From: Tubiluchus corallicola | Lineage: Eukaryota > Animalia > Priapulida | Reading direction: 5' to 3' | Assembly (NCBI GenBank): GCA_030141605.1 | Contig: JAQGDQ010000648.1 | Span: forward strand, 55,469-119,468 | DNA length: 64,000 bases | Part shown: piece by piece, positions 1 through 64,000 of the stretch | How positions within the stretch are numbered: the first letter of the stretch is position 1 | Layout: each line of letters starts with the position of its first letter | Made by a program: the position numbers and the translations under genes | The notes under the pieces: generated by a model | Told to the model about the DNA's origin: nothing | Seen by the model: only the letters and a program-made list of their open reading frames with translations | Databases searched by the model: none

Positions 1-594
1 GTTGGGTGCAATTAGTAGAAAAATATTGATATTTTCTACTTCTTGATCACGAATCACGTTTACAAATCTTATTTGAGAAATTCAATTCCACGAAAGTTTA
101 ACATTCATAAGGAATCCTTAGCTTGGCTCATTTACTCATTATTGATTTTGTGATAACACGATCAAAAACAAGACACTGCATCAGTGAATCCAGTTTGCTA
201 AATGCAAAACGCGATATCGTAATTTTTATAAAGCTACTACACCACCAACCAGAAATATTCGGCGAAATTTTTAAGACTCTGCTGTGATGGAGATGGCAAT
301 CTAGTAACCAAATCTTAATTACATAATAACAGCTACATGCAGAAATTATGCTTTAAAACCGATTTATCAAGCACGTTATTTCAAACTTAATCAAATGTAT
401 CAGAAAAATACAATTAAAACAGTTAGGCACTAACCTAAAATTAACTGAAAATTGATTACATTTAAAAAAACAACCAAATTCAGATAATCACTTTATAGTT
501 TGATGTCCTTGTAGAACTTCATTCAAATGTTCCCATTTTGAATCAAATAAACATTGTTAAATATAATCACTTGCCAAGTTTAGTCAAGTTTAAC

Positions 595-655
595 AGCTCA
601 GTGGTACCGGGCTCGCTCTCCGTGCGAGAGGCGGAGGTTCAATTTCAAGTCTAAT
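595..655 (+). mobile_element. Degenerate tRNA-like sequence (tRNA-derived SINE head or tRNA pseudogene)
   Basis: AGCTCAGTGGTA (A-box-like), a 5-bp stem CTCGC/GCGAG around a 7-nt loop, then GGTTCAATT (B-box-like). No clear acceptor stem. Confidence 0.4.
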
Positions 656-2097
656 ACACAGCAGAGGTTTTGTAAAATGGACTAGATGAAGTAACATACT
701 TGCAATAACATTTATTGTTATTTACATTTAAATCTCTAGTTTTAATCACTTGGCAAAGCATTGTAAATATTGTATATATAATAATAATGAATAATAATAA
801 GTATAATAACATAAACACCCTGGGAGACAAACATCTGCCAGGGCAAAGTTTGCTTTCTTACAGGTAGCATAAAAATACTAACATATAATTAGGTAGGCCA
901 ATTATGTTAGTATTTGTTGTTTTGTTTCATGTGCGCCTTGTAGTCTAAATTGTTCATGGGTTCTATCTATTCTATAAATAATGACAGTTTACGTGACACG
1001 ATAAATGAATAATGAAATAACCTAACTTTGACACCCATGTAGACCCTGTGACAAAGAGAAAGGTCTACAAAGAGCCCTGTACCTGCTCAATTTTTCCTTC
1101 AGTTGAAATTACTGGACCACTCATCCTACCAGCTAAGATACTATTGTCATCTCTCTGCAAACATAAAGTTAGATGGGGTGCAAAACTATGTAATTATGAC
1201 TTAGATACATGGAATGATGCTGTAACTTTGTTGCTGCTACACAACAGATAACTACTATTCCTAGGTGCATAGCAATCGCTAAGCCAGTATATACTCTCGT
1301 ATACTACTCAGATGCATCACAAAAAGCATACTGTTGTGGTTTGACGTTACTGAAAGTGATATCACTTAAGGCCTGTTCAAGCTCAACTAGGTTATTCACT
1401 TTCTTTTTTTCGCCCATCACCTCTAAACATGAAACTAGCTTGGCTGGAAATTTCAAACTAATTTGGCTGGACATTTATTTTAATCCTTAAAAAAGTAATT
1501 TCTTTTTCGTTAATTAAATAACAATTTTGATGTTCTTCGTTAAAAATAATTATTAATTGCTCGCTTATATGTTCATTTCTCGTCTTATTTAAATATAATT
1601 TTGTTAGCCCTTATGATTTGTTTAGATGGTTTTGTTCATTGATTCATAATTAGTTATTTGGTTGTTTATTAAGGTACTAATTAATCATTTTTCGTAATTG
1701 TTATATAGTTTCCTAGTTAGTAGTCGCTTAGTTGATTAGCTATTCACTTAGTATATCGTTTAGTTACTTTTTACGTTTGAGAGAATAACTCGCACTCAGT
1801 TTTGAGCTTTGTATGCGTATTATCCTTCCGCTATGAATTCTCACTTCTATTTGCGCTAGCCTTGTGCTTTTTGCCAGGTGATTTGTTGAACATCCCCGTA
1901 CATTTCGCGATTCTATATAAACGCAACTACATTTCAGAGTCAAAGTTAAGAAAAGTTGGCACCACAAGTTGTGTATAATGTTTTTCATAATGCTTTCTGA
2001 CATATTTGGAAAAAAACATACTTCAAATAATGTTTGTGATCTTTGCGCTTTGCAGAAATTGCATCAATTTACTAAATGTCGCACTTAATCAAAAAGG

Positions 2098-3063
2098 ATG
2101 AACTGCAGTCAAGCCAAATTCTGCTTTATTTTAAGTTTTATTTACATTATTGCCAACTTAGGCTTAATATTTTTTTTGAAGCAAGTGACGTTATTTAACG
2201 GTTTCTCCAAAACTGATTCCAAAGTGTGTCACTTTTGTGATGATATTGTCAGTTCAAGTGATTTATTAAAAATTCAGTATGGAAAATTGGCTGCTGATGA
2301 TAAGCAGTTGTTGGAACACATTGGAAATCGGTGGATTGTAGGGCCATCTGAGCATCCTGTAACTGGACCTGTCACTGATAATTCACAAATACATCAGTCA
2401 AGCGTCGTAGACAAATTACTCAATCAAAGACAGCATGGATTTTATGTAGAATGTGGCGCAGCAGATGGACATCTCTCCAATTCAATATTTTTTGAAAGAA
2501 ACCGTGGATGGAATGGGCTATTAATAGAACCTAATCCGTTATTGTTTAAGAGGTTATTGCGGAGGAAACGCAATGCATATCACATAAACGCTTGTCTAAG
2601 TACAAATAATACTGCTCAGAGATTAAAGTTTGCTATGGCTGGCTTGCTAGGTGGTCTGACTGAGACAATGGACTCGGATCGTCGCAGCAGATTGAGGCTT
2701 AAGACAAATGCCAGTAAGCTTCGAGTTAAAACTGTACAATGTTTTCCACTCTATTCATTAATGCTTGCACTTGGCCAAACTCACATTGATTACCTATCTC
2801 TAGATGTTGAAGGTGCAGAACTTGACGTATTAAAAACAATACCATTTGAAAAGCTTACCATAGATACTCTGACCATTGAGTACCTCTCTACTAATGGGAC
2901 TCATGTTTGTAAAGAAAATTCTTTATCAAAGTTAAAATATATCCGTAAATTCATGGAAACAACAAAGCTTTATCGGGAAGTTTCCTTACTACCGCCTCGA
3001 AAGGATGAACTTAGTCAAGATATCGTGTTCATGCGCCATGATACAAAGGCTTCACAGAATTAG
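2098..3063 (+). CDS. Protein Star-like FkbM-family (Methyltransf_21) SAM-dependent methyltransferase, predicted type II membrane protein, single coding exon
   Basis: Intact 321-aa ORF with an N-terminal hydrophobic anchor (FCFILSFIYIIANLGLIFFL). Motifs GFYVECGAADG, GWNGLLIEPNP and VQCFPLYSLMLALG..HIDYLSLDVEGAELDVLKTIPF are typical of Star/FkbM proteins. A likely splice acceptor ctttgcgctttgcag ends at 2055, just upstream of the ATG. Confidence 0.92.
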   Translation: MNCSQAKFCFILSFIYIIANLGLIFFLKQVTLFNGFSKTDSKVCHFCDDIVSSSDLLKIQYGKLAADDKQLLEHIGNRWIVGPSEHPVTGPVTDNSQIHQSSVVDKLLNQRQHGFYVECGAADGHLSNSIFFERNRGWNGLLIEPNPLLFKRLLRRKRNAYHINACLSTNNTAQRLKFAMAGLLGGLTETMDSDRRSRLRLKTNASKLRVKTVQCFPLYSLMLALGQTHIDYLSLDVEGAELDVLKTIPFEKLTIDTLTIEYLSTNGTHVCKENSLSKLKYIRKFMETTKLYREVSLLPPRKDELSQDIVFMRHDTKASQN

Positions 3064-3689
3064 CTCATTGGCAAACAAAACTGGCATTTGCCCCTACCGC
3101 ACAGCAAAAACGACAGAGAAGAAAAACCTTTTAGCCATATTTAAATCACGAAGTCTTCGAACACTTTTGGTTATTTTCTTAGTTCATCCGCTATGATTAT
3201 CTGATACATTTACAATCGCTTTGAAGCCTCAACCAATCTCCAAACGTGATGTTAAAGTGTCTTGTCAAAAGACTGTTTCAGTATATTGAAAAAAGTTGAA
3301 TAATTTTTTTGGCTTCTCTCTGGTTTCAGCATCGGCTTTCTTTCTTTCTTTGATTTAAATCGCAGGGTTCTATTTTACAATATCCAATGTACAGGTGTCA
3401 CCTCACGGGTTCTCAGTTTAATTTGAACAGCTTGTCTGAAATGTGAGACCACTTTCTAAAGGGTATCTGAGAAGCTGAACAGTCTGCTTATTACACGTAA
3501 TGCAGACAGAAAGTGAATGTTTTAGAATGTAGCAACAGGGATTAAACCTAATGTTCGTGCTGAGCTGTTCACTAATGACCTGAATTGTTTGCTTCCGGAA
3601 ACAAAAATTTATATAGCTAACAGGTGCGGTAACTGAAAGACAACTGTGTGGTTAGAAACATAAGTCAGGCCTATATTGATATATGAGGA

Positions 3690-4275
3690 CAAACCTTTGC
3701 TAGCAGGACATTACTTCAAAGACAGCATTTTAATTTTGATTAAAATACATAATAATAAATCTAAGTCTGAGTCTGACCCAGGAGTAGATCAGCGCTGTAA
3801 CGACTGTGTTCCAGTTTGCTTTCTACAATTTTTTAAAATAGTGTTACAATTTTTGCCTAATTTTGTGCTATTCCCAAAATCTTTAATGTAATAATTTGTT
3901 GGGTCATTGATCGTGTAAAAATTTACTGTGTACCACTTCTGATTAACTTAGCTAACTTGTTGACTCGTAATGGACCTTTTATTGTGACATATTGTAGCTG
4001 TTGCGTTAGTTGTGATTTTGTACACTAAATGGCTGATTTACACTACCATACGCTATCCACCTAATTGAAGCATCCGCCATTAGTAAACATGCATGCTGCA
4101 CTTACATGCTGTTAATCACTGCTTTCTTGCATGCATCGCTACACTCACTACTCCAGCATGTATGCGAGTGCACCATATCTCTGCCAAGCTCTACAGAGAC
4201 CCACACATTTGGATAAAATACTTTTACCTTCTAGTGTATGTGTACTAACCAATAATGAATGTGGAGAAATAATTA
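3690..4275 (+). repeat. Modular dispersed repeat family A, internally deleted copy
   Basis: Matches pieces of 55045-55870, including ggacattacttcaaaga and ttgtagctgttgc..gattttgtacacta..atggctg..catcgctacactcac..ctccagcatgt. Confidence 0.8.
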
Positions 4276-4859
4276 AAACATTTTTGAGTGCATTTTACAC
4301 TCAAAATCAATAGCAGAAATTAAATTTCACTTCAGAATATTACAACAATGAACAACGTTCTGAAAAACACTAGTTCACACACCAACACCAAAACTAACAC
4401 ACACGACAAATGATATGCTAAGATGTAAGATGTAAGATTGGTAGGTAAGATGCAAATGGCTTGAAAAAAGTAACGCCTAGAAATGGCAAACGAGGATGAA
4501 TGGATGAATGGCAAGAGAAAATTGGAACACTGCTAAGGTAAAAAATGGCAAATGAGAGAATAGTAATGGCAAAATGGTATACTTAGTAAACAATTTGTTT
4601 GAGTTAAGGTTATAGTGGGGAATGGTAATTTTAGTTCTTTTTGCTTTGCCTTGGAAATTGTGCTTCAACACAGTTTGTTTGTATAGTTTGTTTTTTGCCA
4701 GTTACGGCAGTAAGCCTGATAAAATCACCAAAATGAATGGGTAAAACGTAGATAAACTATACAGAACATTCGTGCATTATTGATTATAAATCTATTATTG
4801 AACAAAAATATTGTGAGTCTTTTTTCTAGCCTATATAATACAGCTATATTTATGCATGT

Positions 4860-6065
4860 TTGGTTGTTTAGCTTTTTTGTTAATCTTTTTAGCCAATAGA
4901 ATCAGACGTTGAAGTTTAGAATTGTTCGACTTTGGCAGAGATCTGCATCCTATATGTTTTACTTTTATTATGGAAATCCATTGCATGTATGTAACATTAT
5001 GTGCCATTTTTTCCTGTGCCATTTTTATCTTAAAAAGCTGCTGATATTGTGGTTGTCATTGTCATTGTTATTGCTGTTGATATTGTAAAACAAATACAAG
5101 GTCAGGCTAGTCATAAGTCATTTATTTCACTAAGTGTGATTATGTTGTAGACATAATCCATGTACTTAAATTTGTGACATAACTTTCTTACATATGTTCA
5201 AGCATTTCTTTCTTTCATGGTGGTTATTGATAGTAACAAAAATTAATAAACAAAGAGAGTGCAGGAAAAACTGCTCTCACTAAGCAGCAATTACGTTGTA
5301 TTGTAGCTGTTACATTAGTTGCAATTTTGTACACAAGATGGCTGTCTGATACTATAAAGCTAATTGGAGCAGTTATATACAAATCTTACTTCAAGACAGC
5401 ACACAAATTTTGATTTTAAATTCGTGATACTAAATTTACCTACTATCATTTACGTAATTGTTAGTGATTACTGTTTGTTGATATTGTTTTTTCTATGGTC
5501 ACATATTGTAGGTGTTGCATTAGTTGCGATTTTGTACAATAGATGGCTCACTGATATTACCCTAAGCTATTCAGCCAATTGGAGCATCTGCCATTGCTGG
5601 TCATGCATGCTGTCAATCACCCTTTCCCATGAGCTGTCATGTGCATCATTGCGTCCATGCACGCATCGCTACACTCACTGCTCCAGCATGTGTGAGAGTG
5701 CACCATGCCCCTGCCACGCTCTACACAGCTTGCCTGTTTAGGTAAACAATCTTCACAAACCATGTACACTAGCCAAATATAAACGTCGAGAAATTAATAA
5801 TAATAATAATAATAATGGCAATAATGATAACAGCAACAAAATCAGTTTGAAAATGACAACGATAATGACACCAGAAACAAACAAAAAATAGCATTCTAAA
5901 GTGAAAATGTTGGAATGTAGCCTGCATTTTTGAACAACGTAATAGGGCCTTAGACTGCTGTATGCCACTGAATTTTATCGTGGTCAAGGCAATGCAAAGA
6001 TATAGAAACAAGATACAGAAAGATACAGTTGACCCAATATTGACATCCAATAGCATTGCTTTCGA
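4860..6065 (+). repeat. Family A / duplicated block collinear with 50820-51880
   Basis: Long near-identical runs such as aggaaaaactgctctcactaagcagc and aatagggccttagactgctgtatgccactgaatttt. The paired spurious ORFs 5769-6083 and 51382-51726 are similar. Confidence 0.85.
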
Positions 6066-8414
6066 TTGACATCGAATAAACAAGCAATGTGTTGTGGATC
6101 ATCAAGTAAAATAAAGTGGAGATACCTGTATAAGACGCAGCCTGTTTATAAAATCACCTATAAGGAAATAAAGTTTAAACTAAAATAATGTTCAAAGCAA
6201 CATCTGAAAAGAGAAGTTATATATATAACTGCGTAAACATTGAATTGGTTCATGATAATTCGAACAACTTGAGAAATGTCATAAAGGTGTAATATTCTGT
6301 CAAAGCCATTCAGCACAAAGAGCTTTTAAACACAACATTTCAACATTTGTTTTATAACAAGTTTTACGTGTGATAGAGAGGCAAAAAGGTTTTTGAAATA
6401 CAGCTAAAATCTTGCCTCAATAAAGCAGCCTGGGAACTTGATAAAGTCCCTTGTTAAGGGCTAAGAAAAAAAGCAGAGTGATTACACATTTGACTTTCAA
6501 AGCCTGTATTTCACTCGTTGGAAATATTTACCAAGACAAGGGAGATCTATTACCGTCGGAGTGTGAAAGCAAAATATTTCTTATTACTGCATCCTTTTCT
6601 GGTATAACAATCTCCCTCACATTAGATTTCACCATAAATCTACTTTAATATTTCGACAAAGAAAATGACAATCACTATGATAATGGTGTAAACAGCCACA
6701 TTTAATAAATTTTCAATACCTCCAAAGGCCATAACTTTGGAAATGTTGGAATGCAGTTTAAAATATGTACTAGGCCAGGTATAGGCCACTGAATTTTGTA
6801 GAGGCAGAGGCAGTCCAAAGTCATGCTATACTGCGGATTACATCCTGTGTCTGGTGATAAAAATACAGGTTTAGACAGGTCTGACTTTCGAAAGAGCATG
6901 AAGGTGACTGCCTTACAATAGAAATTTCAGTTGAACTAAAACAGATGTTTGATATCATTTTCTACAATACAAACAACTCATGGTCTTTTATTTTCTTATG
7001 TCCATCTCGTTTGCTGTTTCACAAGCATTTTTCATGCTAATGTTCACTGTATTAGTACAAAGGTATTACTGTAATGATGGTATTACTGTATTACACCAAT
7101 GATAGTAATAAATTTTGCAGACGTTTTCATGGAAACCTTTGCAATCTGCATTTTTTATTGTACATTTTTGCATTGTGCACAAAAGTCTTTAAAGTAACAA
7201 CTTATTGAATCATTAATCGTATAAAAAAAATTTACTGTGTATCAATTCTGATTCACTTGGGTAACTTGTTGTCTTGTAATAGAATTTCTACAGTAATTAT
7301 AACAATTTCTACAGTAATTTATAGTAACTATAACACATCGTGGTTCTAAGGACTAATTTGTTTAGTTGTTCTCTAAATGTTTGTATAAAAACAGAGGGAT
7401 GCGTTGGGGTTCGAATATTGTTATCAAGTTTATTTAGTCAGAACGCCAAATATTTCAAACAATAAAGTTATTATTTATAAAACACATGTAGATAGTATTA
7501 TTGCAAAAATCAATAAGTAAAACTAGTGATTAAATCGTTGCAATCATAGTATCGTTAAACATAAAATTAAGAAACTTAAGAAAATCACTTCCACTGGAAA
7601 TCATTGTATTCGCTGGGTTAAACAAATCATTTACTTACGACATTATAGTCATGTCCTGGGTATTAGAAAGAAATGTTACTGGGGCATATCTAAACTTGTG
7701 TACGCAGGAGCGGCGCCACTTTCGTGGAGATGTCGCACAGCATAGTACGTGCGTTAGTTTGTTTAACAAGATAGTGTTCGATTATATGTAACCTGCTTTA
7801 CGAACCTAATGACCACCCGCAGATTGGTTCCGCCACATTACGCTAGATGGTAACTCACTAGTAAGTAATGTCAGACAGTTCTTTCACTCTGCGTTTCTCA
7901 ATTATCAGTTTTAATGCCATATTATGTAACTAGTCTACAAGTCGGTCCATACCTTTGTGCTTTTGTGCTGACGTTAGCTCACCTCCGAACTTCCAGATCA
8001 GCAGCTATTAACAATCTCTCTCTCTCTAGCCTCCCAAACCTATCCACAACAGTGGAATGTGGATTCGCAATGTTAAAACCACCATTTGTTCCAACTGATC
8101 ACCACTGAGTTCTACTACTTTAACTCACTAGTTCGGCCATATCTAATGTTAACGTCTTCAAAGAACAATCTGTCATTATCTTGACAAAAGCAACCAAGTG
8201 CCCTCCAAAAACTGGGGACTTACACCTGATCGCATTCAATAAAGCCACTTTCTGTATCATTTAAAAGTTACAAAGCGTATTTAGGCCAGGCCTCTAAGTA
8301 AACAGGAAAGTCAGAAAGCAAGAGAAATATCAGCCGTATATCTAAATCAAAATATTCATACCTCGACTGGCAACAATATCTAGTTAACTTTGGCATAAAA
8401 GTGACTCTTGCAGT

Positions 8415-10345
8415 AACACATTGTAGTTGTTGCATTAGTTACGATTTTGTACACTAGGTGGCTGACTGATGTTACATGATGCTATTCAGTCATTTGGAGC
8501 ATCCGCCATTACTAGACACGCATGCTGCACTCCTGTGCTGTCAATCACTCTTACCCATCAGCTATCATGCAAAATGTCTCTACCATGCTGTACGCAGACC
8601 AACATGTTTAGGTAAAATATTTTAACCTTCCAGTGTACGTACACTAACCAAAAAAAAGAGAAATAATAGCAAAGGCTGCACAACGAAAATGTCTGACAAA
8701 TGTTTTATTAAATTACCGGGAAGAAAATTAATGCCAAAAAAACTGATTCTTAAATAAATTTGTATTTTCTTGATACACTGGCAAATATAACTGGTGCTGG
8801 CGAGGCAGAAAAAACTGCACCATTAGTCTTGTATTTTTCTTTATTTCGCACATATCTATTTTCTCAGTACGAAAAGGCATGAGAATTTGTTCGTACCTTT
8901 TTGCAAAGTTGCATAGCTTTCTCCCTTACTACTTTTCAAGTAAACCTCTCATTTTCCATTTTTTTCAATAAGTGACAGAAGATCAAAAGCAGCTTCGTTA
9001 GAGAGCTGGAAATAAACCTTTGTTATCAAAGCACAGGTGTGTTCTATTATTTTTGTTGGAAGTTTAGGCTTGGAAAAATATAACGCCCTGGGAGACACGC
9101 AATAAGATGTTTTGTTAAGATTGAAAGGAATGTCTTTTTAGATTTGAGATTTTAGATTTCAAACTGTTTGTATAGCAAACATTGGGATAAAAGCTTTTCC
9201 TATAATAATAAAGGGTGAGACTGCTTAATAATATTTTCTGTTTGGATAAGACGGAGAAAGCTTTAAGTGCTCAGCCACGTGAACAAAAGACTCTTTACAT
9301 TCTGTTTTATTCAAGTTCTGTTTTTGATTTTGAGAAGGGTTAAAGTGGCTCTGAAGTAAAGAAAAATATTTTCCCACATTTTAACATCTTGTGTAAATTA
9401 ACCACACCTGAACACCTGTGAATGATCCCAGGGAAGAATTTAGTAAGAAAAATTGAATGAAGCGAATGCACTGAAACTGAGAAAGATTTTGGGACATTTT
9501 TGTTTTTCCAGTGAAAAATTAACATTTTGCCAAATCTGCTGATACCGTTACATATGAAACTGTGTTAACCAGGTATTATTGAAAATGCTGGAAAAAGAAT
9601 TTTTTGTAAATTATTCAACGTCATTTCAGATTCTGTCTGCCATTGTTTTAAAATGATTAATTGTTTCCTGTAAACTTGCAGTGAACAAAAGTTTTTTCCA
9701 TGCTATTATATCCTTAAGCCAAACTGTGTAACGCTGATTATGATCTTTGCTTGTATATTTCTCAGTCTATTACCATCGTCAAAATGAATAAATAAAAGGT
9801 AGATAAACTATTAAGAACATTCAGATCAGTCGCACCAAATCAAAGCTGTACTACCGTTTTTTTAACGTTAGTTTGGGCACAGAAAGGGTTTGTTTCTTTT
9901 ACTCTTTATTCAGTCTGACCCAGGATTAGATCAGCATTGTACCAACTCTGCATTATGCAATTTTCTTATTGTAATACTTGTAATATTGTAATAAATTTTT
10001 GCGTGATTTTGCATTGTGGACAAAGTCTTTAAACTATTAATTTGTTGTGTCATAATTTGATGTATTAATTTGTTGGGTCATTAATCGTATAAAAATTTGT
10101 ACTGTGCAATTTCAAATTGGCTAACTGTTTGTCTTGCAAAGGACATTTCATGGTAACTTATTGCCTAAAAGTTGTGTTATTTGCGGGTTTGTACAGTAGA
10201 TGGCTGACTGATGTTACCCGATGCTATTCAGTTAATTGGAGCATCCGCCATTACTAGACACGCGTGCTGCACTCAAGCATAAACTATGTTTGGGTAAACT
10301 ATTTTCACCATGCACTGTATACTAGGCAAAATGAATATGGAGAAA
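8415..10345 (+). repeat. Family A copy (modules a and b)
   Basis: Contains gagctggaaataaa..ctttgttatcaaagcacaggtgtgttctattatttttgttggaag and aaatattttcccacattttaacatcttgtgtaaattaacc, shared with the 13.8k, 36k (-), 50k, 56k and 57.5k copies. Confidence 0.85.
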
Positions 10346-10499
10346 TAACACCAAAGCATCGCGATTACATTCACTTAAATATTTTTATTAATGACACTGT
10401 AAATTTAGTGATGGCTATATGTAACTGGCTCCTGGTTCTAATGAAAAAATTCTAAAAGCTGTTTTAGTAATTTCAGCAATGGAAATTTGAATTTTCTTG

Positions 10500-11136
10500 A
10501 TACACATTATCCACACTAAATCATTAATACTACACCACAGCACACCACCCAGACCACATTACACAACTACCAAAGGTCCGACTCACAACACACCATCCAC
10601 ATCACACCACACCAACTCACTGCTTTACTTTACAACATTCCTTGACATCACACCATGCACACCAAAGCACACCACACACAAAATGCTGCATCAAAACTAA
10701 CCACACCACACAACACACACCCCACCACATTATTCACGCTATGTCACCCACACCACACCATCAATACCACACCAGCCAGATCACATTACACCAAACCACA
10801 TCAATTCCACAACATCACATGGTGATCACAGTGTTAATGACGATGATGGTATGACATCTACAACACAAACACCAACAGTAGAGTAGTATTATCGTGAGAC
10901 CATGCAAAACATTTTGTACGAGGTTGAAGCTGTGTGTGGTAATAAATGCTTTAGACTGTACACCTATGATGAATAATGCACAGACATTCTACATGGTTTT
11001 GCTTAATGGTTCTCTTTTGGTTATGTCTCACATTCTTTCTGGGCTTGCACTTGTTTTTTCCCCAACATGCCCAACAGATGATAAATTGATTTACGTGGAG
11101 GCTGTTCCTGCTGTTTTTCGCAAAATTTGGGTCTAG
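10500..11136 (-). mobile_element. CAC-microsatellite Helitron-like family, partial copy
   Basis: CAC-rich tract followed by catcacatggtgat..gatgatg..acaaacaccaacag..aatgcacagacattctacatgg. Closest to 58525-59245, with an internal deletion. Confidence 0.65.
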
Positions 11137-11149
11137 GTGTTATAAAAAA

Positions 11150-11970
11150 CAAACCAGCTGTTTGTTAACTCACAAAAGCTGTTTGCACTTCACATTTGTG
11201 TCTGCTTTAGTTAAGTTTAGTTAATAAAATTACATTAAAGCTTTAGGTAACCAGGCAGTTGTCTTAGAAGAACGTTGTAACGTCCTGGATGTACAGGCTA
11301 GTTTCCCAGTGGATTCAGTTCTCGATTGATTCTCATCAATTCGTTTCATAGTCAAGCAACACAGAAGTTAACTATGTACTCATTAAAACCCCAAGCCTGT
11401 CACCAAAGAGTACCAGTCACTTTCAAGAGAGGGCGGTGACGCCGCTAATTACACAGGTGGAAAATATGAGGTTTAAAATGGTTCAGATGGGTTTGTCTGA
11501 ATGGTATCATTCATTTTGAGCAAATTAAAAAACGAGAAACTTTTTTGTACAATATTTATAAGGAATAATTTCAGCTTTAATGAGTCCGCCATTGGTCATT
11601 TGCAAAATCATCCCAGTGGAAAAGATTATTATCCCATCTTTAAACAATTAACATGCGCAAATCATGCTCAAAGTAATTAATATATATAATCATAGCATTC
11701 ACAAAATGAATATTCTCAGGTCAAAAAGAAACACTGGTAAAAATTCGTAAAGTTTTAAGCAGTGTGAACAAGCTACAATGCAATAATCACAATTACAGTT
11801 ACTAGCCAAACCCTACAAAAATACCCTGCACATAAAACCCACAAAGACACAACATCGCACTGTGTCACACCACTCACACCACATATGCCCAACACACCAT
11901 CCACATCACACCACCCGCACCATACCAGCTGCACAATGTCTGCAGCAGCATGCTGAACCCACCACAATAC
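11150..11970 (+). repeat. Duplicated block, near-identical to ~59350-60150
   Basis: Shares gcagttgtcttagaagaacgttgtaacg..ggatgtacaggctagtttcccagtg and aaaaccccaagcctgtcaccaaagagtaccagtcactttcaagagagggcggtg with the 59k copy. Confidence 0.92.
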
Positions 11971-11990
11971 ATGCACTACGACATTCAACA
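11802..11990 (-). mobile_element. 3' end of Helitron-like element (CTAG terminus)
   Basis: Plus strand a|ctagccaaaccc..caaaaa..gcacataa..aagacacaa is homologous to 46105 and 59990. On the minus strand it reads ...gggtttggCTAG|T. Confidence 0.6.
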
Positions 11991-12899
11991 TACAACTTGA
12001 CCCGGAACTTGGTTTTGCACCTCACTTTCCAGTTGGCCAGTCTATCCACTCAGTAATGAGCATTAAGAAAAATCTTTATATGGTATCTTTTTAACCCGCT
12101 TTAATGAAATTATCTTAGTTTATCTTAGTTTATCTTTAGTTTACTATCTTATTAACCGGTCTTTAGGGTAATATAATTACCCCATGGTCAGATAAGGGTT
12201 AAACCTGGCAGTACAGGTGTGCAGGAAAACTGGCACAGTTATCATCATCATAGCTGGAGTTTATCATTATTTACCCTCAAAGAGCAGAAACAGGTCAGAT
12301 CTTGGTTACTGGGCCACCTGACATAGGCCAGTATAAAAAAGCTGGTTTTACACCTAAGTGCTGCCATTTTGCAGGTAAAACTGACAAATAAGTTTGATGG
12401 AAAGGGATCATTTAAATTAGTTTGCTCGCACACTTAGTAAAGTGTCAAACTAAAAATGTCAAACAAATCAAATAATTCTAATGCTGATGCCTGCACACAT
12501 GGCATCAAACCTCAGTTTAACAATTATTCAGCAAGTGGTGGCGTTAGTCAATTAGAAAATTATTGTGCTAATACCTCGCTACACTCTTTCATGCTCTTTT
12601 AGTGTTTGAGATTTAAAAATGAAAAATTAAAAAAAGAAAAAGCCATATGTTTTAGTTGTCCAGCCTACAGCTCCGGCGACGGTACCATTCTCGATGATCT
12701 AGCCGTCAAATGAAAGGTCTCCACGCATAGGTACACACCTGTTGGTGTATTTTCCAATTGAGACAATCCAAAGTCATGCCATATTACAGATTATAGCCCA
12801 TATCTGATAAATAAATTGCAGGTTTTGACATCAGCTGACTTTTGATTGAGCCTTTAGATGACAGTTGGAAATTCCAGCTGAACCAAAATAGGAGAGTAA

Positions 12900-14365
12900 C
12901 ACTGTAACATTGCTGTGCCATCGAACGTACTCGTCGTTGAAGTGCCACATATGCATTAGAGAATTTCCATTTCATATGAACCCATGTTTGATCATGTGAT
13001 AGAACACAATTGTGCAGTTACAATTTTGTTTTTGTTGTGCGATTTTGTACTTTATAAAATAAACTAAAATGATTTCAGGATTATACTTTATAGAATAACT
13101 TTATTCCAGGATTATCACACCATCTTGTTAATATTGGTTTTGGGCGCATCCACAGTAAGGTTTTGTTTCATATATTCTTAATTAAGTTTAACCTAGGTAT
13201 AAAGCCACACTGTACCAACTGCATGGCAGCTTGCATTGTACAATTTTTTTAACATTATGTTAACATTTTTCTCCAATTTTTGTGGTGCACAAAAGTCACT
13301 AAAGTAAAAATTTGTTGAGTCATTTTGGAGTATCCGCTATTACTAGACATGCCTGCGTTGTCAATCACTCTTACATGTGAGTTCTCATGTGTATCGTTGC
13401 TTCCATGCACGCATTGCTACACTCGCTGCTCGTATGTATGCGAGTGCACCTGGTCTCTGCCACGCTCTACACAGACCCCCATGTTTTGGTAAATTATATT
13501 CTCCATCCATGTACACTAGCCAAAAATGAATGCGGAGAAATGTCCGTTTTCATGCTAATGTTTGCTGTTTTGGTACAAAGGTATTACAGAAAACCTCAAT
13601 GATGGGAAAAAATTTTGCAAACATTTTCATAGAAACCTAAGCTGGTAGAACTTCCTTATTCTCTGCTTCCATGTTTCTATGTACTGTAAAAAAATAACAT
13701 AATAGACGAAATTGTCACAGCAGCCACCCATCCATTTAGCTGCAAGTATCTGTAGTGTATTACTTCCTCTCTTGCTACTTTTCAAGTAAACCTCTCAGCT
13801 TTTCCATTATTGTCAATTAGCGACAGAAGATCAAAAGCAGTTTCGTTTGAGAGCTGGACTCTTTGTTATCAAAGCGCAGGTGTGTTCTACTATTTTTGTT
13901 GGAAGTTTATTCTTGTCGTAATAGAACACCCTGGGAAACATGTTTTGCTAAAATTGAAAGGAATGTGTTTTTAGATTTAAAAGCTTTTCAAACTGTTTGT
14001 ATAGCAAATATTGGGCTAAGAGCTTTTCTCGCGATAATAAAGGGTGAGACGGCTTAATAATAATTGCTGTTTGGATAAGATGGAGAAACTTTTAAGTGCT
14101 CAGCCACCTGAACAAAAGGCTCTTTACATGTGGAATTCTAAGATTCGAGTTCTGTTGTCGATTTTGAGCTGGAATAATTGCTGAGAGTGGTTCTGAAGCA
14201 AAGAAAAATATTTTCCCACATTTTAACATCTTGTGTAAATTAACCACACCCGAACACCTGGGAATGATGCCAGGGAAAGAGTTAAGTAAGGAATATTGAA
14301 TAAACCGAACGCCCTATAACTGAGAAAGATTTTGGGACATTTTCGATTTTTAGTGAAAAATTAAA
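12900..14365 (+). repeat. Family A, multiply deleted derivative of ~53860-57950
   Basis: 12900-12957 matches 53862-53918 and then jumps to 54808 (ttagagaatt..ttcatatgaacccatgtttg). It continues collinearly with 55185-55490, 55640-56040 and 57110-57950. Confidence 0.85.
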
Positions 14366-15190
14366 TTAGTGAAAGTTAGCGAAAAAGTGCTATTTCGCAG
14401 AAAATAAGTAAATAAGTGCGATTACATAAAAAATATGTTCAGTTGTGGATTAAATAAGTAATTAAGTGTGGTTGCACAGAATGTAAGTAATTAAGCACGG
14501 TAGTTGCAATAGTTAGCGAAAAAGTGTGATTTTGCAGAAAATAAGTAATTAAGTGCGGTTGCATAAAAAATATGTTCAGTTGTGCATAAAATAAGTAATT
14601 AAGTGTGGTTGTGCAGAAAATATGTAATTAAGTGCGGTTGCACAGAAAGTAAGTAATTAAGCACAGTAGTTGCGATGATTAGCGAAAAAGTGTGATTTCG
14701 CAGAAAATATGTAATTAAGTGCGGTTGTGCAGAAAATAAGTAAATAAGTGAGACTGCATTAAAAATATGTGCGGTTGTGCATAAAATAAGTAATTAAGTG
14801 CGGTTGTGCAGAATGTAAGTAATTAAGTGCGGTTGTGCAAAATGTAAGTAATTAAGTGCGGTAGTGCAGAATGTAAGTAATTAAGTGCAGTTGTGCAGAA
14901 AATAAGTAATTAAGTGCAGATGCACATAAAGTAAGTAAATAAGCATGGTAATTGCAATAGTTAGCGAAAAAGTGCGATTTCGCATAAAATAAGTAATTAA
15001 GTGCGATTGCATAAAAATATGTGCAGTGGCGCATAAAATAAGTAATTAAGTGCGGTAGTTGTGATAGTTAGTGAAAAAGTGCGATTTTGCAGAAAATAAG
15101 TAAATATGTGTGATTGCATAAAAAATATGTGCAGTTGTGCAGAAAATAAGTAATTAAGCACGGTAGTTGCGATGGTTAGCGAAAAAGAAA
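14365..15190. repeat. AT-rich minisatellite, ~28-30-bp variant units (taagtaattaagtgcggttgtgcagaaaa)
   Basis: Direct tandem repetition of taagtaattaagtgc.gttg with recurring longer variants (tagttagcgaaaaagtg). Confidence 0.95.
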
Positions 15191-18164
15191 ATAACTCTTT
15201 CCCAATAGCACAAGAAAAAATATTATATTTTTGAGTTGATGACTTTCATGTAATTTTGTATCACCGAATGTACCAACGAGTATCTTTTATCTTTGTACTA
15301 TAAATAGTGTGTACTGTAAAATAACATTTACCTTTTTAAAAAATGTCAATTTATTGCTTTTCAACTTAACAATCTGTATAACAAGAGTACATTTTTTATT
15401 TATTATATGAGCTAATTCGAATTTTAAACTAGACTTAAATTCGTCATGCTCGAGTCTTTTGTTGAAAATTATTCCATTTTTATTTCTTGCAAACGATAAA
15501 GTCCAGGCTGTAATGACCATCATAATATGTTGGTTTGGATCGTTTGTAACCATTAACCATGCAAATTACAGTAAAACTGGATTAAGCATCATCACTAATC
15601 AGCATCTTAGCAGTTGGAAAAAAGGGTAACATCGTGTGACCTTACGTGGTATACTAACCCTGAAGTGAGCCTTCAAAAGTTCGCCAAACAGTATATGAAG
15701 GCGTTATATGAAGGACATACCATCTTTGGACAATGTAACATGTCATTAATAAAAATTATTTACAAGAAGTAAGAAGTCTCTTCATCAGTTAAGGACAGAG
15801 TTATTTCATCCAGTTTACTATTTAAACAAAGTATTGTATGAGTTCGTAGTTCAGGTAACGTCATGGATCATACTGGTGGTCAAAGAGTGTTTTAAAGTGT
15901 TTTTGTTTTTTACAGTCCAATTTCTACATTTCATGCCGTAGTTTAGATGCCTTTTACCAGAATGCAAATTTGTCTGTTTACGAAAATCAGCTGTAGCGCT
16001 ATTACTAACGAAATGACCTGACACCGAACAATTTTTAAAATTAAAAATTCAATTCTGGTCAAAATTGCTGATTATAATGCTGCTCAGAGCAATTTTCCTA
16101 GAATTATTTTGGCCACACGTGACTCGGTTCTAATAACTAACTTTGAAGAGCTTTTTGTGACATAAAAAGAGAAACTTTGATTTGAATCATTGACAAATAT
16201 AGCCAATTCAGTTAATCAATGTCATTTATTTTCATAAGAATATCACAAAGGCGCATAAATGTGAGCGCAATGAACAGTCCTGAGCAGCTTTTCACTTCAT
16301 ACAAATTTTTACAACATACAAATCTATTCTAGTTATTATTAAATTGCCTGCATGTTAAGCAGGTCTTTTATTTTAACCATAACTGTAACAAAGATTAAGC
16401 AGGTCTTATTATCCTGCTCTAACAATTTATTGAAGTTCATTTAGGTTTCTGTAAATTCTTAAAAGGAAGAAAATATTTGGTAGTAAGATGGTCGACTTGT
16501 GCAAATAAAAAGTGAAAGAACTTTGCGTTTATTAAAAATGTTCAAACAAACATTATTGGCGCCACATTTCTAGTGCTCAAGAATTTGAGGCGGAGTTAAA
16601 AACCTGTCATGGTGAACAACTCCAACACGTCAGTTTATAGGCGTAACTTTCAGATGCGTGAAGACGAGACAACTCAAGCAAATCATTTGCTTTGCAGTCT
16701 TGCTATAAGCGTGAACAGTGCTCCAGGAAAAAACAGAAGAGTTTTTAGTGAAGTGTAATACTGATTTTAAGTGCAAAATGTGTGATTTTGTGAAAAAAGT
16801 GAAAATTTTGTTTTCTGCACGAAACAATTTATTCTTTGCACTTAACCACAGAAGTGATCACGCTTTAGTCTTCCATTTTGTCTAATAAATGGATTGTGGC
16901 TGCAAAGTCATTTAAAAACATAATGGTGGCACTTCATAAAGCAAGTTTTAAATTAACGTTCGTTCAGTAAAAGTGAAAAGCGCCTGTGTGTTTATTAAAT
17001 TTAAAGCCTCGTTAGGCTAAAAGCAGCAATTTAGCTTTGAAATTTCCTACCAAAAACAAAACGCGTATCGCCATCTTGATATTGAAATACGCGCCACTTT
17101 GTGACGTCATCAGCGTGATTTACCTGGAATATGGCATGGAGTATGAATTTGCTTTACAAAGTTTATGTCAGGCATCAGAAAGGTAATTCAATCTTTATAA
17201 CTGTACTGCTTATGTTTTATGGTAAGTGTTAATCTTATGAGCAATCCTTTTAAATCACTTACTTTGTTTTGCATGATGGGTCGTGTAGGGCTGTGATCTA
17301 TCATGACACGATAATATTGTTTGGTCACCTGTATGGCCTGATTTAGGGAATTTTAAGGCACTCTCAGATTTAGAAATATCGCTGAAAGCAGGGATCCAAT
17401 AGTAAGTTGCATCCTTTATCTACACACTGATGCAAAAAAGATGAAACATACCTCCTATTAATAAAAAAAACAACTTTTATAAACTAATTAAAGCTTTTGT
17501 GAAATATTTTTGTTTGGTGTCTAGCAATGAACAATATTTTAATCTTCTGCTGCGCGCCACAGTCTAGCATGTAGTAACAAAAACAAAGAAAAATTTAACT
17601 GTAAACTTACTGAAAAGCTAAAAAGAGGTTCGGGCAAATTTTCTCAACGTCCGCCATTTTGCAGCGTCTGTGTGTGCCAGTATGTGGCGTACTCTATTGG
17701 CATTGTTTTGTAGTTTTGTTTCTCTTTCGAAACCCGGCACAACGAGCAAAGCAGGGAACATACAATGATTTGAGGCTTCGTACTGCACAAAAATGGTGAC
17801 TGTGTGAAGATTGTTAATTAGTTAGTTAGGTAAGCTATTCAGTTGGTCGCCTGTACTAATTAATTAATTAATTCATAATTAAATCATGAACTAATTAATT
17901 AAATCACATTTTTTCATTTCTGTGCATAGTTGTAAATAGGTTTGATTTTATTCGTTGTTTCTTTCCATTACTGCACAGTAATTAAGATTGCACTGACGCA
18001 TTTGCCTTTAGCAGTGTAAGTTTTTATTAACTAACACTGATTGATCATCTCTGTAAAGTTTTTATTCGGTGATTATCAGTGTATTTTAATGGCAAATAAA
18101 ATTATTATATATATATATATATATAGTTAGTCATTCATTTAGTTTTAGCATTGCGGTATGACAT

Positions 18165-18545
18165 GCTTGGTGAAATGGCAGGTTTGGCCAGTATGGCATG
18201 TTTTGTAGCGTGCCTGGGGTGGCAGGCTTGGTATTTTGGCAGTATGGCAGGTTTGGTGGGTAGGACAGGTTTGTCAGTATTTTGGGCATGGCAGGTTTAG
18301 GTTGTTTGACAGTATGGCAGATTTGACAAGTTTGGCAGTATGGCAGGTTTAGGCTGTTTGACAGTATGGCAGATTTGACAAGTTTGACAGTATGGCGGGT
18401 ATAGCAGGTTTGGCGGTACAGCGGGTTTGGCAGTATGGCGGGTTTGCAGGTATTACAGGTTTGACAGTTTGACAGGTATGGCATGTTTGGCAGTATGGCA
18501 GGTTTGCAGGTATATCTGATTTGACACTATGGCGGGTATGCAGCC
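18165..18545. repeat. Degenerate minisatellite of ggcaggttt / ggcagtat subunits
   Basis: Repeated tttggcagtatggcaggtttg-type units. Confidence 0.9.
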
Positions 18546-19109
18546 TGATTTATTTTTTGTGTCAAATTGCTAATTGATTGAGACCTTGGTTGGTAGATTA
18601 GTAACTTCTTTGGTTAATTAGATAGCTAATTAGTTAAATACAATTCTAGTTGAGTAGTTAGTTGGTCATTCAGTCAATCAACCAGTTTATACGTGGGTGA
18701 AACTGTAATTAAGTCAGTTAGTCTTCCAGTCAATTAATCAGTCAAACACTTATTCATTATTGGTGCATATTAAACTGTGATTTAGCATTTAATTTTCTTT
18801 TTTTTATTTTCTAGCAATGTTGTTGTAAGTGCGTGATATTTTGTAAACTGAACTGTGGTTTGCAATAAAATAATCGTATCATATCATATCACTCTCTCAG
18901 ACAGCTGAATATTCACCTGTCTGTAAGCTTTTGTTTACTTATACAAGTTATTTGTTCTCTTATGTTTTTGTTTCCTTTTTATTTCTTTACTCACTCACTC
19001 AAGCAAATTACTAATCACTGATTGACTAACTGCTTAAATAATAAGTGGCTGGTTAACTAACCCAATCAATGATGAAGTAGAATCAATTATTAAGTATTTA
19101 GATTTGTTA

Positions 19110-20470
19110 CATCACCAACCCAACGCTCCATTTGTAATGCATGACACACACCATACCACAACACCATAACACACCACCCACATCACACCACTCTACATCA
19201 CGCCACCCACACACTTCCACCCCACCACATTATCCACACCACATTCCCAAACACCACAGCATCAATAACACACCACACCACACCACCCAGACCAAACTGC
19301 ACTGCACCCACCACACCATGCCCACCAACACCACACCCACACTACCACCCACAAACACCATCCACAGCACACTACAATACACCCACCACATCATGCCCAC
19401 CAACACCACACCCACACTACCACCCACAAACACCATCCACAGCACACTACAATACACCCACCACACCATGCCCACCAACACCACACCCACACTACCACCC
19501 ACAAACACCATCCACAGCACACTACAATACACCCACCACATCATGCCCACCAACACCACACCCACCCTACCACCCACAAACACCATCCACAGCACACTAC
19601 AATACACCAGCCACATCATATGGTGATGATGATGTTGTTGAAGACTATGATGATGATGACGACAACGATGACGACACCTCCAGCTCCAACACCATCAGCA
19701 CAACATCACAACGAAACTATTCAAAACATTTTGCACAAAGTCAAAACAGTGTGCTATAATAGATGCTGTTAGTCTGTCTCCCAATGATTAATAATGTTCA
19801 GACATTTAACATAGTTTTTATTTATTGCTCCTCAGATGATAATAGGCTAACAGAACTTACATGTAAAATCTATGACAATTTAGAAGACGGTGAAGAGAAT
19901 GCTTGGAACAACCGCGAAATTTAAGCCAATGGATGTTCCAAATTGGGTGCAGCTTATTGGCATGAAAAAGAACTTTGAAATACACCCTTCTGGTTTCGTC
20001 TAGTGGACATCTCTCCCCAAAAAACCTCCAACATTTTATGGACCGTTTTGTCCTCTTTTTGTGAGTGTGCCCAAACTGTTGCAAAAATTAAATTTTCCTG
20101 TAGGCTATTTGAGCAGTTTTATGCAAAATCTGGGTGACTGTGTCCAGGAAAACGCCTGTCACGGGACGCTGTGCCCCTCCCCCGAAAACTAAATATGACT
20201 ATAACTCACACCGTTGAACAGGCTATCTAACCGTTACTGGAACGTTCCCATTCTATAGAAATAAGAAGTATAACTTTTGTAATTTTTTGGGAAAAACGGC
20301 TAAAAAATGTAGTTTTTGAAGATTCTTCGCCACCCGTTCTTCACGGTGGGCCCGATCCGAAAAATAAAACCCCAATTGCAAATCTGTGTGTCCTGGCCTT
20401 TCGTTTGATGTATAAACCGTTGAAAATGGTGCCGTTGTTGGAGCTGTAGCCTCGTCAATTGCATATAATA
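19110..20470 (-). mobile_element. Helitron-like CAC family, long copy with internal 75-bp tandem repeat
   Basis: Collinear with 45100-46082 from the CAC tract through cccaattgcaaatctg..ggagctgtagcctcgtc. 19306-19610 holds four 75-bp units. Confidence 0.7.
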
Positions 20471-22949
20471 TACGATTATAATTTTCTTTTAACATTGTTT
20501 TGCATTGCACTGTGTTTTTCTTTCGTTTCTCTTTTCACATAAAAACACAGTTCTTAAACTGTTGCATAATCATGCTGTTTTTGATTGGTTTGTTTATTTC
20601 TTTTATATTTGCTTACATATTGTCCTTTTTTGTTTTTGCTTATTTTAATCATTTTCATTAATTGCTTCTCTCCATGTTGCTCTTGAAACAAAGTCGAATT
20701 ATCTTTTTTCAGTTTTGTCTTTACTTGTGTATGTTCTTAGAAATTTGTTTTAGATGATTATACTTTTATTGTAAGCTCTGTTGTCATATTTTTAATTATC
20801 ACTTACTAAAAAAATACTAATTATTTCCCTGTTAATGTTTACAGTGTCTTAAATGTTTCATTAATTTTATCCGAAAAGGGTAGTTTATTTGGCGATCCCT
20901 TGCTACCCTTTTTCCTACACTTACAGTGACATATATTTTTATTTTTTTCATAAGTATGCTGCTTCTAATTATTGTTTTTACTCTATAAATTGTAGACGTG
21001 ATAAAATAAAAATGTCTAATTCTATGTCAAACGTAATGAACAAATTATTTTTATTCACACTTTGGGTGTTTTAAGCAGAGTTTTAATTGAGTAGCTTGGA
21101 AACCAAGACAGTGCATCATTATACTCGACAGAGAATCTATAATAGACAGACAATGTTTTTATAAATTATTACTTCAAATAATATTATATAGCCTAGGGAA
21201 CAATAATTGACAACACCCTTAGTAACAGCCCAAATATTAGCACACCTGCACAGGTATTATAATGACAAAAATTGAAATGTTTTAATGTTGAAAAAGATTT
21301 TAATTTTTCAATTGGCAATTTGTTTATTTAAAGGTTATTGTTGGTGACCTTCAATGGAGCTTCAAGAAGTTCATGTGTCTAAAAGTCACTTTAAATCCCG
21401 GAACATTTAACCTATTCTGCCTACTGTGTCTCACTGCAATGCTGGAAACGTCTAGGAAACCACAATTACGACACGGCTATTAAAATTAGTCTTTTTCCTT
21501 CAATAGATCTATGAATCATGTGTAATGTTGTAAAAAATCAGTTGACTCAAATATAACAGACTTGGTGAGACTGATGATTCTGTTGAGTATGTATGCAGCA
21601 CATTGAATTCAATTTTAAACATGAAATGTTTTGCAATTTGCTGTAAAGCCATAAAGAAAGACGGAATTGACAGCAAAGATTTCACGTAGAAGCAGCTCTA
21701 TGAAAATTGATGGAAGCCATATCTGACGGTTCTGTTCCTTGGAACTTAGTACATGATGAAAGAAATTATACCATATATTGATAGGTCAGGGGAATGAGCG
21801 AATGTCCAAAACTTTTTGAAACGGAAATCAACATAATTATGTCCATCTTGAGAGCAAACAATCCTTGTGCAGTACCACTAATCTAAAAAATAAAGAAAAC
21901 TGGTGATTGTAATTTATGGTGATAAATACCGTAAGGATCGAAATGGTGATAAGTATTAATTGGTTTTAAAAGGCCTGCGAGAAACTCAGAGTTAAACTGT
22001 TGCTTCAGTGATTAGTTTATTTCACATGAGATTGAGTGAAGCATCTATAAGTATGTGTAAATGTGAAAGCTTGCAATGACAATCTTTATAAGGGACTTTT
22101 GATTTTGTATGGGACTTTGTGCTTTGCATAATAAGACAAAACAAATTTTTTGTTCAGCACTCTTCACAAAGTATGTGTTGTTTATCTTTAAACTGTGGAC
22201 ACTGGCATAATAGACTCACAATTGTTTGTTGTCATAATAAATTTTTTTGTACTATTACTCATTGTTTCTGTATAGTAGGTCATAGCAAAAGAAAGTTAAT
22301 TAAATCTTCTACTTTTGGAACTATACAAACAGCAGAACCCTAGTCAAACACAGTACCTTCTTTCAAAATGTAGTCTGTAGATGGATCTTACGTATCTTAG
22401 GCACATGTGGACGAGCATTCATCCTTCATCAACAGACTTTTCCATGTGTGTGTTACTGTTCCTGTTGGTGGTCACCGCCTTTGGTAATGTGGCAAACCTA
22501 GTCACCTCCTACAGAAAATAGTAAGTAAGTTAAAAAGTTATGAATACATTGTTATAATTGAGTAAAAAAAAATACATAATGAAAAAATAATGATCATCAA
22601 GGCACATGCCCTTTCGTCGTTTTACTTCATATTTGACATGCATTGAGACGCCATTTCCCAAATTCTGCATTTTATCTGGAAGGAAATGTTTTTTTTAATA
22701 AACTAATTCATTTCTTATCAAAAGGTTAATTACGATTAAATGAAATTAATCAGAGACTTTCACCGAATAACTAATAAACTTAAACAAAATACATACATCT
22801 TTGGCATCAAATCTGGGTTACACAGAAAATTGTCAACACGTCATCACTGCTATTAACCCATTGAAACTTGAATGAACGCTACATCATTCTACTTTTCCTA
22901 TTAAAATTAATTACAGTTTTGACGTTTCCAATTTTGAAGGCAGAAAATA

Positions 22950-23842
22950 TAGAAAGGTGGGAGAGCTCTTAGGAAAGATTGAAGATGGGAGAGCTATTAG
23001 AAAGAACTGAAGATGGGAGACCTATTAGGAAGGACTGAACGTGAGAGAGCTATTAGGAACGACTGAAGGTGGGAGAGCAATTAGGAAGGACTGAAGATGG
23101 GAGAGCTATTAGGAAGGACTGAAGGTGGGAGAGCAATTAGGAACGACTGAAGGTGAGAGAGCTATTAGGAAGGACTGAAGATGGGAGAGCTATTAGGAAG
23201 GACTGAAGGTGGGAGAGCAATTAGGAAGGACTGAAGGTGGGAGAGCTATTAAGGAGGACTGAAGATGGGAGAGCTATAAGGAAGGACTGAAGATGGGAGA
23301 GCTATTAGGAAGGACTGAAGGTGGGAGAGCTATTAGAAAGGACTGAAGGTGGGAGAGCTATTAGGAAGGACTGAAGGTGGGAGAGCTATTAGGAAGGACT
23401 GAAGGTGAGAGAGCTATTAGGAAAGATTGAAGATGGGAGAGCTATTAGAAAGGACTGAAGATGGGAGACCTATTAGGAAGGACTGAAGGTGAGAGAGCTA
23501 TTAGGAGCGACTGAAGGTGGGAGAGCAATTAGGAAGGACTGAAGATGGGAGAGCTATTAGGAAGGACTGAAGGTGAGAGAGCTTTTAGGAACGACTGAAG
23601 GTGGGAGAGCTATTAGGAAGGACTGAAGATGGGAGACCTATTAGGAAGGACTGAAGGTGAGAGAGCTATTAGGAACGACTGAAGGTGGGAGAGCAATTAG
23701 GAAGGACTGAAGATGGGAGAGCTATTAGGAAGGACTGAAGGTGAGAGAGCTTTTAGGAACGACTGAAGGTGGGAGAGCTATTAGGAAGGACTGAAGATGG
23801 GAGAGCTATTATGAAGGACTGAAGATGGGAAAGCTATTAGAA
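22950..23842. repeat. 28-bp minisatellite (GAAGGACTGAAGRTGGGAGAGCTATTAG), ~31-32 copies
   Basis: Direct, highly homogeneous tandem units with strong purine bias on the + strand. Confidence 0.98.
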
Positions 23843-24669
23843 ATTCAGGTCAAGTGATCAAGCCAGAAAAATTATATGTAAGAAAACCACGTAGGTAACC
23901 TACAGATCAACATGAAAATATTAAGCAAACTAAATGTATTTCAAGTAAAAGAAAAGATTTTGAAGGAACAAATTTGCAATGTTAATCAAAATATAAAATG
24001 AAAAATAAACACAAAAGCTAGAATTGAACTCACGACCTATGCATCACGACAACTTAATCTGATGAACTAAACGCACATTTAATTATTATTAGTTATATTG
24101 TTAGAACAAACTATTTTGCTTATTTAATAAACAAAAATCCTCAACACCTGTCACACAGATAATTCAGCTGTCGTCTTCCACCTAGCGTGGGCTGCATACA
24201 GTAAGCCGCGTCACCTATAATCAGCGTTGCTTCTCACAAGCCGTCTTGAGCACTTTATAGTGAGTCTTGTTGTGAAATGAGTTTGAGCATTAATTTCGTT
24301 TACCTTGAGGCTTCTAACATGTTTCTGGTTTTTACATTACAAAATTCAATTACTCTGTAAGAATTCATAACAGATTCGTGGTTTAAGTTTGTTTCTCAGA
24401 AAACAGTCTCCCAGTATCCCAGGCTCTCTCAATACTCTCCCAGAGAAAAACCCCTTAACAGAAAAAACAACTTCCCTGAATAATATCTTCTTGGGAATCT
24501 CTTCACAGAAAAAGCACTTCCTAGAAAGATATTTAGCAAAAAAAATTTACGTTCTCAACTTTTACATCTTTATTATAGTTAGACAAAGCCTTCGGTTTCT
24601 CTTTCTGTGTTTACTTTTCTCTTATTTCCTACTTCCTGCCACTTCAACTCTCACTTGCTCTCCCTCCTT

Positions 24670-25085
<416 letters not shown>

Positions 25086-26568
25086 GTTAGTTATCAGTGC
25101 TTTGATTAATGGCTAATAGAAATCAGTGTCATTAAAAAAATGATCCATTGTTTAAGGGGTCAACATTGTTCTTCTAAAGTTTAAAGCTGTTTTGGAAAAT
25201 TTTGAAACTTCCTTGGTACAATTTCAAGTTGTTAATTGGCTAAAATTGCTTTCTCAAATTAATTTGCATGGCATCATCTGACTTACATAATCTCTTCAAT
25301 TTCGATTGATATTCACATAATTTGAAATAAAGTTTAATAGATAATAATTATAAAAAATGAATGCTATGCGAACTATAGTATACAGATTTGTGAATATCTT
25401 GGGACGTCTTTGGGATATGAAGCACTACCATGAGAGGCCATTTTTGTACCAAATTTTAGTTTCCAGTTTATTTTTGCGCAATGATTGTTCACACATCCGT
25501 TAGAATATACAATAATGGACCTATAGCTTTCGACGGTAGTAAAATATACCCGCTTTTGCAGAATTTGATGAAAACGTGTGAACGACCTCAATGTAGTAAT
25601 AAAAGCTTTATTTTTAGCCCTGTTGTGTACGACAGAATCACCAGTACACTCTCATACGCCATCAGCAGAGCTGCACTAGTTTAATTTTTTCACGGCCTAA
25701 ATGTAGTTTTCCTCTATGGCGTTTCCGCGAGATACAAAAAAGTTAATTACTCATTAATTAGACAACGTACTGCAAAAAATTTCGCCAAATTGTTCACGAG
25801 GAAGGCAACTATACAATAAGTGGAACTTGTTTTCCTAGTATTCCGCTTTTAAAGCACAAGAAAACCCTCCACTTTCACACAGCTTAAAAATCCTTTCAAA
25901 ACAAACGAAACATCCTTAGAAGACAAACGAAAAATCCTTTCAGTACGATATCTGCACAAAATTGCTGTAAACCAGTATAATTTTTTAAGACGATTTTTCT
26001 GAAACCTACTTCAGGTACCCCCTTTCTTGTCCTTTAAGCAAAGTCAAAACTTTGTGTTGCTAAGGGGGCAAAATAACTTCTGCTCTCTTTGCAGGGCGAC
26101 ATTAAGCACGAAAAGTGGTACTGATTCACGCTCCTTTGTACAAAATTAGACTATTTTTAACTCCTGTCTCTATTTGCTCTACTTTATTTTCCCGACTCTT
26201 TCCCAGGTGTGGAGTGTAGGCTTTGAATTCATGTGTGTAGTCACAGGGCTTTACTTTCTTAATGCTTTCCCGCTTTTTTAAGCTCCCAGGCTAATTTATT
26301 TACACAACACTTTAGAGTAAAATTCTGAAATCTTTTTCATCTGCAACACAAACAAACTTGTTGTTGCGGCATCTTGGCTCTGAAAGCTCTTTGTGTTGAC
26401 CGGTTTTGTAGGAATGTTAAATCTTTGTGAAATCTCTCAAGTTGTTCAAAATGCCCTGGGATGCTGAATCTATGTTTACACAGTCAGGTATTTCTTCTTT
26501 CACGAAATCTGCAATGTAAACTTTATTATAATCTTATTTGCAATGTTTGTAAAATGGAACATAATTAT

Positions 26569-26973
26569 CTTCTTCTCAGTTTTTCCCTATGTGGGGTCGC
26601 CGTTGTGAATAAGCCTTCTCCATGCATTCCTGTTGTTGGGAATTTATGTTCTTCTCTCTAAGGTCTACATTAAGGGTTCCAATCTTTGAACTCAAAATCC
26701 AGTTTTTGCACTAACTTCTTTGGCCGCATCCGTTCTTGATACGGTAGCCCTTGCTTGTCCACAGATTTAGGGCGATGTATCTGTGGGCCACATACAGGTG
26801 GCGTCCTAGCATTAGATTCACTTCTCTGATTTTGACTCATTCATAAAAAGGTTTTGGCTCAGTTTTTACAGGCGGATGCCCTTCCTGACCCTAACCCTCC
26901 CTATTTATCCGGGCTTGGGACCGGCACTGAGTTGGGCTAGCTTGCCCCCCCCCCCAGTGGCTAGGTTAAAAGG
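26569..26973 (-). mobile_element. Short internally deleted RTE-clade non-LTR retrotransposon with 16-bp target-site duplication
   Basis: TSD aatggaacataattat at 26553-26568 and 26974-26989. The minus strand carries an RTE-type 5' UTR (..caggaagggcatccgcctgtaaaa) and ORF start QGLPYQERMRPKKLV..(frameshift)KIGTLNV. This is fused at ~26665 to the ORF end DLREKN..RNAWRRLIHNGDPT*, followed by a GAAGAAG tail. Confidence 0.9.
26889..26973 (-). ncRNA. Twister self-cleaving ribozyme (P1 type, with a P3 stem)
   Basis: Minus strand reads U^AA CCUA GCC ACUGGG..CUCAGU GCCGGUCCCAAGCCCGG AUAAA UAGG GAGGG UUAGG. It has the conserved twister core, P2 CCUA/UAGG, P3 ACUG/CAGU, P4 CCGG/CCGG and the CCC/GGG pseudoknot partners. 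P1 is imperfect. Confidence 0.88.
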
Positions 26974-28624
26974 AATGGAACATAATTATATGATGTTAAA
27001 ATAAAGGCGTCAAAAGCTGAAATTGCTGTGTGATAGGATTCTGGCTCATTATCAACGGCAACCCTCTAAGATGAGCTACTGAACTGTCAGAGGTGACTGA
27101 GCTACACTATGACAACTAATAAACGGTGAGGTGAGAAAAATCCTCTCTTTACGAGGTAAACAGTCAGGATCAGCATGGCAAACGGAACCGCCCAAATGAG
27201 CATCGAACCCACGTCTCATGAATGGCACATGTAAGGCATGCACTTTTTCCATTCGGCATAATCCCGTATGTGATTTAAATAAAGTCCCATAAAAATATTT
27301 TAATAGAATTATGGCTGTGCAGACTTCTATAGTCTATATGCAGACTTAAGTTTTGTATGTTATCATGAGATCTATAAAAGCAGTAATTAGTAATTAGGTA
27401 ACAGCTGTGCCAAAACGTTTCCTGAAATATCAAACATTTGTAAGAAAATAGCTCGTACGTCTAATGTTTGTATAAACGATTTATCATAGGAGTTTCAAGG
27501 ATAGTCATTTACACACTGACACACTGTCAAGAGTAAATTTCTCACACTGACAAGAGTAAATTTTATAAAAGAGAGCTGTTGTTTGATCGCAGACATGTTT
27601 GTATTACGGATGAAAATCTTCCTCTGCGTCTAGAACATGACGGTCTGAGCTCAGCTCTTCACATGATTCCAAATTTTATTAAATTCCAGACAGGACAGTT
27701 GAAGATTAAATCTTTGTTTGCTTTGCGTGACTCGCTTCTCAGGTAAATACTTCTCGAGATTTCACTTATTAAATTCCTTGCCCGGTTACTGGTGATAAAA
27801 ATCTTAATTTGGGTGCTCGATGTTTACAGATGAAATAATCTGTTTACACAGCGCATTTGTTCAAATTCAGATGAGACTCTGTTTGAGCTTTACGGAGACA
27901 AACAAACAAAGTCATCATTTGCTCAGTATAACTGTTTATTGTTTGTACCATTTTCATGGCACATGCCCCATAGCCATTTGCTTCATCCCAAAATATTACA
28001 TTTTATCTGAAATAAGATATAAATTTCTTTAATAAACTGATTCATTTCTACCAAAACATCGAATATGATTAAATTAATGAGAAGCTTACAGTAAATAAAA
28101 TAAATGACTAAATAAAATTTACGTACATCGTTGGCATTAAATCATGAGTTCACACAGACACGTCACCACATGTACACCTTGAAACCTAAATGACCGGAAA
28201 TTCTGTAGGAAGCGACTATTGAGGCCAGGTGTCGCCACTTGTAACTTATAGCTATACTAAATTTGACAAACAAAAATCCTTGACAGACTCCTAGGCAATA
28301 TTTACTTTATGAACAAAAACCGATTGCTCAACATGGGAAAGAGTTAGCTGTTCTATGGTCTTCTCTAGCTACCACTAGCTTGCTTCTAGAGAATATTTTC
28401 CTTGCAGAATTATTAGTATAAAAGCACAAAGCTTTCATAAAGCATTTATAAACGAAAAGAACAGCTAGTGTGACATCATCATAATTATCATCATCATCAC
28501 CGTGTTTATTTCGGTGAGCATTTCAAGGTTGGTCATCACCCAGTAGTTCTCTGCTAAGCTTCTTGTGAGATTTGCTGAACCATTTCAAAAAAACGACACT
28601 ATCATTGTCAGTCATTTTTAAAAT

Positions 28625-29520
28625 CTAAGTGAAAGAAACAAAAAATTATGCAGCTCACGAACATCTTATAAATAGACCTGCTGGCAGACCTCGCAGAGCT
28701 GGGCCTCTTTGCAAATTTGCAAAAATACTGACAACGATAAAGGAAGAGTTGACTGTTTTTTTAGCTGTGCTTTTTAACATTGGCATAAGCCCGAAGTCCA
28801 GGGATAAAAGATTACTAGAGGCGAGACCATGAAAGCTGTCAGCCGTGGTTCTCAAAACCGATGAGTCGGGACTGAGTTGAAGTTTTATTCCACAGCATGA
28901 TGCATGTCAGCACTGTCGGTGCAGCTGGGCCGAACTAAATATAACATTTTTTTCAACTTTTGGATTGGAAAATTTCAGTCAGGTTATTGTCGTAATAAGA
29001 ATGTGTCTATTGACGAGAGTGGTGGCCGGTTCAAAGGTAGGACAAAGTTTCTCCAATATAATCCAAGTGGATATTAAGATTGTTTTCTTTATGTTGTTCA
29101 GAAAAAGGCTAATTGCTGAATGCCTTTCATATTCAGATTCATGTTCAGAATTCCATATTTTGGTGGGGGTACAGAATATAATGGAAATATTCCGGCAGAA
29201 CTCTCGATGACTAAAAAAGTTGTTGTCCATCTTTGTAATCCTTTGGCGGAAGGCCATCATGTTTTTTACAGATCGCTATTATACGTCTGTAAATCTTGCA
29301 AAAAATCTTCAAGAAAACATATCTACTTTACTGGAAGTGTAAATGCAACAAGAAGGGCTTACCACAAGTGGTACAAGAGGTAAAAAAACCTTTCACTGCC
29401 TAGGTTTGAACCTAAATTCTGGTTCAGTGATAACAAGAATCCAGCTGTTAGTGCATGGCACGATATGAAGGCAAAAAAAGTGTAGTAATGCTTTCTTCAT
29501 GTTATCATAATGAAATGCAG
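28625..29520 (+). mobile_element. piggyBac (PGBD4-like) transposase pseudogene fragment
   Basis: Across frames: EELTVFLAVLFNIGI, NVSIDESGGRFKGRTKFLQYNP, GHHVF/TDRYYTSVNLA, IYFTGSVN and AWHD..VVMLSS, with stops and frameshifts. A possible right end GGG|TTAA lies at 30445-30451. Confidence 0.88.
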
Positions 29521-30989
29521 TAGACTTACGGTTAATAGACATAATCACTTAATTGACTCAAAAACGTCTGGAACGGGCCGCTTCTATTCAGTAACTGTCA
29601 GTAATTGACTCCAATAATTCCGCACAATTGACTCAATATTTTTGGTTCACCTACTTAAAATAAGACATTTCTATGCACCCACACAGCCTTTCCTACTTCT
29701 ATGTCACCTTTATTTCCCTTCTGTGCACTATGTATGCAGAAACAATCAAGTTAAGTAAGCAGATACGTTTATCATGCACTAATAACCTAGCGTAGAGGTT
29801 TTCCTTAATTAACTCACCCTTAATTAAGAATCTGTTAACCGCTCGCCCAGTGCAATTAACATCTTTGTCCAAAGAAGGCCAAGCAATTAATGCTTTGTGA
29901 GAATACGTGCATCACACAGCAACAGATTTTCAACGTTTTTATAATTACAAGAACTTTGTGAGCCAACTTCTTCGCGAGAAAATAAAGCAGACGACATTGA
30001 AGTTATTTTTGCAAATAAATAGACTTGTGTGATTTAGAAAAGTACACTTTTCAAATTAATGCTAATTCACTTATACAAATTAATAATATTAAATATTTTT
30101 TGTTCTATGATTGTAAGATGTTTTTGCATCCGTTGTTGCTTTTCAAACGAAAAATGATTTCAGATCTTACTGTGCAACATCCATCTAAAAATCCAGAGGA
30201 GCTGACACGGCAGCTGTGTGTGTGAGCGTGCGTGCGTGTGTGTGCGTGCATTTATATATGTGAGTGCATGCTGTTGTGTTCACGCATGTACAAATAAAAC
30301 TAATATTCAATAATAACGTTTATAATAAACAATACAATGTTTGTTTATTTACAAGATTCTGTTTTAGTAAACACACCACAAGCTGTCATCATCCATTGCA
30401 TAAAATTCTATGCGGCACAGTTAAAAAGCAACTACTAAGTGAAAGGGTTAAAAATCTGTTGAGTATTTCTCAGCTGCAGAATTATTTTTATTTTGTAATT
30501 ATCTGATGTAGTTAATTTCTGCAAATGCTTCCTGGGAAGAAGAATAATGCCATTAAGATGTACGACTTTCACTAGAAGTAAGAACAAAAACGTAAAAAGT
30601 GAATAAACTGAGCTAAAAGAACTTTTCGGTTGCGTGAAAATTTTGCGCGGAACTTTAACAACAGCTGCAATTAATGTCATGCAATCTAACATTCATATGC
30701 GCGACTCAAGGCTAGACTTTTACTGCATATCACTTACTGTGCAATCGTGTTATGATGATTGTCAATTGTGTGCGTTATTATTAAGTCTTTGGTGAAGTCA
30801 ATTGTTGATTTTGAGTACAAATGTCAGCAAATAAGTGCGGTTGCAATGACTGTCATTAAGTAAGTGTGGTTGTCAGTAAATAAATGCAGTTACCGTTGGT
30901 TGTCAGCAAATAAGTGCAGTTGTTGTGATTTGTACATAAATCTTTCAGTATGCGATATTCAATTGCAAGGAAATTTCCTGGTATTGGTT

Positions 30990-31210
30990 GAAAATTTACT
31001 AGCTTCAACATATGGCAGTTTTCCAATGCTGCAAAATGTGGCGGAACGGCAATTCATTAAAATGTAGCAAGCAAACCAGCCATTGAAAATATCGTCCCAA
31101 TTTCTTTTCCATAGATTCAACTACATGGCCTGTATTTACAATTCTGCCACCGCAGCCAACTGCACTAAGACCGACTCTCTCTGCAGCCTTCAAATACTGT
31201 AAAATTGCTT
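30990..31210 (-). mobile_element. hAT-like DDE transposase fragment
   Basis: AVGCGGRIVNTG..MEKKLGRYFQWLVCLLHFNELPFRHIL resembles the GCDGTxxNTG..QWxxCxLHxNELPxRH signature. The catalytic D appears mutated. Confidence 0.75.
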
Positions 31211-31699
31211 CACAGACATTAAGAGCAGGCTCACAGGCAGGTGCCCATTTCCTCTCTCATTTGTTTTTTGCCGGCATTATTTCCGTTTTCAAAGCAGTCA
31301 TCCCTTCCTGAATCTCTTTTGAATTGTAGAATATTATCATGTTCAGCAGAACATTTCAAACACAGGCGGAGACACAAGGCAGTGGGAAATGTGTGATTAT
31401 AATTTTAAAGACTACGTCATGATACTCAGATTGCTGTCGGCACAAAGCTATGCTTTTTATCTAACTAACGACAGGCCAGTTGCTACCTAGCTATATAATT
31501 ACGATTTGAAGCCAAACACTAATTAATTAATCAGCTAGATATGGAACTCTCAGATGGAACTGCTTTTGATCTTCTGTCACTTATTGAGAACAACAGAAAA
31601 AGTTGAATGATTACGTGAAGAGTGCGATGAAAGTTACGCACTATATAAACTTCCAACTAAATGGATGAGTGGCTCTCTGAAAAACTCATCTGTTGTGTT

Positions 31700-32200
31700 T
31701 CCAGTTTATTTTTACGATAGATAGAAACAGAGAATATGGCTAAGGCAACTCTCCCTGTAACAGGTCCCTATGAAAAGGTCTGCAAATTTAATATTCATTA
31801 TTCTTCAAAAATTATAAAAATGTGGTAACCATATATCTGAAGCATTCGAACATTGAGGCCTGATGACAGCATTGAAAATTCTTATTGTTATCTGTGAATT
31901 AATATCATAAGAAAATAAAGTCTGATGTAATAAATTTATACATTTCATACCTGTATCATTTATGGTATTAATACTATCCCTAAAATAACCCAAATTACCG
32001 AACTCTAAAACTAAATATTTATTTTTCTTTTACTTTCAAAAGTTTCAATCCTTAAAGCAAAAATTATATTTTTTTAAATTTTTGCCTGTTTTATAAGAAA
32101 TAACTGCTTGAGTTTTATTTATATTTACAGTCGATGACCACTGATAACCATATTCAGCAAGTTATAGAATAAGCTTATTACAAGGGGGCATTTGCCATTA
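31700..32200 (-). mobile_element. Degraded non-LTR retrotransposon fragment (region downstream of the RT core)
   Basis: Minus strand KYL..GYFRDSIN..TIRIFNAVIRPQCSNASDIW resembles LINE KYLG..LFxxxVxPxLxYGSEIW. Confidence 0.55.
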
Positions 32201-32339
32201 TATTTTTTGGACAGTGCAGATAAGTGGCTGTCTGTAGAAAAATTTGAGTTTGTAGAAAAAAATTGTAAAAAAACTACAAGTGAGTTTGTAAAAGGAACCA
32301 GAAAAGGAGTCATATTAACAATAACAATAATCATTATCA

Positions 32340-32445
32340 CTAATCAACGTCGTCATCATCATCATCATCACCATTATGATCATCACCTAGATCATCATCA
32401 TGAGTATCATCAACTTCTTCGTCGCCATCATCATCATCATGATCG
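32340..32445. repeat. (CAT)n degenerate microsatellite
   Basis: Runs of catcatcat. Confidence 0.85.
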
Positions 32446-32994
32446 TTATAATAAATGTTACTAATAATGCACTATATCACTGCATAATCATCACTGCTTA
32501 TAAAATTGGGCACACTAGTTCCTATAAAGGAGATGGAAAATAATTTACTCTAGGTCAATTATTTAGTAAGTATTAACTTGTGTAGCCAAGGTATTCACTG
32601 TATTTCCAAATATCGGTCAACCATTTCATAAATTCTTGAAATTACTACTCCCCCCACTTTTTTTTAAGATTTCCACGTACAGTTTGGCCTGTCAAGCCGT
32701 GATTTTAGGCTCAAACTGTATGCATCACAATTATTCTATAATGTAATTTGCACATGTATATGCTGCATTTTGTAATTTCTCGATAACACTGCATTTATTT
32801 ATATTTATATTTACTTAAATGGATAATTATCTGTATTTTAATGATAATTGTAAGATGCAAAGTGGAAATGAATAAACTCTTGAACTGAATCTTAAATTAA
32901 CATTGCTTTCATTGATTTGAAATAGTCTTGTTGTTATCAACGGATGTTTAAAAAATCTCTTTGGCTTATTTGAGTATACGATCATTGACAGAAA

Positions 32995-35160
32995 CTGGAT
33001 CTAATTTAAATCATGGACAGAACTTTCTGTGTTGCGCACATTGTGTGCCAAAAATGAACCCAGGAATAAGAAAAAAATCGAGTTTTGACATGAGTTAAGA
33101 TTCCTATACTGTCTCGTACAGACCTAAAGCAGATACAAGACTAGTGATGCATTTTTACCACCTCCCGCACCCCCAAATATATTTATCAGCGTAACAAGAA
33201 GACACAGACTTATTTATGTACAAGGTTTTGTTTGCTCTAATCCTTGAAATTTACTAACACAGTTTTCATCATGCAGCCTTTTCTACTACTTCTCGACATT
33301 CATTATTGGATAGTGTACATTCATTAAATATTTTACCCAAGTAAGCCTGTCTATGCAGAGCATGGCAGAGACGCGTTCCCTTCGTACACATGACTTTTCA
33401 AATTATTACTTTAAAGACTTTTATTGGCTGCGCAAAATCGGGAAAAATTTAACACTATATTAAGAAAATTGTAGAATTTAACAGCTAGCACAGCATGGCT
33501 CTACCCCTGGATCAGACTGAATAAACAGTAAATGACACAAATCCTTACTGTGGACGTGCCCAAAACAATATTAGAAAAGCAGCAGAACAGCTTTCATTTG
33601 GTGCGATAAACCAGAAACAAATTTATTTTTTAAAGTAAATACTGAACAACAAGAAGAAAATATTAAGTGCAAAAATTTATCAAAAAATAATAATTAACAA
33701 CAACCAGTAGTGATTAAGAAGTACGCAAGTGAGTTGAGAAAAAACGATTGTTTTTTGATTTAGTATTATGCATTTAAAATCAAAATTGTTAAACAATGTT
33801 TGAAGTGAGATTTGTAATAATATAACCGCATGGGAAATGCCAAGTTTTATAAGACTAAAAGGATTTATAGGCACAATAACAAGACAAGTGTTCAATCACA
33901 TGACCAAACATGGCTCAATATGAAAGAGTAATTCTCTAAAGTGATTTGTTTGCTGAAGACAGAAATTGTCTCTCTAATATCAATCTCCTGGCGCCACCCC
34001 TGTTATCATTCAAATTAAAAAACTTCGGATTATTTTTGTCTGCTCTTTAGTATGAATAGTCTTACTTTTGCATTGCTTTCTTTGACTTGATATTGTCTTG
34101 TGGTTATTAATTATTGTTGTAAATAAATTGTCCCTTAGATCTAATTTAAATCATGGACAGAACTTTCTGTGTTGCGCACATACTGTCTCGTACAGACCTA
34201 AAGCAGATACAAGACTAGTTATGCATTTTTGCCACCTACCGCACACCCAAATATATTTGCCAGTGTAGCAAGAAGACACAGATTTATTTAAGTACAAGGT
34301 TTTGTTTGGTTTAATCCTTGAAATTCACTAACACAGTTTTCATTATTCAGCCTTTTCTACTACATCTCGACATTCATTATTGGATAGTGTACATTCATTA
34401 GTTGATGAAAATATTTTACCCAAGTATATGCAAGTCTATGCAGAGCATGGCAGAGATGCATTCCCTTCGTACACATGCTGGAGCACTGAGTGTAGCGTAT
34501 GCGTAAAGTGATTTGTTTGCTGAAGACAGAAATTGTCTCTCAAATATCAATCACCTGGCATCAACCCTGTTATCATTCAAATTCAAAAACTTCGGATTAT
34601 TTTTATCTGCTCTTTAGTATGAATAATCTTACTCTTGCATTGCTTTCTTTGACTTGATATTGTCTTGTGGTTATTAATTATTGATGTGAATAAATTGTCC
34701 TTAGATCTAATTTAAATCATGGACAGAACTTTCTGTGTTGCGCACATTGTGTGCCAAAAATGAGCCCAGGAATAAGAAAAAAATCTAGTTTTGACATGAG
34801 TTAAGATTCCTATACTGTCTCGTACAGACCTAAAGCAGATACAAGACTAGTGATGCATTTTTGCCGCCTACAGCCCTCCCACAAAATATTTGCCAGTGTA
34901 ACAAGAAGACACAGATTTATTTAAGTACAAGGTTTTGTTTGGTTTAATCCTTGAAATTTACTAACACAGTTTTCATTATTCAGCCTTTTCTACTACTTCT
35001 CGACATTCATTATTGGATAGTGTACATTCATTAGATGACGAAAATATTTTACCCAAGTATGCCTGCCTGTGTAGAGCACGACAGAGACGTGTTGCATTCG
35101 CACACATGCTGGAGCACTGAGTGTAGCGATGCGTATGGAAGAAATGATGCACATGAGAGC
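32995..35160 (-). repeat. Local tandem triplication containing inverted family A module a
   Basis: gatctaatttaaatcatggacagaactttctgtgttgcgcaca occurs at ~32998, ~34138 and ~34704. 33940-34505 and 34506-35100 are adjacent duplicates. Confidence 0.92.
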
Positions 35161-35164
35161 TCTT

Positions 35165-36650
35165 CTTCAAACAATTCACTTTAGAAAATTACTCTTTCAT
35201 ATCGAGCCATGTTTGCTCAAGTGGTAGAGCACTTTAAATACCTCACCTCTTATCTAAACAGCTATTATTATTACACAGCCTCTCCTTTGTTATCATGGCA
35301 AAAGAGTCTGGTTTTTACCCATATATTTGCAGAAATTCAATATATTAAAATTCAAGTCTGTAAATACTCTGCTATGTTTTCTTAAATCTTTCCCAGGTAT
35401 GGAATGCAGGCTTTGAAGTTTAAGTGTGTAATTGTTCTGCTTTATTTTCTTAACTCTTTCGGTGGAGTCTTTCTTTAGGCTCCTAGGCTGATTTATTGAC
35501 ACAAGATAATTTTAAGTAAATTTTAGAAATTTTTCACATCCCAACACAAACAAAACAAGTTCTAAGACGAATATTTATGGGCCTCGGATTTGAAAGCTCT
35601 TTCTTGTCACAGGGGTAGCAATTCTTGAGTGGTTGATTTGCCCATGAACTTAATAACATGGAAAAATATTCACTGCAAGTTTACAGAAACCTATTAATAA
35701 TTTTGAATCAATGGCATATAGAATTTGAAATGATGCTGAAATGATTTACAAAAATTTCCCCCCCCCCAGCATTTTCAATTACATCTGGTTAACACAGTTT
35801 CATATGTAACGGTATCAGCAAATTTGGCAAAATGTAAATTTTTCATTGGAAAAACAAAAATGTTCCAAAATCCTTCTCAGTTATAGGGCATTCGGTTCAT
35901 TCAATTTTTCTTACTTAACTATTCCCTGTGATCATTCCCAGGTGTTCAGGTAGGGGGTAAATTCAGTGTGGGTAAATTGCACAAGATGTTAAAATGTGGG
36001 AAAATATTTTCTTTACTTCCGAGCCACTTCCAGCAGTTTAACAATGCTCAAAATCAATAACAGAACTTGAATAAAACAGAATGTAAAGAGTCTTTTGTTC
36101 ACGTTCCTGAGCACTTTCAGATTTCTCCGCTTTATCCAAACAGGAATTATTATTAAGCTGTCTCGCCCTTTATTATCATAGGAAAAGCTTTTACCCCAAT
36201 ATTTGCTATACAAACACTTTGAAAAGCTTTCAAATCTAAAAATACATTCCTTTCAATCTTAACAAAACATGTTTCCCAGGGAGATATATTATTACAAGCA
36301 TAAAACTTCCAACAAAAATAATAGAACACACCTCGCTTTGATAACAAAGCTCTATTCCCAGTGCTCTCAGACGGAACTACATTTGATCTGCAGGTGGCGT
36401 GAAGAATATCTAGCGATAAAGGTTATACGACTGTTTTGCCCTAGTTGCGCCCTGTTTAAATACTGGAAAGAATGGGTTAAAAGACAGACAATATTATCAA
36501 TAGACGGGAGAATCTTTTTTGTTTAGTTAATCTGGAACTCCAAGTGAAAGAGTTAGAAGAGATGGAAAGCAAATACAGACACGAAAGTCAATAGAATGTA
36601 GAAGGTTTTTTGTTTGGATAAGCTGCCTACCTGGAACTCCCAGGGGAAGT
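35165..36650 (-). repeat. Family A copy in inverted orientation
   Basis: Reverse complement of 49920-50770, 57400-58520 and 56620-56940. ORF 36153-36347 (-) parallels ORF 13863-14057 (+). Confidence 0.9.
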
Positions 36651-39600
36651 TTCAGGTAGGACTAATTTTGTGTAGGACTTTTGTTTACTATGCGAACTAT
36701 TAAAAATAATAGCGACTCTAAACTTTGCCTTGAGAAGGGCATTTTAACTAAATTGTGCTGCACGATAGTAACACTTTTACAACTTATCAACATTATGTAA
36801 TCTCTTTTGCCAGAGATTTAGTATTTTTAATTCTACAAATTCACGGGGTTTCACAAAAACATCAAAATTCTCAGGATTGTTTCCCAGTCAAAAATGCCTC
36901 AAAGAGGTCTATTTCATCAAAAACGCTAATTTATTATTCATGATTTATTATATAGCACTGAACTATAGCCAAAATTTAATATCTTGGTTGAGTAAAATTT
37001 GCTAAACTTCTGACGTAATGCAAATTTGCAGACTTCCTAAAACTGCAGCTTTCTGTAATATATAAAGTTCTTCTGGCTAAAAACTTTCAAAGAAATTTTA
37101 AATTCTATCTTCATCAATGATGTTAAACATGCATCGAGAGTGCACTCACATTTAAAATTAACTTAAAGAAATCAAAACATGAGAAAACTCAGGAAGAGGC
37201 ACCAGGAATAGTAACGGAAAATAATTTCTTCATAATATACGACGATTTTCGAAAGTTTCTTAAAAGATCGAGAATAACCCCGAAGGTTTATGCCAAGAGA
37301 AGATATTCTACTCTTTTGGGTAAATCTAACAGGTAGTTACTTTTTGGGTAACTGCGGGCGATGTTGAACAAGTTGAGAGGTGGCGTGAAGAATATCTAGT
37401 GATAAAAGTTAGGCACTATAGGACCTTACAACTAAATAGTTGGGTGGCTGCTGAAAAAAGCACATCTCTCATATTACCTGGTTTTTCAAGGGTAGAGAGA
37501 ATACAGTAAATATGGTGAGTCTAGAATGGCATAAGGAGTAACTGCCGAGCAATGGACGAATATGCTTTGCAAGCACACATTTTGCACTTATCATTGAATA
37601 CAAATAAAGCAATTCTGAATAATCACAAATCATTTTTTAATAAACGAAAAGCCTTTTTAATATCAATAAATATTTATACTTTTCGTTTTTCAATATTCAT
37701 ATGTCTGATGTTTATTTATACTAAAATTTCAATTACGATTTACTAACTCTATGTTGCATAGTTTTATACCTTATCATCTTCATTGTATGATGTATTGTTA
37801 CTCTATAATGTGACAGAGCAACTAATCATGTTGGTCGTTAATTTAATCTGATTTCTTTCTTGGCAGTTTACAGTTTTTTTCCAATGCAAAATAATCCACA
37901 AGTTTACCGATTAAATATTCCACATCAAGACTGAATCAGCTGATTTACTAAATCTGATTTCCTACTTTCCTTATTCTTTCTGAGCAGTACCTGCCAAGGT
38001 ACTTAAACCCTGCTAAGTATCAGTACTTTCAACAAGATTTTGTGTCCTTTCCTCTTAATTAAAATTGACCCAGGGGTAGAGGCTTGCTGTACCGACTGCA
38101 TACCAGTTTGCATTTTTCAATTTTTCTAATCTAGCGCTAAAATTTTTGCCTGATTTTGCGTTGTGCAGAAAGTTAGTATAAGTCTTGAAAGTAATAAATT
38201 GTTGAGTCATGAATCGTTTGCCAGTTCTGCGCATGAGCATTCATGTGCGCTTCACTACACTCACTGCTCCTGCACATGCACGAGAACACCTCGTTTCTGC
38301 CACGCTCTATGCAGACCCCCAGGTTTGATCAAATATTTTCACCATCCAGTGTTTGTACCCAAAAATGAATGCCAAAAAAATACATGAAATGCATGCATAA
38401 TGAAAATTTCCAACAACTATTTTGGCAGATTCATGAAAATTCACGAAAATTAATGACAACTGAACCTGGTTCTTAAATAAATGTGTATTTTCATGATACA
38501 CTGCCAAATTTAATTGTGAGTGGTGGCGGCGGTATAAACTACATCAGTATTCTTGTATTTTCATTTAATTCTGAGATAATTATTTTCTCTGCACGAATCT
38601 GTTCTACAGTCAAAACTAGAATTTCTTTGTCTGGGCACATTTTTGCTACAGGATTTTGTGGCACAGTGTCTGCCACACAAAATGTTCTCTCCATGATCTA
38701 AATTGCTCATAATTTCTATCAAAACATCGTTTATCGTATACTCAAATATGGCTAAGAGACCATTTATTCGCAGCATCCATTAATTATAACAACACAATGT
38801 AAAAACAGTAGTATTCATACTAAAGAGCGGACAAAAATCATCCGTTGTCATTGAGTTTTAATAATAACAGAGTTGGCGCCAGAGAGGGACAATTTCTGTC
38901 TTCAGCAAACAAATCACTTTACAGGTTTACTCTTTTCGTGTCGAGCCACGTTTGCTCTTGTGCTTGAACAATTAAAATTGTCTGTGTCTTGTTTAAACAC
39001 CTATTATTATAACGCAGCTTAGTCTTTATTATGATGGTAAAACAATCTGGTTTTTCCCTCTTTGTTTTCAATGCAAATACGTCAAAATGCTTTCAAAGCT
39101 AAAAACTCAAACTCACTTATTGTGCTTATAATCCTTTTAGTCTTATCAAAACATCGTATTTCCCAGGTGGTTTTATTATTACAAGCTTTACTTCAAAGAG
39201 AAAAAATAATGGCATGTATGACAGTATGATTGATCACAGACTTTGATTTGCAAGGTTAAGCAAAAATGAAACTGGTCAGCAACTGGATTTCTGACTTTTG
39301 CTCTCAGTGAATTGGGATGCAGAAAACCACATTGTGTTGCATCTCTTTGTGCAAGATTAGTGATCGCGAATCAGTTACGTAGTTTAAAGTTTCTCATAAA
39401 CAGTAAGTGATATTAAACGTGAGTTAAGGTGAAATCTAATGTGAGAGGGAGGCTGTTATACCAGAAAGTGATGGAATAATGAGAAATGTTTTTACTTCAC
39501 GCTCCTTTGTAGAAAAGCTTACGTCAATTTTCCTGGAATGTCGTACACTGTTAACAGTCTTGTCTGCATTTGTTCAGCTTTCCTCTTTCCCAGGTGTGGA

Positions 39601-42095
39601 ATGCGGGCTTTTGAAATTCAAGACCCATGTAATCACTCTGCTATATTTACTTAACTCTTTCCCAGGCGTCTTTATCTTAGTTCCCAGTCTAATGTATTGA
39701 CACAAGATCTACGGTTAAATTCAGCATTTTTCACATCTTCAGCACGAAGGAGGAAAACTTGTTTTAAATAAACATTGCAGCATCTTTCAAAGCTCTTTGT
39801 GTTGAATGACTTTGAAGGAACGTTAATGTTTACACTGTCAGATATTTCTTCTAAAACTTGAGCTTTATTGTACATACTACTTCAAGACAACTTTTCTGAA
39901 ATTATGACACACTCACGTCGTAATAATATGTCGAAGTAAAGATATTGGAAAATTGAGATGTTTGTGATGTGGGCTAAGTTGAAGCTGGCACATTCACAAA
40001 GGCAAAGGCTGAAGATGAGTCACTGAACTGCGAGAGGAGTCTCAGCCATGTTCGTGTGTGAAACGTCCTCTCTTTGCAGTGCAAACAACCAGGATCAGCA
40101 GCACAGCAAATGAAACCGTCACAATGAGTATCCAAGTCTCACCAATCGTGCAAGGCATGAATCCGCCTGCAATTCATTTATGAAAATGTGTTTAATGGTA
40201 TTACAGCTTTATAGACATCTATACTCTTTGCGCAGACATCAGTTTTGCATGTTACATCATTATAATATAATCGTTAAAAGCAATAATTAGTAGCAGTAAC
40301 TAGTAGCAATGATCAATGAGACAATAGCTGTGCCAAAAATGTTTTTAAAATATCAAACATTTGAAAAATCGCAACTCGTATTTGTGTAAACTGTTTATCG
40401 TGGGAGTTTCAAGGTTGGTCGTTACCCATAATTTCTCACGCTGCCAAAATTATTATGAAATCTGTTGAATAAATTTGAAAAGAGAGATTATTGAACTGTT
40501 GCTTGATCGCAGACAATTTGTTTTACGGATCAAAATTCTCCTTTGTGTGTTGAGGACGTGACGGTATAAACTGCATCTCAGCTTAATACTTGACAAAATT
40601 TCAATTGTTGAAGATTAAAGCCTTTGTTTGCTTTGCGTGACTCGCTTCTCGGGTAAATACTTCTCGAGATTTCACTTATTGTTAAATTCCTAGCGGGGTT
40701 GCTGATGATTAAAATTTTACTTTGGGTGTAGAATATTTACAGATCAGATTAATTTCACAAGAAATTTAATCTTTCAGAGAGTGCGTTTATACAGCGCCAT
40801 TGTTCAAATTTCTGATGAAACTCCTAGGTAACATTTACTTTATGAACAACAACTGATTGTTTCTATTAAGATTTAAACAACAAAGCGCTGCATTAGGCAA
40901 ACTGATTAAAGTGCAACAAAACTATTAAAATTAACACAATTATAGAAATAAAGAAACTTGATGAGTAAAGGCTGTCAAGAGTTTCTCCTGTATAGGAGAT
41001 GCCGAGCTACGTAACATGTTTACAGTATTGTTTAGTTTTCGGTCCCTCCACAAAATGCTTTTAGGTGAATGGACGGCTGGTGACAATAGATCATTGGCGT
41101 CTTGGCCATTTCATGTCAATTGTGCCACGTTGTGTCTTTCTATAGAATTTCTTTATTTCTTTGACGTCACTTTGTTTGTCTTGTTTCTTAAGAACTTTTC
41201 CAGTTTGTTTAAGCGCTTATAAAGTATTTGAACCGCGAGCTACAGACAAAGCTCACGTCCTAGATATAAGAGTTTCTAAAATAAGTGATTCTAATTTCTA
41301 ATAATTTAAGTCTGAGAAATAATTCTGATTGCTTTGTAGCCGCCTAACAAAGAGATGCATGAAATTTTATAATAAGCTGCTGTGATTATAGTTGTCTGCA
41401 AACATCTTAAAGCCGACATTGAATACTAAAATAAACAGAGCTGCCAGACAGCTGCATTTTCCCGGATTAAATTAAGAACTGATTACTCAAGATTCCATGA
41501 GAAAAGATTTAGCTGTTGGTTAGAATTCTCCTAGTTTTGGTTTGTCTACAGTTTAAAAAGATATGTAGAGTATTACTATAAAAGCATTGAGTCGTTATAA
41601 ACAAGAACAATTTTGGTGGTGGTGGAGGTTGAGCGACATCATCTTAATTATCAACATCATTACCACTATCAGCAGCAGGAGCAGCAGCAACAACAGCAAC
41701 AACAACAACAACGAGAGTACAGCAGAGCTGCAGCGACAAGGTCAAGAGTAATGAAAAAACCGTTGTTGTGAGAAAAGATTATTTTAAAAAACACAAAAGT
41801 TCACTCAATAATTAGAAAGTTGCAAAATTGTTATTGCATTAATTGGAACATCAGTGTTTATTTTGGTGAGCATTTCAAGGCTGGTCATTTCCCAGTAGTT
41901 CTCACGCTGCTAAGTTTATTTTGAAACTTGCTGAACCACTAAAAAAATGACGTTATCATTGTCAGTCAATATTAAGTTCTAGACAGAATTGCGAGGGATT
42001 AAAATCTTCCTTTCTTGTAAGGCATCATCTGTGTGTCAGCACAGTACTTCAAAAGCAAAGGACCCGCGAAATATTTTGTGCTGTAGCCTCATCCG

Positions 42096-42128
<33 letters not shown>

Positions 42129-42179
42129 ATATAACTTTAATTCACTATCACCTGGGGGATATATATATCTCCGAAAAAC

Positions 42180-43390
42180 TAACAACAATAACCCAGACAA
42201 CACCACGCCAACTTGAATCACCAATCTCAATACGCCACACCACCCACACCATACCACCTTTACATTAGCGCACTGCACCACACAACATACCCCACTCACC
42301 ACACCACCCACACCACACCACACATCCACACACCACCCCACTCACACCACACCACCCACACAACTCCAACGCACTGCACCACTCACAGCATACCACCCAC
42401 ACCACACCACACATCCATCCACCACCCCACTCACACCACACCACCCACACCGCTCCAATACACTGCTCCACTCACAGCATACCACCCACACCACACCACT
42501 CAGACCATACTACACCACACCCACGACACTACTCCAACAAACTTCATGCACACCTTACCACCCCACCACACCATCCACAGCACAACACCCATAACACGCC
42601 ACCACCACCACATCACATGGTGATCATGATGTTGAAGGCGATGATGATGATGATGGCGGCAACAATGACGACACCTAAAGCACCAACAGCACAGCATGAC
42701 AAGAAAACCATTCCAAATATTTTCCTCAAAGTCAAAACTGTGTGTTATAATAAATGCTCTTAGTCTGTTTACCAATAATCAATAATGTGTGGACATTCCA
42801 CATAGTTTTGTGTCCTGCTTCCCAGATGATAATAGGCTAACAGATCTTACATGTATATCTATGACACTGTAGAACGACGGGTGACAACAATGCCTGGAAC
42901 AGCCGCGAAATTTCTCAAAGTAAAAGACAATGGATGTTCCAAATAGCGTGCAGCACAGAGGGTAGAAAAAGAACTTCGAAGTACACGCCTTCCGCTTCGT
43001 CCAATATACATCTCTCCTAGGGAAACCACCAGTACTTTGTAGACCGTTTCGTCCTCTTTCTGTTTATGTGCTTATTTTCTCCCTGTTTGGGCGTCCCGCA
43101 AAATGAGTAGTGGGTATTGTTGTCCCTCCCGCGAAATCTAAATATGACTATTATACCCGTCGTTGAACACTAGACCACCCATACCTTACCACAACACCAC
43201 ACCAGCCACACAACACACCACACCCACCACACCACACCATCCACACCACATCACACCACCCCCATCACACTACACCAACCTGCCACATCACTCACAATAC
43301 AACAACCACACCAACCCTCCACACCACTCACTATACACCAGCCACACCACACCACAGCACCCACACCACACTACACCAACATCCCATAAA
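42180..43390 (-). mobile_element. Helitron-like CAC family, two adjacent partial copies
   Basis: CAC tract plus conserved core (aaagtcaaaactgtgtgttataataaatgctcttagtctg..atgcctggaacagccgcgaaattt). A second CAC tract starts at ~43170. A 5'-end fragment plus (TA)n lies at 42080-42130. Confidence 0.7.
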
Positions 43391-43865
43391 ACGAATTACT
43401 ATGAAGAAAGTGCTTCACTTACTTCCGATGGTATCTTTTCCCTTTGCTTCTATTGTTTCTATTGAAATCGAAGATGCGCCCTAATCAAATCTTCCTGTAA
43501 AATCAGACACATCTAAGCGCCCAAAAAGAAAGGCTGTATATTTTCTCCTTCCTCTTTCCTTATTAAGATGCTAAATTGTTACTTTCCTTATACTTACTTT
43601 GTATACAAAGTGTGCGCCTGCTTATAAACCTGGAAAACCTATAGAAATGTTAGTTAAGTTATTGTTTGACAGAACCTGTATAGCAGACGAAGTAGCTGAC
43701 AAATCGCAAAAATGCTGTACAAACTTTATCCTAAACACAAAGTGTTAGACTAGTAGCCATTGTTGTATGTCATTGATGAAAATACTTACTTACACTTGGA
43801 CATGCAGTTAGAACTGTACTACAATTACTGCGACTAGTAATTTTAAATCAAACATTTTATAAAGA

Positions 43866-44960
43866 TTGACATGCTTAATTCATGGCGTTAGTGGCAAATT
43901 TTTGACTATACTTAGAAATATGTTTTCTAAGTGTAATCATGCAGTCAAGCTGCCTGAAGGAATTAAAGAAGGTTTCTCATCTAACTTTGGTTTAAAACAA
44001 GGTTGGGTACTTCGTCCAGTTTTATTTTCCAGTTTTGTTAACGATCTACCAAGTGCCTATACGTTAGATTACGACCCTGTTAAATTAGCTAATGAGAAAT
44101 TTAAATGTTTATTATATGCAAATAATATTTTACTCGTCTCTAATAGTGAAACCGGTTTACGTATGTGTTTAGACAAACTCGCTTCTTATAAATGGGCTCT
44201 AAGTGTTAACTTAACCAAAACTAAATTAATTATCTTTAATAAATCAAGCAAAATCTTAAAGGACGAACTCATTTATTTTAACGCCAAATTAATCGAAAAA
44301 AGTCAAAAATATAAATGTATAAATACATTAGCATTGATTTCCGAGCATCATCAGAACAGTATACTCATGCTGAACAATAGGGAAACTCTTACAATATGAA
44401 TGTGCCGATTGATTGATCTCCCTTGTTGAGTCCATTATCACACATGGAGCCCCACTGCCTTTAATACTGAAAATTCATTTTTTCGTGACACTCTCGGAGC
44501 AGATTTTGACAGATTAAAAAGTGAATTTGTTCAGTTAAAATTTTGTAAACAGATATTACGAGCAGAAATGGGTATATACCCAACTAGATTTACCCAATTT
44601 AGATGGCTACATATACTGGAAAGACCCTGCAGTAGTCTAATTTACAATGCATATATAAACGGTAAACAAAAAGATTACGAAAACGTGTATAACTGGGTCT
44701 CGTTCATTAGGAATATTTTGTACAAACTTGGGTTTGAGCAAACTTGGATTAATGAAGGTACATTAAGTGCTCGCAGATTGTTTTATTGCATTAATAAGAA
44801 GGATTTATAGAGACAACCATGATGACAGGGTAACAAACTTCGAACTTATAGGCTCTTCAAAGAAGGGAAACGTTGTTTATGAAAATATTTTAAAAATATT
44901 GCCTCTTTTTGCAGTTATGCCTGTAAGTGAACAGTTAATTTGTATTAATGGCCTAAGAGA
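43866..44960 (+). mobile_element. Non-LTR retrotransposon reverse transcriptase relic (C-terminal RT and downstream region)
   Basis: GLKQGWVLRPVLFSSFVNDL, CLLYANNILL (decayed YADD), WALSVNLTKTK, RAEMGIYP, NWVSFIRNIL and KLRTYRLFK, broken by frameshifts. Confidence 0.9.
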
Positions 44961-45099
44961 TGAGAACCCTAGTAACAAACTTTATATACGACAGTATTAA
45001 AAAAAGGAAAGAGAAAGAGGATGGCACATAACTTTAATTTGAACAAGCAGCCTAAAAAATGTATTCTCATCATCATTGTTTTTATGTGATATCATTGAC

Positions 45100-46042
45100 A
45101 CCACCTGCAACAAACAAATCCCACCACACTACACAAAACCCCTATCACCCCCACCAGATTATTTACACCACATCACAAACACCACACCACTCAGACCACA
45201 CTACACCACACCCACCACACCACACAACACCCACCACATTACATGATGATCATGATGCTGAAGGCAATGATGATGATGACGGCGGCAACAATGACGACAC
45301 GTACAGCAGCAACAACAGCACAGCATCACAACAAAACCATTTCAAATATTTTCCACAAAGTCAAAACTGTGTGTTATAATAAATGCTCTTAGTCTGCTTC
45401 CCAGATGATAATAGGCTAACAGATCTTACTTACATGTATATCTATGACACTGTAGAACGACGGGTGACAACAATGCCTGGAACAGCCGCGAAATTTCACA
45501 GACTCAAAGACAATGGATGTTCCAAATAGCGTGCAGCACAGAGGGTAAAAAAATTACTTCGAAATACACCCCTCACGTTTCGTTCAGTATACATCTCTCT
45601 CAACAAAACCTTCAACATTTTGTAGACCGTTTAGTCTTCTTTCTGTGGGGGCGCTTTTTTTCCCAACATGCCCAACTTGCACAAATTGAATTTTTCTAGA
45701 CACTGTTTGAGCAGTTTTCTGCAAACTTTGCGTTTTGGGATCCGAAAAAACGCCCGTCACGGGGCACCGAGGCACTCCCCCGAATTCTTTGACAATGTCA
45801 CCCACCGTTGAACGCACTATTAAACCATTACTGGCACTGTTCCTGTTCTCTACCAATAAGAGGCATAAGTTTTGAAAAAAAACGGCCGAAAAATGGCAAT
45901 TTTGGAGGTTTTTCGCCCCCCGCTTCTCACGGTGGGACAGAGTCAAAAAATAAAACCCCAATTGTAGATCTGTTGGTCAGGACCTTTAGTTTGATGTATA
46001 GAACGTCGAGAATGGTACTGTCATTGGAGCTGTGGCCTCGCC

Positions 46043-46082
<40 letters not shown>
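45100..46082 (-). mobile_element. Helitron-like CAC family copy with (TA)n-bordered 5' end
   Basis: Full core ending in ggagctgtggcctcgccgtt(ta)n on the plus strand. Confidence 0.7.
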
Positions 46083-46085
<3 letters not shown>

Positions 46086-46104
46086 ACCAAAATTAATACA
46101 TAGA

Positions 46105-46575
46105 CTAGCGAAACCCCGCAAAAAGAATATAGCACATAATTCAAGACACAATCACACAACCCACACCACACCACTCCACCAGCACCACACACACCACATC
46201 ATCAATACCACACAACACCATCCAGACCACACTAAACCACGCCCATCAAACCACCCACTCCATTCCACCAACACATCCCACACACCCTTCCACCTCATCA
46301 CACCATCCATAGCACACCACCACCACCACCACCACACTGCACAACTCACACAACATCGCATGGTGATTATGTTGTTGATGATGATAATGATGGTGGCAAC
46401 GATGACGACTGCTATTGCACCAGCACTTACAGCACAACATCAAAACAAAACCATTCCAAACATTTTCCACAAAGTCGAAACTGTGTGCTACAATAAATGC
46501 TTTTAGTCTGTTTAGCAACGATCAATAATGCGCGGACATTTCATATAGTTTGTTTGCTGCTTCTCAGAAGATAAT
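46105..46575 (-). mobile_element. Helitron-like CAC family, 3' part with CTAG terminus, head-to-tail with the preceding copy
   Basis: a|ctagcgaaaccccgcaaaaa at 46104-46125, then the CAC tract and core. Confidence 0.7.
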
Positions 46576-47239
46576 AAGCTAACAGAACTTATTTTTATTT
46601 ATGCAGCGTTCTACCTGACGAGAATCTGCTGATTACTTCGCAGCAGCAGAACAGTCTTATTTTTGTTTTGTAACAATTTGTTGTAGCTAAACAAGGTTTT
46701 GCAAACTCTTCCCGGCAAAAAAATAATGAGAGTAGGATGTATGACTTGCAGTAGAAGACAGAACAAAAACTTAAAGAGTGAAAAAACTTTGCTAAAAGAT
46801 TTTTATTAAAAAATTCTTCAAGATTATTTGGGAACATTTTTGATAGCAAATTTCTAGCATGCAAAAATTTTGGGCGCAAAAGTTTTCTACTAGGGAACAC
46901 AGAAAGTATCGAGACATATTGCACAGCAGCTAGTAAAGTTAGCATCGCCCTAGCTGCAGAGCATTAGGGACTATTGTTGACAGGTTAGCTACTACCCAAG
47001 CAGCTGTTCGCGCACGGGTGTGTAGCAGAAGAGATAGCTTCACCAAAACCAGGCCCATCGAGGACGCTCATTACAGTAGTGAATTGCAAAAACACAAATA
47101 GAAACTGTGAGATATCTTTTTTTATATTATCCGATGACGCCGCTAAGTAATTATGTCAACATTTTAAGATTCCTGTGTGAATTAACCACCAGGAAAAAAT
47201 GCCTGTGAAAGGGTTAAGATATAATTCTCTGAAAATACA

Positions 47240-47660
47240 CTATTTTTTTAACTTCTATTCAATTTTCTGATGGCAGTTATCGGGTCATGATCTGTAGTAG
47301 CAATTACAGGTACAGAAGCTGATATGATGGTTGACTCAGCATTCGTATAAATTAGAGTGAACGTGCACTGGCTACTCTCGTTGGAGCATAAACTACTTGC
47401 TTGAATATTAAACTGAAAGATTCCTAAATTGCAGACCACAATCTGCAGTCATTAGCTTCCTTTCAAGGACTTATATCTGTGTTCACATCTCCCATAAAGA
47501 ACACGTCATTGCCCTCCGCATAAATTCACTCCATAATCTCCTCAAATCTATTAAATTAGTTAACATTTGAACTAGGTGGACGTTATATAAATCCAACTAA
47601 AAATGGTGCTGATCTTGGAAACCGGACTTCTATCCACATGACTTCAATTTCTGCCAATCT
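47240..47660 (-). mobile_element. LINE (CR1/L2-type) apurinic endonuclease fragment
   Basis: Minus strand EVMWIEVRFPRSAPFLVGFI*RPPSS, FFMGDVN, PTRV and DHDP are the APE motifs YRPP, GDxN, PTR and SDH in order. Confidence 0.8.
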
Positions 47661-48189
47661 ATTTCTATTTGCAAATCTGGTTTTTCAGGCTTGTCTAATT
47701 TGTGCACATCATATACTCCCAAAAAGCACAAATGGGTCTCCCATAATTTTCTTTAGCGGTTTTTTTTGCTTCTTTAACTTCAAAAGAGAAAAAACTGAAG
47801 CAAGCCATAAATAAGGCCACCCACCATCTACTTAAGAGTCAGACGCAGAAATCTTGAACCTAATAACTACAATATTCAAACACCATGTACTAAAATAGAC
47901 AGAAATGACAGTTTTGGACACTTTCCCAATTGATAAACAAAGAATCAAAGAATAAGCTTTTTAGCAAACACAGCTAAACAAAATGCATAAAGTGCAAAAA
48001 GTGTTTTTGTGTTTAAAGCAGAACGGCAATTGTTTCTTCACCTTCCAAGTTCAATTGTTATATAACTCGCAGTTTTGTAAAAAATACAGTTTTATTACTA
48101 TTTAATAGATAAAAAATAGTTGTGAAATATGGTCTAAACTCCAGATTTTCATTAAACTTCAAATGTCCAAATAATATAGTCTTTGTTTT

Positions 48190-48963
48190 TTATAATATTT
48201 TGCAACCATTGAATCCCAATGTATCCTCTAGGATACAGGCTATATTTATAACGCAGACACAGTAAGAAAAATGACATTTGGAGAGTTCGAGGATGGCATT
48301 TTCAAGCTTTCGGTTCTGCAAAAAACCGTTAATCACTGTTGATACGAGGGTGAAAATCATCCACATGTCACCCCCCTCGTTTCATCAGAAGCATTTGCTT
48401 TTGCGGTCTCCGAGTGTAGCATTTTCCGCCCAATCTGGTTTGTATCGGCTTCAAATCGAAACGCTACACGAACCAAGCCCTGCCGATGATGTTTACTGCT
48501 CTATTCGTACAATTAGTAGATAGTTGGCCATGGTTTTGGCTGCCCGGATTGCTCTGCCTCGTCCGTTGCTCTGCCATCGTATGGCCTATGGTGGTCATTA
48601 ATTTTGTAGATCCTCTGAGCATATTACTACGCGATTTTTTGGTAGATGTTTTTTGACGAATCTGTACATCTCGAGTCCCTTGACATAGACGATAGTGTTT
48701 CTGCTAGTTTGTCGTAGAATGCCGTCTAACTCTGAATAGTCCAACATTCCCTCCTCCCACCAGGCGCCGCGTATGTGTTTACTCTGATAGTTGTAAGTGA
48801 ATCGCTTGTAGTGGGGATGTCGATGCCATGGGTGAGGCGGTTTGAAGCTGTAACTGTGATATATGCCAGTTTGTATTTCGTGAATTATAAAATTTTTGAC
48901 TTGGTATTCTTCTTCCACGTGCTGGAAGGCATCAATGGTTGGAGCAATGTCCGATTCATTCAT
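48190..48963 (-). pseudogene. Polinton/Maverick- or virus-associated exonuclease-like gene, disrupted
   Basis: IDAFQ..VKNFIIH..HSYSFKPPHPW..W.EG.LDY..L..IL..IVYVKGLE resembles, from memory, a family with D.xGF..KE..FKPP..W..HGL.W..G...Y..YVKG.EK. A Cys-containing tail (CILEDTL../IQWLQN) lies at ~48190-48290. Confidence 0.6.
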
Positions 48964-49530
48964 CTGTGGCAATCGGTTCGCAGACTATGACGATATTCTT
49001 CTGATTGTTTTCGAAGAGCAACGACTTGACTTTCTCAAAGGCTTATTTCTGTGGCACTCTATTGCCGCTGTTGCTGTTGCCACCAATCTTGTACGGATGG
49101 ATACGTTTGCCTCTGTGTGCAGGTTCCTACAGTCGTGGATGTTGTTGTTGATGTTGTTGCAGTTTGGGCGGAGCAGGCGAAATTTGGAAATCCTGCAAGA
49201 GAAAAAAACATGTGACTTTTAGGTACTGGAAAATTTTTTCAACTTTTTAGGAGCAGATGCCAGAATGAAGGAAACCACAGGCGGGGGCAAAGGGGGTGGA
49301 GCAAACATGTCGGCTATGCCCTCATCTTCTTCTTTAGCCAGTTGTATTTTCAATCTTTTCTCTCCAATTCTTGTTTGCCGTTCTCACCGTAGCATTGTTG
49401 CTGCTGTTGCTGCTGCTGTTGTTGTTGTTGTTGTTGTTGTTGTTGATGATGTTGCCAGGGGTGTTGGTGGTGGCATCGCTAGTGGCGGTGGTGGTGGTGG
49501 TGGTGCTACTATGGTCGCCATTGTATCTTC
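48956..49530 (-). pseudogene. Decayed Pro/Gln/Thr-rich gene upstream of, and overlapping, the exonuclease-like ORF
   Basis: Acceptor-like tttttctcttgcag precedes 49192, then DFQISPAPPKLQQ..RGKRIHPYK..IVIVCEPIATDE* with two in-frame stops. An upstream Pro-rich frame reads ERQTRIGEKRLKIQLAKEEDEGIADMFAPPPLPPP. Confidence 0.4.
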
Positions 49531-49559
49531 GCTTTATATCTTCGCTATTCAACTCTTTG

Positions 49560-49698
<139 letters not shown>

Positions 49699-49744
49699 AG
49701 CTTTTTATTTATCTTGCAACACACGCACAGTTATAATACAATTA

Positions 49745-52640
49745 ATTTGCCCATGAGCTATCATGTGCGACGTTGCTTCCATGCATGCATTGCTACATTC
49801 ACTGCTCTAGCATGTGTGAGAGTGCACCTCGTCTCTACCGTGTACTACATAGACCCACATGTTTAGGTAAAACATTTGCACCAGCCATGTACACTAGCCA
49901 TGATAACAACAACAAAACACTGGGAATAGAGCTTTGTTAACAAAGCACAGGTGTGTTCTATTATTTTTGTTGGAAGTTTATGCTTGTAATAATATAGCGC
50001 CCTGGGAGACATGCAATAAGATGTTTTGTTAAGATTGAAAGGAATGTCTTTTTAGATTTGAAAGCTTTTCAAAGTGTTTGTATAGCAAACATTGTGGTAA
50101 AAGCTTTTCAAAGTGTTTGTATAGCAAACATTGGGGTAAAAGCTTTTCTTGTGATAATAAAGGGCGAGACAGCTTAATAATAATTGCTGTTTGGCTAAAA
50201 TGAAGAAAACTTTAAGTGCTCAGGAACGTTAACAAAAGACTCTTTAGTCTTTACATTCTGTTTTATTCAAGTTCTCTTATTGATTTTGAGCATTGTTAAA
50301 CTGCTGGAAGTGGCTCGGAAGTAAATAAAATATTTTCCCACATTTTAACATCTTGTGCAATTTACCCTCACCTGAACACCTGGGAATGATCACAGGGAAT
50401 AGTTAAGTAAGAAAAATTGAATGAACCGAATGCCCTATAACTGAGAAGGATTTTGGAACATTTTTGGTTTTCCAATGAAAAATTTACATTTTGCCAAATC
50501 TGCTGATACTGTAACTTATGAAACTGTGTTAACCTGATATTACTGAAAATGCTGGGGGTGGGATAAGTTTGTGTAAATTATATCAGCATCATTTCAAATC
50601 CTGTCTGCCATTGTTTTAAAAGGATTAATAGTTTCCTGTAAACTTACATTGAACAAAAATATTTTTCCATGTTATTACATTCCTGAGCAAATTAGCCACT
50701 CAAGAACTGCTACCCCTGAGAAAAGAAAGAGCTTTCAAATCCTAGGCCCATAAATATTCGTCAGAACTTCTTAGCAAACAAATATTTTGCTAACCTGTAT
50801 CATACTAATACAGACACATTTTTGTATGTTTGCTTGCTTATCTTTGTGTTAGTTTAGAATTGTCCAGCTCTGGCAGAGATCTGTTTCCTATGAGCGCATT
50901 CTAGTTTTATAATAGAAATCAACTGCATCCATGTAACATTATGTGCCAATTTTCCCGTGCCATTTTTATCTGCACCGTTTTTGTTGTACAGAGTTGCTGC
51001 TATTGTGGCTGTTATTGTCATTGTCATTGCTGCTTTTGATGTTGCTGCTGCTGTTGTTATTATTGTAAAACAAAAACAAGGTCATTCTAAGTGTGACAAT
51101 GTTGTAGATATAATCCATGTACTCAAATTTGTGACATAACTTTCTTACATATGTTCAGGCATTTTTTGTTACATGGTGGTTATTGACAGTAAAAAATGAA
51201 CAATGAGAGGGCAGGAAAAACTGCTCTCACTAAGCAGCGATTACGTTATATTGTAGCTGTTACATTAGTTGAAATTTTGTACAGTAGATGGCTCAGTGGT
51301 ATTACCCTAAGCTATTCAGCCAATTGGAGCATCTGCCATTGCTAGACACGCATGCTGTCAATCACTCTTACCGATGAGGTGTCATGTGCATCGTTGCTTC
51401 CATGCTCGCATCGCTACACTCACTGCTCCTCTGCCACACTCACTCAACGTCTCTGCCACGCTCAACACATGCTGTCTGTTTGGGCAAAACTTTTTCACCT
51501 TCCATTTACAATAGCCAAATATAAATGTCAAGAAATTAATAATAATAGTAATAATAGCGATAATGATAACAGCAACAAAATCACTTTGAAAATGACAATG
51601 ATAATAATACCAGAAACAAACAATGAATAACATTTTAAAGTGAAAATGTTGGAATGTAGTCTGCACTTTTGAACAACGAAATAGGCCCTTAGACTGCTGT
51701 ATGCCACTGAATTTTGTCTTGGTCAAGGCAATCCAAAGTCATGATAATATTATACTACACATTACAATAATATGCATAAATAAAAGTGCAGGTTTAGATG
51801 GCAATACCATCTTTTGATAGAGCATAGCATGACAATAAAAGATACGTTGACCCAATATAGACATCCAATAGCATTGTTTATAAGACGTAATAGAAGTTAG
51901 TGTTTTCTTTCAATAAGATTAGTCTGTCACTTTCAGTATTTCAAGAACTTTATATTAGTTCAAATGATCACTGTTAGTTGTGTTCTAAAACCTCCAATTA
52001 CTTTTGGCGACAATTATTTTTGCAGACAATTTTCAAGGACAAAGGAACAGGTGTTATACTGAATTTCCTCTATCATTGAGAAACCATGTAATATGAGAGA
52101 TAAGCATTTTTGGAGCAGCCACCCATCCATTTAGTTGTAAGGTCCTGTAGTGCATAGCTTTTATTGCTAGATACTCTTCACACCACCTCTCAAGCTAATC
52201 CTTAACTTTCAAAAATAGTTCTGTCTGAGTGCACTGGGAATAAATAGGTGTGCTATTATTTTTGTTGGATGTTAATGCTTGTCATAAAATATCCCACTGG
52301 GAGACAGGGAATCTGATATTTTGTTTTAATTGAAAAGACAACTTTCAATATATTTATAAAGCAAACACAGAGAGAAGAACTCGTTTTTGTTCTTATGATA
52401 CTAAAAGGGTGGTACTGCGTAATAATGACTGTTGTTTAGACGGAGCAAGTTTTAAAGAAGTGCTTTGTCATTTGAATGAATTCAAATTCTGTTATTGATT
52501 TTAAGCATGGATGGATGAATTGACTCGTGTATTGTGAAGCAAAGAAAAATATTTTCCGACACTTAAGATTCTTATTCAAATTAAAGAAACTTGAACACCT
52601 GGCCAGGAAAATATGCCAAGGAAAAGCTTATAGAAAAATT
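49745..52640 (+). repeat. Family A copies (modules a and b, plus the block shared with 4860-6065)
   Basis: Same module sequences as the other copies, with an internal ~40-bp duplication at 50060-50150 and a more diverged module b at 52100-52640. Confidence 0.85.
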
Positions 52641-53947
52641 GAATTGCTCATTCAATAAATGTTATTGAAAATAAATCAGCGCTAAAGCTATTTTTATTCC
52701 TAAATATATTTCACATTTTAAAATTGAGTTTAAAATTGATGAATGAGATTCCTGCACATTCTGACGTAAAGAAAATTATTTTTCATCATTTTAAAATTTG
52801 TCTGAAACGATAAAATATTATTAAAACATGTGTTATTTCAAAGAAGAAACAATTTTGCTACAATTTTTTTTTGTTGACAAAGCCACATATTCTTTAGGAA
52901 GGGCTTGATACTAGAGTTAAACGTAGCTTCTATTTGCTCTTGTAAAATCCATAGCAATCACAATTTCGCGTGGATGCTAAGTGTTTTGTAGAGACGCAAC
53001 AAAAAACTATGGCTGACTTTAACAGAATTATTTTCAAAATAACTGTTTTAGATGAGTAATTAGCTTGCACCATTTTTAGCCTACATCTCAACTTCAACAT
53101 GGATTATCTCAGCTTAGGAATAGCATAGAGCTACAAGCTTGGTATCAAAATGATCCTCATGGAATGGAAATTCAGAATATGTGAATAGCTGGAAAAGCTT
53201 CATTGCCGACTTGTGGGGAAATTTTCAATGCAAGCACACACAGTGAATTTACTGTTTGGGGTATTTCCACTGTGTGAAACAAACACATTTCTGTTTACAA
53301 AACATATATACAATTCAAAGATATATGTAAATACACAATTACAAATACAATCAATTAGCAAAACGTTTAGCAGACTTTATGCAGTTCTGCAAAAAATTGA
53401 AGAAAATGCCACTGGATTGACGACCCGGGGCCGGATTCCAAAAAAACTCTAACGAACTAACCGTAACTCTATCACTGTTTAAATGGCTATGGCTGGTGTT
53501 TTTGTAAAACAGGAAAAGGCTAATAGTAGAGTATAGAAATTTAATAAGTAGAGTTCGTATTTTTCAGTGTAATTAATTATCTGCTAGGTCTTTTATATAG
53601 TCAAAATTTTTGAGATAACATAGCAGTGTTTTTCTTTCTGGCAGCACCATATGTTTACCTTACCAAACAAGAAGTGGTCCAAACATCAAAATTAATTGCA
53701 GCCAGCAGCTATGTAAAGTCATTTTTGAAACGATTTGCTAAAGAAATTTCGTAGTTTGAGGACATTCTGTGTGGCAGGAACTTGAGCTGTTTAAAATAAG
53801 TGATTAAAGTTAAAAATTTTTGAAGATGAAAGTTTACAAGATTGAGCAAGTGAAGATGAACACTGTAACATTGCTGTGCCATCCAACGTACTCATCGTTG
53901 AAGTGTCACATATGCATTATTGATCTGTGTGTTAAATTTAAGTGAAC

Positions 53948-53952
<5 letters not shown>

Positions 53953-54028
<76 letters not shown>

Positions 54029-54030
54029 TT

Positions 54031-54113
<83 letters not shown>
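53953..54113. repeat. (TG)n microsatellite
   Basis: Near-perfect (tg)n with tt interruptions. Confidence 0.98.
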
Positions 54114-54115
<2 letters not shown>

Positions 54116-54699
54116 GAACACCATGATCCAACATTGCCATTTGGTATTGTTTTATTTTCATATCTCCATCACATTAGCTATTTCAGGAGCACTTTTCATG
54201 TCAATGTTTACTGTTTTGGCACTAAGGTATTACTAAGATCAAGGTCTGATGAGAGAGGGGCGTGGGGGTCAGTGACCCATGACACAGGTGTTTTGGGGGG
54301 CTTAAAGAAGATTAAGGACACAACCAGGGTTTTATTTAGCAAGTTCTGTAAAAGTTTTTTTTATAAAGTCTGCCCTGGGATAAAAACCAATGCTGATGCT
54401 AATTGCGATCGGGAAGGCTTCCTTATGCCGATAATTGTCAGTTATCATTTCAAATTACTCGGCTTTTCGTCAATTTTCGAATGAGTTTAATTTCAGCTAA
54501 AAGCAGTAAAAATAGGAGTAGCCCAACGAGAAATTTAAAGCAATAAATCACACGGTGAAAACTTTGTCAATAGTTTTGTATTCTCTCGGCTGCTCTTCCT
54601 TTAGTATTTTCACATGTAACTATTTGCTTTGTACAAGAATGCAGACGAATTTGTCCTTGGGTCATAACAAGAATTTTTTCTTGGGTCACAACTAGAATG

Positions 54700-57600
54700 A
54701 CTATTCATACTAAAGAGCAGACAAAAATAATCTATTTTCACTGATTATTGATAATTAAAGAGATTGATGTCTGAGGGGCAATTTCTGTCTTTAGCAAACA
54801 AATCACTTTAGAGAATTACCCTTTCATATGAACCCATGTTTGGTCATGTGATTGAACACACAAAATTGTCTGTGTTTTTCAAACACCTATTATTATGCAG
54901 CTTCGTCTATATTGTGATGGTAGGGGTACAGAAACTGTTTATTCTACTCTAAAATGCTTTGAAATCTGAAAACTTAAATTCAGTTATTGGAGTCCTTTTT
55001 AATCTTATCAAAACGTGACATTTCCTAATCGGTAACATGAGGAGAAACCTTCACTATTAGGACATTACTTCAAAGATTGCATTTTAGTTTTGAGTTAAAA
55101 TAAGTTATACTAAATCTATCTAGAATCATTTTTCTCTACAAATTTACGTACCCAATTTGTTAAATGTTATTTTTTCGCTAAATTTTGTGCAGTTACAATT
55201 TTGTTCTTGTAGTGCGATTTTTGTACTTTATAGAATAAATTTGTTTCAGGATTATACTTTATAGAATAGATTTATTTCAGGATTATCGCACCATCTTGTT
55301 AATATTGGTTTTGAGTGCATCAAGAGTACGGTTTTGTTTTATATATTCTTAATTAAGTTTAACCCAGGTATAAAGCCACACTGTAACAACTTAATGGCAG
55401 TTTGCATTCTACAATTTTTTAACATAGTATTAACATTTTTTTCCAATTTCTATAGTGCATAAAAGTCACTAAAGTAACAATTTGTTGAGTCATAAATCAT
55501 AAAAAATTGGCTGTGTACCAGTTCTGATTCAGTTGTTCCCTTGCAAAGAATTTTCTATAGTAACATATTGTACCTGTTTCTTTATTTGTGATTTTGTACA
55601 CTAGATGGCTGACAGACATTACCCGAAACTATTCAGCCAATTGGAGCATCCGCCATTACTAGACATGCGTGCTGCACTCCTGCGCTGTCAATCACTCTTA
55701 CCTATATGCTCTCGTGTTGCTTCCATGCATGCATTACTACACACACTGCTCCAGCATGTGCGAGAGAGCAGTTTATCCTTGCTGTGTTCCACACAGACCC
55801 ACATGTTTTGGTAAAATATTTTCTCTATCCATGTACACTAGCCAAAAATGAATGCAGGGAAATGTCCGTTTTCATCCTAATGTTCCTGTTTTGGTACAAA
55901 GGTATTACTGAAAACCCCAATGATGGGAATAAATTTTGCAGACATTTTCATAGAAACCTGAGTTGGTATAACTGTTTGTATATTTCTATGTTCTGTAAAA
56001 AATAACATAATACATGAACTTGTCACAGCAGCCACCCATCCATTTAACTTCCTCCCTTGCTGCTTTTCAAGTAAACCTCTCAACTTTTCAATTATTGTCA
56101 GTTAGCGACAGAAGCTCAAAAGCAGTTTCGATTGAGAGCTGGAATTAAATCTTCGTTATCAAAGCACAGGTGTGTTCTATTATTTTTGTTGGAAGTAATG
56201 CTTGTAATAATATATATCCCTGGGAAACATGCAGTAAGATGTTTTGTTAAATTTGAAAGGATAATAATGTGTTTTTAGATTTGAAAGCTAGTACTGCAAA
56301 CACAGGGCTCAAAACTGGCTTTTCTTATTATGATAATAAAGGGAGAGACCGCCTAACAATGATTGCTGTTTGGATAAGATTGAGAATGTTTTAAGTGCTC
56401 AGCCACCTGAACAAAAGCCTCTTTGTAAGATGGTGAAAGTTTTAAGTGCTCAGCCACATGAACAAAAGGCTCTTTGTAAGATGGTGAAAGTTTTAAGTGC
56501 TCAGCCACCTGAACAATAGGCTCTAATTTTCAATATTTTGCATGGGAAACGTAGTCCTACTCCAAATCATTGGTGATTATTATATGTCTTTCTTAACTGC
56601 AGCAAAGTATTTGCATTCCATCTTTTGTTAACTCTTCCTATGGGAGTTCCATTTAGGCAGCTTAACCAAACAAAAATGCTTCTGCATTCTATTGACATTT
56701 TTGTGTTTTGATTTCCATCTTTTGTTAACTCTTCCCCTGGGAGTTCCAGCTTAACCAAACAAAAAAGCTTTTGTATTCTATAGAAATTCTTGTCTGTATT
56801 TGCTTTCCATCTCTTCTTACTCTTTCACTGGTAGTTCCAAGTTGTCAGCTTAATTAAACAAAAAAGCTTCTCCCGTCTATTGATAATATCGTCTGTCTTT
56901 TAACCCATTCTTTCCAGTATTTAAACAGGGCGCAACTAGTTTACTTAAGATTTCTGAAATATGTGAAAACATTTTCCTGAGTTTAACACAAAGAAGTAAA
57001 ACTGTTCGACTCTGTTTAAAAACTTCTAGACTAAGATTAAGACTTTTCGTATGAAAGTGGTAATTATAGCCCACACGGCTATCCACAAGTCTAGGGCCCC
57101 ATCTCTCTATGTTTTAGTAAAATATATTCTCCATCCATGTGCACTAGCCAAAAATGAATGCGGAGAAACGTCTGTTTTCATGCTAATGCTCGCTGTTTTG
57201 GTACAAAGGTATTACAGAAAACCCCAATGATGGGAATAAAATTTTGCAGACATTTTCATAGAAACCTGATCTGGTAGAACTGCCATATACTCTGTTTCCA
57301 TGTTTCTATGTACTGTAAAAAATAACACAATAGACGAAGTTGTCACAGCAGCCACCCATCCATTTAGTTGCGAGTATCTGTAGTGCATTACTTCCTCTCA
57401 TGCTACTTATCATGTAAACCTCCCAACTTCTCCATTATTGTCATTTAGCGACAGAAGATCAAAAGCAGTTTCGTTTGAGAGCTGGAAATAAAGCTTTGTT
57501 ATCAAAGTGCAGGTGTGTTCTATTATTTTTGTTGGAAGTAATGCTTGTCATAATATATCGCACTAGGAAACATGTTTTGTTAAGATTGAAAGGAATGTGT

Positions 57601-58520
57601 TTTTAGATTTGAAAGCTTTTCAAACTGTTTGTATGGCAAATATTAAGCTAAAAGCTTTTCTTGTGATAATAAAGGTAGAGACTGCGCAACAATAATTGCT
57701 GTTTGGATAAGACGGAGAAAGACACCTGAACAAAGGCTCTTTATAAGATAGAGAAAGTTTTAAGTGCTCAGCCACCTGAACAAAAGGCTCTTTATATGTG
57801 GAATTCTAAGGTTCAAGTTCTGTTGTTGATTTTGAGCTGGGATAATTGCAGAGAGTGGTTCTGAAGCAAAGAAAAATATTTTCCCACATTTTAACATCTT
57901 GTGTAAATTAACCTCAGCTGAACACATGGGAATGACGCCAGGGAAAGACTTCTCAGCGTCATTTCAAATTCTATCTGCCATTGTTTTAAAAGGATTAATA
58001 GTTTCCTGTAAACTAGCAGTGAACAAAAATATTTTTCCATGTTATTACATTCTTAAGCAAATCAACCACTCAAGAACTGCTACCCCTGTGAAAAGAAAGA
58101 GCTTTCAAATCCGAGGCCCATAAATATTCGTCTTAGAATTTGTTTTGTTTGTGTAGGGATGTGAAAAATTTCTGAAATTTACTTAAAAATATCTTGGAGC
58201 CTAGGAGCCTAAAGAAAGACTCCACCGAAAGAGTTAAGAAAATAAAGCAGAAAGTTTTCAAAGACTGCTTTATGCACTTGGGAAAGATTTAAGAAAATAA
58301 AGCAGAACAATTACACACTTAAACTTCAAAGCTTGAATTCCATACCTTGGAAAGATTTAAGAAAACATAGCAGAGTATTTACACACTTGAATTTCAAAGC
58401 CTGCGTATATAATGAATTTCTGCAAAAATATGGTTAAAACCATTTTCTTTTGCTATGATAATAAACGAGACGCTGTTTAATGATAATAGCTGTTTAGATA
58501 AGAGTTGAGGAATTTAAAGT
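54700..58520 (+). repeat. Family A, longest copy, with an internal tandem duplication
   Basis: 55800-56420 is repeated at 57110-57790. There are three 51-bp tandem units starting at 56388, 56439 and 56490. Confidence 0.88.
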
Positions 58521-58524
58521 GCTC

Positions 58525-59245
58525 TACATTACGATCACATTACACCAGCCAGATCACATTACACCAAGCCACATAAAATCGACAACATCACATGGTGATT
58601 ACAGTGTAAATGACGATGATGATATGACATCTACAACACAAACACCAACAGCAGAGTATCATTGTGAGACCACGCAAAACAATTTGTACGAGGTTGAAGC
58701 TGTATGCCGCAATAAGTGCTTTAGACTGCCCATCAATGATCAATAATGCACAGACATTCTACATGGTTTTGCTTAATGGTTCTCTTTTGGTTATATGCAA
58801 ACAGATATAATTTACATGTACAAATGATAGTGCAATGTTGGATGACGACAATTCCTGTAATAGCCTCAAAATTGATGAAACTCAAAGACAATGGATGTTA
58901 CAAATAGCGTGCAACACAGGGGTGTTGAAATGCCACCCTTCAGTTTCCTCTAGTGGACCTCGCTCTCAATGATGCCTCCACATCTGATATAATTTCTCGC
59001 ACTCTTTCCGGGCATGCACTTGTTTTTTCCCCAACATGCCCAAACAGATGACAAATTGAGTTTACCTGGAATCTGTTTCTGCAGTTTTTCGCAAAATTTG
59101 TGTCAGAAAAAATTCCGTTGCGGGACATTGTGACCTACCCGCAGATTTTAATATGCCATCTACACCAACCATTGAAAGGACTCTCCAACCATTGCCAGCA
59201 GCAACTTTCGGCCCATTCCCGATCTTTGAAACTAAGAGGTACAGC
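58525..59245 (-). mobile_element. Helitron-like CAC family, diverged subfamily copy
   Basis: Core motifs caaagacaatggatgtt.caaatagcgtgca and ccaacatgccca are shared with the 19k, 42k and 45k copies. Confidence 0.65.
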
Positions 59246-59989
59246 TCTTTGGTCTCACACGATGTCTTATTTTAAGTATGTAATGAAAAGTATTGCCTTG
59301 TAGAACTGCCATAAACTACACGCAAGCAGAATCCAGTGGCAATTAATGAACCAGTTGTTTGTTAAATTACAAAATCATGTACTTCACATTTGCTTCTGCT
59401 TTAATTAAGTCTAGTTAATAAAATTATACTAAAGCTTTAGGTAACCATGCAGTTGTCTTAGAAGAACGTTGTAACGTTCTGGATGTACAGGCTAGTTTCC
59501 CAGTGCATTCAGTTCTCGATTGATTCTCATCAATTCGGTTCATTGTCGAGCAAAACAGAAAATAACTATGTACTCATTAAAACCCCAAGCCTGTCACCAA
59601 AGAGTACCAGTCACTTTCAAGAGAGGGCGGTGGCGCCACTAATTACACAGTTGGAAAATATGAGGTTTAAAATGGTTCAGATGGGTTTGTCTGAATGGTA
59701 TAATTCATTTTGAGCAAATTTAAAAAATAAGAAACTTTTTATACAATATTTATAAGGAATAATTTCAGCTTTATTAAGTCAGTCATTAGTCATTCGCAAA
59801 ATCATCCCAACAGAAAAGATTATTATCCCATCTTTAAACAATTAACATGCGCAAATCAAAGTAATTAAATAAGATAATCGTAGCATTCACAAAATGGACA
59901 TTATCAGGTCAAAGAGAAACACAGGCAAAAATTCGTAAAGTTTTAAGCAGTGTGGACAAGCTACAATGCAATAATCACAATTACAGTTA

Positions 59990-60790
59990 CTAGCCAAACC
60001 CTGCAAAACTACCCTGCATATAAAACCACAAAGACACAACATTACACTGCGTCACACCACTCACACCACATATGCCCAATACATCATCCACATCACACCA
60101 CCCGCACCATACCACCTACACAATGTCTGCAGCACCATGCTGAACCCACCACACCAAACCAATGTCATAATTATGATGACGACGACGGTGATTTTGGTTA
60201 TAACGATTATGACGGTGACGCCTACAATACCATCACGGGCAGCACAGCAGTATTGCGAAGGTTGAACTCTAACTCTTTGACATGGCAAATGCTATTAGAT
60301 CAGTAATAGCACCAATGATCAGTATAATGAAAGGGTATTCTGCGTGTTTGCAAACTGTTCCTTTTGATCATAAAGGACTATCATTGTAGTTCTTCATTAT
60401 AAGAGCCAGGAGCAGCTTCTATTGAGGCTAAATTCTAGGCAGAGTGCCATGGAATGACGTCAGGACACTGGCTTTTTCAGTCGATGCATATCCTGTTTTC
60501 TCTTTTTCTCAAAGAGCTATTATATGCTATTCCAAATCTGGGTTCCGAAAAAACGCCTGCTAAACGGTCACATGGCTTACCCAGGAATTTGCCTATAATA
60601 CCCAAGGGCTATCAATCCATTACCAGCACGGTTTCGAGGCCGTTTCCGTGCTCTAGAAATAAGAGATATAAATTTCGCCAAAAATGGAGCTAAAAGGCCA
60701 TTCTCGAGGTTTTTGCTCCTGTTCCTCCAGCTGTGCGCGCGCATTAATGTAAACCATTAACGAGATGACACTAGATCCAGACCTTTACAA
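59990..60790 (-). mobile_element. Helitron-like CAC family, diverged copy with CTAG terminus
   Basis: a|ctagccaaaccctgcaaaa at 59989, a CAC/GAT tract, then tccgaaaaaacgcc..ctagaaataagag..gacctt. Confidence 0.6.
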
Positions 60791-62006
60791 AAGGTATGTA
60801 ACAAATCACAAAAATAAATTATAAGACTAATCAAACACAACCAAAAAGTTTAAAGAGTCAGAAAACGTATATATCTTGTCAAACATGCTGCAGTACGATT
60901 CTCTTTGTTTTTGCCAAAAGTTTGCGATTATTTAGCTGGTCCAGTTAAAGGAGCAGAATATCGTCAGGAAAACGTAAATTTTGGGAATCGTGTGGAAACG
61001 AAAAACGAAAATTTTGAGAAAAAAGCAGCATGAAGCGTTTATGTAGAAAAGTAGCTGCAGTAAGAAACTGAAAGGAAAACTGTTGCAAAAATTAATAGCT
61101 GAAGTGTCACATGACTTTTTAAAGCAAATTGCAAGATGTTAAGCCATTAGTTTAAACATATCAGCTTAGGTGTGCAGGCAAACTGGCATAGCCATCATCA
61201 CAGCTGCAGGTTGTCATTATTTGCCGTCTAACAGCATAACTGAATACAATACTGACGCCATCTATCTTCTTGAGCCTCGTGACGTGGCCGATGTAAAAAA
61301 TGGTTTTACACCTATATAAAAAGCCAGGTGCTGCCAGCAACCAGGTAAAACTACCAAAAAAGTTTGATAAATATGAATAATTTATAATAGTTGAAAATGT
61401 TTCTGGCGTGATTTGAAACTTAAGCAGCTTGTTCTAGGTCGCTTTCCTGTCCGAATTTCAACAGTTCAACAGTTCTCCGGATCATTGGTTTAACTATATT
61501 ACTTCCTGGACGAGCTACAGAGTCATTTCCATTTGAAGTTCTAGCATTTTGCATTAGTTTACCTGCATAAGTCACAGAATTATTTTTCCGTGATTCATCG
61601 TCTGATTGCTGAATTCTTGTAAGAGACTGAGCGTGACTACTTATTAACTTTACCAAGGCACCAGTAACGTTGTTCAACTCTTTGGAACGGCAATTGTTTT
61701 GTGTAAATATTTTGCATAAATATTTTGTGTAAACGCTTACAATCGCTAGCGTCGCACCAGGTATTTAGTCATCCTTGCGTCCAATGAGTGCAGGGTGGTC
61801 AGGCGAAGTCATAATTGCTTTCGTTTCGTGATTATTTTTATTTGACGAACATTTTTCTTGTACACATTTGTTACAAATTTGAGGTCCACCAAGAAAGAGA
61901 AAGGGAGAGAGGGAAAGATAGAGAGAGAGAGAGAAGCGAGTGAGAGAGAAAAAGATGGATGGAGACAGAGGGTGAGCAGACGACGTCTTATACTAATTAT
62001 TTTGCA

Positions 62007-62374
62007 TCATCCCATAAGATATGAATCAGGCAAAGGTCTATGGCCATTGTCCATAAACGTTTTTGACAATTCACTGATATAATTATTAACTCGCTGCTGA
62101 AATCCAGGAATGATGTGGTAATAATGAGTAAAATACGTGTCGTTTATTGTATATGGCCTTTTTATCTGTTGCCCTGGGTACTTTTCTGCACAATGCAAAC
62201 GTGATTTGTTCTGTCCTGGAAAGCTTAAGACAGGTTCCAACTCTCTAGTCAAATTCGACTTTAGTTTTTCGTAGATAACAACGTAAATGTCTGTAGGTGA
62301 CTTCAACAGCCAGTTGGTGTAAAAGCTGAACCTGTGGTCTTGCAAAAATGGTCGGTTTAGAAACTCAAGCCATC
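62007..62374 (-). CDS. WSCD-family (WSC domain-containing protein-like) sulfotransferase, last coding exon
   Basis: Acceptor ttttgtttcag, phase 1. Reads WLEFLNRP..FYTNWL..IYVVIYEKLKSNLTRELEPVLSF..SRLHCAEK..IKR, matching the C-terminal half of the WSCD sulfotransferase domain. Stop at 62007-62009. Confidence 0.85.
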
Positions 62375-63734
62375 CTGAAACAAAAGCATAAAGAATTTAA
62401 ACGATTGCTTACACGTCTATAAGAACTTCCACGCAAAGTCATATTACTTAGCATTACCCTTACCTTTTTGTAAGACTCAGGTAATGGTAATTTACTACTC
62501 TTGGTAAATTAACATCCTTGTACGTACTCGTAAAATGTGCACTACTGACTCACCAAAAATCGTGTTTTTAAAGGAAAATAGGGTGATTTTTCATATCCTA
62601 GCCCATTTTGAACATACATTTCAGCACCTATAATAAGTGTCCGATAATCACATAATAGCTTAAAAACTTTACTAATGAATGATTGATTTACTGATTGATT
62701 AATTTATTTGTCTCATTTCATACGTTTATATATTATTTAGTAACACAAAGTCCACCCTTAACAGCGAAAGACATAATGGTCTCCTTTCAGCCACCCTTAA
62801 TGTCAAACTAGTGATGATAAAACAATTGATCATAATTTTTAGCAGTAGAAACATAAATTTTTTGACAGTGGTGCACATATTTGCGAAAGGTAAATTTGAA
62901 GCACCATGGTACTGTTCAAAATTCATTGTGATATTAGTCCTTTATAGGATTTTGGGGGTGAGGACAATTGTCAACAAGTATAAAAAAGCTTCAACTGTGT
63001 CTACGAAATAAACAAACACACACATCACTTCAAGATAATGAAACATGTTTTATCAAAAAGGTGATCAGTAATTATCTTTAATTATATTTTTCAAAAATTT
63101 ATTCATTGTTGTGCTGCATTCGAAAAAAAAGAAAACACTTTGCACAGTAAGCAGGACTGATTTAGTTCATGCATTTCGAACAATTCCTTTAAATATTACA
63201 GAAAGTAGAACGTTTTGAGTCACAGTTTAAGACTGGGTCAGGTTTTTCTCTAAATTTAAATGACAAGGAAAATGAAACTTATACTTTGGCTAAGTTAGTG
63301 AATTGTGCCCTACCAATGCCTTGATCATTTTTTCAAATTTTACTCATTGTTATCTAAATTGATTCAAACGACTTTTACTGGTCTTCGTCTAATGGCTTCC
63401 TCTAACGGCCATTGGAAGTTAAATTTTTATGTTTCATACACGTTGCAACTAACATCTAGGTGACAGTAAGTAGATGATACAAAATTTCAAGACAAATATT
63501 TTTTGCTTCTTGTAAGTAAAGAGTTTTCTTATGCTTTGATGTGTTTAATGGGCTGCTCTTGTATTCTTTTGATGTTCTCTTAGTGTCAACGTATCTGTCA
63601 TTTTTACACATTTATTGTCAGCATCGTTGCCAAAATCGTTATCAGTGCCATTGCAATTGCCAACATCATTGTCATTAAAATTGCCATTATTATTATCGAA
63701 TTAGTCACGGCGTTTTGAATTTGGTCATACGTAC

Positions 63735-63962
63735 TGTTCAAAACTTGGGGACTTTTATAGTCTGGTGCTCCACTCTTCCTGAATGATGGGATAAAAAAGA
63801 CCATTCTTTTGAACTCAGCATACACAACATCATAAGGGTTTCGAACCACAAGGATAGCGGCTGCAAAGTCCTTCAATGTGTCACTGTCTGATTTGTGTGT
63901 TTTAACAGCAATCGTCTTTCCATCAAAAGGCTTTAATCTTTTCACGTTATTAGGCCAATCTA
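63735..63962 (-). CDS. WSCD-family sulfotransferase, penultimate coding exon (gene continues beyond the window)
   Basis: Acceptor tttctttgcttcag, then TIAVKTH..AAILVVRNPYDVVYAEFKR (3'-phosphate-binding motif). Donor A|GTACGT at 63735/63734 is phase 1 and joins the last exon in frame (VLN-R-WLEF). Confidence 0.88.
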
Positions 63963-64000
63963 CTGAAGCAAAGAAATGTTAAAGTCTGAAGACATTAACT

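Follow-up and report, generated by a model that had tools for sequence, protein, structure and literature searches.

An insertion in Tubiluchus corallicola very probably formed from the two ends of an RTE-like LINE behind a predicted twister ribozyme, with sister copies that start at the predicted cleavage site

The minus strand of a 64,000-nt stretch of Tubiluchus corallicola DNA (hereafter, the window) carries a 405-nt insertion at 26973-26569, which very probably unites both ends of an RTE-like LINE behind a twister ribozyme, a ribozyme that is likely to have freed the donor RNA from a longer host transcript. Copies of the element begin at the AA that follows the predicted cut. As sister copies elsewhere in the genome start exactly at the predicted cleavage site, the twister is likely to have cut the element RNA free.

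The insertion is enclosed by an exact direct repeat of 16 nt, for which the chance over 900 registers was roughly estimated at 2e-6 (Table 1). An earlier note on this DNA, made from the letters alone, had read the minus strand correctly from 26973 to 26889; the element boundary that it had drawn from a target-site duplication also stood, with the predicted cut (26968/26967) lying 6 nt inside it. Empty-site contigs, in which 26556 was joined to 26978 and 421 nt were skipped, were found in three of the four DNA runs (X1, X2, and X3) and in both samples, X1, X2, and X4 being DNA runs of one sample and X3 coming from another. One of these contigs differed in 11 of 108 letters on one side, and the empty sites may therefore be paralogues of a repeated host sequence and not an allele; in either case, the 421 nt are an insertion. 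Sister contigs from the four public DNA runs were placed on the window at 80% likeness, which gave 426 loose-end rows, 24 of them listed. At the 3' boundary, loose ends were observed at 26568 in all four DNA runs (13, 20, 16, and 8 contigs); the sequence beyond them was mixed and included additional GAA units.

Table 1. Parts of the insertion and its target-site duplication, in window positions.
Feature	Positions	Strand	Evidence
Target-site duplication, 5' copy	26974..26989	-	Exact direct repeat with 26553-26568
Six extra junction bases	26968..26973	-	Comparison of both junctions; junction contigs
Predicted twister type-P1 ribozyme, 3' product part	26890..26967	-	RF03160 match, pair lists, sister ends at 26967
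Rest of the 5' untranslated region	26841..26889	-	Depth and homogeneous loose ends at 26848
Putative N-terminal piece of the RTE-like ORF, ending at the first endonuclease motif	26666..26840	-	56-residue frame; profile positions 4-54 of 985
Putative last ~25 codons of the RTE-like ORF	26587..26665	-	Profile positions 970-985 of 985; P0057 C-terminus
Short 3' untranslated region and GAA-repeat tail	26569..26586	-	Sequence; 3' loose ends at 26568
Target-site duplication, 3' copy	26553..26568	-	Exact direct repeat with 26974-26989

The earlier note had placed a twister core at the 5' end of the element and had proposed a covariance-model search. In such a search of 26400-27200 (801 bases, E up to 10), the Rfam twister-P1 model RF03160 matched 26972-26891 of the minus strand over its full length (model positions 1-68 of 68) with 61.7 bits and an E-value of 2.1e-13, which supports the core although the score is 5.5 bits lower than the gathering cut-off of 67.2 bits. 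The other five of the six matches had E-values of 1.1-8.4. A scan of the whole window with Rfam at gathering level returned nothing, the score of the twister being too low to be reported at that level.

The stems P2 and P4, the two pseudoknots, the conserved bases of L1, L2, and L4, and the U^AA at the predicted cut are all present. The 3' product part starts with AA and carries P2, P3 with a run of 11 G, P4, and both pseudoknots. The pairing of P2 (CCUA/UAGG) that the note had pointed out is fully Watson-Crick (4/4); P3 has six of six pairs (one G-U), P4 three of three, and the pseudoknots of 2 bp (26961-60/26914-13) and 3 bp (26919-17/26897-95) are complementary throughout (2/2 and 3/3). P1 consists of three Watson-Crick pairs and two U-U mismatches beside the predicted cut, just as the note had drawn it from the extra bases. 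The predicted acid, A26967, is present, and so is G26899, which we take, by the twister consensus, to be the general base of loop 1. The sequences of L1 and L4 are identical to the Rfam consensus, and that of L2 to the Schistosoma twister Sma-1-73 (Table 1 of PMC8501958). According to the available text of PMC8501958, the cut leaves a product starting with AA, whose terminal A acts as the acid, and the loop-1 G acts as the base. The note had called P3 an extra stem, a description that has to be dropped: P3 belongs to the Rfam model and is found in all seven Schistosoma twisters of Table 1 in PMC8501958. The length of the G run in P3 (26955-26945) varies among sister copies, with indels at 26944-26945, and the present copy differs from nearly all of its sisters at 26939, 26859, 26614, and 26611.

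A pattern scan of metagenome contigs yielded four loci with related heads (L001-L004), while two pattern scans of viral contigs gave no match. The four loci agree in the core and in the downstream motif because the search pattern required it, so that this agreement does not speak for conservation, and the five-row alignment is too small and too poorly aligned in P1-P3 for covariation. In L003, the same head precedes an ORF of 998 aa with an endonuclease domain (PF03372, residues 45-263) and a reverse transcriptase (RT) domain (PF00078, residues 568-808). L002 is an independent twister-headed element of 284 nt, in which a 13-nt duplication adjoins the AA directly; its body matched neither L003 nor the window element. 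The L002 element lies at 3991-4274 of its contig and ends in a (GT)n tail; its short twister-headed family is also represented in L001 (about 1720-1970), the alignment of the two being about 250 nt long. In L004, a twister head and the distal RT region are joined within some 130 nt. No convincing target duplication was found at L001, L003, or L004, whose heads scored 34.9-41.3 bits. In addition, two of the 120 RTE-like proteins listed as homologues of the L003 ORF (P0048 and P0053) start with residues read through from the twister core, which indicates that their genes carry a twister head.

The 5' ends of the sister copies bear directly on cleavage. Among the 24 of 426 loose-end rows listed, the only 5'-side ends were at 26967, the first base after the predicted cut (17 contigs in X1 and 28 in X2), and at 26968 (11 contigs, X2 only), and no row for 26967 came from X3 or X4. 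The sequences beyond these ends were heterogeneous (agreement 0.43-0.53), and the one additional base in 11 of the 39 X2 contigs is consistent with a T present by chance (expected 0.32, p = 0.73). Starting at AA with variable flanks, the sister copies have the arrangement of Perere-3-type T-variants. The earlier note had proposed that self-cleavage defined the 5' end of the retrotransposed RNA and had suggested examining where sibling copies begin; their clustering at the predicted cut, with mixed flanks, argues for this proposal, in which cleavage is deduced from the position of the ends. The bin 26959-26987 was shallow in X1 (depth 342 vs. 31,065 in the core), and many copies may thus end earlier, for example in the G run.

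Ends at 26967 could also be produced by an internal promoter start or by a stop of the reverse transcriptase, the twister fold then being a relic unable to cut. The Rfam score below the cut-off, the rival folds predicted for this copy, and the broken heads of some relatives (L001, L003, and L004) would fit a relic. However, the ends fall on the exact base predicted by ribozyme chemistry both here and in L002, the core and pseudoknot pairs are intact, and about 94% of the natural twisters tested in one survey cleaved in vitro, as stated in its available text (PMC11662667). We therefore consider a relic highly improbable and retain the twister as the likely origin of these ends.

Between the duplication and the predicted cut, this copy has six bases that supply the 5' strand of P1 and the U preceding the cut. 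The target runs on with TTTTA past its duplicated part, and the 5' junction can be described as an 18-nt duplication followed by four inserted bases that repeat adjacent target letters, after which the element starts exactly at 26967. Junction contigs from X1, X2, and X3, thus from both samples, contained no other letters. The six bases were likely re-copied from the adjacent target, as judged from these letters, and slippage during the joining of the 5' end may have generated them. Alternatively, they could be the donor's own upstream sequence, carried on an RNA that had escaped cleavage; they do not continue the target exactly, and three of the six pair in P1. Yet the next four T's of the target, together with a repeat of four adjacent target letters, can account for them, and the sisters lack them, with mixed flanks beyond 26967 and an extension to 26968 at chance level, so that an origin in the donor has only a small chance of being correct.

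Elements of the RTE clade have an ORF of about 1000 aa and a tail of short repeats. Downstream of the twister, the window copy has no intact ORF for an apurinic endonuclease (APE) and RT protein, and only stubs of it were found. A profile was made from 67 of the 120 listed APE-RT homologues of the L003 ORF (900-1060 aa) and searched against 68 pieces from the six reading frames of 26300-27250. An N-terminal and a C-terminal piece gave the two best matches, in this order and on the same strand. The first starts at an ATG at 26840, 85 nt from the twister core (84 nt in L003), and forms a frame of 56 codons that is broken near 26687; it matched the profile with an E-value of 5.3e-5, and its score against the L003 ORF was reached by none of 1000 shuffles. 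The second piece is joined directly to it near 26666 and ends with a stop at 26589-26587. Its profile match (E-value 0.011) is weak when taken alone, 262 of 1000 shuffles reaching its score against L003, and 13 of its last 15 residues are shared with the C-terminal end of P0057. When the N-terminal stub of 51 residues was used to search for homologues, none of four candidates was scored, and a Pfam search of the 56-residue frame gave no match.

As the two stubs match the two ends of the profile, about 900 codons are missing at the junction near 26666; by homology, the absent coding middle amounts to about 2.7 kb. On these alignments, the body of the insertion is read as some 55 codons from the start and some 25 from the end of a single-ORF endonuclease/RT protein of RTE-like type, followed by the GAA tail. 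A single ORF is the arrangement given for the RTE clade in the available text of PMC8501958, and a single ORF with APE and RT is present in L003, whose homologues match both window stubs. The layout corresponds to that of RTE elements, and we call the element RTE-like by layout and homology, given that no protein among the 120 listed homologues is labelled as an RTE reference and that the window copy has no RT domain.

The sister copies are abundant. In X1, the summed contig depth was about 31,000-33,000 over the twister and 29,000 at the 3' end, compared to 7-10 for contigs unique to the insertion, and in X2 it reached 6-9 x 10^5 compared to 72. We rejected a reading of these sums as copy numbers; as an order of magnitude, they suggest sister copies in the thousands. 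The sisters resemble this copy mainly at their two ends: deep cover stops near 26848, where homogeneous loose ends were observed (agreement 0.81-0.98 in X1, X2, and X4), and together with homogeneous loose ends at 26638 this indicates that most sisters share only the first ~120 and the last ~70 nt with it. In X1, X2, and X4, the two ends were covered to a similar depth, which suggests that the elements are short and mostly complete; in X3, the 3' end was tenfold in excess.

The insertion, in which a target duplication encloses nothing but the joined 5' and 3' ends of a LINE, has the composition of SIDEs (short internally deleted elements) and of bipartite non-autonomous LINEs. The exact 405-nt form could represent an amplifying non-autonomous family, a SIDE master lineage, instead of a one-off deletion. 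The insertion is complete with a clean duplication, and the depth of its middle (26698-26842) in X1, 42-233, is several times that of a single copy. Nevertheless, the contig that spans the 26666 junction without any difference had a depth of 10 compared to 7.3 at the unique 5' junction (X1), and relatives differ at the junction, one lacking 13 nt at 26685-26699 and another having 8 more nt at 26640-26641. An amplifying family of exactly this form is therefore unlikely. The 26666 junction is real but single- or low-copy, both ends of the element being roughly a thousandfold deeper, and its depth makes this copy a likely one-off or a rare form. In X3, a contig with a depth of 649 (vs. 8.8) joined 26748 to a sequence that matched the 3' end of the window element in 26 of 30 letters by eye; read from these letters, this joint is a second deletion form. 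Taken with the join in L004 and the short elements of L001 and L002, the window junctions indicate that deletion behind the twister head is recurrent.

We also examined whether this copy would be expected to cut, a possibility that the note had raised from the partly restored P1. Plain folding of the motif was uninformative for a double pseudoknot (z = 0.88, with 167 of 200 shuffles folding equally well). With nearest-neighbour folding of the cleaved-product form, the mean pair probabilities were 0.70 for P2, 0.73 for P3, and 0.83 for P4. P1 had a probability of 0.0 once the six bases, the duplication, or a 60-nt flank was added, and P2 fell from 0.70 to 0.35, 0.14, and 0.04, respectively. Rival pairings were favoured in these predictions, upstream pyrimidines competing for the G-rich 3' strand. 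As the model ignores pseudoknots and co-transcriptional folding, the loss of P1 and P2 calls for caution and is not a refutation. The G strand of the pseudoknot (26899-26893) was also predicted to pair with pyrimidines at 26853-26847 of the minus strand, possibly an anti-ribozyme helix that would form once transcription has passed; a helix of this type was not seen by eye in L002 or L003. In the available text of the survey of natural twisters cited above (PMC11662667), P1 defects had no effect on cleavage, so that the restoration of P1 would matter little, and reactivity may change with the flanking sequence. We expect, with somewhat better than even confidence, a short transcript of this copy to cut itself in vitro, and the predicted chance of cutting is lower in its genomic context. 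Since the rebuilt P1 is weak, whether this copy could cut read-through RNA would be governed by the flank.

It could further be imagined that this copy serves the host as a ribozyme in the processing of a host transcript, given its intact core and a 5' junction that occurs in two samples (X1/X2 and X3). Against this, the copy sits in repeated host sequence with empty-site forms, no open frame of at least 120 codons lies between 25117 and 42191, and no RNA cover of the element was seen in the runs X24, X19, X17, and X21. These four RNA or RNA-like runs gave 1, 24, 29, and 6 contigs, all matching only in part; most were short twister-core pieces of other families, which have no bearing on expression or on cutting in vivo. 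A function for the host is thus extremely improbable, and we return to the twister as part of a mobile element.

The insertion could have arisen as follows. By analogy with Perere-3, a donor copy would have been transcribed by read-through from a host promoter. The twister would then have cleaved at U^A to release an RNA starting with AAC, as suggested by the sequence and by the end positions of the sisters. An intact RTE protein, acting in trans, may have bound the 3' end and the GAA tail and carried out target-primed reverse transcription at a nicked site. The coding middle could have been lost already in the donor, or by a template jump during this insertion. Finally, six bases would have been added at the 5' junction, probably by re-copying of the adjacent target, and they rebuild a weak P1.

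Several known systems share parts of this arrangement. In Perere-3, an RTE-clade element found in Schistosoma mansoni, T-variant twisters head the element, as described in the available text of Liu et al. 2021 (PMC8501958), where cleavage was measured in vitro and in reporters and the elements are full-length. The resemblance is close: the head of a single-ORF APE-RT element is a type-P1 twister that includes P3 and agrees in L4 and L1, AA forms the start of the copies, the insertion site provides the 5' strand of P1, and the 3' tail consists of short repeats (GAA here, GTAA in Perere-3). The distance from the cut to the ATG is 127 nt here, and that from the T-variant to the ATG about 112 or 147 nt in Perere-3. 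The window copy differs in its deleted coding middle, in the sequences of P2 and P3, in the six bases between duplication and predicted cut (in Perere-3, duplications adjoin the AA), and in occurring in another animal. Its P2 (CCUA/UAGG) departs from CUCC/GGAG of Schistosoma by three double-sided changes that keep the pairing (Table 1 of PMC8501958). A review by de la Pena (2020, PMC7761336), citing unpublished work, describes truncated but active twisters conserved at the 5' ends of RTE elements, with a likely role in processing the RNA out of upstream transcripts. These share the 5' position, whereas internally deleted derivatives, a feature of the present case, are not mentioned in the available text of that review.

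Internally deleted LINEs are known as well. SIDEs of R2 (Eickbush and Eickbush 2012, PMC3414825; also PMC6765202) likewise join a 5' ribozyme to the 3' end of a LINE and, according to the available texts, are mobilized in trans by the full-length element; the element that hosts them, R2, is site-specific in rDNA, and the ribozyme is HDV-like (PMC8501958), in contrast to the twister, the RTE-like parent, and the dispersed sites found here. Bipartite non-autonomous RTE LINEs (RTESINE1/2, WALLSI3, MAR4_MD, and Bov-A; Kojima 2018, PMC5786205) also keep only the RTE 5' and 3' ends, without a small-RNA head, and a 5' ribozyme was proposed there as the reason why they retain the true 5' end. The ribozyme literature drawn on in the available text of that paper concerns HDV-like ribozymes, with no twister named, and the window copy additionally keeps ORF stubs. 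The mechanism of twister-headed RTE elements is thus already published for Perere-3, and internally deleted LINEs are also known; no paper on twister-headed non-autonomous RTE derivatives, and no usable one on RTE 5' junctions, was found in the open-licence literature, the former search covering main texts. The T-variant lists that accompany PMC8501958 and PMC11662667 may hold twisters from related animals.

Two other classes were considered and rejected. Among the six Rfam matches in 26400-27200, there was no tRNA-, 5S-, or 7SL-derived head as in a classical SINE, the head being derived from a LINE. Retrozymes carry hammerheads in tandem or terminal repeats and yield circular RNA; the insertion has a single twister, with no hammerhead match in 26400-27200 and no second copy in the window.

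The surroundings of the insertion are animal DNA with an AT content of 64% in the window, rich in repeats, with many dispersed ones of 70-93% identity and tandem arrays at 22954-23843 (period of about 28 nt) and 14356-15187. Just upstream of the insertion, on the opposite strand, a second short repeat (27041-27103, plus strand) resembles an RTE-type 3' end; its frame ends in LIINGNPLR before a stop, and 18 of 22 letters are like the element's own 3' end. It had a depth of about 500-580 in X1 and loose ends at 27041 and 27095, and no target duplication of at least 6 nt was found. A degenerate RT fragment of another LINE lies at 43863-44810 on the plus strand (PF00078, E-value 6e-9), with a second open frame downstream. 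At 2089-3063 (plus strand), an intact frame of 324 codons contains an FkbM methyltransferase domain (PF05050, E-value 6e-15); its best named relatives are from the annelids Owenia and Paralvinella (42-43% identity), followed by a brachiopod and bivalves.

This single copy is likely a dead end, and the abundant sister family is the more interesting object. Direct mapping of the 5' ends carries the Perere-3 model beyond schistosomes to a further group of animals, and the element brings together two ideas known before, twister-headed RTE elements and non-autonomous LINEs with internal deletions. Should the abundant sisters prove short, thousands of self-cleaving motifs would be spread across the genome, where they could cut host read-through or intronic RNA and would put the control of ribozyme activity by the flanks to the test. 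With roughly even chances, the genome harbours thousands of short protein-less retroposons with a twister head in place of a tRNA promoter, born several times by internal deletion of RTE elements, as the junctions at 26666 and 26748 here and those of L002 and L004 elsewhere suggest, spreading from host read-through transcripts, and each with an activity set by the flank in which it landed. If this is true, they would amount to a SINE-like class with ribozyme heads, and animal transcripts would hold thousands of twister variants as a natural library.
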